Source of the DNA: Centroscyllium fabricii
Lineage: Eukaryota
DNA: 64,000 nt
Reading direction: 5' to 3'
Assembly (NCBI GenBank): GCA_051313645.2
Contig: JBNRSN020000002.1
Location: forward strand, 135,222,001-135,286,000
A program made the position numbers and the translations under genes. The notes under the pieces were generated by a model. It was not told the DNA's origin, made no database searches, and saw only the letters and a list, made by a program, of their open reading frames with translations. Below, piece after piece: positions 1 through 64,000 of this stretch; within the stretch, counting starts at the first letter, position 1, and each line of letters starts with the position of its first letter.

Positions 1-645
1 TGGGAAACTTGGTGAGGCGCTAATGATTCACAGCATTCACAAAACTGGGTTTAGCACTCCAGGAAGGAAGTGGAGTGCTAAAGGACACAGGCTGGGCAGT
101 AGTTGTGCAGCGTTACACAATGGGCCATGCAGCGTTGCCGCATTCTGAGGCTCTTTCCCTCCCTTAAAGGAAAGGCCATCACTACAGACTCAGCATTGGG
201 ACCAGTTAGCTTGTCCCTGACAGCGGCCGCGATCCGGCTCATGCAGAGTGCCAGGCTGATCGATTGTGGCCCAGGAGAAACAAAAAAATTTGAACTAAAA
301 CATTTCAAAAATTGAGTTACTTACCTCGACAACCTCCCCTTTAACTTTCATCCCGAAGCGCCCAGCCTCCTGATCAACGCCTCCTGCAGCTGTCGGTGTC
401 GATGCTGCAGGGGGCGGAACCAAAGTTCAGGTCCAGAGCACTAACAGGGTGATGCGCACAGCAATGACGTCACAATCTCCGGGCGAAGGAGATCATGGCG
501 CGAAGTATTACCACTGTCGCAAACCTCTCACTGAAGTTCGCAGGAGTTATTCATCTCGCCGCACCTGGGCGGTAAGTCATTAGTGCCCTGTTATCGACCC
601 CTGGCGGCAATAACGGGAGGCGCTAAGGAGGCCAATTTCTAGCCC
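1..645. mobile_element. Right part of a GC-rich non-autonomous DNA transposon (Harbinger-like MITE)
   Basis: CpG-rich block ending ...gccaatttctagccc, which resembles the termini of the element at 3598-4302. The left end is outside the window. Confidence 0.4.
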
Positions 646-680
646 TGGATGTTTCCAAGTAAAATTCTTATTACTTATTG

Positions 681-837
681 ATAACAAAATACTGCAGATG
701 CTGGAAATCCAAAACAACAACAGAAAATGCTGGAAAAACTCATAAAGGGAACTACCCGAAACGTTGACTCTGTGTTTCTCTCCACCAATGCTGCCTGAAC
801 TGTTGAGTTTTTCCAGCATTTTCTGTTGTTGTTTCTA
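681..837. mobile_element. Short Penelope pLTR-type insertion with inverted arrangement
   Basis: 31-bp perfect inverted repeat (712-742 / 804-834), hammerhead-like remnant cccGAAACGTTgactc, flanking 11-bp direct repeat ATTACTTATTG (670-680, 838-848). Same family as 16262-16390 and 36696-36824. Confidence 0.65.
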
Positions 838-1398
838 ATTACTTATTGTTTGCCTTTAGTTCTGAGTTCTATGACATTGTGTGGCAAATGTCATTGTTTC
901 ATGTATGGCTATTCCATGTGACAATTTAATTGTGATGGAAGGGGCTTAGAGTCTGTTCAACCTAACAGATTAAGGAGAACAAAGCTGAGCAAGTTAGGCT
1001 CTCTTGAAAGCATGTAAAGAGGGAGTTAATAGAAATATTGAAGCTGTTTAGAAAATTCAGTGGTACAAACCAAGTGATTCCTCTTAGGAGCTCTTCAATT
1101 AAATCTTAACACGACAGCAAATTTATTGCAGCTTGATTGAATATTTTCTTCTTTCCTGGGGGAGGCATGTCCCTTTTCGATGTTATGAAAATAATGTGAT
1201 GAGAGACAGCACTTGCCTGAACAATTCATACATGAACCAATCAGTATAACACAAAAGTCAAATCTAAAGAGAACGAGATTGGGATGGAATTATTTCCATG
1301 CGACGGTGTAATTGTTCCACGTAATAGAAGGTTACTCATATGACAAATGCAAGAAGTCACACAACACCAGATTTATAGTCCAACGGTTTTATTTTAAA

Positions 1399-1435
1399 TC
1401 ACAAGCTTTCGGAGCGATGCTCCTTCGTCAGGTGA
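1399..1435 (-). ncRNA. Minimal type I hammerhead ribozyme motif (inverted-arm copy)
   Basis: Reverse complement reads TCAC CTGACGA A GGAGC ATC GCTCC GAA AGCT T GTGA, with a perfect stem II. Confidence 0.75.
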
Positions 1436-2257
1436 ACAGAGAGAGACTGAACTCAAAGATCACACATCGGGGGAGGGGAGAAATCCGATCTCATACACAT
1501 CTAACCCTAGAGCACACAAAGGCATATTAGCATATTTTAACACCTCAGTCTGCGAACAATGAGGCACAGTTGCAAGGGGGGTCAAATGCTGCAAAACACA
1601 CAGAATGATTTTTTTAAAAAGAGGCAAAAAAAGACAAAAATGTCCCTAGTCCGGATGACTCTACGTCAGGCGGGACATCAAAGCAGTCCAAGATTCTCCA
1701 ACACATCAAAAGGGTGCAGTCACAGGGCCAAACGCTAGTCTGCTGTAAATCCCACAGAATGACTTTTTTTATAAAAACCATGATTTTTCTTACTCAAAAT
1801 AGCAGAGCAAGCCGAAGATGGTTTGGGTCTGGACGACTCCACGCCAGGCGGGGTCACATGTAGCGTGACATAAACCCAATATCACGGTTGAGGCCGTGCT
1901 CATGGGTGCGGAACTTGGCAATCAGCCTCTGCTCGACGATTTTGCGTTGTCGTGTATCTCGAAGGCCACCCTGGAGAATGCTCACCCGAAGATCGGAAGC
2001 TGAATGTCCTTGACCGCTGAAATGTTCCCTGACTGGGAGGGAACACTCCTGCCTGGCGATTGTTGTGCAGTGCCCGTTCATCCGTTGTCGTAGTGTCTGC
2101 ATGGTCTCGCCAATGTACCATGCGCCGGGGCATCCTTTCCTGCAACATATGAGGTAGACAACATTGGTCGAGTTACATGAGTATGTACCATGTACCTGGT
2201 GTGTTGTGTCCTCACGTGTGATGATGGTATCTGTGCTGATGATTTGGCACGTTTTGC

Positions 2258-2836
2258 AGCCTTCAGCATGTCATTGATGATGACGAACACCTCGCTAAGG
2301 CCATCCCCGTGCCTCCACTACTCGCCTTCAAACAGCCGCCTAACCTCAAACAGACTATAGTTCGCAGCAAATTACCCAGCCTTCAGGAGAACAGCAACCA
2401 CGACACCACACAACCCTGCCACAGCAACCTCTGCAAAACGTGCCAAATCATCAGCACAGATACCATCATCACACGTGAGGACACAACACACCAGGTACAT
2501 GGTACATACTCATGTAACTCGACCAATGTTGTCTACCTCATACGTTGCAGGAAAGGATGCCCCGGCGCATGGTACATCGGCGAGACCATGCAGACACTAC
2601 GACAACGGATGAATGGGCACCGCGCAACAATCGCCAGGCAGGAGTGTTCCCTCCTAGTCGGGGAACATTTCAGCGGTCAAGGACATTCAGCTTCCGATCT
2701 TCGGGTGAGCATTCTCCAGGGTGGCCTTCGAGATACACGACAACGCAAAATCGTCGAGCAGAGGCTGATTGCCAAGTTCCGCACCCATGAGCACGGCCTC
2801 AACCGTGATATTGGGTTTATGTCACGCTACATGTGA
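2258..2836 (+). pseudogene. C-terminal GIY-YIG endonuclease part of the Penelope ORF (RT missing)
   Basis: PPLLAFKQPPNLKQ...CKTC...VVYLIRC...WYIGET...LRQRMNGH...EHF...EQRLI...GLNRD. The frame is open from the inversion junction. Confidence 0.9.
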
Positions 2837-3254
2837 CCCCGCCTGGCGTGGAGTCGTCCAGACCCAAACCATCTTCGGCTTGCTCTGCGATTTTGAGTAA
2901 GAAAAATCATGGTTTTTATAAAAAAAGTCATTCTGTGGGATTTACAGCAGACTAGCGTTTGGCCCTGTGACTGCACCCTTTTGATGTGTTGGAGAATCTT
3001 GGACTGCTTTGATGTCCTGCCTGACGTAGAGTCATCCGGACTAGGGACATTTTTGTCTTTCTTTGCCTCTTTTTAAAAAAATCATTCTGTGTGTTTTGCA
3101 GCATTTGACCCCCCTTGCAACTGTGCCTCATTGTTCGCAGACTGAGGTGTTAAAATATGCTAATATGCCTTTGTGTGCTCTAGGGTTAGATGTGTATGAG
3201 ATCGGATTTCTCCCCTCCCCCGATGTGTGATCTTTGAGTTCAGTCTCTCTCTGT

Positions 3255-3291
3255 TCACCTGACGAAGGAGCATCGCTCTGAAAGCTTGTGA
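3255..3291 (+). ncRNA. Minimal type I hammerhead ribozyme motif in the Penelope pLTR
   Basis: TCAC-CTGACGA-A-GGAGC atc GCTCT-GAA-AGCT-T-GTGA: catalytic core boxes, stem I TCAC/GTGA, stem II, palindromic stem III. Confidence 0.75.
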
Positions 3292-3597
3292 TTTAAAATA
3301 AAACCGTTGGACTATAAATCTGGTGTTGTGTGACTTCTTGCATTTGTCCACCCCAGTCCAACACCGGCACCTCCACATTATGACTCATATGACAGTGTAA
3401 TTGTTATCAGAGTGACTGCTGCCAACAAACCGGAAGCTACTGGAAACTGCGCAGAAGCATTCTGCACATAAATGTCAGGTCCCAAATCAGAAAAGTAACG
3501 TTCACCACAATACGTTACAAACCTCACAATACCTGAAATTTCCACCCCATCACCTTTCTCTCTCACCAATCTGCGAGAACACCAAAAAAAACACCTT

Positions 3598-4302
3598 GGG
3601 CCAGAAATTCCAGTCTGCCCATATCGGATTTAAGCTCTGGTGTGAGCGCACCAGAGCTTAAACCTGCAGGAAGCAGCCGGTTGCGCTGCTTCAGGTTTTC
3701 CTATGCCGGCCAGCGGGGGGGTTGGGGTTCCTGCGAGGGCCAGCGCAGGCACCAGCGAAGTACGGGTTGCGTCCAGCAATTCGGGTTTTAAAAAAAAACT
3801 TTTTCTACGGACCAAGACCAGGAGATTCTACGCTGGGTAAAAGCAGTCGTACGTATCCATTTTTATCTGGTAAGTGTGTATTTTATTGATTTTAATTGTT
3901 GTTTTTTCAGGTTTTTAATTGTTGATAACTTTTTAGACCTGTTGGAAGTTGAAATTTTTTTCTGTAAATTTTTATTTTTTCTTTAAAATATGTGGTGTTT
4001 TTAAAATTTTATTTTTGAGTTTAGATGTCTTTTGGGCAATCTCTCTTTTCAAAACTTGCACAGATTTCTCAGTGGAAGTTTTGAACGGAGGATTGGTTCC
4101 ACTGATCCCTGCCAATCACGTGGTCTCAAAAGCCATCTCGAACTAATTACGCCCTTCAGATGCCCATGAAGCTCGCACAGAGCTCTGACAAGCTGGGCTA
4201 ACTGCAATTTCTGAGTGCAAAAAAGCAAACCTGATTATGGGCAGTGCAAGTGCAACTAGCAGGTACTGCACCCGCACGAAGGCTCCACTGCAATTTATGG
4301 GC
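3598..4302. mobile_element. Non-autonomous DNA transposon (Harbinger-like MITE)
   Basis: Imperfect TIRs gggccagaaattcca / tgcaatttatgggcc, GC-rich ends with a T-rich core, no coding capacity. Confidence 0.45.
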
Positions 4303-4561
4303 CAATTGGCAGCAGTCACGTCCATCTTTATACCCTTTCCATTCAGTTCATATGAAATGGAGGTTTAGTTCAGGATATTACAGTCCCCGCCTTTTATAGT
4401 CGGTGTGTTGGTGTCAATATTCCTATTTATATGCAGTGGCTGGAGTAACCAATACATTTTTAAAAAGCATGGAGGGAATCTTCATCCTCCATCTCACCAT
4501 TTCCCACTCTGTCTAAATGCCCCAGTAATGGCCCAACTGGGGGAGGGGGAGAGAGAGAGAA

Positions 4562-5326
4562 AGATAGACTTGGCTGCCCAGAGAGGAAAGGCTGTGCTCC
4601 CACTGCAGTCAGGGAGTGGTGGAGACAGAGCTGCATTTCCTCACAACTTGTGAAAACTATCAGGACATAAGGGGGAATTTCTACCCAAAATTTGTAAAAA
4701 CATGCCCTGAATTCAAAAAATTGAATGACCACCAAAAACTCCCATATCTATTGGGGGAACAGAGGGACTGTATAAAATTAGCGGCAAACTACGTCACAGC
4801 TTGCCATAAGCAGAGGGACAACCAGTGACCACTGAAGCTAAGAAGAGTATATGTGATTTATATGTGGGTATATATGTATATGTTTGCATAGTTATCCATT
4901 CACTGTATGTCTGCATTTGTATGTTCAATTGTTTATGTCCTTTTTCTGTGCTTTGGCGGCATGGTGGCATAGTGGTTAGCACTGTTGCCTAACAGTGCTA
5001 GAGACCTGGGTTCAAATCTGGCCTCGGGTGACTGTGTGGAGTTTGCACATTCTCCCCGTGTCTGCATGGGTTTCCACCGGGTGCTCCGGTTTCCTCCCAC
5101 GGTCCAAAGATGTGCGGGTTAGGTTGATTGGCCAGGATAAATTGACCCTTAGTGTTAGGGGGATTAAATAGGTGGGGTTACGGGGATATGGTGGGATATG
5201 TGTCGGTGCAGGCTCGATGGGCCGAAATGGCCTCTATCTGCACTGTAGGGATTCTATGATTCTATGATTCTATGATAAGATGTATCTTGTCATGCCAATA
5301 AAGCAATTTGAATTGAATTGAATTGA
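4562..5326 (+). mobile_element. 3' end of RTEX-like LINE (copy 1), interrupted by a SINE
   Basis: Encodes ...TWLPREERLCSHCSQGVVETELHFLTTC (C-terminal CCHC motif), then 3'UTR, AATAAA and (TTGAA)n tail. Starts next to a (GA)n tract. Clade assignment is from recall. Confidence 0.7.
4955..5275 (+). mobile_element. HE1-like tRNA-derived V-SINE
   Basis: A box (TGGCATAGTGG), B box (GGTTCAAATC), V-domain (tgtgtggagtttgcacattctccccgtgtctgc...ctccggtttcctcccac), CR1-type (ATTCTATG)n tail. Confidence 0.88.
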
Positions 5327-5515
5327 GTGTGGGAATCACAGACTGGGCAGGGGGTGAGTGTGGGGATCACAGACTGGGTGGAGGGGGTGAGTGTGAGGAT
5401 CACAGACTGGGCGGGGGGTGAGTGTGAGGATCACAGACTGGGTGGGGTGTGAGTGTGAAGATCACAGACTGGGCAGGGGGTGAGTGTGGGAATACAAACT
5501 GGGTGGGGGGTGAGC
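5325..5515. repeat. Minisatellite, ~31-bp unit, about 6 copies
   Basis: Repeats of gagtgtg(g/a)ggatcacagactggg(c/t)ggggggt. Confidence 0.85.
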
Positions 5516-5900
5516 GAAAGATAGGAAACTGAGAAAAACCCTGACAATGTACAGACTTAGTGAGCATAGCCTAGCCATCGAAAAAGGCAGACACAGGCAG
5601 ACTTGGCTGCCCAGAGAGGAAAGGCTGTGCTCCCACTGTAGTCAGGGAGTGGTAGAGACAGAGCTGCATTTCCTCAGAACTTGTGAAAACTATCAGGACA
5701 TAAGGGGCAATTTCTACCCAAAATATGTAAAAACATGCCCTGAATTCAAAAATTTGAACGACCACCAAAACTTCCATATCTATTGGGGGAACAGAGGGTC
5801 TGTATAAAATTAGCGACAAACTCCGTCACAGCTTGCCATAAGCAGAGGGACAACCAGTGACCACTGAAGCTAAGAAGAGCATATGAGATTTATATGTGGG

Positions 5901-6907
5901 CCCCTTCATGGTTCTTTAGATATATGTGAGATGTGGTCTCTGTTATATGCAGTATTCTATAGTCCAGTAAGGAGGTCACTACTACAATGGCTTAATTCTA
6001 ATTATCTTACTTTATAGTTTTAACCTCAAACAGTATAAGAAGATTACAGGTCAATTAACTAAATTAGACATTTGTATACATTGGAATGAATCTAGACATA
6101 ATAAACATACATTCCCCATTTACATGGATTTAAAGGAGAATCTGTCCCTGATCCAAGTTTGAGTGCACTCTAGAATTTGTTCAATTAACACAACCTGTAT
6201 CAGGCCTCTTTTGTTGGTGTGCTTAAGTTGGAGCTCATGGTATGTATAATGTCTGATAGACTTACGACTCCGAACCCCTTCGTTGAATTCTCTTCATGAT
6301 CACTGGATCCCACTTTGACTTCTGGATGCAGAGCACGCAGCAGCAGCTGGAGTTGGTGACTCTCTCTCTCTGCAGCTTTTCCAAGGAGATCCCCATCAGC
6401 ACGAGGCAAGCAGCTCTCCCCAGACCTCCGCCTTGCAGATCTGGGTTCAGACGATGATCCCCCGGTACTGGTGACTTGCAGCCGGACAGTTCAGGATGCA
6501 GTGCTACTAATAAGAAGGGTGGCGACAGAGTTTGGAAGCCCGGGACAGGATGCAGCATCCATTTGCCTCCTGAGCCCTCTTTCCAGAGCGCCTGCCCTCT
6601 CTCTTCCAGTCTGTGTCTCAAGCTCTGGCCGTTGTCTCTCTGCCACCAAAATGTAACCCTGAGGGTCACATGGGGCCTGTTTTTCCCGCCGAAAATAGGT
6701 CAGCTGTCCTAGGGTTGCTGCTGGAGACTGCGCAGCCTCACTGTTTGCAACATTGTGTTCTTAAAAGTTCTTGCTGTACTTTTACATTGGCAACTTTAAC
6801 CCAGGGATTTATAACAATGATAATACAGTGTCTAAGTTAAAGATTTATAACATAACATAAATATATTTATAACATAGCATAAATATATTTATAACATAAC
6901 ATTTCCA
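5901..6907. mobile_element. Unclassified ~1.0-kb insertion, possibly solo-LTR-like
   Basis: Interrupts the LINE 3'UTR relative to copy 1. Flanked by GTGGG direct repeats (5896-5900, 6908-6912). Holds a 22-bp tandem repeat at 6843-6901. Confidence 0.55.
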
Positions 6908-6957
6908 GTGGGTATTACATATGTATATGTTTGCATAGTTATCCATTTACTGTATGT

Positions 6958-8327
6958 CTGGAGTCTATAGTAAAGGATGTAATAGCTGAGCACTTGAAAA
7001 TCAGTGGCAGGATCGGACAAAGTCAACATGGATTTACAAAAGTTAAATCGTGCTTGACTAATCTACTGGAATTTTTTGAGGAAGTAACTGGGAAAATTGA
7101 TCAGGGAGAACCAGTAGATGTGGTGTACTTAGACTTTCAGAAGGCGTTCGACAAGGTCCTGCACAAGAGATTAGCATGTAAAGTTAGGGCACATGGGATT
7201 GGGGGCAAGGTATTGACTTGGATTGAGAATTGGTTGGTGGACAGAAAGCAGAGAGTAAGAGTAAATGGGTCTTTTTCTGAGTGGCAGGCAGTGACTAGTG
7301 GGGTACCGCAGGGATCAGTTCTGGGACCCCAGCTATTCACAATATACATTAATGATTTAGAAAAGGGAACTAAATGTAATGTGTCCAAGTTTGCAGATGA
7401 CACAAAGCTGGGCGGGCGTGTGTGCTGCAAGGAGGATACCAGGAAGCTCAAGGATGATTTGGATAGGTTGGGCGAGTGGGCTGAGATGTGGCAGATGCAG
7501 TATAATGTGGATAAATGCGAGGTTATCCCTTTGAGGGCAAAAACAGAAATGCCGACTATTATCTGAATGGCAATAGATTGGGAGAAGGGGAAGTACAATG
7601 AGACCTGGGTGTCCTTGTGCACCAGTCACTGAAGGTGAGCATGCAGGTGCAGCAGGCGGTTAAGAAGGCAAATGGTATGTTGGCCTTCATAGCGAAAGGG
7701 TTCGAGTACAGGAACAGGGAGGTTTTGCTGCAGTTGTACAGGGCCTTGGTGAGACCACACCTTGAGTACTATGTGCAATTTTGGTCTCCTTATCTAAGGA
7801 AGGACGTTCTTGCCATGGAGGGAGTGCAGAGAAGATTCACCAGGCTGATACCTGGGATGGCAGGATTGAGGTATGAGGAGAGGTTGGGCAGACTGGGTTT
7901 GTACTCTCTGGAGTTTAGAAGATTGAGAGGGGATCTCATCGAAACGTATAAAATTCTAACTGGTCTGGACAAACTTGATGCAGGAAGAATGTTCCCGATT
8001 ATCAGAGAGTCCAGAACCAGGGGTCATAGTCTAAGGATAAAGGGTAACTCATTTAAGACAGTGATGAGGAGGAATTTCTTCACCCAGAGAGTGGTGAACC
8101 TGTGGAATTCTCTGCCACAGAGGGCGGTGGAGGCTAGTTCATTGAATATATTCAAGAAAGAGCTGGATGTATTTCTTAAGGCTAGAGGGATCAAGGGATA
8201 TGGGGAGAAGGCAGGGACAGGGTACTGAGTTTGGATGATCAGCCATGATCTCATTGAATGGCGGAGCAGACTCGAGGGGCCGACTGGCCTACTCCTGCTC
8301 CTATCTTCTATGTTTCTATGTTTCTAT
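6958..8327 (+). mobile_element. 5'-truncated CR1 LINE (RT domain and 3'UTR), one frameshift
   Basis: QHGF...SCLTNL...YLDFQKAFDKV...GVPQGSVLGP...FADDTK. Frameshift near 7530. Ends in a (TTCTATGT) tail. Confidence 0.93.
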
Positions 8328-9159
8328 CTGCATTTGTATGTTCAATTGTATATGTCCTTTTTCTGTGCTTTGGCAACATAAGATGTATCTTGTCATGCCA
8401 ATAAAGCAATTTGAATTGAAATTGAATTGAATAGTGGTCTGGTCAGTTTCACCTGTAGTTTTGGAGAGTTGAACAGGGCTGAAGTAGCAGTGGTCTGGTC
8501 AGTTTCACCTGAAGGTGGCAGAACTTAATGACAGGCAATCGCCCTTTAATGAAGTGCGAACAGCTGCTTGAATTTCCCAGAATAACCAGCCCAATTAATA
8601 CGGTTTATGCGGTGCCTTTGTAATTGATGTCTATGGTAATAAAAAATGGTTAGTGCCACTTGCCCAATAGAGGTGGTTGTCTCTAGGATAAGTGGAGGCG
8701 GAGTAAGTGGTGGTGACTATAATTGTCCTGAATTTCTAAAGTTTTTTTAAAATCTACTTATTTCATTTGTAGGACTTGAAGGAAAATCTTAAACAAGACA
8801 TTTTCTTCAGCTTGCTGACCATTGCAGTCACCATCTATTGAGGTTCCTTTTTAATTTCATTATACTGTCTTAAACATTTCTGGCAAAAAATGATTCTGCT
8901 TACGTAAAATACAAAGAAATTAAGAATAATTTCAACATTTTTCTCCTGACAGGGATCTGTGCCCACTGTGAGTGCATATTGGGTTGGGAACTCTTGCAGA
9001 TGCTACCAACAATCTTCCATCCATTACTGCAGAGGAAGTGTGGGCAGTCTGTGCCCAGATTCCACATATGAACTCTCAGCAGACGAGGCTCCTCACCAGA
9101 AATGCAATGTCATAAAATTAACCCTGTCATATCAAACAATTAAAAGATGCTGAACATTC

Positions 9160-9472
9160 GGGCGGCACGGTGGCATAGTGGTTAGCACTGGTGCCTCACA
9201 GCACTAGAGACCCGGGTTCAAATCCAGCCTCGGGTACTATCTGTGTGGAGTTTGCACATTCTCCCCGTGTCTGCGTGGGTTTCCTCCGGGTGCTCCTGTT
9301 TCCTCCCACAGTCCAAAGATGTGCGGGTTAGGTTGATTGGCCAGGATAAATTGACCCTTAGCGTTAGGGGGATTAAATATGTGGGGTTACGGGGATAGAG
9401 TGGGATATGTGTCGGTGCAGGCTCGATGGGCCGAAATGGCCTCTATCTGCACTGTAGGGATTCTATGATTCT
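9160..9472 (+). mobile_element. HE1-like V-SINE
   Basis: Near-identical to 4955-5275, with A/B boxes, V-domain and ATTCTATG tail. Confidence 0.88.
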
Positions 9473-10231
9473 TTAAATCAGAATTGTTAAATGCAAAATG
9501 CCTTGGTTCACTGTATTCTTAGCCTTATCATTTGTCACTCTTTCATATGCGTAAAACTTTGGAAACTTTCATTCTGTATAAGGTCCTTTATCCTTGTATG
9601 TCAGCTATTTATCATTTCTGAAAAGCATACAGGCAGACGAGTGCAGTCCACCATCAATAAATATGTAGCTCCATAGGAGATGAAATATTTTCAACCTTTA
9701 TCTTGCTCCTTAAATTATTTACCATTGAGATTACCTATATCACAGGTTGACAGATATTTGTATTGCAAAAAATAAATAAAGATTCAGTCAATTCGTTTAA
9801 TAAGAGTGCTTTGCTGCCGTTGTGCTTTAAGTGGCTCCAGCAGTTTTTTTTAATTCTTGTTTTGTCATGCCGAGGCAGCCCATTGAGTGGGCAACAGATC
9901 ACTGTCCAATTGCACAAAGTTAGGTGCATGTTTCGCTGTGTACCCATCCTGCTAACAATGTACCCATGTCCGAATATTTACCCTTGTGCATAGATCATAA
10001 TTTTCTGGCAAATTTTTGAGGATCATACTGAAGTGTGGAATAAAGGAAAGCAAATAAAACTCTGATCAAATGTAACAAATATCTTTTTTTATTCCTTCTG
10101 CCACTTTTTGGGGAAATTGTGATTTTAAAATAATTGATATATTTTATGTAGAATCTATCATCTCCCACAGACTGCAATATAAAGCAATCAGTTGACACTC
10201 CAATATGGTAAAGCAACAGGGGTTCTTCATT

Positions 10232-10890
10232 TTTTTTAAATTCATTGTTGGGATGTGGGCGTCGCTGGCTGGCTAGGCCTGCATTTAGTGCCCATCCCTA
10301 ATTGCCCTTGAGAAGATGGTGGTGAGCCGCCTTCTTGAACCGCTGCAGTCCATATGGTGTAGGTACACCCACAATGTTGTTAGGAAGGGAGTTCCAGGAT
10401 TTTGGCCCAGCGACAGTGAAGGAGCGGCGATACAGGTCCAAGTCAGGATGGTGTGTGGCTTGGAGGGGAACTTGCAGGTGGTGCTGTTCCCATGCGTCTG
10501 CTGCCCTTGTCCTTCTAAGTGGTAGAGGTCGCGGGTTTGGAAGGTGCTGTTGAAGGAGCTTTGGCGAGTTGCTGCAGTGCATCTTGTAGATGGTACACAC
10601 TGCAGCCACAGTGCGCCGGTGGTGGAGGGAGTGAATGTTGAAGGTGGTGGATGGAGTGCCAATCAAGCGGCCTGCTTTATCCTGAATGGTGTCGAGCTTC
10701 TTGAATGTTGTTGGAGCTGCACTCATCCAGGCAAGTGGAGAGTATCCCATCACACTCCTGACTTGTGCCTTGTAGATGGTGGAAAGTCTTTGGGGAGTCA
10801 GGAGGTGAGACACTCGCCGCAGAATTCCCAGCCTCTGGCCTGCTCTTGTAGCCACAGGATGTTGATAGTGGGGGATTCAGCGATGATAAT
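10232..10890 (-). mobile_element. 3' part of an L2/CR1-group LINE
   Basis: Minus-strand ORF ...LSTIYKAQVRSVMGYSPLAW...LDTIQDKA...SWNSLP...FKKAAHHHLLKGN, with the same 3' end as 28066-28388. Confidence 0.8.
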
Positions 10891-11039
10891 GCCATTGAAT
10901 TCTTGGAGGTCATTCCACAATATAAACTATAATGTAAGTTTGTTGTGTATTTAAGCTTTCCTGCATGAATAGAAAGGATTGCTATGAGGAAGAAAGTTAC
11001 ATTTTGTTTGTCATCAAAATGTTTTGACCTCCCCACCAG

Positions 11040-11455
11040 TTTTATTTTCCTTCTCCAATTTTTCCCATGATATTTTACCTTTATACTACTGAAGCTGGTG
11101 ACTTAAGCTGAGGGAGAGTTCCGCAGGCAGAAGCTGCCTTCTGGTACCTCATCCAAGTAGCTGATATTCATGGGGTGAGTCTGAACAATGAATGTGGGTG
11201 AAGTATTTAACTGTGGGAGGCATCACAACTGAATCCAGCAGTGTCAATTCTTCTGTCCATAAACTAACAATTCCAGTCAAGGTAACTCAATAGCATTCAG
11301 GAAAAGAAAGCTTGGCTGAAATTATTTTCCCTTGCCTAATAATGTTGGTAGGAATTTCCTGACTGCCATTCCAGCTAAAATTGGGCAACTCAGTACAGTT
11401 TACAAGACTTTTTCTGGTGTGAATGGCTCACTGTTACGTGATACATTTACCCACA
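11040..11455 (-). mobile_element. Old degenerate SINE-like repeat
   Basis: Patchy similarity by eye to 58560-58945 (e.g. ggtacctc..ccaagt.g...attc.tcatg.gt). Confidence 0.3.
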
Positions 11456-11931
11456 TTTGCTTCATCATAGATATCAACCAACAGGTAGGAGTCTCCCTCC
11501 TGCTGCATCTCAGCCAAATTTTACTGAGTACCAATGTTATGTAGTTTGGTACTGAGCTGTCGGGAGCCCTTTTACTTGTTGGTCAATACTCCTAAATATC
11601 CAATAAATAATAAATATTTTTATGTGTACATTGATGTGGAAGGGGCTCCTGGACAGAGGTAGCAGTCGATGGCAGCAGCAGGACCAGGGCAGGAGTTTTT
11701 CGCGGGTCTTTCTTTTCAACAGCAGGCAGCGGGACGGTACTAGGAGGAGACAACAGGAGGCGGCGGCTATAAAGGCAAGCAGGGTAAGTGATTTTTTTAT
11801 TTTTATTTTTATTTCTTTTTCTGAGGTCTCTGTGGTATAACGGGGACTTCTGATAGACTAGCACCCTAGTATATATCTTGTTTTTTTGGTGGTGTTAAAT
11901 TTTTTTGCAAAAGTAATTAGAGGGGTACGTC

Positions 11932-12882
11932 ATGTCAGTGGAGCTCGGTGCCGTGCTTTGCTCAACCTGCCACATGTGGGAAGTCATGGACACCACTGGA
12001 GTCCCTGACGACCATGTGTGCGGGAAATGCGTCCACCTTCAGTTACTGACTGACCGCATTGCGGCACTGGAACTGAGGGTAGATGGGTTATGGAGCATTC
12101 GTGATGCTGAGAGGTGCGTGGATTACTCATACAGTGAGCTGGTCACACCGCAGGCTAAGGGTGTGCAGGCAGAAGGGAAATGGGTGACCATCAGAAAGAG
12201 CAGTAAGGCCAGGCAGGTAGAGCAGGAAACCCCTGTGGCCATCCCCCTCACGAACAAGTATACCGTTTTGGATACTGTTGGGTGGGATGACCTACCAGGG
12301 GAATGCAGCAGTAGCCAACCTCCGGGCACTGGGGTTGCTTCTGCTGTTCAGCTGGGGGGGAAAAGGCGTGAGAGAGCAATAGTGGTAGGGGACTCTATCG
12401 TAAGGGGAGCAGATAGGCGTTTCTGTGGCCGTAGACGTGACTCCAGGATGGTCTGTTGCCTCCCTGGTGCCAGGGTCAAGGATGTCATGGAATGGCTGCA
12501 GGACATCCTGAAGGGGGAGGGAAACCAGTCAGAGGTCGTTGTACACATAGGAATCAACGACATAGGTAAAAAGAGGGATGAGGTCCTGCAACAAGAATTC
12601 AGGGAGCTAGGCAGAAAATTAAAGTGCAGGACCTCAAAGGTTGTAATCTCTGGATTACTCCCTGTGCCACGATTTAGTGAGTATAGGAATAGAAGGATAG
12701 AGCAGCTTAATACGTGGCTCAAGAGTTGGTGCAGGAGGGAGGGCTTTAGTTTCCTGGATAACTGGCCCTGTTTCTGGGAAAGGTGGGACTTGTATGGGGA
12801 GGACGGTCTCCACCTTAACCGGAGGGGGACCAATATCCTGGTGGGGAGGTTTGCTAGCATGGTTGGGGAGGGTTTAAACTAA
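11932..12882 (+). CDS. CR1 ORF1p: N-terminal zinc finger plus SGNH/GDSL esterase domain
   Basis: CSTC...CGKC, then a leucine-zipper-like stretch, then VVGDSIVR, CLPGA, HIGINDI and DGLHLN motifs. Confidence 0.92.
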   Translation: MSVELGAVLCSTCHMWEVMDTTGVPDDHVCGKCVHLQLLTDRIAALELRVDGLWSIRDAERCVDYSYSELVTPQAKGVQAEGKWVTIRKSSKARQVEQETPVAIPLTNKYTVLDTVGWDDLPGECSSSQPPGTGVASAVQLGGKRRERAIVVGDSIVRGADRRFCGRRRDSRMVCCLPGARVKDVMEWLQDILKGEGNQSEVVVHIGINDIGKKRDEVLQQEFRELGRKLKCRTSKVVISGLLPVPRFSEYRNRRIEQLNTWLKSWCRREGFSFLDNWPCFWERWDLYGEDGLHLNRRGTNILVGRFASMVGEGLN

Positions 12883-15800
12883 CTTGGCAGGGGGTTGGGA
12901 TACGGAGTGGAGCAAAAATAGGGGGTGGCGAAAAGGCTAATATAGAGGAAAAAACAAGTCAGGAGGCTGAAAAAAGGGAAACAAGAAAAAAAGATAAAGA
13001 CAGAAAGGAGAAAAGCAAAAGTATAAGGCAGGGAGATCAACGGGTAAAATCAAACAGGACCGCAGGTAATAAAAATGCACAATGGTCGGGTAAAGTGAAA
13101 AAAAAAACAAGCCTGAAAATCTTGTATCTTAATGCAAGAAGCATTCGGAACAAGGTAGATGAATTATCTGTAGAAATAGAGGCAAACAAATATGATTTGG
13201 TTGCGATTACAGAAACATGGCTGCAGGGTGGACAAGGCTGGGAACTTAACATACCAGGGTATACAATATTTAGGAAGGATAGGCAAAAAAGAAAGGGAGG
13301 TGGGGTGGCATTACTGGTGAGGGAGGGGATTAACTCAATTGAAAGGACTGATATTAACTCAGATGATGCGGAATCTGTATGGGTAGAACTGAGGAATAGC
13401 AAGGGGCGAAAAATGTTGCTGGGAGTGGTATATAGACCGCCAAATAGTAATATGGAGGTTGGGGAAGGCATAAAAAGGGAAATTAAAGAAGCGTGCAATA
13501 AGGGCACAGCTGTCATCATGGGTGACTTTAATTTACATATAGATTGGACTAGCCAGATTAGTAACAACGCGATGGAGGAGGAATTTCTGGAGTGTATACG
13601 AGATGGTTTCCTGGACCAATATGTCGAGGAACCAACTCGGGATCAGGCCATCTTAGACTGGGTACTGTGCAATGAGAAGGGATTGATTGGCAATCTTGTT
13701 GTACGAGGCCCATTGGGGCGGAGCGATCATAATATGATCGAATTCTCACTCAGAATGGAGAGGGAAGAAATTGACTCGGAGACTAAGGTCCTAAATTTAA
13801 GAAAAGGGAACTATGATGGTATGAGACGAGAGTTGGGTAAAATTGATTGGGGGGTGTCGCTCAGGGGGCTGACGGTGGAACAACAATGGCAGGCATTCAA
13901 AGATCGAATGGAAGAAGCGCAGAGCTTGTTTATACCAGTTTGGAATAAAAATAAACCAAAAAAGGTGACTCAACCGTGGATAACAAGGGAAATTAGGGAT
14001 AACATAAAAACCAAAGAAAGGGCGTATCAACTGGCCAAAAAAAGCATCAAACCTGAAGATTGGGAACAATTCAGGATACAGCAAAGGAGGACAAAGGGAT
14101 TAATTAAGAAGGGGAAAATAGATTACGAAAGAAGGCTTGCGGCAAACATAAAAACTGACTGCAAAACCTTTTACAGATACATTAAAAGGAAGAGACTGGT
14201 GAAATCCAGAGTCGGGCCCCTGCAGTCCGAATCAGGAGATTATATAACGGGGAACAAGGAAATGGCAGACCAATTAAATTCATATTTTGGTTCTGTCTTC
14301 ACGGAGGAGGACACAAATAGCCTCCCGGAGATGTCGGGGAACATAGGGACTAATGAGAGGGAGGAACTGAAAGAAATCAATATCTCTAAGGATATGGTGT
14401 CCGGGAAATTGAAAGGATTAAAGGCCGACAAATCCCCAGGGCCTGATAATCTGCATCCTAGGGTGCTTAAGGAAGTGGCCCTGGAGATATCAGATGCTTT
14501 GAGGATCATTTTCCAGAACTCAATAGACTCTGGAATGGTGCCCAGGGATTGGAGGGTAGCTAATGTTACCGCACTATTCAAAAAGGGGGGTAGAGAGAAG
14601 GCGGGGAATTATAGACCGGTAAGCCTTACATCGGTTGTGGGCAAAATGCTAGAATCCATTATTAAGGACGTAATAGCAGATCACTTGACTAAGAGTGATG
14701 GGATCGGACACAGTCAACATGGATTTACAAAAGGTAAATCGTGCTTGACTAATCTATTGGAATTCTTCGAGGATGTAACCGATAAAATAGATAGGGGAGA
14801 GCCAGTAGATGTGGTTTATCTGGACTTCCAGAAAGCCTTTGACAAGGTCCCTCATAGGAGATTGGCAGGCAAAATTAAGGCTCATGGGATTGGGGGCAAG
14901 GTACTGGCGTGGATAGAGAACTGGTTGGCAGATAGAAAACAGAGAGTTGGGATAAACGGGTCGTTTTCTGATTGGCGGGCAGTGACTAGTGGGGTACCAC
15001 AGGGGTCGGTACTGGGACCCCAGCTGTTCACAATATATATTAATGACCTGGATGAGGGAATTGGATGTAACATCTCCAAATTCGCAGATGACACTAAGCT
15101 TGGAGGGGGAGTATGCTCTGAGGAGGATGTCGGGAAGCTCCAGAGCGACCTGGACAGATTGGGGGATTGGGCGAACACATGGCAAATGCACTATAATGTG
15201 GATAAATGTGAGGTTATCCACTTTGGTAGCAAAAACAGAGAGGCAGAGTATTATTTGAACGGCAATAGATTGGGAGATGGGGAAGTGCAAAGAGATCTGG
15301 GTGTTCTTGTGCACCAGTCACTGAAGGTGAGCATGCAGGTGCAGCAGGTGGTTAAAAAGGCAAATGGTATGTTGGCCTTTATATCAAGAGGGTTTGAGTA
15401 TAGGAATAGGGATGTCTTGCTGCAGCTGTACAGGGTCTTGGTGAGGCCACACCTTGAGTATTGTGTGCAGTTTTGGTCACCGCCTCTGAGGAAGGATGTT
15501 CTTGCCATGGAGGGAGTGCAGCGACGATTCACCAGGCTGATACCTGGGATGGCAGGAATGACTTATGAGGAGAGATTGTGTAGTCTGGGCTTATACTCGC
15601 TGGAGTTTAGAAGATTAAGAGGGGATCTCATCGAGACTTATAAAATTCTGTCAGGCTTGGACAGGTTAGATGCAGAAAGGATGTTTCCGATGGCCGGGGA
15701 GTCGAGAACCAGGGGGCATAGTCTAAGGATAAGGGGTAAGCCTTGTAGGACTGAGATGAGGAGGAAATTCTTCACACAGAGAGTGGTGAACCTGTGGAAT

Positions 15801-15920
15801 TCCTTGCCACAGAGGGCGGTGGAGGCCGGTTCATTGAATATATTCAAGAGGGAACTGGATATATTTCTTCAGGCTAAAGCGATTAAGGGATATGGGGAGA
15901 AGGCAGGGACTGGGTACTGA
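12858..15920 (+). CDS. CR1 ORF2p: APE endonuclease plus reverse transcriptase (frame open from 12858, no upstream ATG)
   Basis: YLNARS, ITETW, MGDFN, SDH (APE); SPGPD, NYRPVSL, QHGF, GVPQGS, FADD (RT). Stop-free from the TAG at 12855-12857 to the TGA at 15918-15920. Confidence 0.93.
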   Translation, partial: HGWGGFKLTWQGVGIRSGAKIGGGEKANIEEKTSQEAEKRETRKKDKDRKEKSKSIRQGDQRVKSNRTAGNKNAQWSGKVKKKTSLKILYLNARSIRNKVDELSVEIEANKYDLVAITETWLQGGQGWELNIPGYTIFRKDRQKRKGGGVALLVREGINSIERTDINSDDAESVWVELRNSKGRKMLLGVVYRPPNSNMEVGEGIKREIKEACNKGTAVIMGDFNLHIDWTSQISNNAMEEEFLECIRDGFLDQYVEEPTRDQAILDWVLCNEKGLIGNLVVRGPLGRSDHNMIEFSLRMEREEIDSETKVLNLRKGNYDGMRRELGKIDWGVSLRGLTVEQQWQAFKDRMEEAQSLFIPVWNKNKPKKVTQPWITREIRDNIKTKERAYQLAKKSIKPEDWEQFRIQQRRTKGLIKKGKIDYERRLAANIKTDCKTFYRYIKRKRLVKSRVGPLQSESGDYITGNKEMADQLNSYFGSVFTEEDTNSLPEMSGNIGTNEREELKEINISKDMVSGKLKGLKADKSPGPDNLHPRVLKEVALEISDALRIIFQNSIDSGMVPRDWRVANVTALFKKGGREKAGNYRPVSLTSVVGKMLESIIKDVIADHLTKSDGIGHSQHGFTKGKSCLTNLLEFFEDVTDKIDRGEPVDVVYLDFQKAFDKVPHRRLAGKIKAHGIGGKVLAWIENWLADRKQRVGINGSFSDWRAVTSGVPQGSVLGPQLFTIYINDLDEGIGCNISKFADDTKLGGGVCSEEDVGKLQSDLDRLGDWANTWQMHYNVDKCEVIHFGSKNREAEYYLNGNRLGDGEVQRDLGVLVHQSLKVSMQVQQVVKKANGMLAFISRGFEYRNRDVLLQLYRVLVRPHLEYCVQFWSPPLRKDVLAMEGVQRRFTRLIPGMAGMTYEERLCSLGLYSLEFRRLRGDLIETYKILSGLDRLDAERMFPMAGESRTRGHSLRIRGKPCRTEMRRKFFTQRVVNLWNSLPQRAVEAGSLNIFKRELDIFLQAKAIKGYGEKAGTGY

Positions 15921-16261
15921 ACGTGTAAGATCAGCCATGATCTCATTGAATGGCGGAGCAGGCTCGAAGGGCCGAATGGCCTACTCCTGCTCCTATCTTC
16001 TATGATTCTATGATTCTATGATGCAACATTTTATAAGAAAAAATTGTGATTTATGAGTTTTGGGAAGTTTAGAAAATATGCTAGGAGATGTATTTGATAG
16101 AAACCCTAGGCAGCTTGTCAAATATACCAACATTTTGCAAAAGAAGAAAGGTTTTGCACTCCACTGAATGTTTATTTCCCAGTTATTTCAGTTAAGAACA
16201 TAAAATTCTGTGAACAATAAGTAGTTACTTGGGTTATCCAGCATGTTCCTTTATAAAAAGA

Positions 16262-16390
16262 AAATAAATACTGATGATGCTGGAAATCTGAAATGAAAAC
16301 AGAAAATGTTAGAGATACTCAGCAGGTCAGGCAGCATCTGTGAAGAAAGAAACAGAGTTTTCAGGACAATGACCTTTCATCAGAACTGGT
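16262..16390 (-). mobile_element. Short Penelope pLTR-type repeat with degenerate hammerhead
   Basis: Reverse complement reads gttCTGATGAaaggtcattgtcctGAAA...gatgctgcctgacctgctgagt...gatttccagcatc. Confidence 0.6.
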
Positions 16391-16698
16391 GGTTCTGCAG
16401 ATTTCACTTATCCACTTTCTTTTGCTGGTTTTGTTTAAATGGAAAAACAAAACTTGAATGTAAAATTATTATTGCATTAATATTGTAATATAATAAATCT
16501 CAAAAATATTTTAGATTTTCCTGATAAAGTGTTCAGTTCTAGTAATGAAGAACAAAAATTGTATGGTAGTAGTTATACAGTTTGTTACTCTGTTAGACTA
16601 AACAAAATCTAAGGAGAAACAAATAAGTACCTTATACCACATATTGCAACTGCACATGGACATATTTATGATCGTGATCTTAATATGCTGATACATCA

Positions 16699-18215
16699 GG
16701 AACGGTAGCATAGAGGTAATGTCACTGGTTTAGTAATCCAAATGCCTGGACTAATGATCCAGAGACGTGAGTTCAAATCCCACCACGGCAGCTGGGGAAT
16801 TTAAATTCAGTTATAGTTAGTATCAGTAATGGTAAACATGAAACTATCTGAATGTCATAAAAACCCATCTGGTTCACTAATGTCCTTTAGGGAAGGAAAT
16901 CTGTTGTCCTTACCCGGTCTGGCCTGTATGTGACTCAATTGTAACAAATCACTACGAAACACAATAATAAGAATGAAACCGGACGGACCACCTGCCATCG
17001 ACCTCGGCACTGGCACATCCAGCTCATTCGACCCAGCAAAGTCCTCACCAACATTTTGGGACTTGTGCCAAAATTGGGAGAGCTGTCCCACACACTAGTC
17101 AAGCAACAGCCTGCCATAGTCATGCTCACAGAATCATACCTTTCAGCCAATGTCCCAAGCTCCTCCATCACTATCCCTGGGTATGTCCTGTCCCACCGGC
17201 AGGACAGACCTGCTAGGGGTGGTAACACAGTGGTATACAGTCAGGAAGGAGTGGCCCTGGGAGTCCTGAACATTGACTCTGGACCCATGACGTCTCATGG
17301 CTTCAGGTCAAGCATGGACAAGGCAGCCCTCCTGCTGATTACCACCTACCGCCCTCCTTCCGCTGATGAATCAGTACTCCTCCATGTTGAACACCACTTG
17401 GAACAAGCACTGAGAGTAGCAAGGGCACAGAATGTACTCTGGGTGGGGGACTTCAAGGTACAGCACCACTACTGACTGAGCTGGCCATGTCCTGAAGGAC
17501 ATAACTGCCAGTATGGGTGATGAGAGAACCAACACAAAGGAAAAACCTACTCACCAATCTACCTGTCGCAGATGCATCTGTCCATGACAGAATTGTTAGT
17601 AGTGACCAACGCACAGTCATTGTAGAGACAAAGTCCCGTCTTCATACTGAGGACACCCTCCATCGTGTTGTGTGGCACTACCACCGTGCTAAATGGGATA
17701 GATTCAAAACAGATCTAGCAGCTCAAAACTGAGTCTCCATGAGGTGCTGTTGGCCATCAGCAGCAGCAGAATTGTATTCCACCACAATCTGTAAACTCAT
17801 GGCCTGGCACATTCCTCACTCTACCATTACCATCAAGGCAGGGGACCAACCCTGGTTCAACAACAAATGTAGAAGAGCATGCCAGGAGCAGCACCAGGTA
17901 TACCTTAAGATACGGTGCCAACCTGGGGAACTGCAACACAGGACTATATGCATGCTAAAAAGCAGAAGCAGCATGCTGTAGGCAGAGCTAAGTGATCCCA
18001 CAATCAACAGATCAGATCAAAGCTCTGCAGTCCTGCCACATCCAGTTGTGAATGGTGGTGAACCATTAAACAACTAACTGGAGGAGGAGACTCCATGAAC
18101 ATCCCCATCCTCAATGATGGCGGAGCCCAGCACATGAGTGCAAAAGACAATGCTGAGCGTTTGCAACCATCTTCAGCCAGAAGTGCTGAGTGGATGATCC
18201 ATATCAGCCTCCTCT
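16699..18215 (+). mobile_element. Degenerate 5' part of an L2/CR1-group LINE with a tRNA-like head
   Basis: A/B-box-like head (TAGCATAGAGG...GAGTTCAAATCC) followed by broken APE-domain frames (MLTESYL, IPGY, DR..RGG, YRPP, VGDF, SD, DQPWFN). Confidence 0.72.
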
Positions 18216-19964
18216 GGTGATAAGTAAGACTGTGAATTAGACTACTGATGCCAGACAGCATGCTCGAATATGTACTCCCCGAGGGGAAGGACATCCCAAA
18301 ACTACTGGAACTGAGGAAAGAGGCCGGGGCGATAATTAAGTAGCATCACTGAATTGAGCAAGAGGTCAAGCTGGAAGATGCCTTCCCCTTTATCCTAAAG
18401 GTCGGTTGTACTTGCGTCTGTCGTCAGAGGTGCATCACTTGTAACCTTACGGTTCTCAGAGGTGTTTTACTTGCGACTCTTGTGGCGCCTCTGTGCTTTA
18501 CTATGTTGTCCCGTCTGATACCCATTCCTCACTGGGCTGCCGTAGGTAGGATATGGTTGCATGTCCGATCGTTGTTGGGACCCGGGAGAAGGATGCGGAG
18601 GACAAGCTGGAAGATGCCTCATGGTGGTGGACACTTTGGGACTGGGGTATTAGGGTGGACATACACCCCTGGATCATAATTGCATCTCATGTATTGGTGG
18701 TGGTGCAGTTGCCAATTGTCATCATACTTATGTTTGAGTCTTATACTCGATGCAAGTAACGCCGTAACCAAACCAACAAAGTAAACACGTCAATAAAATT
18801 TTAGCTGAAACCCCTTGGTATAATACAATCTGGAACTGGGGAATAAATGTGAGTATACACCCGTGGATATGAATCATATCTCACGTATTAGTAGTAGCCC
18901 AACTGATCTTTGCACTGTGATTTAACCACTGTCATCAGATACCTATTCCTCCCTAACCTATCGGCTGATCACCGAACAAGGGGCGGGACGAATTGATGTA
19001 ATTTAATATAGGCGGCACGGTGGCATAGTGGTTAGCATTGTTGCCTCACAGCTCTGGAGACCCGGGTTCAAATCCAGCCTCGGGTACTATCTGTGTGGAG
19101 TTTGCACATTATCCCCGTGTCTGCGTGGGTTTCCTCCGGGTGCTCCGGTTTCCTCCCACAGTCCAAAGATGTGCGGGTTAGGTTGATTGGCCAGGATAAA
19201 TTGACCCTTAGTGTTAGGGGGATTGAATATGTGGGGTTACGGGGATAGGGTGGGATATCTGTCAGTGCAGGCTCAAGAGGGATATGGGGAGAGGGCAGGG
19301 GTGGGGTACTGGTTTTGGATGATCAGCCATGATCTCATTGAATGGCGGAGCAGGCTCGAAGGGCCGAATGGCCTACTCCTGCTCCTATCTTCTATGTTTC
19401 TATAGTGTGGTCTCATGGGCTGGGGTAGCCCAGGACCAAAGAGGGGAATGAAGTGGATTTTTAGAAATCATACTTGTGAAGCATGGCACCATGGGTAAGG
19501 ATAACTAGCCAAGGCACTTCTGCCTGACAACGGTGCAGGCTAACGCATTTAAACTTTGAACACAGGACCAAAAGGGACCTAGGATGATTGAACAATAACA
19601 GGTCAAAGGGCTCACTCGATTAACACTAGCCATTAGGTGATAAGGGAAGTCACAAGGTGAGCACCTGATGGTTCTCCAATGTATAGACCTTTTGATATTG
19701 TTTAAAGAAAGGTCACATGAAAGTATGAATCATTGTGGTTTGGGGATATAAATACTTAGATTTCAAAGCAACCAGAGAGACAGGCCGGAACGAGCTGAGG
19801 AGCTCCATGCTGTCTCCCTGACCAGCTGCCATAGTACCTTTTTGTTTGTCTTGTTAGTCAAAACTGTTTGTTGTTGTGTGAGAAACTGTTGGACTATTTG
19901 AATCTTAATAAACTGCACCTTTTACTTTACCATGGATTAGATATGAATTTATTTTCACCCAACA
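18216..19964 (+). mobile_element. 3' remnant of an LTR retroelement: env-like segments, polypurine tract and 3' LTR (18994-19964, SINE-interrupted)
   Basis: Trp-rich plus hydrophobic coding remnants, purine tract AAGGGGCGGGA at 18978-18988, TG at 18994, TATA-like ATATAAAT ~19746, AATAAA 19907-19912, CA at 19963-19964. Confidence 0.55.
19011..19403 (+). mobile_element. HE1-like V-SINE with extended CR1 3' end
   Basis: SINE body to ~19274, then ~130 bp matching the CR1 ORF2 end, 3'UTR and tail. Confidence 0.85.
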
Positions 19965-20143
19965 GGCAGCGCATGCGCAGATCATTCAAAACTTTGCGGT
20001 GGCCATTTCCAATGTTATGGGCATGCGCGCGGCCATTTTGAATGGTGTGCGCATGCGCACTGGCCAGCTTCATTATTCCGATTTTTTCGCTATACTGGCC
20101 CGGGCCTGGTCCTGCCCGTGCTGGTATAACAGTGCTCAACCTG
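19965..20143. mobile_element. Right end of a Tigger/pogo-like MITE
   Basis: Ends gtgctcaacctg+TA, as in the element at 25289-26041. Shares GCGCATGCGC and ggccattttgaatgg motifs. Confidence 0.65.
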
Positions 20144-20145
20144 TA

Positions 20146-20577
20146 TCAGGATAGATTGAACAGGCTGAAGCTGTCATCTTTAGAAAAGAGAAGACGGAGA
20201 GGTGACCTGGTGGAGGTCTTCAAGATTATGAAAGGGTTTGATGGGGTAGACAGAGAAAATGTTTCCACTTGAGACCAAAACTGGGGGCCATAAATAAAAG
20301 ATAGTTACTAATAAATCTAATTGTTAATTCAGGAGAAACTTCTTTACCCAGAGAGTGGTTAGAGTGTAGAACCCGCTACCACATTAAGTGGTTGAGGCGA
20401 ATAGCATATATGCATTAAAGGGGAAGCTAGATAAGCACATGAGGGAGAAAGGACAAGAAGGATATGTTAATGGGGTTAGATGAAAAGGGGTGGGAGGAGG
20501 CTCGTGTGGAGCATAAACACCGGCATGGACCTGTTGGGCTGAATAGCCTGTTTCTCTGCTGTAAATACTTTGTTATA
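20146..20577 (+). mobile_element. Old CR1 3' fragment
   Basis: YQDRLNRLKLSSLEKRRRRGDLVEVFKIMKGFD plus a decayed 3'UTR. Confidence 0.8.
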
Positions 20578-20624
20578 CTTTGTAGCCTGCTGTACACTTG
20601 GCCATGTGGATACCATCAATGACT

Positions 20625-21015
20625 CATAGAAACATAGAAACATAGAAACTAGGAGCAGGAGTAGGCCATTCGGCCCTTCGAGCCTGCTCCGCCATTCAAT
20701 GAGATCATGGCTGATCATCCAAACCCAGTACCCCGCCCCTGCCCTTTCCCCATATCCCTCGATCCCTATCGAGCCTCCATCGACACATATCCCACCCTAT
20801 CCCCGTACCCCCACATATTCAAACCCCCTAACACTAAGGGTCAATTTATCATGGCCAATCAACCTAACCCGCACATCTTTGGACTGTGGGAGGAAACCCA
20901 CGCAGACACGGGGAGAATGTGCAAACTCCACACAGATAGTACCCGAGGCTGGATTTGAACTGGGTCTCCAGTGCTGTGAGACAACAGTGCTACCCACTGT
21001 GCCACCGTGCCGCCC
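20625..21015 (-). mobile_element. HE1-like V-SINE with extended CR1 3' end (minus strand)
   Basis: (CATAGAAA)3 tail, CR1 3'UTR, then SINE body ending in ccgtgccgccc. Confidence 0.85.
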
Positions 21016-22800
21016 ATCATAGAAGATAGGAGCAGGAGTAGGTCATTCGGACCCTCGAGGCTACTCCGCCATTCAATTCGATCATGGCTGATCATCCAAA
21101 TTCATTACCCTGTCCTGCTTTCTCCCGACATCCCTTGATCCTTTTAGCCTTAAGAAATATATCCAACTTTCCTTGAATATATTTAATGAATTGGCCTCTA
21201 CTGCCTTCTGTGGTAGAGAATTCCACAGGTTCACCACTCTCTGGGTGAAGAAATTACTCCTCATCTCTGTCCTAAATGGCTTACCCCTTATCCTTAGACT
21301 ATGACCCCTAGTTCTGGATTCCCCCCACCGTCGGGAACATCCTTCCTGCATCTAGTCAGTCCAGGCCTTCAATCCTGTCAATTTCTCTAACACCATTTCC
21401 CTACAAATACTGATTTCCATCAGTTTCTCCTTTTCATTAGACCCCATGTTCCCTGACATCTCTGGGAGGTTGTTTGTGTCCTCCTTTGTGACGACAGAAC
21501 AAAAGAGGGGAATTTTCGCGGAAGGGCGGGAACCTGGCGGGGATTGGTCAGGGCGGCTTCCAGTCCCGCCCACCCAATCAGCTGGGAAGGCCACGCAATT
21601 TTAGGTTAATGAGATCATTAAATCCCCGTCGGCGGCAGCGGCAGGTAATTAGGTGAATCGGGTCGGGCTGCAGCAGAGCTGCGAGCACTTTGAGTGACAG
21701 TTCCAGCACTGGTTGTTGTCAGTTCCCATGGTAACACTCCACTGTGACATCACAGTGGAGTGGAGCCAATGGGAAAGGCCAAGTGCTGGTGACTGACAGG
21801 TGGGTGGGCAGGCTCAGAATCCCTCGCAGCTCGCACCAGCTGAGAGGCCATGGAAAGAACTGAGATTTCTCAGTTTCTGGTCTCAGCTGATATTGAAGGC
21901 AGAATGGAGGTACTTACTCCTCTAAGGTGCTGGAGGCATGCCAAGCATTTGGCAGCATGTCCTTCAGACCTTAAAGGAGAAAGTAATAAATTGAGGAACT
22001 CACACAACACCAGGTTATAGTCCAAAAGTTATAAGTAGCGCTGTGTTCCCGCTGGGTTTTACCCAGCGGGGTTTAAGGTGATGGGGTTAGGGCGGAAAAC
22101 AGCGCAACATGGCTGATGGCCCTTAAAATGGCATTAAAAATGCCAATTAAGGGCCCTTAACGAGGTGACAACCCATCCCCGCCAGTCGGTGGCAGGAAGG
22201 TTTTGGGGCGCGGAATCTGGGGGCGGGAAAATGAGAAAGCAGCGGGGATCCGGTGGGGAGGGGCGGGACCCGCCATTTCTGCTATTATGCCGGCCCGGCC
22301 GCCCAAATCTCCGCCTCACGGGGACATGAAAATTCCCCCCAAAGTATGTATTTAATTGGTCCTCCATTTCTTTGTTCCCCATTATAAATTCCCCTGATTC
22401 TAACTGCAAGGGACCTATGCTTGACTTCACCAATCCTTTTCTCTTCACATATTTTTTTAAGCTTTTCCAATCAGTTTTTATGTTCCCTGCAAGCTTACTT
22501 TCATACTCTATTTTGCCCCTCTTAATTAATCCCTTTGTCCTCCTTTGTTGATTCTTAAACTGCTCCCAATCCTCAGGTTTACTGCTTTTACTGGCCAGTT
22601 TATATGTCCTCTCCTTGGATCTTATGCTCATTCTAACTTCCCTTGTTAGCCACAGTGGAGGCACTTTTTTTTATGCCAAGCAGGGATGAACAAATTCTGT
22701 CGTTCATCCATGTGATCTTTGAATGTTTGCCACTGGCTAATCACCGTCAACCCTTTGAGTGACATTCCCCAATCAATCCTACCAAACTCATGACTCCTTT
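21016..22800 (-). mobile_element. Internally deleted CR1 LINE, interrupted by a MITE
   Basis: 3' end at 21016-21355 is joined directly to the EN-RT linker region (21356-21504, resuming 22341-22800; PLWLTREV...KLAGNIKTD...MGNKEM). Confidence 0.8.
21505..22340. mobile_element. Harbinger-like MITE
   Basis: TIRs GAGGGGAATTTTC / GAAAATTCCCCCC with a probable 3-bp AAA duplication. Cleanly interrupts the CR1. Confidence 0.7.
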
Positions 22801-22884
22801 ATTTTATGACGTAAAACAGTCTGATGAAATTAGCAGCAGTAACAATTCACCCAGTGTGTCAGCAACTGAATAGTCATCATGTAG

Positions 22885-24345
22885 CTAAGTCAGCTTGGCT
22901 CAATGGTAGACACTCTTGCCTCTGAGTCAGAAGGTTGATGGTTCAAGCCCCATTCCAGAGATTTATAACCTAGGCTGCCACTTCAGTACAGCACTGAGGA
23001 AGTGCTGTACTGTTGGTAGGTGCTGTCTTCCAAATGAAATGTTAAAATGAGGACCCGCCTATCTCCTCAGGTGAATGGGATTATGCAAAGAAGTGAATGA
23101 AAGTTACCATGGCACCCTGGTCAATAGTAATCCCTCAACCAACCCACTAAAAATCAAATAATCTGGTTCTTTATCTCATTGATATTTGCTACACACAAAT
23201 TGGCTGCTTCCCTACATTACAACAGTGACTACGGCCCGATATCGACAGGGAGGGAATGGCGGGGAAGTTTTGCGGTCAGGAAACCCCAAATAACAGGTTT
23301 CCCTCAGGTACTCAATTTAACAGCAGGATCTGATTACTGTTTTGGGACTCCGTTTCCCAGCCACAGCCAGTCAGCTTCAAAGGTTGGCTGGCTGTCAGGC
23401 GGGTAGGCCTTCAGCACCAGGCCACAGCCGAGGAGCAGAGAGGATAGAGGGAGAGATCTGGGGTCAGGGGTGTCATCGATGAGGGGGTAGCACCGATCAG
23501 GTGTTGACGGGGATATTGATGGGGGCGATGGAGAGATGTTTGGTTGGGGAGACATCGATGGGGGGCCGAAAAGATCGGGGGGCGGGAGGACATTGATGGG
23601 GGAGCAGAGAGATCGGTGGTCATGGGGGGGACCTCAAAGGGGGCGTCAAGAGTGATCTGGTGTCAGGTGGGAAATTGATGGAGGGGCCAGAGAGATTGGG
23701 GGCCGGGGGGAGACATTGATGGGCGGGTGGAGAGATCGGATGTCATGGTGAGGACATTGATCGGAGGGCTGGAGAGATCGGAGAGGAGGGGAAAAGATGA
23801 TGGAAGGGGCCGGAGAGATCAGAGGAGGAGGGGAGAAGATCATAGGCCATGGAGGGCATCGGCAGGACATCAGAAGGATCCGATTGCTGGGGAGGTTAGC
23901 AGGTTTGCTTGGGGGGCTGCCGGGAAAGACTCCTGCTCCTCTTGGCCCACAAGCAGTGTTAGAAAGGCACTTACCTCTTCAATGCAGCAGCTCTCGCCTC
24001 CCTTTAGCTTCAGGGTTTTCCGAGGCCCAGGAAACCTGTCTGGCCAGCATTACAGGTGAAACAGAGTAAAAATCTGAGGCATGCAGCCTCATTAAAATAT
24101 TTAAATGAGCGACCCACCTCCTGGGATCAGGTTGGTCACCTGCCCTTCATTCCGCCACTGTTAAAACTGGAAGTGGGTGGACTCGAGGTGGCTTGGGTTT
24201 GGTTTTGATATTTTTTTACATATTTACTTCCTAGCCAATCCAAACCCATTCATTCTTGGGGGTTAAAACTCCCCCCTACATTTAAAAAGTACTTTGTTGA
24301 ATGTGAAGCACTTTGGGACATTCTGTGAAAGGCATTACATAAATA
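22885..24345 (+). mobile_element. SacSINE1-like DeuSINE split by an insertion (22885-23232 and 24277-24345)
   Basis: tRNA head (TGGCTCAATGG, GGTTCAAGCC), Deu-domain-like core (cagcactgaggaagtgctg...gatgttaaa), tail acattacaacagtgactac|atttaaaaagtact...gtgaaaggc. Confidence 0.7.
23233..24276. mobile_element. GC-rich non-autonomous DNA transposon (Harbinger-like)
   Basis: Interrupts the DeuSINE tail with a 3-bp TAC duplication (23230-23232, 24277-24279). G-rich internal degenerate repeats, poorly matched TIRs. Confidence 0.6.
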
Positions 24346-24520
24346 GATTGGATGCTTTCAAAAGAAAACTAGGCGAGTACATGAGAGAAAAGGAAATAGA
24401 AAGAGATGCTGAAAGGCTGAGATGGGGTAGATGGAATGGGAGGAGACGCATGTGGAGTCCAAACCCCAGCACAGACTAGCTGAGCCGAATGGCCTGGTTC
24501 TGTGCTGTATATTCTATGTA
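24346..24520 (+). mobile_element. Old CR1 3' end fragment
   Basis: Similar to 20400-20577 (DAFKRKLGEYMREK...gccgaatggcctg). Confidence 0.65.
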
Positions 24521-24660
24521 AAACAATGCAAGTTCTTTCTTTCTGTTTCCTGTTGCCATTCAATGGGAAAGTGGAAGAAAGTGCTTTCCCTAGTCAACAA
24601 TGAATCAATCATTTGTTTGATGCATCTGTCAATAGCACATAGATTGATACAGCACATTAT

Positions 24661-27092
24661 TCATAGAATCATAGAAATCTACAGCACAGAGGAGGCCATT
24701 TGGCCCATCAAGTCCGTGCCGGCTGAAAAAGAACTATCCACTTTCCAGCTCCTGATCTGCAGCCATGCAGGTTACGGCACTTCAAGTGCATATCCAAGCA
24801 CTTTTTAAATGTGATGAGGGTCTCTGCCTCTACCACTCTTTCAGGCAGTGAGTACCAGACCCCAACCACCCTCTGGGTGAAAAAAAGTTCTCCCCAACTC
24901 CCCTCTAATTCTTCTACCAATTACTTTAAATTCTTGCCCCCTGGTTATTGACCCTTCTGTCAAGCGAAATAGCTCCTTCCTATCCACTCCATCTAGGCCC
25001 CTCATAATTTTATGCACCTCAATTAAATTTCCCCTCAGCCTCCTCTATTCCAAATAAAACAACCCCGACCTATCCAATTTTTCCTCATAACTAAAACTCT
25101 CCAGTCCTGGCAACATCCTCATAAATCTCCTCTCCTCTGTACCCTCTCTAGTCCAATCACATCTTTCCTGTAATTTGGTGATCAGAACTGCACGCAGTAC
25201 TCTAGCTTTGGCCTAACTAGTGTTTTATACAGTTCAAGCATAACCTCCCTGCTCTTATATGTTATGCCTCGGCTAATAAAGGAAAGTATAGGTTGAGCAC
25301 CGTTAATCCGTTACCCGAAAAACCGGCAACTTCGAACGTCCGGCAATAATTTCCCCGACTGCCCTGCGCATGCGCAAAATGGCCACCGCGATTGATGCAT
25401 CGGCGAATGATGTGCACATGCTCCGCCGAATGGCGAGCGCATGCACAGATCATTCACAATGGTCTCTCCGAGCCGATAGCGGGCCACTGGGCCAGGACTC
25501 CCTGATCGCGGGCCGGGACTCCCCGAACGATGCTGGGCCGGGACTCCCCGAACGATACTGGGCTGGGACTCCCCGATCGCGGGCTGGGCCGGGACTCCCT
25601 GAATTATGCTGGGCCGGGACTCCCCGAACAATGCTGGCCGGGACTCCCCGAACGCGGGCTGGGCCGGGACTCCCCGAAAAATGCTGGCCGGGACTCCCCG
25701 AACGCGAGCTGGGCCGGGACTCTCCGAATTATGCTGGGCCGGGACTCCCCAAATGCGGGCCAGGCCGGGACTTCCTGAACGTGGGCTGGGTCGGGACTCC
25801 CCGAACGCGGGCTGGGCCGGGACTCCCTGAATGCGGGCTGGGCCGGGACTCCCCGACCGCGGGCCGGGACTCTCCGAACAATAAGTGCATGTGCAGACCA
25901 CTCAAAATGGCCACCGGCCTTTCATGGCGGCCATTTTGAATGGTCTGCACATGTGCTCACCGAAGCTTCAATCGTTCGGGATTTTCACTTTCCCAGCATG
26001 GGCCTGGTCCCGCCCATGCCGGATTAACGGTGCTCAACCTGTATTCCTAAATTCCTTCTTAATCACTTTAGTTACCTGTCTTGCTACCTTCAGGGATCTG
26101 TGGACATGCACTCCAAGGGCCCTCTGTTCCTCTACACTTCTCAGTATCCTAGCATTTATAGTGCATTCCCTTGCCTTGTTAGCCCTCCCCAAATTCATTA
26201 CCTCACAATTCTCCGGATTGAATTCCATTTGCCACTTTTCTGCCCAGCTGACCTGTCCATTGATATCTTCCTGCAATCTACAGCTTTCTGCCTCACTATC
26301 AACCACATGGCTAATTTTTGTGTCATCTGCAAACTTCTTAATCATGCTCCCTGAAGTCTAAATCATTTTATATACCACAAAAAGTAATGGACCCAGTACT
26401 GAGCCCTGCAGAACCCCACTGAAAACAACCTTCCAGTCACAAAAACACGCTTCGACCATTACCCTTTGCTTCCTGCCGCTGAGCCAATTTTGGATCCAAC
26501 TTGCCACTTTCCCTTGGTTCCCATGGGCTTTTACTTTTCTGACCAGTCTGCCATCTGGGACCTTGTCAAAAGCCTTGCTAAAATCCATGTTGACTACATC
26601 AAATGCACTACCCTCATCGACCCTCCTTGTTACCACCTCAAAAAATTCAATCAAGTTAGTCAGACATGACCTTCCCCCAGCAAATCCATGCTGACTGTCC
26701 CTGATTAATCCGTGCCTTTCTAAATGACGATTAATACTGTCCCTCAGAATGTTTTCCAATAATTTGCCTACCAGCTGGCTGACTGGCCTGTAATTACTCG
26801 GTCTATCCCATTCTCCCTTTGTAAACAAAAGTACAATGTTAGCAGTCCTCCAGCACCACACCTGTAACCAGAGAAGATTGGAAAATGATGGTCAGAGCCT
26901 CAGCTATTTCGTCCTTCACTTCCCTTAACAGCCTGGGATACATTTCAACCAGGCCTGGCAATTAATCTACTTTCAAAGATGCTAAATTCCTTAATATTTC
27001 CTCTCTCACCAGGCTTATCCCATCTAATATTTCACACTCCTCCTCCTTAACTACAATATCTGCATTGTCCTTCCCTTTTGTGAAGACAGATC
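24661..27092 (-). mobile_element. Decayed CR1 LINE ORF2 and 3' end, interrupted by a MITE
   Basis: (CATAGAAT)n tail at 24662. Broken frames with NYRPVS, QHGF, DFSKAFDKV, QGSVLGP and KFADDTK. Confidence 0.88.
25289..26041. mobile_element. Tigger/pogo-like (Tc1/mariner) MITE with internal GC-rich minisatellite
   Basis: TIRs (t)AGGTTGAGCACCGTTAATCCG / CGGATTAACGGTGCTCAACCTG and a TA duplication. About 15 copies of ctgggccgggactccccgaa at ~25487-25880. Confidence 0.85.
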
Positions 27093-28065
27093 CATCTGTT
27101 AATCTAAATGAGGCAGCATCTTAAAAGTTGATTACCACTGGCAGTGCCATCCCTATGCTGGGGGTTGCAGCAGGCAGAACAGATGTGCAAGTACCTCTCT
27201 GCTGGCCTGAAGCCTGTGGAGGCAGTTGCTCATTGTCAGTTAACTGTGCCTGCAGTTATGGCTCCTGGCATTAGGGTGTATATGGTCAGTTCTCCTCTTG
27301 TGCCTTGTTTGACCTTCTTTATCCTTTTTTGTGAAATTGTGTGATGTGATGCTTTGGAAGCTCTTCCCATATCTTGCAATAAAATGGCAATTGCAAAACA
27401 AATGACATAACTTAAAGAGATCCCCTCCAACAATCCTGCTGACCTCTACTGCTCACTTTAAGTGGGTGGATTCAGCACGGAGCAGCAACTATGCTAGAAA
27501 TCTGGAAAAATTGGGGCTGCGCCTTTATGCATTTGGTTGGAAGTATTTTTAATATCAAATAAAGCTTTTTTGCTTTCTGTGGGGAGTAAGCAGCCGAGGT
27601 GGGAAATCAAGAATAGGGTTTTGCATGGCGCATGTTATAAGTAGGGATTGGCAAGTTCTGCAACTCCTGATTTTACAACGTCTGCTTGTCAGCTGTTGGT
27701 GGAACCAATTATGTTGGCTTGAATATTGCCCAGTAATATTCAAAGAGGGAATCAAGCAGTTGCAAAGAATTATGAAGGTCCAGTAACTGGTCAGAGGCAC
27801 TTCTCTTATTATACCATCAGTACTTCTTATATAAACAATACTGTTCAGAATCTCAACAGAACTGAGCAGAACATAGACTTATCTCTTTGCCACCAGATGG
27901 TAACATGAGGCAATGCTGCTCTTTGGTTTTATTACTGACAGTCAGGAGCATCTAACCACATGGCTTGTGAGGCAGAAATAATGTTATAAAAATTGACAGT
28001 AATTATTTATAAATATAAATTTTAAAGCAAAACTAATGCTAACTCCAGCCCCATCCAAACCCACA

Positions 28066-28388
28066 ACAGTACCTTCCAAACCCGCAACCTCTACCACTTA
28101 GAAGGACAAGGGCAGCAGACACATGGGAACAGCACCAGCTACAAGTTCCCCTCCAAGCCACACACCATTCTGACTTGGATCTGTATCGCCGCTCCTTCAC
28201 TGTCGCTGGGCCAAAATCCTGAAACTCCCTTCCTAACAACATTGTGGGTGTACCTACACCATATGGACTGCAGCAGTTCAAGAAGATGGCTCATCACCAT
28301 CTTCTCAAGGGTAATTAGGGATGGGCACTAAATGCAGGCCTAGCCAGCCAGCGACGCCCACATCCCATCAATGAATAAAAAATAAATA
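28066..28388 (+). mobile_element. 3' end of L2/CR1-group LINE
   Basis: High similarity to the reverse complement of 10232-10550. Confidence 0.8.
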
Positions 28389-28810
28389 AAGGTGCCTATG
28401 TGATCTGTTGGATCTCTTAAAAGCCTTATAAAGTTATTTTTAAACATTCTTAATGTTACTAGAAAGTGGATGCACTTGCCTGTGCTCTGCTGGCAGGAGC
28501 GAAACTCTGTGCCTGCATGTGGGCACACAACTCCCTTATTGCTAAACTCAGTGTGAGGTGCAGTTTCCAGTGTAACTGGGATCTGCAAGCCGTACGTCAC
28601 ACTTTACAGAATCCGGCCTCAGGCTGTGGTTCCAGTGCACTGAACTCTTTCTGTCTTTTTCATCCCACAGAGTAAGAACACATCTTCAAACTCTCATGCG
28701 TCTTAAAGGTCATTTTTGTTGACAGACTTTCCAGTGAAAAGGCACAAATATAACTCCTGAAATTTTAAATTACGTGTATAGCTTGCCAAGAGAAAAGTTT
28801 CTCTTTTTAA

Positions 28811-29369
28811 GGCCCTGTCACACCTAGACGTTTTAGCCAGCCTATGCAAATGAGGCTAAAACGCTGAACTTTCGACACTTTGTTCAATTTTTGGAGTATT
28901 GGACGTATGCATAACGTATGCGTAACGTATTAGTAACGTACACAGAGCGTAGCAATAACAAATGCTTAGCGTTCACAACTTATGCCCAACGATAGTCTAA
29001 CGTATGCATAGCGCGCGGCAGCGTATCGCCGACGTTTTAGATAAATTTAGAAAAAATTGGAAAACGCTAGCTTTAAATCGTCAAGGTGTGACAGGGCATG
29101 ACAGGGGCAAGGTAATGTGTGTTTAACGATCGCCTAACGTGCCTACAACGTATGTCCAGCGTATGCGGAACGTATAAATCGTAACATTTATACGTCGTGA
29201 TTTTTTGTGCATGCACAAAAAATCACGACTTATACGACTTATACAACTTATGGCCAGCGTATGCCAGCGTGCTCTTAACGTATGCATAACGTACCCATAA
29301 CTTGTCCAACGTATACCAGCGTATCGGCCAAATTTGCATACGCAAGCTAAAACGTCAAGGTGTGACAGG
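28811..29369. mobile_element. PIF/Harbinger-type MITE
   Basis: TIRs GGCCCTGTCACACCTAGACGTTTTAGC / GCTAAAACGTCAAGGTGTGACAGG, TAA on both flanks, many internal AACGTAT/GCGTAT motifs, an extra TIR copy at ~29070-29097. Confidence 0.75.
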
Positions 29370-30980
29370 TAAGGATGCCTTATTGCTTTGAACATCGCCC
29401 CCTCCCCACGTGTCTCCCTTTGCCATCGAGATGTTTATTGTACGAATCAGCGTGTCTTAAAAAATGACACCCATTGCCACCATGTAAATGCTAAAAAAAA
29501 AGATTCCCTTCCTTACAACACGCTCATAAATTGTCGCTGCCTTGAGGACATGCGCACATATTGGACCCGCGACAAGTTGAAGCAATTCCATTTGATTCAT
29601 CGTGAAAATATATTCATGAGGTGATTGTTGTGGCTTCGTTTAAGAAAATATCAGCATCTTAATTCCTTCCCTAATATTTCCCTTGCCTTTTATTTCAATG
29701 CACTTGTTTACATTATTTACTCGTTTTACAAGATAAGATCTTGTGGTTTTAATCATTATTGAAGGTACACATTTATTATGTAATCAGCCGTCCTGTGATT
29801 CAGTTAAGCTCTTTCCCTTGCAGTGCAGAGTTGCAGGAGTGAGAGTCGAGTTACAAGTAAAGACAGTGGGCATTTACCACACGATATATCCCACTGTATC
29901 GAGAGCACATGCACAAAGTGAGTTTGCTATTGTGGACGCAATTAAATGGATGTCTCAACTAGTGTATGTTGCTTAATTTAGATTGCAATGATGAGAAGTT
30001 TAGGAAATGTTAAGACGTAACTATTCATTGTTTTCAGCTTCCAAAGCACACACCCCTGTTAGTGAGCATAATTTTCTATGAAGTCGATTTAATGTAATAA
30101 GGGTTCCATGCTAACTTGATTTTCCATTTGCAATTCTTGAATAAATTATAAAACTTTAACATCAATGTATTTGAATATACGGAGGCGAACGCGAGGCCCT
30201 ATGTGGTTAACATGACATTCACAAAGGTGTTCTGTAGGGTGACCGAATATATAGCGGTAATCGGTAGGGTGGCGATTCAGTACAGAAAAAGTGTTATTTT
30301 GGAACCATTTAGACACATTTAAACGTCTGAAAAGTAATTTACTACGATTAACACTGTAATAAAATGGGACGGCTGGGTCATTTCTAATAGCTTGGGTAAC
30401 ACTACAGCCCTTCCCCTTCAGTTCCTCTTTGTTCTTTTGTTTAGTTTTTTTTTATAAAGATAATATTACCTCATACGTTTCGGCAGCTTAGTAATGGGAG
30501 TCTCGGCAGATAATTTTCTTTTAAACCTAGAATTGCAGCTTCAAACGTATTCAATTTACAGAAACTGCTGCCTCAGATTGCCGTGCAAGTCTTATTGAAA
30601 GGTGAATAGCAGAGCCAGTGATTGCGGGGGAGCTCTGCCCATGTGTTATGCAAAAAAGGACAACTATTTTATGAAGGCAAAGTTGGGCAATCAAAGCAGG
30701 CGCCCAAACTGCGGGGCCGCGATTGTTCACAAATTAATCTCCTTATTGGTTGTCGTTGTTTAATTTGTATTGTTTAATTTAATGAAATGCATCACCGTGT
30801 TAAGATTAAATAAAATGAAGAGAGTGATATATACAGCCGTTATACTATATAATGCACGCTGTTGTACAGAACCTATTCAGTGTAAAGAACTTGGAACTCG
30901 CATCGTGTACTCCTGTATAAGTGTAGCACTCTGCAGTGTTTAGCGAGATGCTTTATAGAATGTTTTATATTATAGTCCAG

Positions 30981-31092
30981 TCCCACACATGACAACAGTG
31001 ACTACATTTCAAAAGTACTTCATTGGCTGCGAAGTGCTTTGGGACGTCCTGGGGTCGTGAAAGGCGCTATAGAAATGCAAGTCATTCTTTTT
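30981..31092 (+). mobile_element. DeuSINE/L2-type 3' tail fragment
   Basis: acaacagtgactacatttcaaaagtacttcattggctg...gtgaaaggcgctatagaaatgcaagtc, the same tail as 23215-24345. Confidence 0.7.
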
Positions 31093-34000
31093 CACACATC
31101 AACTCAATGTTTCAATGTGTGACAAATGTAAAGGTCTAAACAAGTATCGGCTTATTAACCATTCTACGTTGTTCATAATGTAGTGGGTGTAGAGTTTAAA
31201 ACCATCTGAGGACTTAAGGTAATACGTTTCATCTTAAAGGGCTTCATATAATTTTCGAATATTAAACTGTTTCATAGCGAAAGCTTATCGCAACATCTAT
31301 TCCACCATGTATGCATTTAACAAAGCTTGCATTTATAGCTCTGATCATAACTTTGGACTAGGTCCCGTACCTGTCAATTATTATAATCCCACCGAAGTAC
31401 AGCCTGTTCCATTTCCCTTTCAGTATTGTGAAGTAAGTCACTTAACATGTTCACACTGAAGCTCGTCAGCTCCTAAGTTAGAGCTGAGAAAGTGAAATTG
31501 CCTTTGGTTGCCCTTCTCTTCCTCTGTTCAGAACAGAGCCTAGAATAAGAATTATTTTTTAACATACAAAGTATTAAATTGTTGTGAATGTTATTTTGTA
31601 AGAGGTCTTTCCTTTCCATTGAAGATATGTTATTGCTTTTATGCCATCGTACTTCTCGCATGTGAGACGTTGTTTACAAACAACTGCCAATATATTTAGG
31701 AACCAGTATTCCACAGCCTTTACTATTCAATATTGTAAATGTCTGATTGCTATATTGTTGAGCCGGTATTCTCCGATCACACCCGAGTAATGCTGGTATT
31801 TTGAATGACAGCTGTCAATCAATCGATTGCATCTTGGTTTAAAGAGTCGAATTCTAAGACCAGAGTTTTTTTTTAAAAAGAGACAACTCCTCCTACATAT
31901 AGTTAAGGATGATCAAACAGTGAACACATTCTTACATACACCACGTTTTATATTCAGTGTAGCATATCCAGGGTGATTGACTTTGAAGTATCATTTCCAT
32001 CTAATATAGGAAACAATACGTTACAATTCTGGAGCTGGGAGGGTGCCGCAACACACAGCATTCAGACATGACAGCTACAAAATTGTATATATTGAAGTAC
32101 AGCGCCCCCTTTCAAGTTACATTACAGAAAGATATGTTAGCGGCTCCGTCAAAATAAGTTGATACACCGTATAATTTGTTAATTTTCAATATCTGTGCAA
32201 TTGGCAGTACGATTATTTTGCAACCGGATACATAAACTATAATTATTGTGCTATCCTTGTAACAGTGCGTTCGATAATACTGTTAGGTTTCTATAGTAAC
32301 ATTAAGTCTACTACAAAAAAAAACCTTCATATTCTGTGGTTGATCGTCACGTGGTCGCCCTCCCCCACACAGGCAATACTCAGACAGAGCCGGATGGCTC
32401 ATAAAACCCAGACAAAACATGCTGTACTTCAGCGTGGCGGTTCCCCACTTTGTAAACTTTAGTTCGCTCGTTAAATGCCTATTGTGACCCCAGATGCCTT
32501 CCTACGTTGAGGTGCTTGCGTTTATATTAACCCACACGGCGAAAGCAATGCACATGTACAATACGTGAAGTCAGGAAAACAATGCTGGCTGTTCCATCAA
32601 CATGTCTACTAAAATATTAATTTAACCAAAGGTTTTCTCACTGTGTACTTGTTTGATCGCAACTCAGCTGTTATATTATTTGTCTGACCCACATTTTTCC
32701 CTACATTTCTGCAGTATAATGGTCGCTAATGACCAACTGATATTAGTAAGTAATGAAAATAAATAACATAGCCAGTTTATGTATTTGCCTCCGTATACAA
32801 CCCAAAGAAATACAAAGAATTCGAGTGAAATACAAAATATAAAGTTAACACTGCAAAACACACAACAGAATATATACACAAATTGCCTGCACATTTCTTC
32901 AAATGCAGCTTTAACCACAATACATAGATGGAATATCCAATGGAATATACAATTTAATGGTTGTTGACCGGCGTTCTAAAGTGTATGCTTCCAGTGTCTC
33001 AATGGGTTGTATTTTTCTTTAGTCTGTTAAATGTCATAAAGAAAATATACCAATTTCATAAATCATAATTTATCAATTATTAGACTCCGACTAGTATTCG
33101 TTCGTATTTTATTTTAAATATTACTAACATACCGAATTCATAGCATTAACCTCTGATCATTGCCGTCTTTACACGCACTTATACATTCTTCCACAATCTT
33201 GCAAAACGCATTGACTGGTGTGAGTGCTTTACATCATAATAAATTTGTTGGACGAAATATATGCATAGGCGGGGAATTACATAATGATCTATATGCAGGA
33301 GTATATTAAAAAAATACGAGAAACGTGGATTTGCTATGATGTGTAAAGTGGCCGAGTCAGCTCGCTGGGGGGAGGTACGCTGTCTCTTTAAGCAGGTTGC
33401 TGCGCTAATGAATTGCATTCTGTGAACTTGAAACTGAGGCTCCAGGCTGCTCTCTTTCAGTTGGCGGTACAGACCGCTCTCAATAGATTTAGTGCTAATA
33501 TGGTACATTTGTTCTACACATTCAGCAGTCAAGGTCCGTGAGATTAAAGATCGCCCACCTCTGGAGAATAAAGGGGCCTCCGGGGAATCCAATACATTTG
33601 ATGATTGATTTCTTTGGTGCATTTTTCCTCCGGAGTAGAATTCATACCTCAGCACATTTCCTCTGTGTTGCTGCTGTAATTTGGTTTACGTTAACTTCCC
33701 TCATTCATCTGCCTTCCAAATGCAGGAAAAAATAAAAAGATTTATTGTTGAATTAGCCTCGAGTAGGCCTGGACTATACAGTTCGAATATAATAGAAAAC
33801 AGTCCTGAATTAAATCATTATATATGCGATCTTCGTAAAAGCATATTTTAAATGTTTTCAATGCTGGTTTTATAGATTGGTTTAAGTAAGGCCAGCTTCT
33901 GTGAGCTTTGATGCGGTGCATTTAGAATCACCCTTGTTTGAACAAGGCCCATTTAATCTTAAAACTATAATAACGACGTTAAAAGAAGTGTTGTCCTCCA

Positions 34001-36695
34001 CAGTAACAGGGACATGTCTTACTCCCACTCGGCTATTTTTACCAGAAATACACTTTTTAGAATCACTCGCCGAGCCATTATGTCTAATTGTGTATTTAAG
34101 GCAGAACTCATTGTTGAATATATATCAAGTTCTCTCACAGGGGCTCTTGTGCTGCAGTGCGATGTGCTTACTTCAACAAATTGCAGGCTAGTTGTACTCC
34201 ACCCCCCATACTGATCGGCGACTTCAACTGCAATTTAACAGCCAGTCTCTAATCTGTCTATTCAAAAACCGCTGGAAATTTGGTTTATATTTCTATTTAC
34301 AAATCTAACACTTGCGTTGACACCAAGAAATGTTGGATTATTACGGGAACGTGTATCTTGCCCCGAAGCGCTATTGGAAATAACTGCAAAAAAAATTGCA
34401 TTTTCATCCAGATTAAATTGCAGATATTAAGGTGTGTGTTTTTTTTTAGCGTTTTGTTATTTAAACAGGATCGTGGGGACATGTGTTGCCATCTCTTCGT
34501 ATCATACATGAAAGTACTGTTGCTTGATGACGGTATACACTTGGTATATGCATAATAATACAACGCTTTAGAGTTGGAGTATTAACAGTTAAAACTCTTC
34601 TGTATTGCGCAAAAAGCCGATCTGACCCTCTGATGTCATGTGGTGAGAGCCTATTGATCATTTGGTTGTGCTATACACGCGCGTGATTTGCTATAGCTTC
34701 CAGCGGTTGGGGAAGGGAGATTGCCCGTTTCCCCCTCCCCCTCCCCTCCCAAATAATGACTCAAATACGAATATTCGTTTTCTGTTCAGTGAAACGGGCG
34801 GGCGATGTTAGAGAGGGGGGGGGGGGTATTATATAGCTGAAACGAGAGAGAAATCTGCTCCCAAAAATATCCAAATGCTCTCTCGGCTGGTCTGGATGGC
34901 CCTTGTTCCTCACGAGATTCCCGACACATTGGAGCCGAGACCTTCACACTTCAATTCCACTCTCGCACCTTCAACTCCGATCCCAGCTAAATATACAGCC
35001 TGATATTCAGACAGATCAAAATTAGTGCAATTTCCATGCCCAGCGGGCGAGCTAGCACGCACTGCCACTCATACAAACCGGCGCGGAGGTTGATCAGCAC
35101 CAATGATAACAAAAACAACCTTTGCTGTCCAAAAGCATGGTTGTTGGGGGTGAAGCAACTCCATTGCCCAAACTCCGTCATTTTCAACGTGCGTAGGCTT
35201 TAAATAGGAAGGAATATGTTCTCCTCTGTCTGAGACGTCCTGAAAGGACTTGAAGAGCAAGAAGATTCGATTTAATTACTCTCCTCCCCAAACTGCACAG
35301 CAGCAAACCGAATGTGCAGCGTGAAAGTGAACGTGATCCGAGGAAAGTGCAGTGCGCAACTCATTTTTATTTGTTTTAATGCAACAATGTCACTAACCAC
35401 AAAGAGGAAAGTAGCTAGCCAAATTTATAAGACAGAAATATTCAATGTGACTTTCTACCGCGCTCTCTAACACAAATATCTTTTTTTTTAAATGCGAACC
35501 GCATAGATATGTTTGCGAACGATTTCTACAGCTGCAGGTGGTTCGGAAATGGTCTGTTACTGCCTCGTCCCTAAAATTATAAACAAATAAGCGAACAGAA
35601 TTGGTTGAATATTGAGAGAAATGGACGTCCCCGCGTCCATGTCAGACATGCTACTACACAGACACCAGAGTCTGGCTAACCCGACAGGATTCCTTTCCAA
35701 TTTCTATGTCAAGTTGAGCTTAATTAGATGCATTTACAGAAAAAAAAAACGAACCACCTCTGTGTAGACTTAAAAGGGGCCACACATAAGCAGCTTACAG
35801 CAATAAAATGTAAAGAATGTTTGAAATAAAATAAATTCGAACGGGACACTTACAGCAAGAGATGACGTAATGTTACTGCGAAATAATTGCAAGATCATAT
35901 TTATAGCTACGGTGTCAAAGACTGGGGTTATCTGCACCCTGGCGACCCTCGGCTGCGGTGCACGACAGCACTGCATTTAAGTCTTAGACAGTTGTTAGTG
36001 CAATCGTTGGCTAGTAGATGGGCTTATCGCCTGCAACCGTCTCGACACGCTTGTTGGGATTCAATCAAGAGAATTCGTATGAGTGTATTTTTCCTTCGTG
36101 CAAGCAAACATGAGTCTTGCATCCCAGAGCTTGCGCCGTTGCTTGTCTTTGATACCCTGCGAGTTACTATGGTTTGGATAAGGACAGTGTTTTGCGTGCG
36201 TTCACCAGAGGAAATTTCCACGCCATATCGTGAAACTTGTGCTATCATTAAACGTTTGTCTGACCAAGCTCCAATTCGGTTCCACAGCACATGCGAGTCA
36301 ACTCTACATCACTCTTACTGATATATTAAGATGATCGTGTGGCCTGCAAAGAGAAGTGTTTATTTTACAACGTGTGCCTCGTAGTCAGGAACGAAGCCGT
36401 ACATTTGAAGCGTGCCCACATGATAAGGTGGATGCTTCATGTCCCCATGCAAATCTTTGGCGTGCGCACACACTCGGCTATAATTTGTGCAGATTACCCA
36501 CCTTGTTGGCAAAGCAATTTACTTGCATATTGAAACATAGACTATTTATCAAACAAATATGAGGGCACGCTGAAGCATGGATCAATTATATCAGTTGAAT
36601 AGTTAGATTTCCAGGGTATTTCAAGGGCTCGATCTCGCCATGTCTCTTTTATCAATAGGTTGCGGTGGGTTTAAAGCTAATAAATTGTCATAGAG

Positions 36696-36824
36696 TTTTG
36701 ATAAAGGGTCCCGACCCGAAACGTTGACTCTTGTTTCTCTCTCCACGGATGTTGCCTAAACTGCTGAGTTTTTCCAGCATTTTCTGATGTTGTTTCGGAT
36801 TTCCAGCATCTGCAGCATTTTGCT
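36696..36824 (+). mobile_element. Short Penelope pLTR-type insertion with degenerate hammerhead
   Basis: gagtt-TTGATAA-agggtc cc gaccc-GAA-ACGT-T-gactc. Flanked by 12-bp duplication ATTGTCATAGAG (36684-36695, 36825-36836). Confidence 0.7.
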
Positions 36825-38740
36825 ATTGTCATAGAGAGGGGTTTGATTGACCTTCTCGACCCTCACCTCCTCCCATAAAGACACACACACACACACAGCG
36901 GTGTTATATGAGTCACAGATTTGCTTGTGCTGCTGGAATACCTGTGACATTTTGTGGAAATGTTTAAATGAATTACAACATGAAGTTTATTATCTAAAAC
37001 ACACATCTAAAGATCTGTCAACCAGTATTAAAACAGACATGACAAAAGTCCAAAAGCTGCAATCAGCAGTGAAACGTATTGCCAACATAAAACAGTTCCC
37101 CTCTGTTCATGTGAACTGTTCCAATGGATGATATAATGAGCTCTACAGATTATGTGAGCAGAGTGGTTGAAAGTTGGCCATGACACAATCGTGAAATCAG
37201 CCTATGGAGACCGGGAGGAACAACAGAAATGTACTCACGATTTCAAACCATCCGCTTGAACAATAAATTGGTTACCAGTCAAAATTTAAAGCATTTATCG
37301 TTAATTATTTAGACTATGGATTTAGTTCTCGAGTTTGTATTAATTTACCGAATGAAATTAAATTGGCATACAGTATATTAAAATATGGAATTAATCAAAC
37401 TATGGAACTAGTGGCGATAAACTGCTAGATGTGCTTTGCAGGTGATAGCAGCGGTTTGAGGCTGTCAATAGAATATATACAATCAGAAAATTTAATATAG
37501 GCAAACCCCTGGGTGAGTGGAAATGCTACCCTTGTCCAAATGATGGATGTTGCAAAAGGATATCCCCTTTTAAAGTTAGAACTAAAAGGACGAGCGCTCA
37601 AAGGGAGCTCCAATGGAGCATTCCTCGGGTCAGAGTACTCTCGGAAACCCAAAGTCTTTGGTCTTTAGCTTGTCAATTTGTAAATTTAAGAAGGATTGAC
37701 TGTACTCCGGTACTGGTTTATAACGTCATGATCGAAGGCCATTGGTGCTTTGGTAAACTGGCGTGAGGCACATAACACTGTTGTTGTTTGGTCTGGCGTA
37801 ATATCCATTCCAAACTAATGTTTTGCAGTCACAATATCAGTCCCTGTGATGCTATCGCCAGATATGGTTATACTTTAAATGGTCTAATCTCAGTTTAAAG
37901 CTCCAGACTGTGTTTTTGTGACTCCTCGAAGAAATTTAAATGTTAAGAAAACTAAATTCCAGAATTCTCATTAGTTGGTATTTTCTAACCACTGCATTCC
38001 ATGTTTAAAACAAGTTAATTTACTTGCTGGAACATAATTACTGACGACTCCCGCTTCTGATTCTGACTGAGTAGCAATTACAGGCTGGCTGGTTGATTTT
38101 GAATGGGAACCTGATCTGAAATTGACAAGTAGATCATTGGGAAGGGGACACTGTGGCTGTAAAGCGCACGCTTTTCGGACAATTTGCTGCAATGTGACAG
38201 CGGACAAACTGTTCAATGCTTTGTTTTCCTCTTTGCTGAGCTGTAGTCTGTCACTATAGGCTTCCGCTACACCACGTGTTTATTTGTCGGTTTAGGACTA
38301 TTATCAGCAATTATTCTTTGTAATTACGTATTAGGTTTACGCACAGCTGAAACATCGAAAACCCCACCGGTTTCGCCCGCTCGTGCTGCCCACGTGTGCT
38401 GCTCCTGACTCGCGAGCTCATATCTAAAAAGCCTTGGGTAATTAAGTTTGTTCTAATGTGCATTGTTGATATTGTATAAAAGGCAATCCGAGGTAAAGCT
38501 CGTTAGAAGTGTTTATATTTCCAGGGCAGAAGATGCACAGATGGACAGTTTCATAGTCCAGCGCTTCCGCGTCCAGCTCAGCATTTCTGTTGTGTGTCGC
38601 TTGGTCTCTTTTTACTGGCAGCCACGCATCTTAGCGGCGAGGAGTTTTTAAACGGAGCTGCTCTGTTTGCTGACAGGATTTAGCGGAGTCTTCTCGTTAC
38701 TCGCTCATGGACTGTTTGCGAGGCAGTCTATTTCGCACAT

Positions 38741-38762
38741 CACACACACACACACACACACA
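38741..38762. repeat. (CA)n microsatellite
   Basis: Directly visible. Confidence 0.9.
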
Positions 38763-40559
38763 GTGTGCACGGCGGAGCAGCGTTAGTAGGAGCGGCATGC
38801 GGCCTCCCAAGCCAAGTGTTAAAGGTGCAGGAGAGATGTCAGTGATTCTGGTCTGTTAGATAAAGAGGACTGCTCGGCGCTTGCATTAGGCGACGTGAAT
38901 TTGCTCTAAAGAGAAAACGGGCGATTTCAGGGACAACCCGTTCACATATTAGAAAGGTCTCAGTATTATTCAAAATGTGCAAAGGATTGCTGTCGTCGAT
39001 TAGGTTTAAAGGGATTCCATTCGTTTCAGCAATACTTTCGCCCTCCTTGTATGTAGTTGGCGCGGTCAAATGCGCAGATCCCTGGGCTCATCAGATCCCA
39101 CCGAGAAGCGCATTTTTAAAACTTGTGTGTTGAAATGTAAAAATTAGCAAGTTATGTTGTGAGCACGCCGGGCCGTTTTGCTCCAGAACACTATTCCAGC
39201 CTTTGCATGAATTCTGAATTGCTAAATCGCGGATATCAGTAAAATTACTTATTCATATATTCAGACTCAATGGTACCCTTGGTATCCTTTCAATCAAACG
39301 TGCTCTTATCGAGGTGCTTTGTGCGTATCCCAGGAGTGAGTTTAAAAGCTAGAATTCCTACACCCTCATATTTTGGAAGCAGCATCGTTCTTGCAAAGTA
39401 CTCTCCCATTATGTTTTATTGCTTTTCATTAAACCGTATTTTCGCCTTTAAAGGATACTATAGAAAAAGTATGGAGTAGCGATAATCTGCGGTTTGATGC
39501 CAGCTTTCTTACCTTAATGTTACTGCAATTTCCTTACACGTGGCACTTAATACAGGCTGGCAAACCTCGGATGTGCAAACTCGAAGATTTGATCAGTTCT
39601 TCTACTGCACATCGCATTCCTGTCCTGAAGCTCTTCACAACCCTCTCTAGAAAAGAACTAAGACAATGGATTATCTACACGGAGTGTTTCACTGTAAACT
39701 TGTCCCGTGGAAACCCTGGGTATAACAAGATGCATATGTCGCCCTCGCATTTATTTATTCAAGAAAGATATAAGTCGTAAAACAGTCAATCGAAAGCAGT
39801 TGTAGTCGCAGTTTATTGTTTCGGGTTGTGCCGTGTCTGCATAAGAAGCAGTATCGCATTTAGCAGAGCGGGCCTGTCCCTTCGCCTCACACTGACCTTG
39901 CCCTGCACTTCACTGAACACCTAAGCGCAACGCTTTAAAAAGATGAAAACATGCACCTAATTGTATGCTTACTGTAACTAATTCGTAATCCTACATACAA
40001 CCCTGCAAACACGATTTTGTAAAACATATGTTTGCAAAACAAAATTTCCATATCGCATGGGCTGGAAAACCCGCATTCTGGAATTGATTTTCATCAGGCA
40101 AATGAGTTCGGATTCCAATTACCTCTGACTGGGAAAAGTTTAACTCTGCGATTTTAACCAATCTAAAATAACACCAATAATGTTGACTCTTTGGAGGTGC
40201 AATGAAAGCTAACAGCCAAATCTCCAACCCCCCCACAAACACACACACACACACACTCCCCCAACGCCAGTTCACAGATACAGGTGCTGCGCTGTGAATG
40301 GAGCGGGGCACTGGAGGAGACGATTGCAAATAGCACGGGGACGCTCAAGGAATGGAAGGAGCAAGGCTGAAATATTGGATCAGGGAGCAGAGGCCAAGTA
40401 AATGGAGAGAGAAAGGGAAAAAAGGGAAGCAAAAAAAAATAAACCAGGTCGAGAAGGCTGAAGGGCCCAAAGGTTAGGCGATGGTAAGCTGCAGCAGCCC
40501 CGGAGCCGGGCGCGGACACACACACACTCACTCACTCACTCGCAGCCTCTCAGCCAAGA

Positions 40560-40997
40560 CAATGCAAACAGCTGGTGCTGCCCGGGTCGAGCCCTGGACC
40601 AATCAGCGCCTGGGGAAGAGGGAGGCCGGCGGAAGGGGGGGGGGGGGGAGCCGGCGTGCGTCTGACGTCAGGCGCGCTCAACGTCAGACCAATGGCGAGG
40701 GGCTGGAGAAAGCGCAGGCAGAGTGTGTGCGAGATATCAGGAGCAGTGAGCATGAGCGGCAGGACTGCGCGCACCGCCTTCCTGCACAACCCCATCCCCA
40801 GTGTCTGGCAGCAACAAGCCGCTCCGACCGCACTCCTCTTAACCGGCCCTACTCTGTGGATATAACCAAGGACTCCCTGCCTCCCCCCCTCCCCCTCAAC
40901 CCACACCTCCCCCCCTCTCCAACCACCTAAAAAAAAGCAAAATCCAAGGGGGAACCCCCCCCCCCCCAAAAAAAAAACTTTTACACTATAACAAGAA
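40560..40997 (+). promoter_or_regulatory. ISL1 proximal promoter and 5'UTR (CpG-rich)
   Basis: GC/CpG-rich region with two CCAAT boxes (~40599, ~40689), a full CRE TGACGTCA at 40663-40670, a half-CRE at 40682 and a G-tract, directly upstream of the ATG. The TSS cannot be fixed from sequence. Confidence 0.75.
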
Positions 40998-41025
40998 ATG
41001 GGAGACATGGGAGATCCACCCAAAA
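40998..41025 (+). CDS. ISL1: ISL1 coding exon 1 (MGDMGDPPK/K)
   Basis: ATG GGA GAC ATG GGA GAT CCA CCC AAA A followed by donor gtaagt. This 28-nt coding exon gives the diagnostic Islet-1 N-terminus. Confidence 0.96.
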
Positions 41026-41925
41026 GTAAGTTTTCTTCATTGCTGTTGCATTTCGAGGATCGGATTCAGGTGCTTGGAGTTGATCAGTTTCGCAGGTCAA
41101 CTCCTGTAGCTGTAACTTTACTGTTACCTCTGACTTTTTATTGCTCTTGAACATTAATTATGCCGCCTAGCATTTGGGTTTATTTTATTTTGTATGTTGT
41201 GCAGCAGTAGTCTCAAGGTTCAGGTAAATGATGAAAAGTCTTGCATTTGAATCTGCATTGTTAAATGTATTCCCCACCACTGGCGATACGTGTGAACAAA
41301 ATTGCTTTGTCGCAGGGCAGAGTTGAAGTAAAACAGTGCGAAACAATTTTTTGGAACATTTGGACTACTTCTTTCAGAGCCTTGTCAGATGTTTCACAGA
41401 TACACACATCTGACTATTCAGGATCTCTGTGCTAAGACAAGCAACATTTGATCCTGCAGAATCATTGGACATTTTCTGCTTGTAAAATCCAGATTGTAGT
41501 TGCATGAACTCAGCGTGGAATGTGTTCTAAACTTTTATATATTTAGCACGCAGTTAAAAAAAAAAGTTTTGCATGCTTCTGGAGATTCTTCATCATTATT
41601 TAAAAATGAATTCAGAAACCTACCTCTGCACGCGTTTTGCTGAAAACAGCTTGAACATACTAAGACAAAAATGGAAGTTTATTTCCTGCGGATTTAGTGT
41701 ATTTGTTAAGCAACTGGCTCAGTACTAAAATACATTTATCTGCATTCCAGTTATTTTAATCTTTTATTTTGGATACCACCGTATTACAAAACAGTCTGAA
41801 ATATCTCTTTAGATCTATCCAGTAAATGTAACAACTATATAAAAAAAACTAGTCGAATATATGTCTGATGGAAGGAGCCAAGCCTTTGATCGGTTTCACG
41901 ACACCATGTTCATATCAATTTACAG

Positions 41926-42115
41926 AAAAACGCCTTATTTCGCTGTGTGTTGGTTGTGGGAATCAGATTCATGATCAGTATATTCTTCGAGTTTCTCCGG
42001 ACCTGGAATGGCATGCCGCTTGTCTAAAATGTGCAGAGTGTAATCAGTATTTGGACGAAACGTGTACCTGCTTCGTTAGGGATGGCAAAACATACTGCAA
42101 GAGAGACTATATTCG
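41926..42115 (+). CDS. ISL1: ISL1 exon 2 (LIM domain 1)
   Basis: Acceptor tttacag, donor gtgagt. Encodes [63 protein letters not shown]. 190 nt, phases match exons 1 and 3. Confidence 0.97.
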
Positions 42116-43360
42116 GTGAGTGAAGATCTTGGATTTTTTAAATAATGATAATATTTCAGTTCTATTAAGCTATATTGTCCTTGTGCTGTCCCTGAATGAC
42201 ACCCCCCGCCGCCCCCCCAGTATTAACCCTTCGATGGCTTTTCCCCTATTTTTTGCGTTATCTTATCTCAACTGGCGAGTAGACGAGATCAAATTGCCCA
42301 TTATTTAGCATCGAACAATTGACATATTTAGATAATGCAGCTGCTTTCTTTAGTAGGTACACAAATCTGTGCACTGAGAATATGTGCATCTTGCCGCTCC
42401 CCGATCTGCCATCCACAAATCAGAGCTTTAAACACGTTTATCACTGGAACTGTTGTTTTAACTGTTTACGAGTGACAACAATTCGTTCAAAACCATCGCT
42501 GTCATCAGTTTAGTCTGTGTATTTCGAAATGTTGGTAATTGTGGATTGGAAATGAGGCATGTGAACTGAAAGTGCAAATCAGTTCCTGTGAGCTCTATCT
42601 CATGGCCAGTTAATGTGGCACAAGGTGATCTTTGACAACATTGCCATTTTCCACCAGTACCAACACTTTATATTGTGCGCGAGCTGTGGTGTGGATTTGC
42701 ACGACTTTCACCATTCATTTAAAAACACTTCATATTTTCGACTAAACTGAGGACATCAAGTCTAAAAATGAAGACGGTTGCTGTACACTGAAAAACAAAC
42801 TAAAATCAGTCGCCACCGATTGGAACACTGACTCTTAAAACAGCAACTTTTACTAATAAATGCTCCAAAATGACAATTTTTGTCAGAATATTATTTTTTT
42901 TAATCGAACTTTACGATATCAAATAGTATGCAAGGATTAAAAATCATACTAGAATGTATAGAATATACCCAATCTGAAAATATCTAAATAAACCACGATA
43001 GACGGTATGCCAACTGCCTTCATGTTGGTGGATTATGAAATGCATGGTTCAATTTTTTTTTTTTAAAGCTTTAACATTATGTAGAATGGTATCACGGTTT
43101 AGTGGACAGGTTCAGGATTAAAATGAACAGAAAATATATTTCACGTTAGGATTAATATGAAGTATAATTTGGTCCATTGTTTGATTTGGATTTTGTGTGT
43201 TATGATTTTTTAAAACTGCAAAATCAAATCAAAGCAAAAGTAATAGTGTGTTGGCTTTTTTTGTCTAGAATCGCCTTAACTCTTTGTATTAAAGTATATA
43301 ACGTGTTGGGGACACGTTTGACCCTTTAGTAAAATGTCTTTGGTGCTTTTTGACTTGCAG

Positions 43361-43617
43361 ATTGTACGGAACAAAATGTGCAAAGTGTAATATAGGATTC
43401 AGTAAGAATGACTTTGTGATGAGAGCGCGCAGCAAGGTGTATCACATCGACTGCTTCCGCTGTGTGGCGTGCAGTCGCCAGCTCATCCCCGGCGATGAGT
43501 TCGCGTTGCGGGAAGACGGACTGTTCTGCCGGGCTGATCACGATGTTGTAGAGCGAGCTTCTGTCGGCCCAGACCCCCTCAGCCCCATGCACGTCAACAG
43601 ACCCCTACAGATGGCGG
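43361..43617 (+). CDS. ISL1: ISL1 exon 3 (LIM domain 2)
   Basis: Acceptor ttgcag, donor gtatgt. Encodes [65 protein letters not shown]...PLQMA. 257 nt. Confidence 0.97.
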
Positions 43618-45821
43618 GTATGTACGCTTTCAAAACTCGGCTTCTTGAGTCTATTCATACGTCATGTAATGAAAACAACTATTTTATACTGTCTCCTACT
43701 TCCATTGAACGTTTTGAACTTTTTAAACGTGTAAACGATGTACAATCGTAAATAATTTCGTGTTGTAAAGTTCAAATTTTGAATTTCTGATTGTTTTACT
43801 GAAATGCTTCACTGCAAACCGGAATGTGGATTGAATTTTGATAATGGGCTCTGTACAGGCAAACACTCAGCAAGTGCACGTTGTCCTTGTGCCATATATT
43901 TTGTACCCTATTATGTTTTTTATGTTTGCTAGTATTCAGGATACATTACACATAAGCAATGTAGGAAATATGAATTTGAACATGATAAATGTCTGAACCA
44001 GTTTTTAAAACTTTTTTTGCGGGATGAACTCTTGTGTTTAAAGTTGGACTGTTTTAATTGTTAGTAGTTCGAGTTAAAAGCGTTGAAGAAACCTGGTTTC
44101 ACATACATGTTCCCATCGCTAATCAAATGAGTTAATCAGATACCATCTTCATATACACAACTTTTATTAAAAAATTCCCTGAATCTGAAGTAGACAATTC
44201 AACATTAGTACAGTTTAAATATTATGGCAGAAGCATTTTCTAGTGACACCATATTATATTTGTACACAATGCTTATGCTTTATAAGTACAGCTTCCTATG
44301 AATGTTTATGTAAATGAAGACATTACCATTAACCATAGAATTTGAGATATGTTTTAAGGTTTCCCGAGAATTACCTCTATAAACCAAATATGTTTAAACA
44401 GCCTTCATAAATTGATGTATCAGTTTATGACGCTCAGAGATGATCTGATGTAGTCTTTTATAGTCAGCCAGGGTTTTATACTGTCCTTTCTTTTAAATCT
44501 CCTCCCCCGCCAAAAATAATCGGAATACATTTTGCCCTTATACACTGTATTCCGAAAGGGCATCGATTTGAAATCTACATAATTATGTGTTTGAAGACTT
44601 TTCAAATAGCATCTGTCGAATTGGATATTTCATTCCAGAGTAAATATTAGATCTTATTGTTACACAGCGACAGTGCTGGATTTCTTTTTGTTCTTTACAG
44701 CCAGATGTATTTCGGAGCTGCCCAGAATTGCAAATGTATATTCTAATCACCCCACTGATAATGCTGAATTGCATTTTTCACAACACGATCTGGTGACTTT
44801 TAAGAAACTTTAATAACTCATTTAAAGGGATACCGCCCCATATGTACTACCTTGTCCGTTTTTAATACCTTGTCCGTTTTATTACATTTTATCAAATGCA
44901 TTACAGTATGTTTCTTTGCATAAACGGAACATTATATTGATCTCTGATCATAAACTGATGACAATTAAATACTGTACTGCTACATAGGAAATGTTATTCA
45001 AATACGTTTCCATTTAGACCTCTTTCGCAGAAAACTGTATTTCAGGGAAACATCATTGTAGCAGGACCTTTGAAAATCTAATTTTACCCGCTGCACGGTC
45101 CACACAACCTTTCAAAAACACATCAAACGCTGCAATTCTCTGATCACACCCATGCAACTTTGCGGAAGCCCCGTTTATCACATCACATATCTGACTGCGT
45201 GGAGAGTGGAGCCGGGCTCTACATAGTGCAAAACAAAGTTGCTGCAATGCAAACTTGCACACAACAGCGGCGACTTTAGCAGAAGCGACCAGTCACCCAC
45301 CGCTCGGCTTCCTTACAGAGTCGCTTATATCAGCGATGTGCTTCAATCTGAACTGCATTTGTATGGATTTGACTGTAATTAGTATTCTGATAACTAAAAA
45401 ATGCGGTTCCTATTGAAGCCGAGCCTGAAACCCAGTCCAATAAACAATTGTTTCTGATTCATTTAAATTTAATTGGCACCTACAGATAGTGTAGTGCAAT
45501 ACAAATACACTACATATACTATACAAGTGATACTTGATTTATTCATTTTGGCTTTTCGACCTCGTGCAGTTAAATCAGTTTGGAAGTCATGCCAGACAGT
45601 TCCGAGATTACTTTTAACTCGATGCTATTGTTACCTCAGACCTTATGTGAAATATACTTGTTTTCTAAAGCCAGTAATTACTGCATATTAGTTCACGCAG
45701 CCCCATTAATACAGCTCCAAGATAGTTTTAAGGTTTAATGTTATTGTCCGAACAAACATTAGGCCACCTATTGCCCATCATGCTGTTCAACACACTTAGG
45801 ATATGCTGCCTGTTTTTACAG

Positions 45822-46108
45822 CAGAACCCATTTCTGCCCGACAACCAGCTTTGAGGCCGCACGTTCACAAACAGCCCGAGAAGACGACTCGAGTGCGGAC
45901 AGTTCTGAACGAGAAGCAGCTCCACACGTTACGGACTTGTTATGGGGCCAACCCCCGGCCCGACGCGCTCATGAAGGAGCAGCTGGTGGAAATGACAGGC
46001 TTGAGCCCCCGTGTCATTAGAGTCTGGTTTCAAAACAAGCGCTGTAAGGACAAAAAAAGGAGCATCCTCATGAAACAACTGCAACAACAACAACCCAACG
46101 ACAAAACA
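45822..46108 (+). CDS. ISL1: ISL1 exon 4 (homeodomain)
   Basis: Acceptor tttttacag, donor gtaagt. Encodes [41 protein letters not shown]...[16 protein letters not shown]...NDKT. 287 nt. Confidence 0.97.
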
Positions 46109-47063
46109 GTAAGTGCTTTTGTCTTCCTAAACTTTCATGGAAACTTTGACACGAAAAGTGTCTATTTCCGTTGACAGCATTGCAAGCTGTCCCATCATGT
46201 TCAAAACCTGAACTTTTTCCATAAGGAATGATACAATTCTAGTAATAAAAATACTGCGGTATTAATTTCCCATTTCAAATCCACCGATATCTAAGTTAAA
46301 TAATACCCTTCTAATTCACGTTTTACAGTACCTTAGTTAATTCTTGGTGCATCCGAATTACTGTGTAATACTGTATGCAGAACTTGAACGTACCGTTTTT
46401 TAATTCATGGACACAGATGAAAATATGCTTTCTCTTTTTTCTCTGCTTAGCTTGGAAATGTTGGGTGGGACAATTAAAACGCAATTCTTAGAAGTTATCT
46501 TTTAACCATCGCCATTAGATTTAGGGCAACCCCTTTACCCTTTGTATCGTAAACCAAATAGTGGGTTACCTTCACCAGATCAAAGGTGTTTTTGAAGTGA
46601 ATGAATATCACATTTCCAACACTGGAAATGGCCTTTATTTAAATATATTACAAACTTTTGGTGACACTTAGCTCTTGGCGTGTGCAGCGATGACACTGGT
46701 GACAATCGCTGTTCAACATCATTAGCATTTTATGCATGAATGATCAAATTTGAAGATCATGAGAAGATCCAGTGTTGAATATCTACTACTGCAATTCACT
46801 ATTTTACTGTTACACATGTGAAATTGTTTGGAAAACATACCACCATATGCATTGGGAGATTTTAGATTGTGTGCTGCATTGTTGCTGGGAGACAGGAAGT
46901 GGCTTGCATGAAACTTTAAAGTGTTAACATTACAAGGTGCCCAGTACAGAAGGCTGTGTTGGGGTGCATGCTTTATTAACAAAAGAAAGAAAGAAAGATG
47001 GATGGATGTGCACTGTGTTAATAAAATAAAATTATACGTACTGTTGGTGTTTTTCTTTTAAAG

Positions 47064-47231
47064 AATATCCAGGGGATGACAGGGACTCCAATGGTAGCTG
47101 CCAGTCCTGAGAGACATGACAGCAGTTTGCAAGCCAATCCAGTGGAGGTGCAAAGTTACCAACCGCCTTGGAAAGTTTTGAGTGACTTCGCTTTGCAGAG
47201 TGATATAGAACAGCCTGCATTTCAGCAACTG
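47064..47231 (+). CDS. ISL1: ISL1 exon 5 (Lhx3/4-binding domain region)
   Basis: Acceptor ttttaaag, donor gtgagt. Encodes [56 protein letters not shown]. 168 nt. Confidence 0.96.
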
Positions 47232-48261
47232 GTGAGTGCCAGCAACATACAGAACACCATCACCACAATACAGACTGCACCAGAAATCACTGCAATCAGG
47301 GGACCTGCTACACACCAATCCATATATAGACAATTCATGGATATAAAAATTGCAGAATCCCTCTTTTGCCAGCCTTAGTATTTTCATTTTGACGACCATC
47401 AAGAACATAGGGAGGAAAAAAAACTATTTTGTTTACCCAAGATTTCTCCCACAGTTTCAAATAGTTTGTGTTTAACATTATACACTGAAGATGACTGTGG
47501 TTGTCTGAAACATACACTTCTTTCATTTTATTCCAAATATTGTCAAACAGGCATTTTAAATCAAATGTTTCAGATTCAAAACACTACTGATTATTTTAAT
47601 GAAGGCGGGGGTGGGTGGGGGTGGCGCAGGATTGAAGGCAGGGCACATGAACCATGGGATAAGCAGATTTCAGTTTAAAATACAGCCAATGAAAATTAAA
47701 TAAAATGGATGCTGTTGCAACATTTTCTCAGCTATAGGTTTAATGTTATTAAAAGTGGGTGGATTGGTAATAAGGAAACCCCTTCCACTAGCCTTCTGAG
47801 TAAATATTATCTGTGAAGAATGGAGCTGATGGTACTTTATTTCACCTAACTCTTTTGTAAAGGTGACTATAAGGTGTCCAACTTCATATGATCACAGTGA
47901 TGGCAGAGATTTGTCACTGAATAATTGGGCATAATTTAATTGTTTAGAATGCGCTACACTGGCTGTTTTATATTTCTTGGAAATATTGCAAACCCACAGT
48001 TACTATACTGAATTGAAGTATAGCTAAATGGTGCTTCCCTGTGGTACATAACATACAACATGTTTGGGTTACTTAAGTAAAGATATTGGTATAAAGGTGT
48101 ATGCAGAATGCATGTAATGTACAATAAAATGTCTCAACTTTGTAAACCCATTTCAGTTTAACTGCTTGAGGCCAGTGGCAGCCCCTTTGCAAGGTGCCCC
48201 AAAACAAATGATAGAAAAAGGTCCTGCCTTTTCTATTGGGAATACACTGCATTTTCATGTC

Positions 48262-48293
48262 ATATATATTTATATATATATATATATATATAT
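48262..48293. repeat. (TA)n microsatellite in ISL1 intron 5
   Basis: Directly visible. Confidence 0.9.
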
Positions 48294-48761
48294 GGTGGCA
48301 GGAAACATTATCTTGCTTCAAATTGCAAAGAAAATGCAGTACTCAAGGGGTTAAATGGACATGTGATGTTTTACAATAAATAATGAACTGCTGCAAAATA
48401 TATTAATTCATAATGTACTTTTGGAAAAAAATGTACCATTTTACACCATTAAATGATGTTGCATTGGGAAATGCAACTAGACCTACTTGTGCTTTGCTAT
48501 GAGACCTTGATTATTTGCTTTGCCATTGTTTTCAACTTAGAGATATATAGCACTTTAAAGGTAACTCGGCAAAAAGCGCTTTCTGTTTATTGTAATTTGA
48601 TTGTCATTAAAGATAAAATTAATACAAACCATTGTACAACCATAGTTACAAAACTCCAAAATATATTTTTAATGAACGTAATTGTCTGATATGTGTGACT
48701 TTGGATTAATGTCAACATTTTAAAGAGGCCGGAGATCATTGATTTGCTATGATTTTTACAG

Positions 48762-48878
48762 GTTAATTTTTCAGAGGGAGGGCCAGGTTCTAACTCCACT
48801 GGAAGTGAAGTAGCGTCCATGTCCTCCCAACTCCCTGACACACCAAACAGCATGGTAGCGAGTCCTATAGAGGCATGA
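48762..48878 (+). CDS. ISL1: ISL1 exon 6, coding part to stop
   Basis: Acceptor tttttacag. Encodes [38 protein letters not shown] then TGA. The six exons total 1047 nt (348 aa + stop). The SPIEA C-terminus indicates ISL1 rather than ISL2. Confidence 0.96.
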
Positions 48879-49990
48879 GGAGCCTGAACTCTCAGTGCAG
48901 CCCTACAGAGAGCCACGAGGAACCCTGGACCCTCAATACTCTCTGGCCCACACTTTTTTTTAAAAAAAAAGTTCATGCAGCCTGGTCCATGTCTGATCAG
49001 AAAGCAGCCATCATCCGTTTGCACGAAGTCTCTGTGTTCAAACAACCAATGTTGTACCCTAGCAACACTGTGACGACAATCAGACACTAGAGTGGGATCT
49101 GGCTACAAGTGCAAATAGAAGAGACTCCCGAGGCATCCGGGACTTCATGCAAAGACATTTTTGAAGATATAGAAAAGGATGTACGTTCGAGTGATCCTGA
49201 GGGATGTGATTTGAATGTGTTGCACACACAGATAAGATGATCCAGTGGAGAGACTATAGTCCCAACATCTTCAATGGTGCTGCCTAGAAAAGACATCAGT
49301 GGGTCAGCTTTGCCAAAAAAAAAGAAGAGTCCCATACATCTGCAAAAAGTGGACTGGAAAGACAATCGTGACATGCAGAATGTACCACAGCCTAAGTAGT
49401 TCAGTGACTGTCCTATAGGATCAGTTCTGAAAGGTATAGTTGCATTTTTGCAATGCTTTTAGTTGACCTATAACTAAGGACTATTGGATCCTAGATCATT
49501 AGCATGTAGCTGGTTCATGAGATTACAGTCCCTGCAATGAAAGTATGAAGGCAACTACTGATAATTCATTTTTTTTATTTTTTATCAAAAAGCTCAAGCA
49601 TTGCAACAAGGTATACCTCTTTTTGCCACAGCTTCGTGGGATTTGTGTGTGAACTCGTGTCCGTCCAGAATTGTCCCAAAGATGTGTATACTCCTAGGTT
49701 AAAACAGTTACCGACAACGGTTTTAGCTCTGGAAAGAAACATTTTGTTTGTTCTTGTACTGCAAAAATTATAAATAATTTATTATTTATTGTCGACAGAC
49801 TTGCCACTTTTCATGTCTTTTTGACATTTTATGTTTGCTGAAGTAAAAGATGTACTGTGGTCTTTGGAAAACATGTCTAATTTTATGTGTCCTGTCTTTT
49901 CTTGAAGATTATGTAAAATAAAAAAAATGCCATATGTAGAAATATATCTTCAAGATTATTTCACTAATAAAAACTTTGAGATAACTGAAA
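48879..49990 (+). other. ISL1: ISL1 3'UTR with poly(A) signal AATAAA at 49966-49971
   Basis: Follows the stop codon. The AT-rich distal half resembles my recollection of the mammalian ISL1 3'UTR (gcattgcaacaagg..., gacttgccacttttcatgtc, ...tttcactaataaa). Confidence 0.75.
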
Positions 49991-52900
49991 AATCATATGA
50001 GCCTTTGCAGATTCTGCCATTACATTTTGATAAATTAGCTTGGAGGGTTAACTGCTTTTAAATCAATTTTTAATTGCTTTATACTTAAATGTACTTACTA
50101 AAAGACATCCATACGTGACTGATTTTAATTAGGGGGACATTTTAATCGCTTGTCCTTTAAAGACTCGAAGCAATAAATATTTATTTTTGTACCTTTTCCT
50201 TGTGAGAAAATAGTAGATAAAATATCTGCACTAGTCCTGAAAAACGAATTTAATTAATTTGGAGGTAAAGAATGATTAATAAATAAAATTCAATTCCACG
50301 TCATTTTTTCTATTTTAAACTTTTACTAAGAAATAATAACCTTACCGCTTATTTTCCTTTTCACTTTCTTTTTGTATTTCATCGTTTTACTAGCATATTC
50401 GCAGTTGTTGAGTCAGCAGCATTGCAAGCAGTTTACTTCAGCTCAAATGTCTATTGATCACTGCCGATAATTTTGGCTGTGGTAAACTTGGCACAGCAGA
50501 TTTGGAAAGTCCCGGTATTGGCTGGTAGAATGTGTTGGCGGTTATTGTAACAGTAGGTCGATTGATATGGTTCCTTATATAAGGATTGCGGTGTGTCTGA
50601 CAAAAGGAAGTCTTGACATTCAGTGCTGCTAATGTGTTGTCTTTTTTCTGTAGACGGGTAAACACTTCTGAACCAAACATATAGGATAGGAATAGCAATA
50701 GCGTCTGCTTTATTTATCTGTCGCAATCTGGTTAACAAGACACTTCCCGTGACACGTAACACCTTTAAATAAACAAGCGACCCCCCATTTATATTGGTGG
50801 TGGCCAAATAGTTCTATCTCAGAAATAGACGCCACAGTTCGTTTTCTTTACTTGTGTGAAACTATAGATTGACATGGACTAAGTTGTAGCTATAGGATAC
50901 CAACCACAAAGATACTGGTTGAGCGTTGCCTTTAACAGACTGTTATCTTTAATATTTCTGTGAACACATGGTTGTGATGGCATCAGTTACTAGGAAACAG
51001 CAGAGTCATTTGGGAACTTACATCCGCTCTCATCACTGCAGAATCTCTCCCAACTGCTGGGGCCAAGTGATTTTTATCAAGAGTCTGGCAACTTCCTTTC
51101 TTAAAACAAAATCGATCCTGTAAGTCATGGTTTAAATTCATAAAGAATGTCACTTAGATTTTCTCATAATATATAGGGGGTGTGACACCACGACGTGAAG
51201 ATTGTTAAAATGTTAATTTAAATAAAACCAGAATAAAGTTTGATTTTAAAAAGTTCCCAAGGGTCTGTTGCAAACACGCTGAAACAACAGAAGTATTCGT
51301 ACTTCTCATTTACATACATTTTAATTTTGCCCCTGCCACCTGGAAACTGCGTAGGTCAGTAGTGGGTAGATTTCACTAAATGCCTATCAGTATGATTTCG
51401 ATAGTCACTGAATCAATCTAATGAGCCATCAAAATGGACAATTGCTCCCTCACTAACCATCCGGTCTGCGCTTATCTTCTTGACCTTCTTTGTCCATTTG
51501 GTTTGCCCCGTGCAGGATTTTCAATTTAAATTCACGGTTGAGAGCTTAGGAGATGCCAAGCCCACCTTCTTTGCCCAATAGCTTAATTTACTTCCAACCA
51601 TAATGTAATGAAGTGCAGCCACAGCAGAGTGACGCTACTGTATAGCAGGGTGAAGAAATTGTCAAACTGCTTTTTGGCCGGCGGTGATTAACATTCAGAA
51701 GTCATTGTTGAATCGGGGGATAAGGAAAGCGAGATAATGACAGGAGTTCAAGGAACCAGATTCCTTTAAGGCATGCCAAAGAAAGAAACTCCGCTAGCTT
51801 CAGTAGAACTTTAGCCGATTGGATACTTTGCTACTTCTGGAGAGTAAAATTCAAGAAAATGTGTGTTGTGAACAAATATAATGGATGGGCTTAAGTAAAA
51901 TGTTTTAGGTGCAACAGTGCATTATTAAGCAATGGCCGAAAACGCATCCAAGGGTTAAATGACAAAACTCTGGCAAATTCTGCTGCACTTCATTAGTGAG
52001 GTATTCTAACATTTTATAATCGCTCTCTCTCTCTCTCTCAACACACACACATGTCTGTGTATGCATGAGTGCGATGTACAGCATTGTAATATATTTATTG
52101 CAAATGAATAAACAATTTTTCGACTATTTACAATTGTGAGTGGAAAGCTGCGGATGGGGTTAATATTTAAATTGATCTTAATTGCATTATTTCGATTGCA
52201 CGCGTTAAATACAGGTTTTTGGAAATATCAAGAAACTTCACGCCTTTGATTATCAAGGGCCTCAAAAACGGTAGCTTAAGAGCGCGACTAACCAAAAGTG
52301 GCAGTTCTGTAGAAGGTTTATTAATGTCGATTGTGTTTAGAAATATGCCCGGTTTGATGTACGCTTTATGAAAAGAATGTTATTTTTAAAGTTTCTTACT
52401 GAGCTGTACAAGCGTTTTTTTTTTAAATGTCTCTAATCCTAGTGGCCAATGCGAACTTGCCCGGTTGTTCTGGTGGAGGTTCCTGTTCTCAGTGTTGTTT
52501 GTCCTGATAGTGGAACAAGCCACTGAATGACAATGTTTGAGTTCAGGCGCCACAAAAACAAACTTTACAGCTCGATGTCCGAGCATTTGATGAACGATCC
52601 CTTTATATACAACTCAAAATACGAGGCTTCCCAACCGATGAAATAAAGTATACAACATAAAACAGGGAAGAGTTTTTTTTTTCAATTTCCATGCAATTTT
52701 ATTCAGTGCTCCTAATTATTTCTTACTGTAATTCGGCTGCACGAAACCAGTTTCCGTCCCCTCCCACATCGGCTGTGAACAGCAAATCGTGTTCTTTCTT
52801 AAGTCAGCCCCGTGCTAATGTAATCTCTGTTATGTTTACTTAAAACCTATACCTAGCTCTTTAATTTAACTGGAAAATATATAATTATTATTCCACAGAC

Positions 52901-55900
52901 AACTAAAACATAATTATGTGTTGAGCATTTTAAGCAAAGCTTTTGACAGATAATGACAGATATTCAAATGAGGATATAAACTGTAAGATATTTCGCTGCA
53001 GCACCAAATCCCAGCCTTGTATTTCACGGTAACATTGCTGGTGTGATTTTCTTCATCTACAAAATGTTCAAAAAACAATTTTTTTGAATATATAGAACTC
53101 TCAGAATGCGGACTGCTATCCAATATGATGTAATAAATTAACTTTTGTTATACTACAGTTACATATCATGAGAAATCGAAATGGCCAATAAATTATATTC
53201 TAAAGTATGATATTAGAATATACACTAGTAAAGTCAATCGTTATTTACACCCTTCCCATCGTTTGGTTGGGAACCATTAACTTTAGATTGGTGTCTATTT
53301 CCGAAAATCGCCCCTTAAGACTGTGAAACTGCTAATTGTGTTTATGGCCTCGGGGTTTTCTATATATTGAAGGAGATCGAAGCGAAAACAACATTTAAAT
53401 CGTCCCAGTGACATATACGGCCCCAGGGGAGCAAACTGCACCTCGGAAGAGGAAGGTGTGTTTAGTTTCTTGTTACCATTTTGAAGACTGTGTGTGTGGG
53501 GTGGGGGGTGGAGGGAGTGGGGGGGGGGTGGGGGGGTGCTGATCACGTTTGAAACAGGTTGGTGTATCTTTGAGCCTAATCAAAACAAGTTTGACTTGTG
53601 AGGTCCTCACGTCTAGACAGAGCTGGACTCTCGGCGGCTCCTTATCTGAGAACGGAATCAGTTCACAGAGGTTCTCAATGCCCAGAGCTAGGAGCTGGCA
53701 TTCCGGGACAAGGGGACCCACAGCTCACTCTGACACAACTACCTAACCAGACCCTGTCAGTGGCAGACTTTCCGACCAGGAGAATGTTATACACTTTGCT
53801 AACCTTTTCACAATGTTCTGGTCAGTTGACATGTCCGTCACCGTAAAAATGTGCTTTGTGAGACTATAAACTGCAATATCCTTCTCTCCTCCCCCCAAGA
53901 CCCATTGGAAAGTTCACCGGCCAATTTCAATTTTATTTCATGCATTATCAAGTGACTCGATTTACTGGACTTCATTTACCAGAGAGATGGCCAGCAAATT
54001 ATGGCAGTATAGTGGCATCAAATCAGAGAGTGTAGGTAAAACATGAAATTAAATGAGACACTGGCTTTTATTGTTTTAGAGGTTTTCGTATAGATTAATA
54101 TTACGCATTAGACCGCTGGTTTAAATATTTTACGTAACGTTTTCCATTTTAATTTACTTCTTTTGACCAAACTATACACATTGTCAGGGGCGTCATGACC
54201 CACATTGTATGAGCTGCACATGCCAGCTGCCTCACAACGGGACAGCTGCTGTGTATTTCTGACTAAAACAATGTCCAGTACTGTGAAGTAATAGGTACCA
54301 CAGGTCTTTTTAAAGTTGCCATGGGGTGGGGGAGCGGGAGAGGTCTGTGCCACTTTTAAAATATGCCTGTCCACAGTTCTGATGAGCAAAAAACTCATAA
54401 CTTACAGCATATGTACACTTGACTCGGTGCATTCCCACCGGACGCTCAGATGAACCAGTTACAACATTCTGTGAGCCCCTTTTAAAATTTGTACCGTGAG
54501 GGTTTAGGCATTTGTTTAAACAGTGAATATCAAGATTTCTTTGTGAACATTATTTTGTAATTTCTACCCCCAAGGGATCACCTTGAACTCTGCCCGCAGG
54601 GCTTATGATAAAAACGGTTTTGTAAAATAGTAAGACAATTTCAAACACATATCTTTCATCGTAAAATGGGATTAGGAGGCTCTTTAAAGCCGGTGTCCTG
54701 CAATACCAAGTGCGTTAGTTTTAAGTATGAAGCGATATTGATGTCTTTACCAACTCATGTTATAGTATTAATTATGCGGTGTGCCTGGTGTAGGAAAATT
54801 GTCAGATTAGCATCGAATTACTTGTAATACTAACTTTGGTGGCACATGACATTGCAAGTAGCATATAACTGGAAGTCCTTTAACAAGAGCATAGACTGGG
54901 GGAGGGGAGGTGGCTAATAGTTTTCTGTAATTGAACGTAATTAACTGATTTTGCAACATTAGCAGCTCACAACAGCGTGTTAGGCGGTTAGCTGTAAAAT
55001 ACGTCTTTTGTATGGTTGAGGTGACGGTTTACAGATTATATCTTACCATACAGGCCGCATCAATGTCAGGATATTACAGTGTGACTTCGAGCTTGTCTTG
55101 TGCAAAACTATCCAACGATGTCATGTTCGCATCAGACCGGCGATTCCCTCTCTGCGCGTTGTGTTGCTGTACACCAGCAGTGGCCTGAACGTAAACCTTA
55201 TTATCTAGCATGTTTATCAATATTTTCTAAACGTTTACGAATATGTGAAGTTTCCCCAAGCCCCATCGCGCCGGATTTTTCCCTTGAGTATTTGCTTTAA
55301 CCCTGACTCTTTCTGTTGGGTTACCTGGTGTTTATTTTGCTATGTCAAGAATACAATGTGTTATTTCAAGCAGGGGAGAACCAGCAGGTACCGAGATACA
55401 AACCAGGCCCGAAAGGGACACGAACCTCTCAAGCCATTAACATCAGAGCAGGCAGAGCTGTCGCATTCATAATATTATTAAAGTTCCCAGCGTGAACTCC
55501 CTTATTAATAACACACCCATAAACTCACACCCACTGAAACCTACAGGAAGGCTGACCCCGCCTCGAGGGCTGTGGCTCCAACCCTTTAGTGAAATGAATT
55601 AAAAATTAAAATCGACGGCAAATATTTTTCTCTTGTGAATTCGGTATTCATCATGTGATTTGCCAGCACAAAGCGGCAATCTTTAAAAGCAGCAGAGAGC
55701 GATCTAACGGCACGGTTTCAAGTATGGCGCTGACAACAGCGTTTTTCTTCCTATGCATATTTTCCCAGAGCATCTCGCTGTGTGCGACATTTTTTTTCAA
55801 AAGGAAAGGGTCTCTAATTGTAAATAAACAACAGGAACATTCTACAGACCATTCATTCCACACCCCCTAAAAATAACTGGGATTCCCTGACCGGAATGGC

Positions 55901-58559
55901 CAATACCATTATTTATAGCATCTTTCTTTACACTCGGTTAACTGTCTTCACCGGGAGTTTAACACAACGCCATGTAGTTCATCTGTTATTACAATGGTGC
56001 GAAATCAAGGCCAGGGAGAGACTCGGTGCCCCACATACACTTCCTACACGACTCCCCAACTCCCCTCTGAAAAAAAAATAAACCCAGCCAATTTCTGGCG
56101 CTGTTGTTTATTCCCATTGGCGAGACAGTTTTTTCCATCGACGTTGTGTTACTGTTTACACGCAACGTGTCTGCTTTGGGATTAAATGCTTACTGTATAA
56201 CTTAAAGAAAACTGACGGTTTTTGTAAAATACTTAGATGAACCTGTCTTTTAAAGTCGCATTTAAAATGTGTGATGTCTGTCAGTGTGCAACGTGGAGAC
56301 CAGGAGGACCGTGGGGTTAAAATAAAATAACCGATCTTCTAAGCAATATGGGACTAATTCAACAGGAGGGTATTTGCATTACACCTAACACAGCAAATAA
56401 ACAAAACACCGCCACAAGTCAGCTGCTGTATTATATAAGCAGCTCTCCACAAGGAAAATTACAGAGCAAACCAGATTGATGTTTTATCACACAAAGCCAG
56501 CAAACATTATTCTTTATGACCTCGTCTGTCATCGGTGCTATTTTAATATCACTTAATGATAGCGCCTCTCGCATTAAATATAGAACAGCACATGTAAGAC
56601 AAACTCCCTGTCTCATATGAATACATTACTTAAGTAGGCAATGCCAGTACAAAAAATACGGAGTAAGAAAGCTAGGTGTTAGAGGTAGCAATGCTCGCTT
56701 TAACGGTTCAGTTCACGGCAGTATAACCGAGGGTTGAATCCGAGAAGCACCATTGAGCACGTTGAAGCACTGATGAATACAGATATAACAATTCTATATC
56801 TCAAATGCCATGTTACTGACTTCTAAGCATAAGATAATACTTAGTTCTGATGTGTGTGATGCACCCCAAACTTAATAACTAGTCAATCTGATTATGTTAC
56901 ACCATTCACGAGGCATTTAATATAATCTATGTTTCTACTGTACCGCTTGACACAAGATCAGGTATAAAGTGTCGCCACTTCCTTGATTACATAGAACAAA
57001 TAGGAAGTATTTAAAAATAGTCAATCATTGCTTAAGTTACCCGGTATTCATGGCGTTACATTGCATCCCAACACTGCGCTGGACACTCGAAATATTACGA
57101 TTAAAAGGGGCTGGGAAGATATGTAGCTAGACAGACTAAAGCTATTAAGAGTGACAATGAACCAGACTATAACAGAAACAGACCCTCCTATATTTATCGC
57201 CTTAGGAAAATAATTGCTCTGTGAAGATGCTTAAGAGCACAGGCTGCTCGCTGTCTTGCTACTCAGGAGAGTTGAACAGCTACTTTACATGATGACTTTT
57301 GTCCCATTGGATCAGCTTTCACAAGCTGTCATTATAGCCTTCATACCAGTATAAATAGGTAAGATAATTCTCATCACTGCAAGCATATCAGTATACAGTG
57401 AAGGCACATTGCATCAAATTGCCCTGCCAATTATACCCCAAACTCCAAATTATAACTTAATTGAAGATCTCTTATTTTCTGCAATATTTTGCAATTACTT
57501 CTGCTCAAAAGTAATCTGTGACCCACATTGATATATATTATATATAAAAGGAACTGGCAGAAGCTAAGCAATCACTATCTGCAGAAATCACTTCAGATGT
57601 ATGGTTTCTTTAAGTTTTCAACTCCATGCATGGCCCTTCCGTCCATTCGAATGCCCAACAGCACATCAGACAGGTTCAGATTGAAGGGGTGCTATCGTCA
57701 GCTGTGTAATACACCCGCAATTGACATCATTCTCCTGATTGCGTTGGAAACGCTGATTTTCGTGGATCTCATGAACTGCCATTGGAGTCCTCTTGGATTC
57801 CATCTCTTCTCGTCAACAATCGTGGGTCTCGAGCCAGAAGAGCAATGCACTGAGGCCATGCGGCTTCACCTGAGTACTGGGCTCCTGAGACCGAACTTAC
57901 ATGTAAAAATGTCTATATTTTCTTCGAGATTCACTCCACAGACTAAAGGTTAAGGAGATGTTAGCTTTGTTTAATTCCAACATACCAGTAATCAGAACTG
58001 AAGACCTATTTGCATCTTTAGATGGCAATTACATCACTAATGCTGCTTTGTTGGTATCTGGCTGATGTAATTAAGATGTCTTTAAACACAATGACCTAAC
58101 CTTTCTACAACAGCATGAAACTTGGTTATTTGTATTCTTCAAAACAGAGAGGTTAACAAACACAATGTCAATATATATTCTATATATAGCAAACATTACA
58201 GTAAATAAATACAAAGGCAGAAGAAAACCATGAACGAGAATGGTTCATTAACATAAATGTCATGTAGTAATTATGTAAATTAACCACAATATTTGGTTAG
58301 AGGGTCTTGTTTGATTGTGTAAGTTAGTGTAATTAAAAGGAAAATTACAGTAATTAAACAGCGTAAGTGCTACGATGGAGAAACTTCTAAGATATACTTT
58401 CTATTGTGGTAAGATGTATTTCTCAAACTGTCATTGATTAGTTGGCTAGGGAAAAAACCAAAACTGATAATAAAAAGGTCTAGTTGCATTTCTTGAAGTG
58501 ATGCAGCATCCCCCGAGTATGCTCTGTTCAGAGCAGACTGAAATATTGAACTTAAACAA

Positions 58560-58945
58560 CAAACTGTTTCTTTCCCTGCAATGTTCTCCCATCCTCTCCA
58601 GAACTCATGTTTCCATAAACACCACTAGCCCTCGAGGTACTCAGCCAAAGTGACCATTCTTCATGTGTAACCATAGACTGTTACATTGCTCCAAGCTATT
58701 CGATCATGATCCTGCCTTCAACTGACATCCGAACAGTCCACTGCAGCCACTGGACAGCAATCACCGGCAGGAGCACTGGCTGAATTCCACCCCCACCCCT
58801 CCATAGCCCAGGAACATCAAGGCCAACTGTAGTGTATGACCACTCTCTCAGCTCAGACCATCCAGCACAGACAGGAAATTAAGTCTGGAACCGTTCTAGT
58901 CGGTATGGCTCATTTATTGTGTGGCACATTTATTCATTCAGCAAC
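58560..58945 (-). mobile_element. Old degenerate SINE-like repeat
   Basis: Patchy similarity to 11040-11455. Confidence 0.3.
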
Positions 58946-59569
58946 AAACTCTTATTTTTGTTGAGTGCAGACTTTACCTCTAGTGGAAAACTAAATACAA
59001 TTATAACAGTCTACACAATATATGTAAAATAAAATCTCACACTGCCTAGTGCATTTATAAACAGTGGCACAATAATATACACTATTTGTCTTATTTAGCA
59101 ATGATGGGGGAATTGTGATATTTATTGTGCTAATGTATTTGAATCACCAATTTGATCTATAACCTCCAAGCATATGATTAAGGTTTATGCTGTACTGTCT
59201 TTTCATGTAAATTTAACATACATTGCTGAAAACCACAAATTTAATTTATACACAGCCCTTTCTGCCGAGATGCAGACTTTTTTAAATGAAAATAAATTGA
59301 ATCACAGAGATACTGCTGTGAAATGGAAAAGTGGAACTGTAGTCAAACCTTTGAATCAAATAATTATATTGCTTTGGCTTTACTGCTATAATTAAAAGAA
59401 TCTGGAGATGTCTACGCACTCCAAACCATGTATACTCTACGCATACATCTGCAACTTTATAGCTGTGTCTTTGTTACTTCAAACATATACAAGGAAGAAG
59501 GAAGCCTGGGTAGAATGAAACTTGAGGTTGGGTGAAAGGTAAACGTAATGCTGCAGTTATATGGCACCT

Positions 59570-59795
59570 TTGTACATTACAACACTGAATACACTTCAAA
59601 AGTACTTAATTGACTGTAAAGCATTACATAGTTACTGAGTATTACATAATATTTACAGGCCAGAAACAGGCCATTCAGATCAACAGATCTATGCTCCACA
59701 CAAGTCTCCAACCACCCTGCTGCATCTCATTTTGTCAATATAATCTTCTATTCCTTTCTCCCTCATGTGTTTACCTAGCTTCCTCTTAAATGCAT
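59570..59795. mobile_element. DeuSINE tail remnant (+) followed by old CR1 3' end (-)
   Basis: acattacaacactgaatacacttcaaaagtactt, then the reverse complement of the 20410-20570 type 3'UTR. Confidence 0.6.
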
Positions 59796-60688
59796 AGAAT
59801 CATAGAATAGAATCATAGAATTATAGAATAGGATCATAGATTATAGAATAGAATCATAGATTATAGAATAGAATCATAGAATTATAGACTAGAATCACAG
59901 AACTATAGAATAGAATCATAGATTGTAGAATAGAATCATAGAATAGAATAGAATCATAGAATAGAATCATAGATTATAGACTAGAATCACAGAACTATAG
60001 AATAAAATCATAGATTGTAGAATAGAATCATAGAATAGAATAGAATCATAGAATAGAATCATAGATTATAGAATAGAATCATAGAATTATAGAATAAAAT
60101 CACAGATTATAGAATAGAATCGTAGATTATAGAATAGAATCATAGAATATAATTATAGAATAGAATAATAGATTATAGACTAGAATCATAGAATTACAGA
60201 ATAGAATCATAGATTATAGAATAGAATCATAGAATTATAGAATAGAATCATAGATTATAGAATAGAATCATAGATTATAGAATAGAATCACAGAATTGTA
60301 GAATAGAATCATAGATTATAGAATAGAATCATAGAATAGAATCATAGATTATAGAATAGAATCATAGATTATAGAATAGAATCACAGAATTGTAGAATAG
60401 AATCACAGATTATAGAATAGAATCATAGAATAGAATCATAGATTATAGAATAGAATCATAGTTTATAGAATAGAATCATAGAATAGAATCATAGATTATA
60501 GAATAGAATCATAGTTTATAGAATAGAATCTTAGATTATAGAATAGAATCACAGAATTATAGAATAGAATCATAGATTATAGAATAGAATCATAGAATTA
60601 TAGAATAGAATCATAGAATAGAATCATAGATTATAGAATAGAATCATAGATTATAGAATAGAATCATAGTTTATAGAATAGAATCATA
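59793..60688 (-). repeat. ~900-bp simple-repeat array of AGAAT / CATAGAAT / TATAGA(A)T units
   Basis: Directly visible. Its reverse complement is built from the CR1 tail octamer ATTCTATG and the pentamer ATTCT. Confidence 0.95.
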
Positions 60689-60689
60689 T

Positions 60690-63600
60690 GTCGTTGTACA
60701 CATAGGAATCAACGACATAGGTAAAAAGAGGGATGAGGTCCTGCAACAAGAATTCAGGGAGCTAGGCAGAAAATTAAAGTGCAGGACCTCAAAGGTTGTA
60801 ATCTCTGGATTACTCCCTGTGCCACGATTTAGTGAGTATAGGAAAAGAAGGATAGAGCAGCTTAATACGTGGCTCAAGAGTTGGTGCAGGAGGGAGGGCT
60901 TTAGTTTCCTGGATAACTGGCCCTGTTTCTGGGAAAGGTGGGACTTGTATGGGGAGGACGGTCTCCACCTTAACCGGAGGGGGACCAATATCCTGGCGGG
61001 GAGGTTTGCTAGCATGGTTGGGGAGGGTTTAAACTAACTTGGCAGGGGGTTGGGATACGGAGTGGAGCAAAAATAGGGGGTGGCGAAAAGGCTAATATAG
61101 AGGAAAAAACAAGTAAGGAGGCTGAAAAAAGGGAAACAAGAAAAAAAGATAAAGACAGAAAGGAGAAAAGCAAAAGTATAAGGCAGGGAGATCAACGGGT
61201 AAAATCAAACAAGACCGCAGGTAATAAAAATGCACAATGGTCGGGTAAAGTGAAAAAAACAAGCCTGAAAACCTTGTATCTTAATGCAAGAAGCATTCGG
61301 AACAAGGTAGATGAATTATCTGTAGAAATAGAGGCAAACAAATATGATTTGGTTGCGATTACAGAAACATGGCTGCAGGGTGGACAAGGCTGGGAACTTA
61401 ACATTCCAGGGTATACAATATTTAGGAAAGATAGGCAAAAAATAAAGGGAGGTGGGGTGGCATTACTGGTGAGGGAGGGGATTAACTCAATTGAAAGGAC
61501 TGATATTAACTCAGATGATGCGGAATCTGTATGGGTAGAACTGAGGAATAGCAAGGGGCGAAAAATGTTGCTGGGAGTGGTATATAGACCGCCAAATAGT
61601 AATATGGAGGTTGGGGAAGGCATAAAAAGGGAAATTAAAGAAGCGTGCAATAAGGGCACAGCTGTCATCATGGGTGACTTTAATTTACATATAGATTGGA
61701 CTAGCCAGATTAGTAACAACACGATGGAGGAGGAATTTCTGGAGTGTATACGAGATGGTTTCCTGGACCAATATGTCGAGGAACCAACTCGGGATCAGGC
61801 CATCTTAGACTGGGTACTGTGCAATGAGAAGGGATTGATTAGCAATCTTGTTGTACGAGGCCCATTGGGGCGGAGCGATCATAATATGATCGAATTCTCA
61901 CTCAGAATGGAGAGGGAAGAAATTGACTCGGAGACTAAGGTCCTAAATTTAAGAAAAGTGAACTATGATGGTATGAGACGAGAGTTGGGTACAATTGATT
62001 GGGGGGTGTCGCTCAGGGGGCTGACGGTGGATCAACAATGGCAGGCATTCAAAGATCGAATGGAAGAAGCGCAGAGCTTGTTTATACCAGTTTGGAATAA
62101 AAATAAACCAAAAAAGGTGACTCAACCGTGGATAACAAGGGAAATTAGGGATAACATAAAAACCAAAGAAAGGGCGTATCAACTGGCCAAAAAAAGCAGC
62201 AAACCTGAAGATTGGAAACAATTCAGGATACAGCAAAGGAGGACAAAAGGATTAATTAAGAAGGGGAAAATAGATTATGAAAGAAGGCTTGCGGCAAACA
62301 TAAAAACTGACTGCAAAACCTTTTACAGATACATTAAAAGGAAGAGACTGGTGTAATCCAGAGTCGGGCCCCTGCAGTCCGAATCAGGAGATTATATAAT
62401 GGGGAACAAGGAAATGGCGGACCAATTAAATTCATATTTTGGTTCTGTCTTCACGGAGGAGGACACAAATAGCCTCCCAGAGATGTCGGGAAACATAGGG
62501 ACTAATGAGAGGGAGGAACTGAAAGAAATCAATATTTCTAAGGATATGGTGTCCGGGAAATTGAAAGGATTAAAGGCCGACAAATCCCAAGGGCCTGATA
62601 ATCTGCATCCTAGGGTGCTTAAGGAAGTGGCCCTGGAGATATCAGATGCTTTGAGGATCATTTTCCAGAACTCAATAGACTCTGGAATGGTGCCCAGTGA
62701 TTGGAGGGTAGCTAATGTTACCCCACTATTCAAAAAGGGGGGTAGAGAGAAGGCGGGTAATTATAGACCGGTAAGCCTTATATCGGTTGTGGGCAAAATG
62801 CTAGAGTCCATTATTAAGGACGTAATAGCAGATCACTTGACTAAGAGTGATGGGATCGGACACAGTCAACATGGATTTAGAAAAGGTAAATCATGCTTGA
62901 CTAATCTATTGGAATTCTTCGAGGATGTAACCGATAAAATAGATAGGGGAGAGCCAGTAGATGTGGTTTATCTGGACTTCCAGAAAGCCTTTGACAAGGT
63001 CCCTCATAGGAGATTGGCAGGCAAAATTAAGGCTCATGGGATTGGGGGCAAGGTATTGGTGTGGATAGAGAACTGGTTGGCAGATAGAAAACAGAGAGTT
63101 GGGATAAACGGGTCATTTTCTGATTGGCGGGCAGTGACTAGTGGGGTACCACAGGGGTCGGTACTGGGACCCCAGCTGTTCACAATATATATTAATGACC
63201 TGGATGAGGGAATTGGATGTAACATCTCCAAATTCGCAGATGACACTAAGCTTGGAGGGGGAGTATGCTCTGAGGAGGATGTCAGGAAGCTCCAGAGCGA
63301 CCTGGACAGATTGGGGGATTGGGCGAACACATGGCAAATGCACTATAATGTGGATAAATGTGAGGTTATCCACTTTGGTAGCAAAAACAGAAAGGCAGAG
63401 TATTATTTGAATGGCAATAGATTGGGAGATGGGGAAGTGCAAAGAGATCTGGGTGTTCTTGTGCACCAGTCACTGAAGGTGAGCATGCAGGTGCAGCAGG
63501 CGGTTAAAAAGGCAAATGGTATGTTGGCCTTTATAGCAAGAGGGTTTGAGTATAGGAATAGGGATGTGTTGCTGCAGCTGTACAGGGTCTTGGTGAGGCC

Positions 63601-64000
63601 ACACCTTGAGTATTGTGTGCAGTTTTGGTCGCCGCATCTGAGGAAGGATGTTCTTGCCATGGAGGGAGTACAGCGACGATTCACCAGGCTGATACCTGGG
63701 ATGGCAGGAATGACTTATGAGGAGAGATTGTGTAGTCTGGGCTTATACTCGCTGGAGTTTAGAAGATTAAGAGGGGATCTCATCCAGACTTATAAAATTC
63801 TGTCAGGCTTGGACAGGTTAGATGCAGAAAGGATGTTTCCGATGGCCGGGGAGTCGAGAACCAGGGGGCATAGTCTAAGGATAAGGGGTAAGCCTTGTAG
63901 GACTGAGATGAGGAGGAAATTCTTCACACAGAGTGGTGAACCTGTGGAATTCCTTGCCACAGAGGGCGGTGGAGGCCGGTTCATTGAATATATTCAAGAG
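60690..64000 (+). mobile_element. Second, 5'-truncated copy of the young CR1 family, inactivated, running off the window
   Basis: Colinear and nearly identical to 12535 onward. Nonsense change AAA>TAA at 62354-62356 and a 2-nt deletion near 63930. Confidence 0.95.

Follow-up and report, generated by a model that had tools for sequence, protein, structure and literature searches.

A conserved U_UUA_AAC heptamer at the ORF1-ORF2 junction of CR1 LINEs as a candidate site of programmed -1 frameshifting

A full-length CR1 element and its ORF1-ORF2 junction

Positions 11636 to approximately 16022 of the window, the 64,000-nucleotide stretch of Centroscyllium fabricii DNA that was analysed, hold a full-length CR1 LINE with an intact APE endonuclease and reverse transcriptase ORF2 (Table 1). 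ORF1 begins with Cys motifs and a coiled-coil-like segment that lead into an SGNH/GDSL esterase domain (Pfam PF13472, E 2.7e-14); its best solved relative is PDB 4C1B (E 1e-42), and the best named relatives in a protein homologue search come from sharks and rays. ORF2, which lies in the -1 frame relative to ORF1, runs without a stop for 1020 codons (12858-15920) and contains the Pfam domains PF03372 (from ORF2 residue 92), PF14529 and PF00078. The element ends in 8-nt repeats of the GATTCTAT type at about 16002-16022, and short 8-nt 3' repeats in place of poly(A) are a mark of esterase-type CR1 LINEs. On the basis of the domain layout, this tail and the occurrence of homologues of ORF1 in turtles, lizards and birds, the element is probably best labelled an esterase-type CR1. 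A second copy of the same subfamily carries an internal stop in ORF2 near 62354 and then leaves the end of the window; the junction between the two ORFs is identical in this copy and in the 30 nearest genomic copies examined.

Table 1. Features of the CR1 element and of the second copy in the window
Feature	Position	Strand	Remarks
5' UTR of full-length CR1 element	11636..11931	+	alignment start of 17 sibling copies is 11636
ORF1	11932..12882	+	316 aa; frame 11917-12882; ATG 11932; C-terminus EGLN-stop
Slippery heptamer U_UUA_AAC, X_XXY_YYZ register	12873..12879	+	invariant in 16/16 lineage representatives
ORF1 stop TAA, abutting the heptamer	12880..12882	+	its T and the preceding C open the first -1-frame codon (Leu)
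Linear G-rich motif GGGGG-NN-GGG, conserved, 10 nt past the heptamer	12890..12899	+	candidate 3' stimulator (inferred)
Linker, K/E/R/G-rich, -1 frame open, without ATG	12879..13109	+	length and sequence differ among subfamilies, phase constant
ORF2, intact, with APE endonuclease and reverse transcriptase	13110..15920	+	first ATG 13413
3' UTR with terminal (GATTCTAT)-type repeats in place of poly(A)	15921..16022	+	
Second copy, same subfamily, 5'-truncated	60687..64000	+	junction identical (heptamer 61028-61034)

The original prediction described an ORF1 terminus of GAG GGT TTA AAC TAA that places T_TTA_AAC in the X_XXY_YYZ register, and this is seen directly in the window, as is an ORF2 that is stop-free in the -1 frame from 12858 and has its first ATG inside the APE domain. 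The predicted ORF1p-ORF2p fusion, recomputed, is 1329 aa long, in agreement with the length of about 1329 aa put forward previously, whereas the linker, given previously as about 70 codons, spans about 80 from the heptamer to the endonuclease start. A second slippery sequence that had been proposed, the overlapping G_GGT_TTA at 12870-12876, is indeed in register but is not conserved, being lineage-specific: the codon before TTA is GGT, GCT, GAT, ACT, TCT or TGT depending on the lineage.

Conservation of the heptamer and of the -1 phase

Within the window the 12-mer, allowing two mismatches, occurs at chance level (12 found vs 8.3 expected), hence the significance of the motif comes from its conservation across lineages and not from the single site. 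A C-terminal Leu-Asn-stop is present in 87 of the 92 scorable ORF1 homologues, from sharks to birds, where a homologue was scorable if its last esterase motif lay no more than 32 residues from the protein end (92 of the 120 listed homologues, 28 being left out). Named proteins among the homologues are from sharks, rays, one bony fish, frogs, turtles and lizards, and from a hummingbird. All but three of the Leu-Asn enders (84 of 87) end exactly 26 residues after the start of the esterase DGLH motif. The residues between this motif and the Leu-Asn end vary. Two database proteins from out-of-frame copies have FKL at the junction, which is the -1 reading of the same letters.

For the DNA level, junctions were located with a profile from which the Leu-Asn columns had been removed. 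Among 44 metagenome loci, 24 gave no junction match and 3 more were cut at the junction, leaving 17 with a readable junction, and TTTAAAC stands in register in 13 of these. The ORF1 ends of the metagenome loci resemble bird and reptile proteins. The pooled loci comprise 188 junctions in 30 clusters (138 TTTAAAC, 48 TTTAAAT from fused copies and 2 others) but, given that many of these junctions were selected by pattern or fetched twice, the number of lineages is the fairer measure. In 16 lineages, less than 80% identical to each other and with a mean upstream identity of 0.51, each of the seven heptamer positions is the same in 16/16, including three that are synonymous; owing to shared ancestry these are not 16 independent draws, and one representative stems from a heptamer-selected set. 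In comparison, the other third-codon positions in the 25 upstream codons all reach 0.81 or less. The original prediction had staked itself on the heptamer and its phase being conserved in other CR1s, and all 16 lineage representatives keep both. The heptamer is absent from 2 of the 30 clusters, which are single copies and not representatives, and from 4 of the 17 readable metagenome junctions.

Given that L315 and N316 are invariant in an alignment of 29 sequences, it could be argued that Leu-Asn is kept for the function of the esterase and that the heptamer is a by-product. However, this is barely credible: the synonymous positions are also fixed (TTA out of six Leu codons, AAC out of two Asn codons, and the preceding T), a combination for which the codon use of the element itself predicts about 0.015 per lineage. 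Moreover, GGT TTA AAC is found exactly at 14,308 of the 15,236 genome sites that code for FA-x4-EGLN-stop, although these are copies of few masters and not independent, and the solved ZfL2-1 esterase chain stops short of the Leu-Asn columns. The junction is real and deeply conserved.

Beyond the heptamer, the Leu codon and the first endonuclease motif lie 107, 125, 149, 161, 167, 194, 203, 239, 245 or 248 nt apart according to subfamily, and all ten of these linker lengths stay in the -1 phase. That phase is kept in 91 of the 109 non-fused copies in which the endonuclease start was located, and 14 of the 18 off-phase copies belong to the older subfamily B, several of them with a changed G-run length; both these 18 copies and the junctions that lack the heptamer are read as decay after insertion. 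No ATG is found in the linker of 42 of 44 copies of the window subfamily and of its sister, whose linker is different, being 28 codons shorter, diverging just past the G-rich motif and likewise free of ATG. Linker integrity, another point on which the original prediction could have fallen, was borne out, with the -1 phase kept and several subfamilies devoid of linker ATGs. In other subfamilies the linker contains 1-4 ATGs, whose position is not constant, and in several of these, including the parent of the fused clade described below, independent initiation is possible.

These start codons bear on the possibility that ORF2 is made separately after the ORF1 stop, by termination-reinitiation (known from SART1 and suggested for L1) or AUG-independent initiation, with UUUAAAC, the stop and the G-run together serving as the signal. 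The stop always directly follows the heptamer, linker ATGs do occur in some subfamilies, SART1 is documented to use reinitiation (PMC3708506) and, in the account given by the review PMC5009743, an unusual form of initiation is favoured for L1. Nevertheless, in the window family the 178 codons past the heptamer are free of ATG, the nearest near-cognate codon is an ATA 18 nt beyond the ORF1 stop, and an AUG overlapping or beside that stop, the SART1-type criterion, is absent from the window element, where 13413 marks the first ATG. Furthermore, the linker ATGs of other subfamilies have no conserved place, a fused lineage without the stop went on spreading, and separate initiation leaves unexplained both a perfect X_XXY_YYZ heptamer and a -1 frame that is open from the heptamer onwards. 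Separate synthesis of ORF2 is thus considered quite improbable.

A further alternative is that the two frames are joined in the RNA, either through polymerase slippage with the gain of a base or through splicing that uses an acceptor close to the junction. Short runs of T, A and G are present, and in the window family CTAAC followed by TTGGCAG/G looks like a branch point with its acceptor. Each LINE copy is a cDNA of the RNA that encoded the enzyme (cis preference) and, if the enzyme does prefer its own RNA, new copies should bear the trace of slippage or splicing, yet 4,598 junctions of the window family keep the normal spacing, with 3 plus-one and 1 minus-one, an extra base being present in just 3 of 4,602. 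In addition, the runs before the stop are no longer than 4 nt, CTAAC and the AG are missing from most other lineages and there is no pyrimidine tract, all of which make a join in the RNA extremely unlikely.

The downstream G-rich motif and a proposed mechanism

G-runs had been placed within about 6-10 nt of the slippery site. They are present, at 12890-94 and 12897-99 in the window copy, but the conserved run begins 10 nt past the heptamer. What is conserved is this G-run together with a second GGG two bases on, and across 15-16 lineages the first four positions are G at a frequency of 87-100%, those of the second run at 80-93%. The G-run doubles as coding sequence, reading Gly-x-Gly in the -1 frame.

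A stem-loop 5-9 nt downstream, as in coronaviruses and retroviruses, was considered as the stimulator and is not supported. No fold beats shuffled sequences in 17 junctions (z -1.72 or weaker) or in three window segments, in a test that covered local, pseudoknot-free folds. As for the G-quadruplex suggested originally, ViennaRNA predicts one in just 7 of the 17 junctions. A variant in which -1 frameshifting is real and is stimulated by an intramolecular quadruplex can point to those seven junctions, to a G4Hunter score of 1.6 at the window site (the top 0.3% of the element's 25-nt windows) and to the stimulation of frameshifting by synthetic quadruplexes related in the review PMC5009743. However, none is predicted in the other 10 junctions, the subfamily B junction has one long G-run and a GG only, and positional conservation extends to two G-tracts only. 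An intramolecular quadruplex is for these reasons an unlikely stimulator.

According to the same review, stimulators of the structural type have a spacer of 5-9 nt, arterivirus and cardiovirus sites one of 11-14 nt, and distant stimulators may be linear RNA bound by trans-acting factors (PMC5009743). Given the 10-nt spacer, the lack of a conserved fold and the link that the review draws for distant stimulators, a linear G-rich motif bound by protein is the preferred guess for the stimulator. In the arterivirus (nsp1-beta with PCBP) and cardiovirus protein-stimulated shifts the spacer is similarly long, 11-14 nt as against 10 nt in CR1 (PMC5009743), but the CR1 motif is G-rich and has no known factor, so the analogy is one of layout.

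The heptamer lies in register within the ORF overlap, the -1 frame is open and nucleotide conservation exceeds what the protein needs, as would be sought in a frameshift site, and U_UUA_AAC is listed among the shiftiest heptamers for mammalian ribosomes (PMC5009743). It is therefore very probable, as far as sequence comparison can tell, that CR1 ORF2 would be made by programmed -1 frameshifting at U_UUA_AAC. Most ribosomes would stop at the ORF1 TAA and release free ORF1p, and a minority would slip by -1 at the heptamer to produce the ORF1p-ORF2p fusion. The slip would be favoured by a pause brought about by the stop codon adjoining the heptamer and by the linear G-rich motif that starts 10 nt further downstream and to which a protein possibly binds, rather than by a hairpin or a fixed G-quadruplex. 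The slip and how efficient it is, the part played by the G-run and any cleavage of the fusion are what we infer from this arrangement.

A fused sister lineage and relation to known systems

A search of the genome with a divergent ORF1 led to copies in open frames of 1317 codons in which ORF1 and ORF2 are fused by one extra T at the end of the heptamer (GCT TTA AAT CTA ATT, compared with GCT TTA AAC TAA TT in the slippery relative), and this fused sister subfamily is what is new here. The protein junction of these copies, ...ALN-LISGG..., is that which a -1 slip would yield in the slippery relative. Exact patterns count 850 fused sites, dispersed in the genome, and 2,870 of the slippery relative, and reversed controls give 0. 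Of 80 regions retrieved, 78 had a junction and 67 enough ORF2, and 64 were used once three near-identical duplicates had been dropped. With the tree rooted on an old slippery copy, the 31 fused copies form a single clade (SH-aLRT 100) that has further sub-branches and sits within the youngest of the slippery copies. Unselected samples of 20 copies each show an ORF2 identity of 97.9% for the fused and 92.5% for the slippery form; these samples also supply the ages, and a comparison of intactness between the two groups was dropped, as the copies had been chosen by open-frame length. The slippery subfamily that gave rise to the fused clade has four linker ATGs.

The tail was located in 27 fused copies, and these have 25 different 3' flanks. 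A search of fused copies for target-site duplications revealed none, scattered matches of 6-8 nt being treated as chance, and the insertions are taken as independent because of the differing flanks and the dispersal. EN-RT changes shared by at least three fused copies number 19 nonsynonymous and 24 synonymous (dN/dS about 0.28), compared with a dN/dS of about 0.99 for private changes (Fisher p 1.6e-4 for shared against private; CpG sites excluded, rough site count). Given that the shared changes are under purifying selection, it is likely that the fused lineage used its own EN-RT while ORF2 was part of the fusion. The shared changes in ORF1 look neutral (10 nonsynonymous, 1 synonymous), and the fusion, which is compatible with spreading, may be tolerated rather than needed. 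This natural in-frame lineage shows that a fusion layout is able to spread and, with the conservation described above, lends support to the frameshift interpretation of the original prediction.

Every fused copy examined meets a stop in the -1 frame after two codons, such that any slippage at the U_UUA_AAU still present would set free an ORF1p close to normal; since this stop predates the extra T, an inverted switch is a possibility only. A search of the protein database for the longer (fused) ORF1 protein gave 4 matches. One of them, a ray gene model that reads ORF1 via FKL into the endonuclease, was not counted, as it may be a single broken copy.

Taking these observations further, it is proposed, with some doubt, that the esterase-type CR1s of jawed vertebrates make a Gag-Pol-like fusion by a -1 shift kept since the split of sharks and birds, that the stimulator is of a new kind (an adjacent stop and, 10 nt away, a linear G-run that a protein probably reads), and that the switch is inverted in one shark lineage, where the fusion is the default and a slip at U_UUA_AAU would lead to a stop two codons on that frees ORF1p. 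In its full extent this proposal is possible but falls short of probable.

Vertebrate CR1 LINEs of this type have been described before, by Metcalfe and Casane in 2014. The elements of that study (PMC4120745), esterase-type LINEs with an ORF1 of type IV, are alike in having two ORFs, an esterase ORF1 whose N-terminus is zinc-finger/leucine-zipper-like, an APE-RT ORF2 and a microsatellite-like tail. The single-ORF CR1/L2 groups in the same paper carry a PHD domain, whereas here a whole esterase ORF1 is fused to ORF2, and frameshifting, overlap and fusion are not mentioned in the portion of its text examined (PMC4120745). No statement of frameshifting in CR1 was found in the literature searched, although early CR1 papers and the notes of Repbase or Dfam entries may contain one. 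Frameshifting by -1 is not new to non-LTR elements, given that the figure legend of a review states that Dictyostelium TRE5-A and TRE3-A require it for ORF2 (PMC5911963). These are likewise APE-type elements (PMC5911963), but they belong to a different clade and host and have an unrelated ORF1, and the comparison is with the review's statement rather than with a measured site. Coronavirus-type U_UUA_AAC sites and retroviral gag-pol share with CR1 the heptamer, its register and the joining of a structural ORF to a polymerase ORF (PMC5009743), yet they use a structure 5-9 nt downstream, whereas in CR1 the stop abuts the heptamer and a linear G-run at 10 nt takes the place of a conserved fold. 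SART1, with its UAAUG reinitiation, and mammalian L1 are similar in that a bicistronic LINE RNA must make little ORF2p, but CR1 differs from both in having no stop-start overlap or conserved AUG and in that its two ORFs overlap, ORF2 being in the -1 frame.

The translation of LINE ORF2 is a long-standing open point, for which the parts of reviews consulted give reinitiation or unknown initiation in L1 and SART1. A conserved, retrovirus-like frameshift would make it testable in CR1, precisely and cheaply, on about 60 nt, and the fused lineage provides a natural in-frame control at about 850 sites that bears on the importance of the ORF1p:ORF2p ratio. If frameshifting does occur, CR1 annotation changes, with the assigned 'starts' of ORF2 being artefacts and the real enzyme carrying an esterase head, a reading that would support the Gag analogy proposed for the esterase ORF1p (PMC3905857). 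Among the interspersed repeats of chicken, CR1 is the dominant one (PMC11835228), and it is also abundant in this genome.

A fused ORF1-ORF2 lineage of CR1

Within the shark genome, subfamily B, the older CR1 subfamily, gave rise to a lineage in which an extra T at the end of the slippery heptamer places ORF1 and ORF2 in one frame. The fused junction has 850 exact pattern matches in the genome, and the fused lineage is younger than its slippery relatives, in which ORF2 lies in the -1 frame. Numerous near-identical fused copies were found (L129-L132; contigs C1333, C856 and C719) and, given that the three examined from this group also share the same 3' flank, their near-identity suggests a single insertion amplified segmentally or in tandem. 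The 5' UTR of subfamily B contains tandem units of ~192 nt that resemble monomer promoters, ~1250-1800 nt upstream of the junction in L115 and its relatives.

Features of the fused lineage and of the window
Feature	Location	Remarks
In-frame fused ORF1-ORF2 CR1 lineage	Shark genome, subfamily B (e.g. L115-L133, L155-L174)	1317-codon frame
ATAGA/ATCATAGA-type repeats	Window 59796-60686	~900 nt; directly 5' of second CR1 copy
Decayed fragments of other LINEs	Window 9995-10876 (-); 16945-18000 (+)	RT C-terminus and endonuclease-like frames

Selection and the G-motif after fusion

ORF1 substitutions that are shared among fused copies (L115-L174), and so arose after fusion, comprise 10 nonsynonymous and 1 synonymous; in contrast, the EN-RT region has kept its constraint. 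It is possible that ORF1 has lost constraint since fusion or has come under positive selection. The G-motif may be relaxed where the frameshift is no longer needed. In one fused sub-lineage, on a long branch (L160, L163 and also L043), a G of the conserved G-run has been replaced by T.

Linker exchange and other observations

A sister subfamily (L195, L197, L198, L201, L202 and others) shares 94-98% identity with the window element as far as ~12911, beyond which its linker differs; this is a module swap directly 3' of the G-motif.

The tabulated repeats look like the expanded tail of an opposite-strand element, and the decayed LINE fragments lie on both sides of the window CR1 element. A CR1 ORF1 protein with 62% identity to the window ORF1 (P0008) bears the database label of an SGNH/GDSL hydrolase from Pseudomonas aeruginosa, probably owing to contamination. 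Further CR1 ORF1s have been incorporated into host gene models (40S S24, TMEM204, NUBP1 and HAO2).
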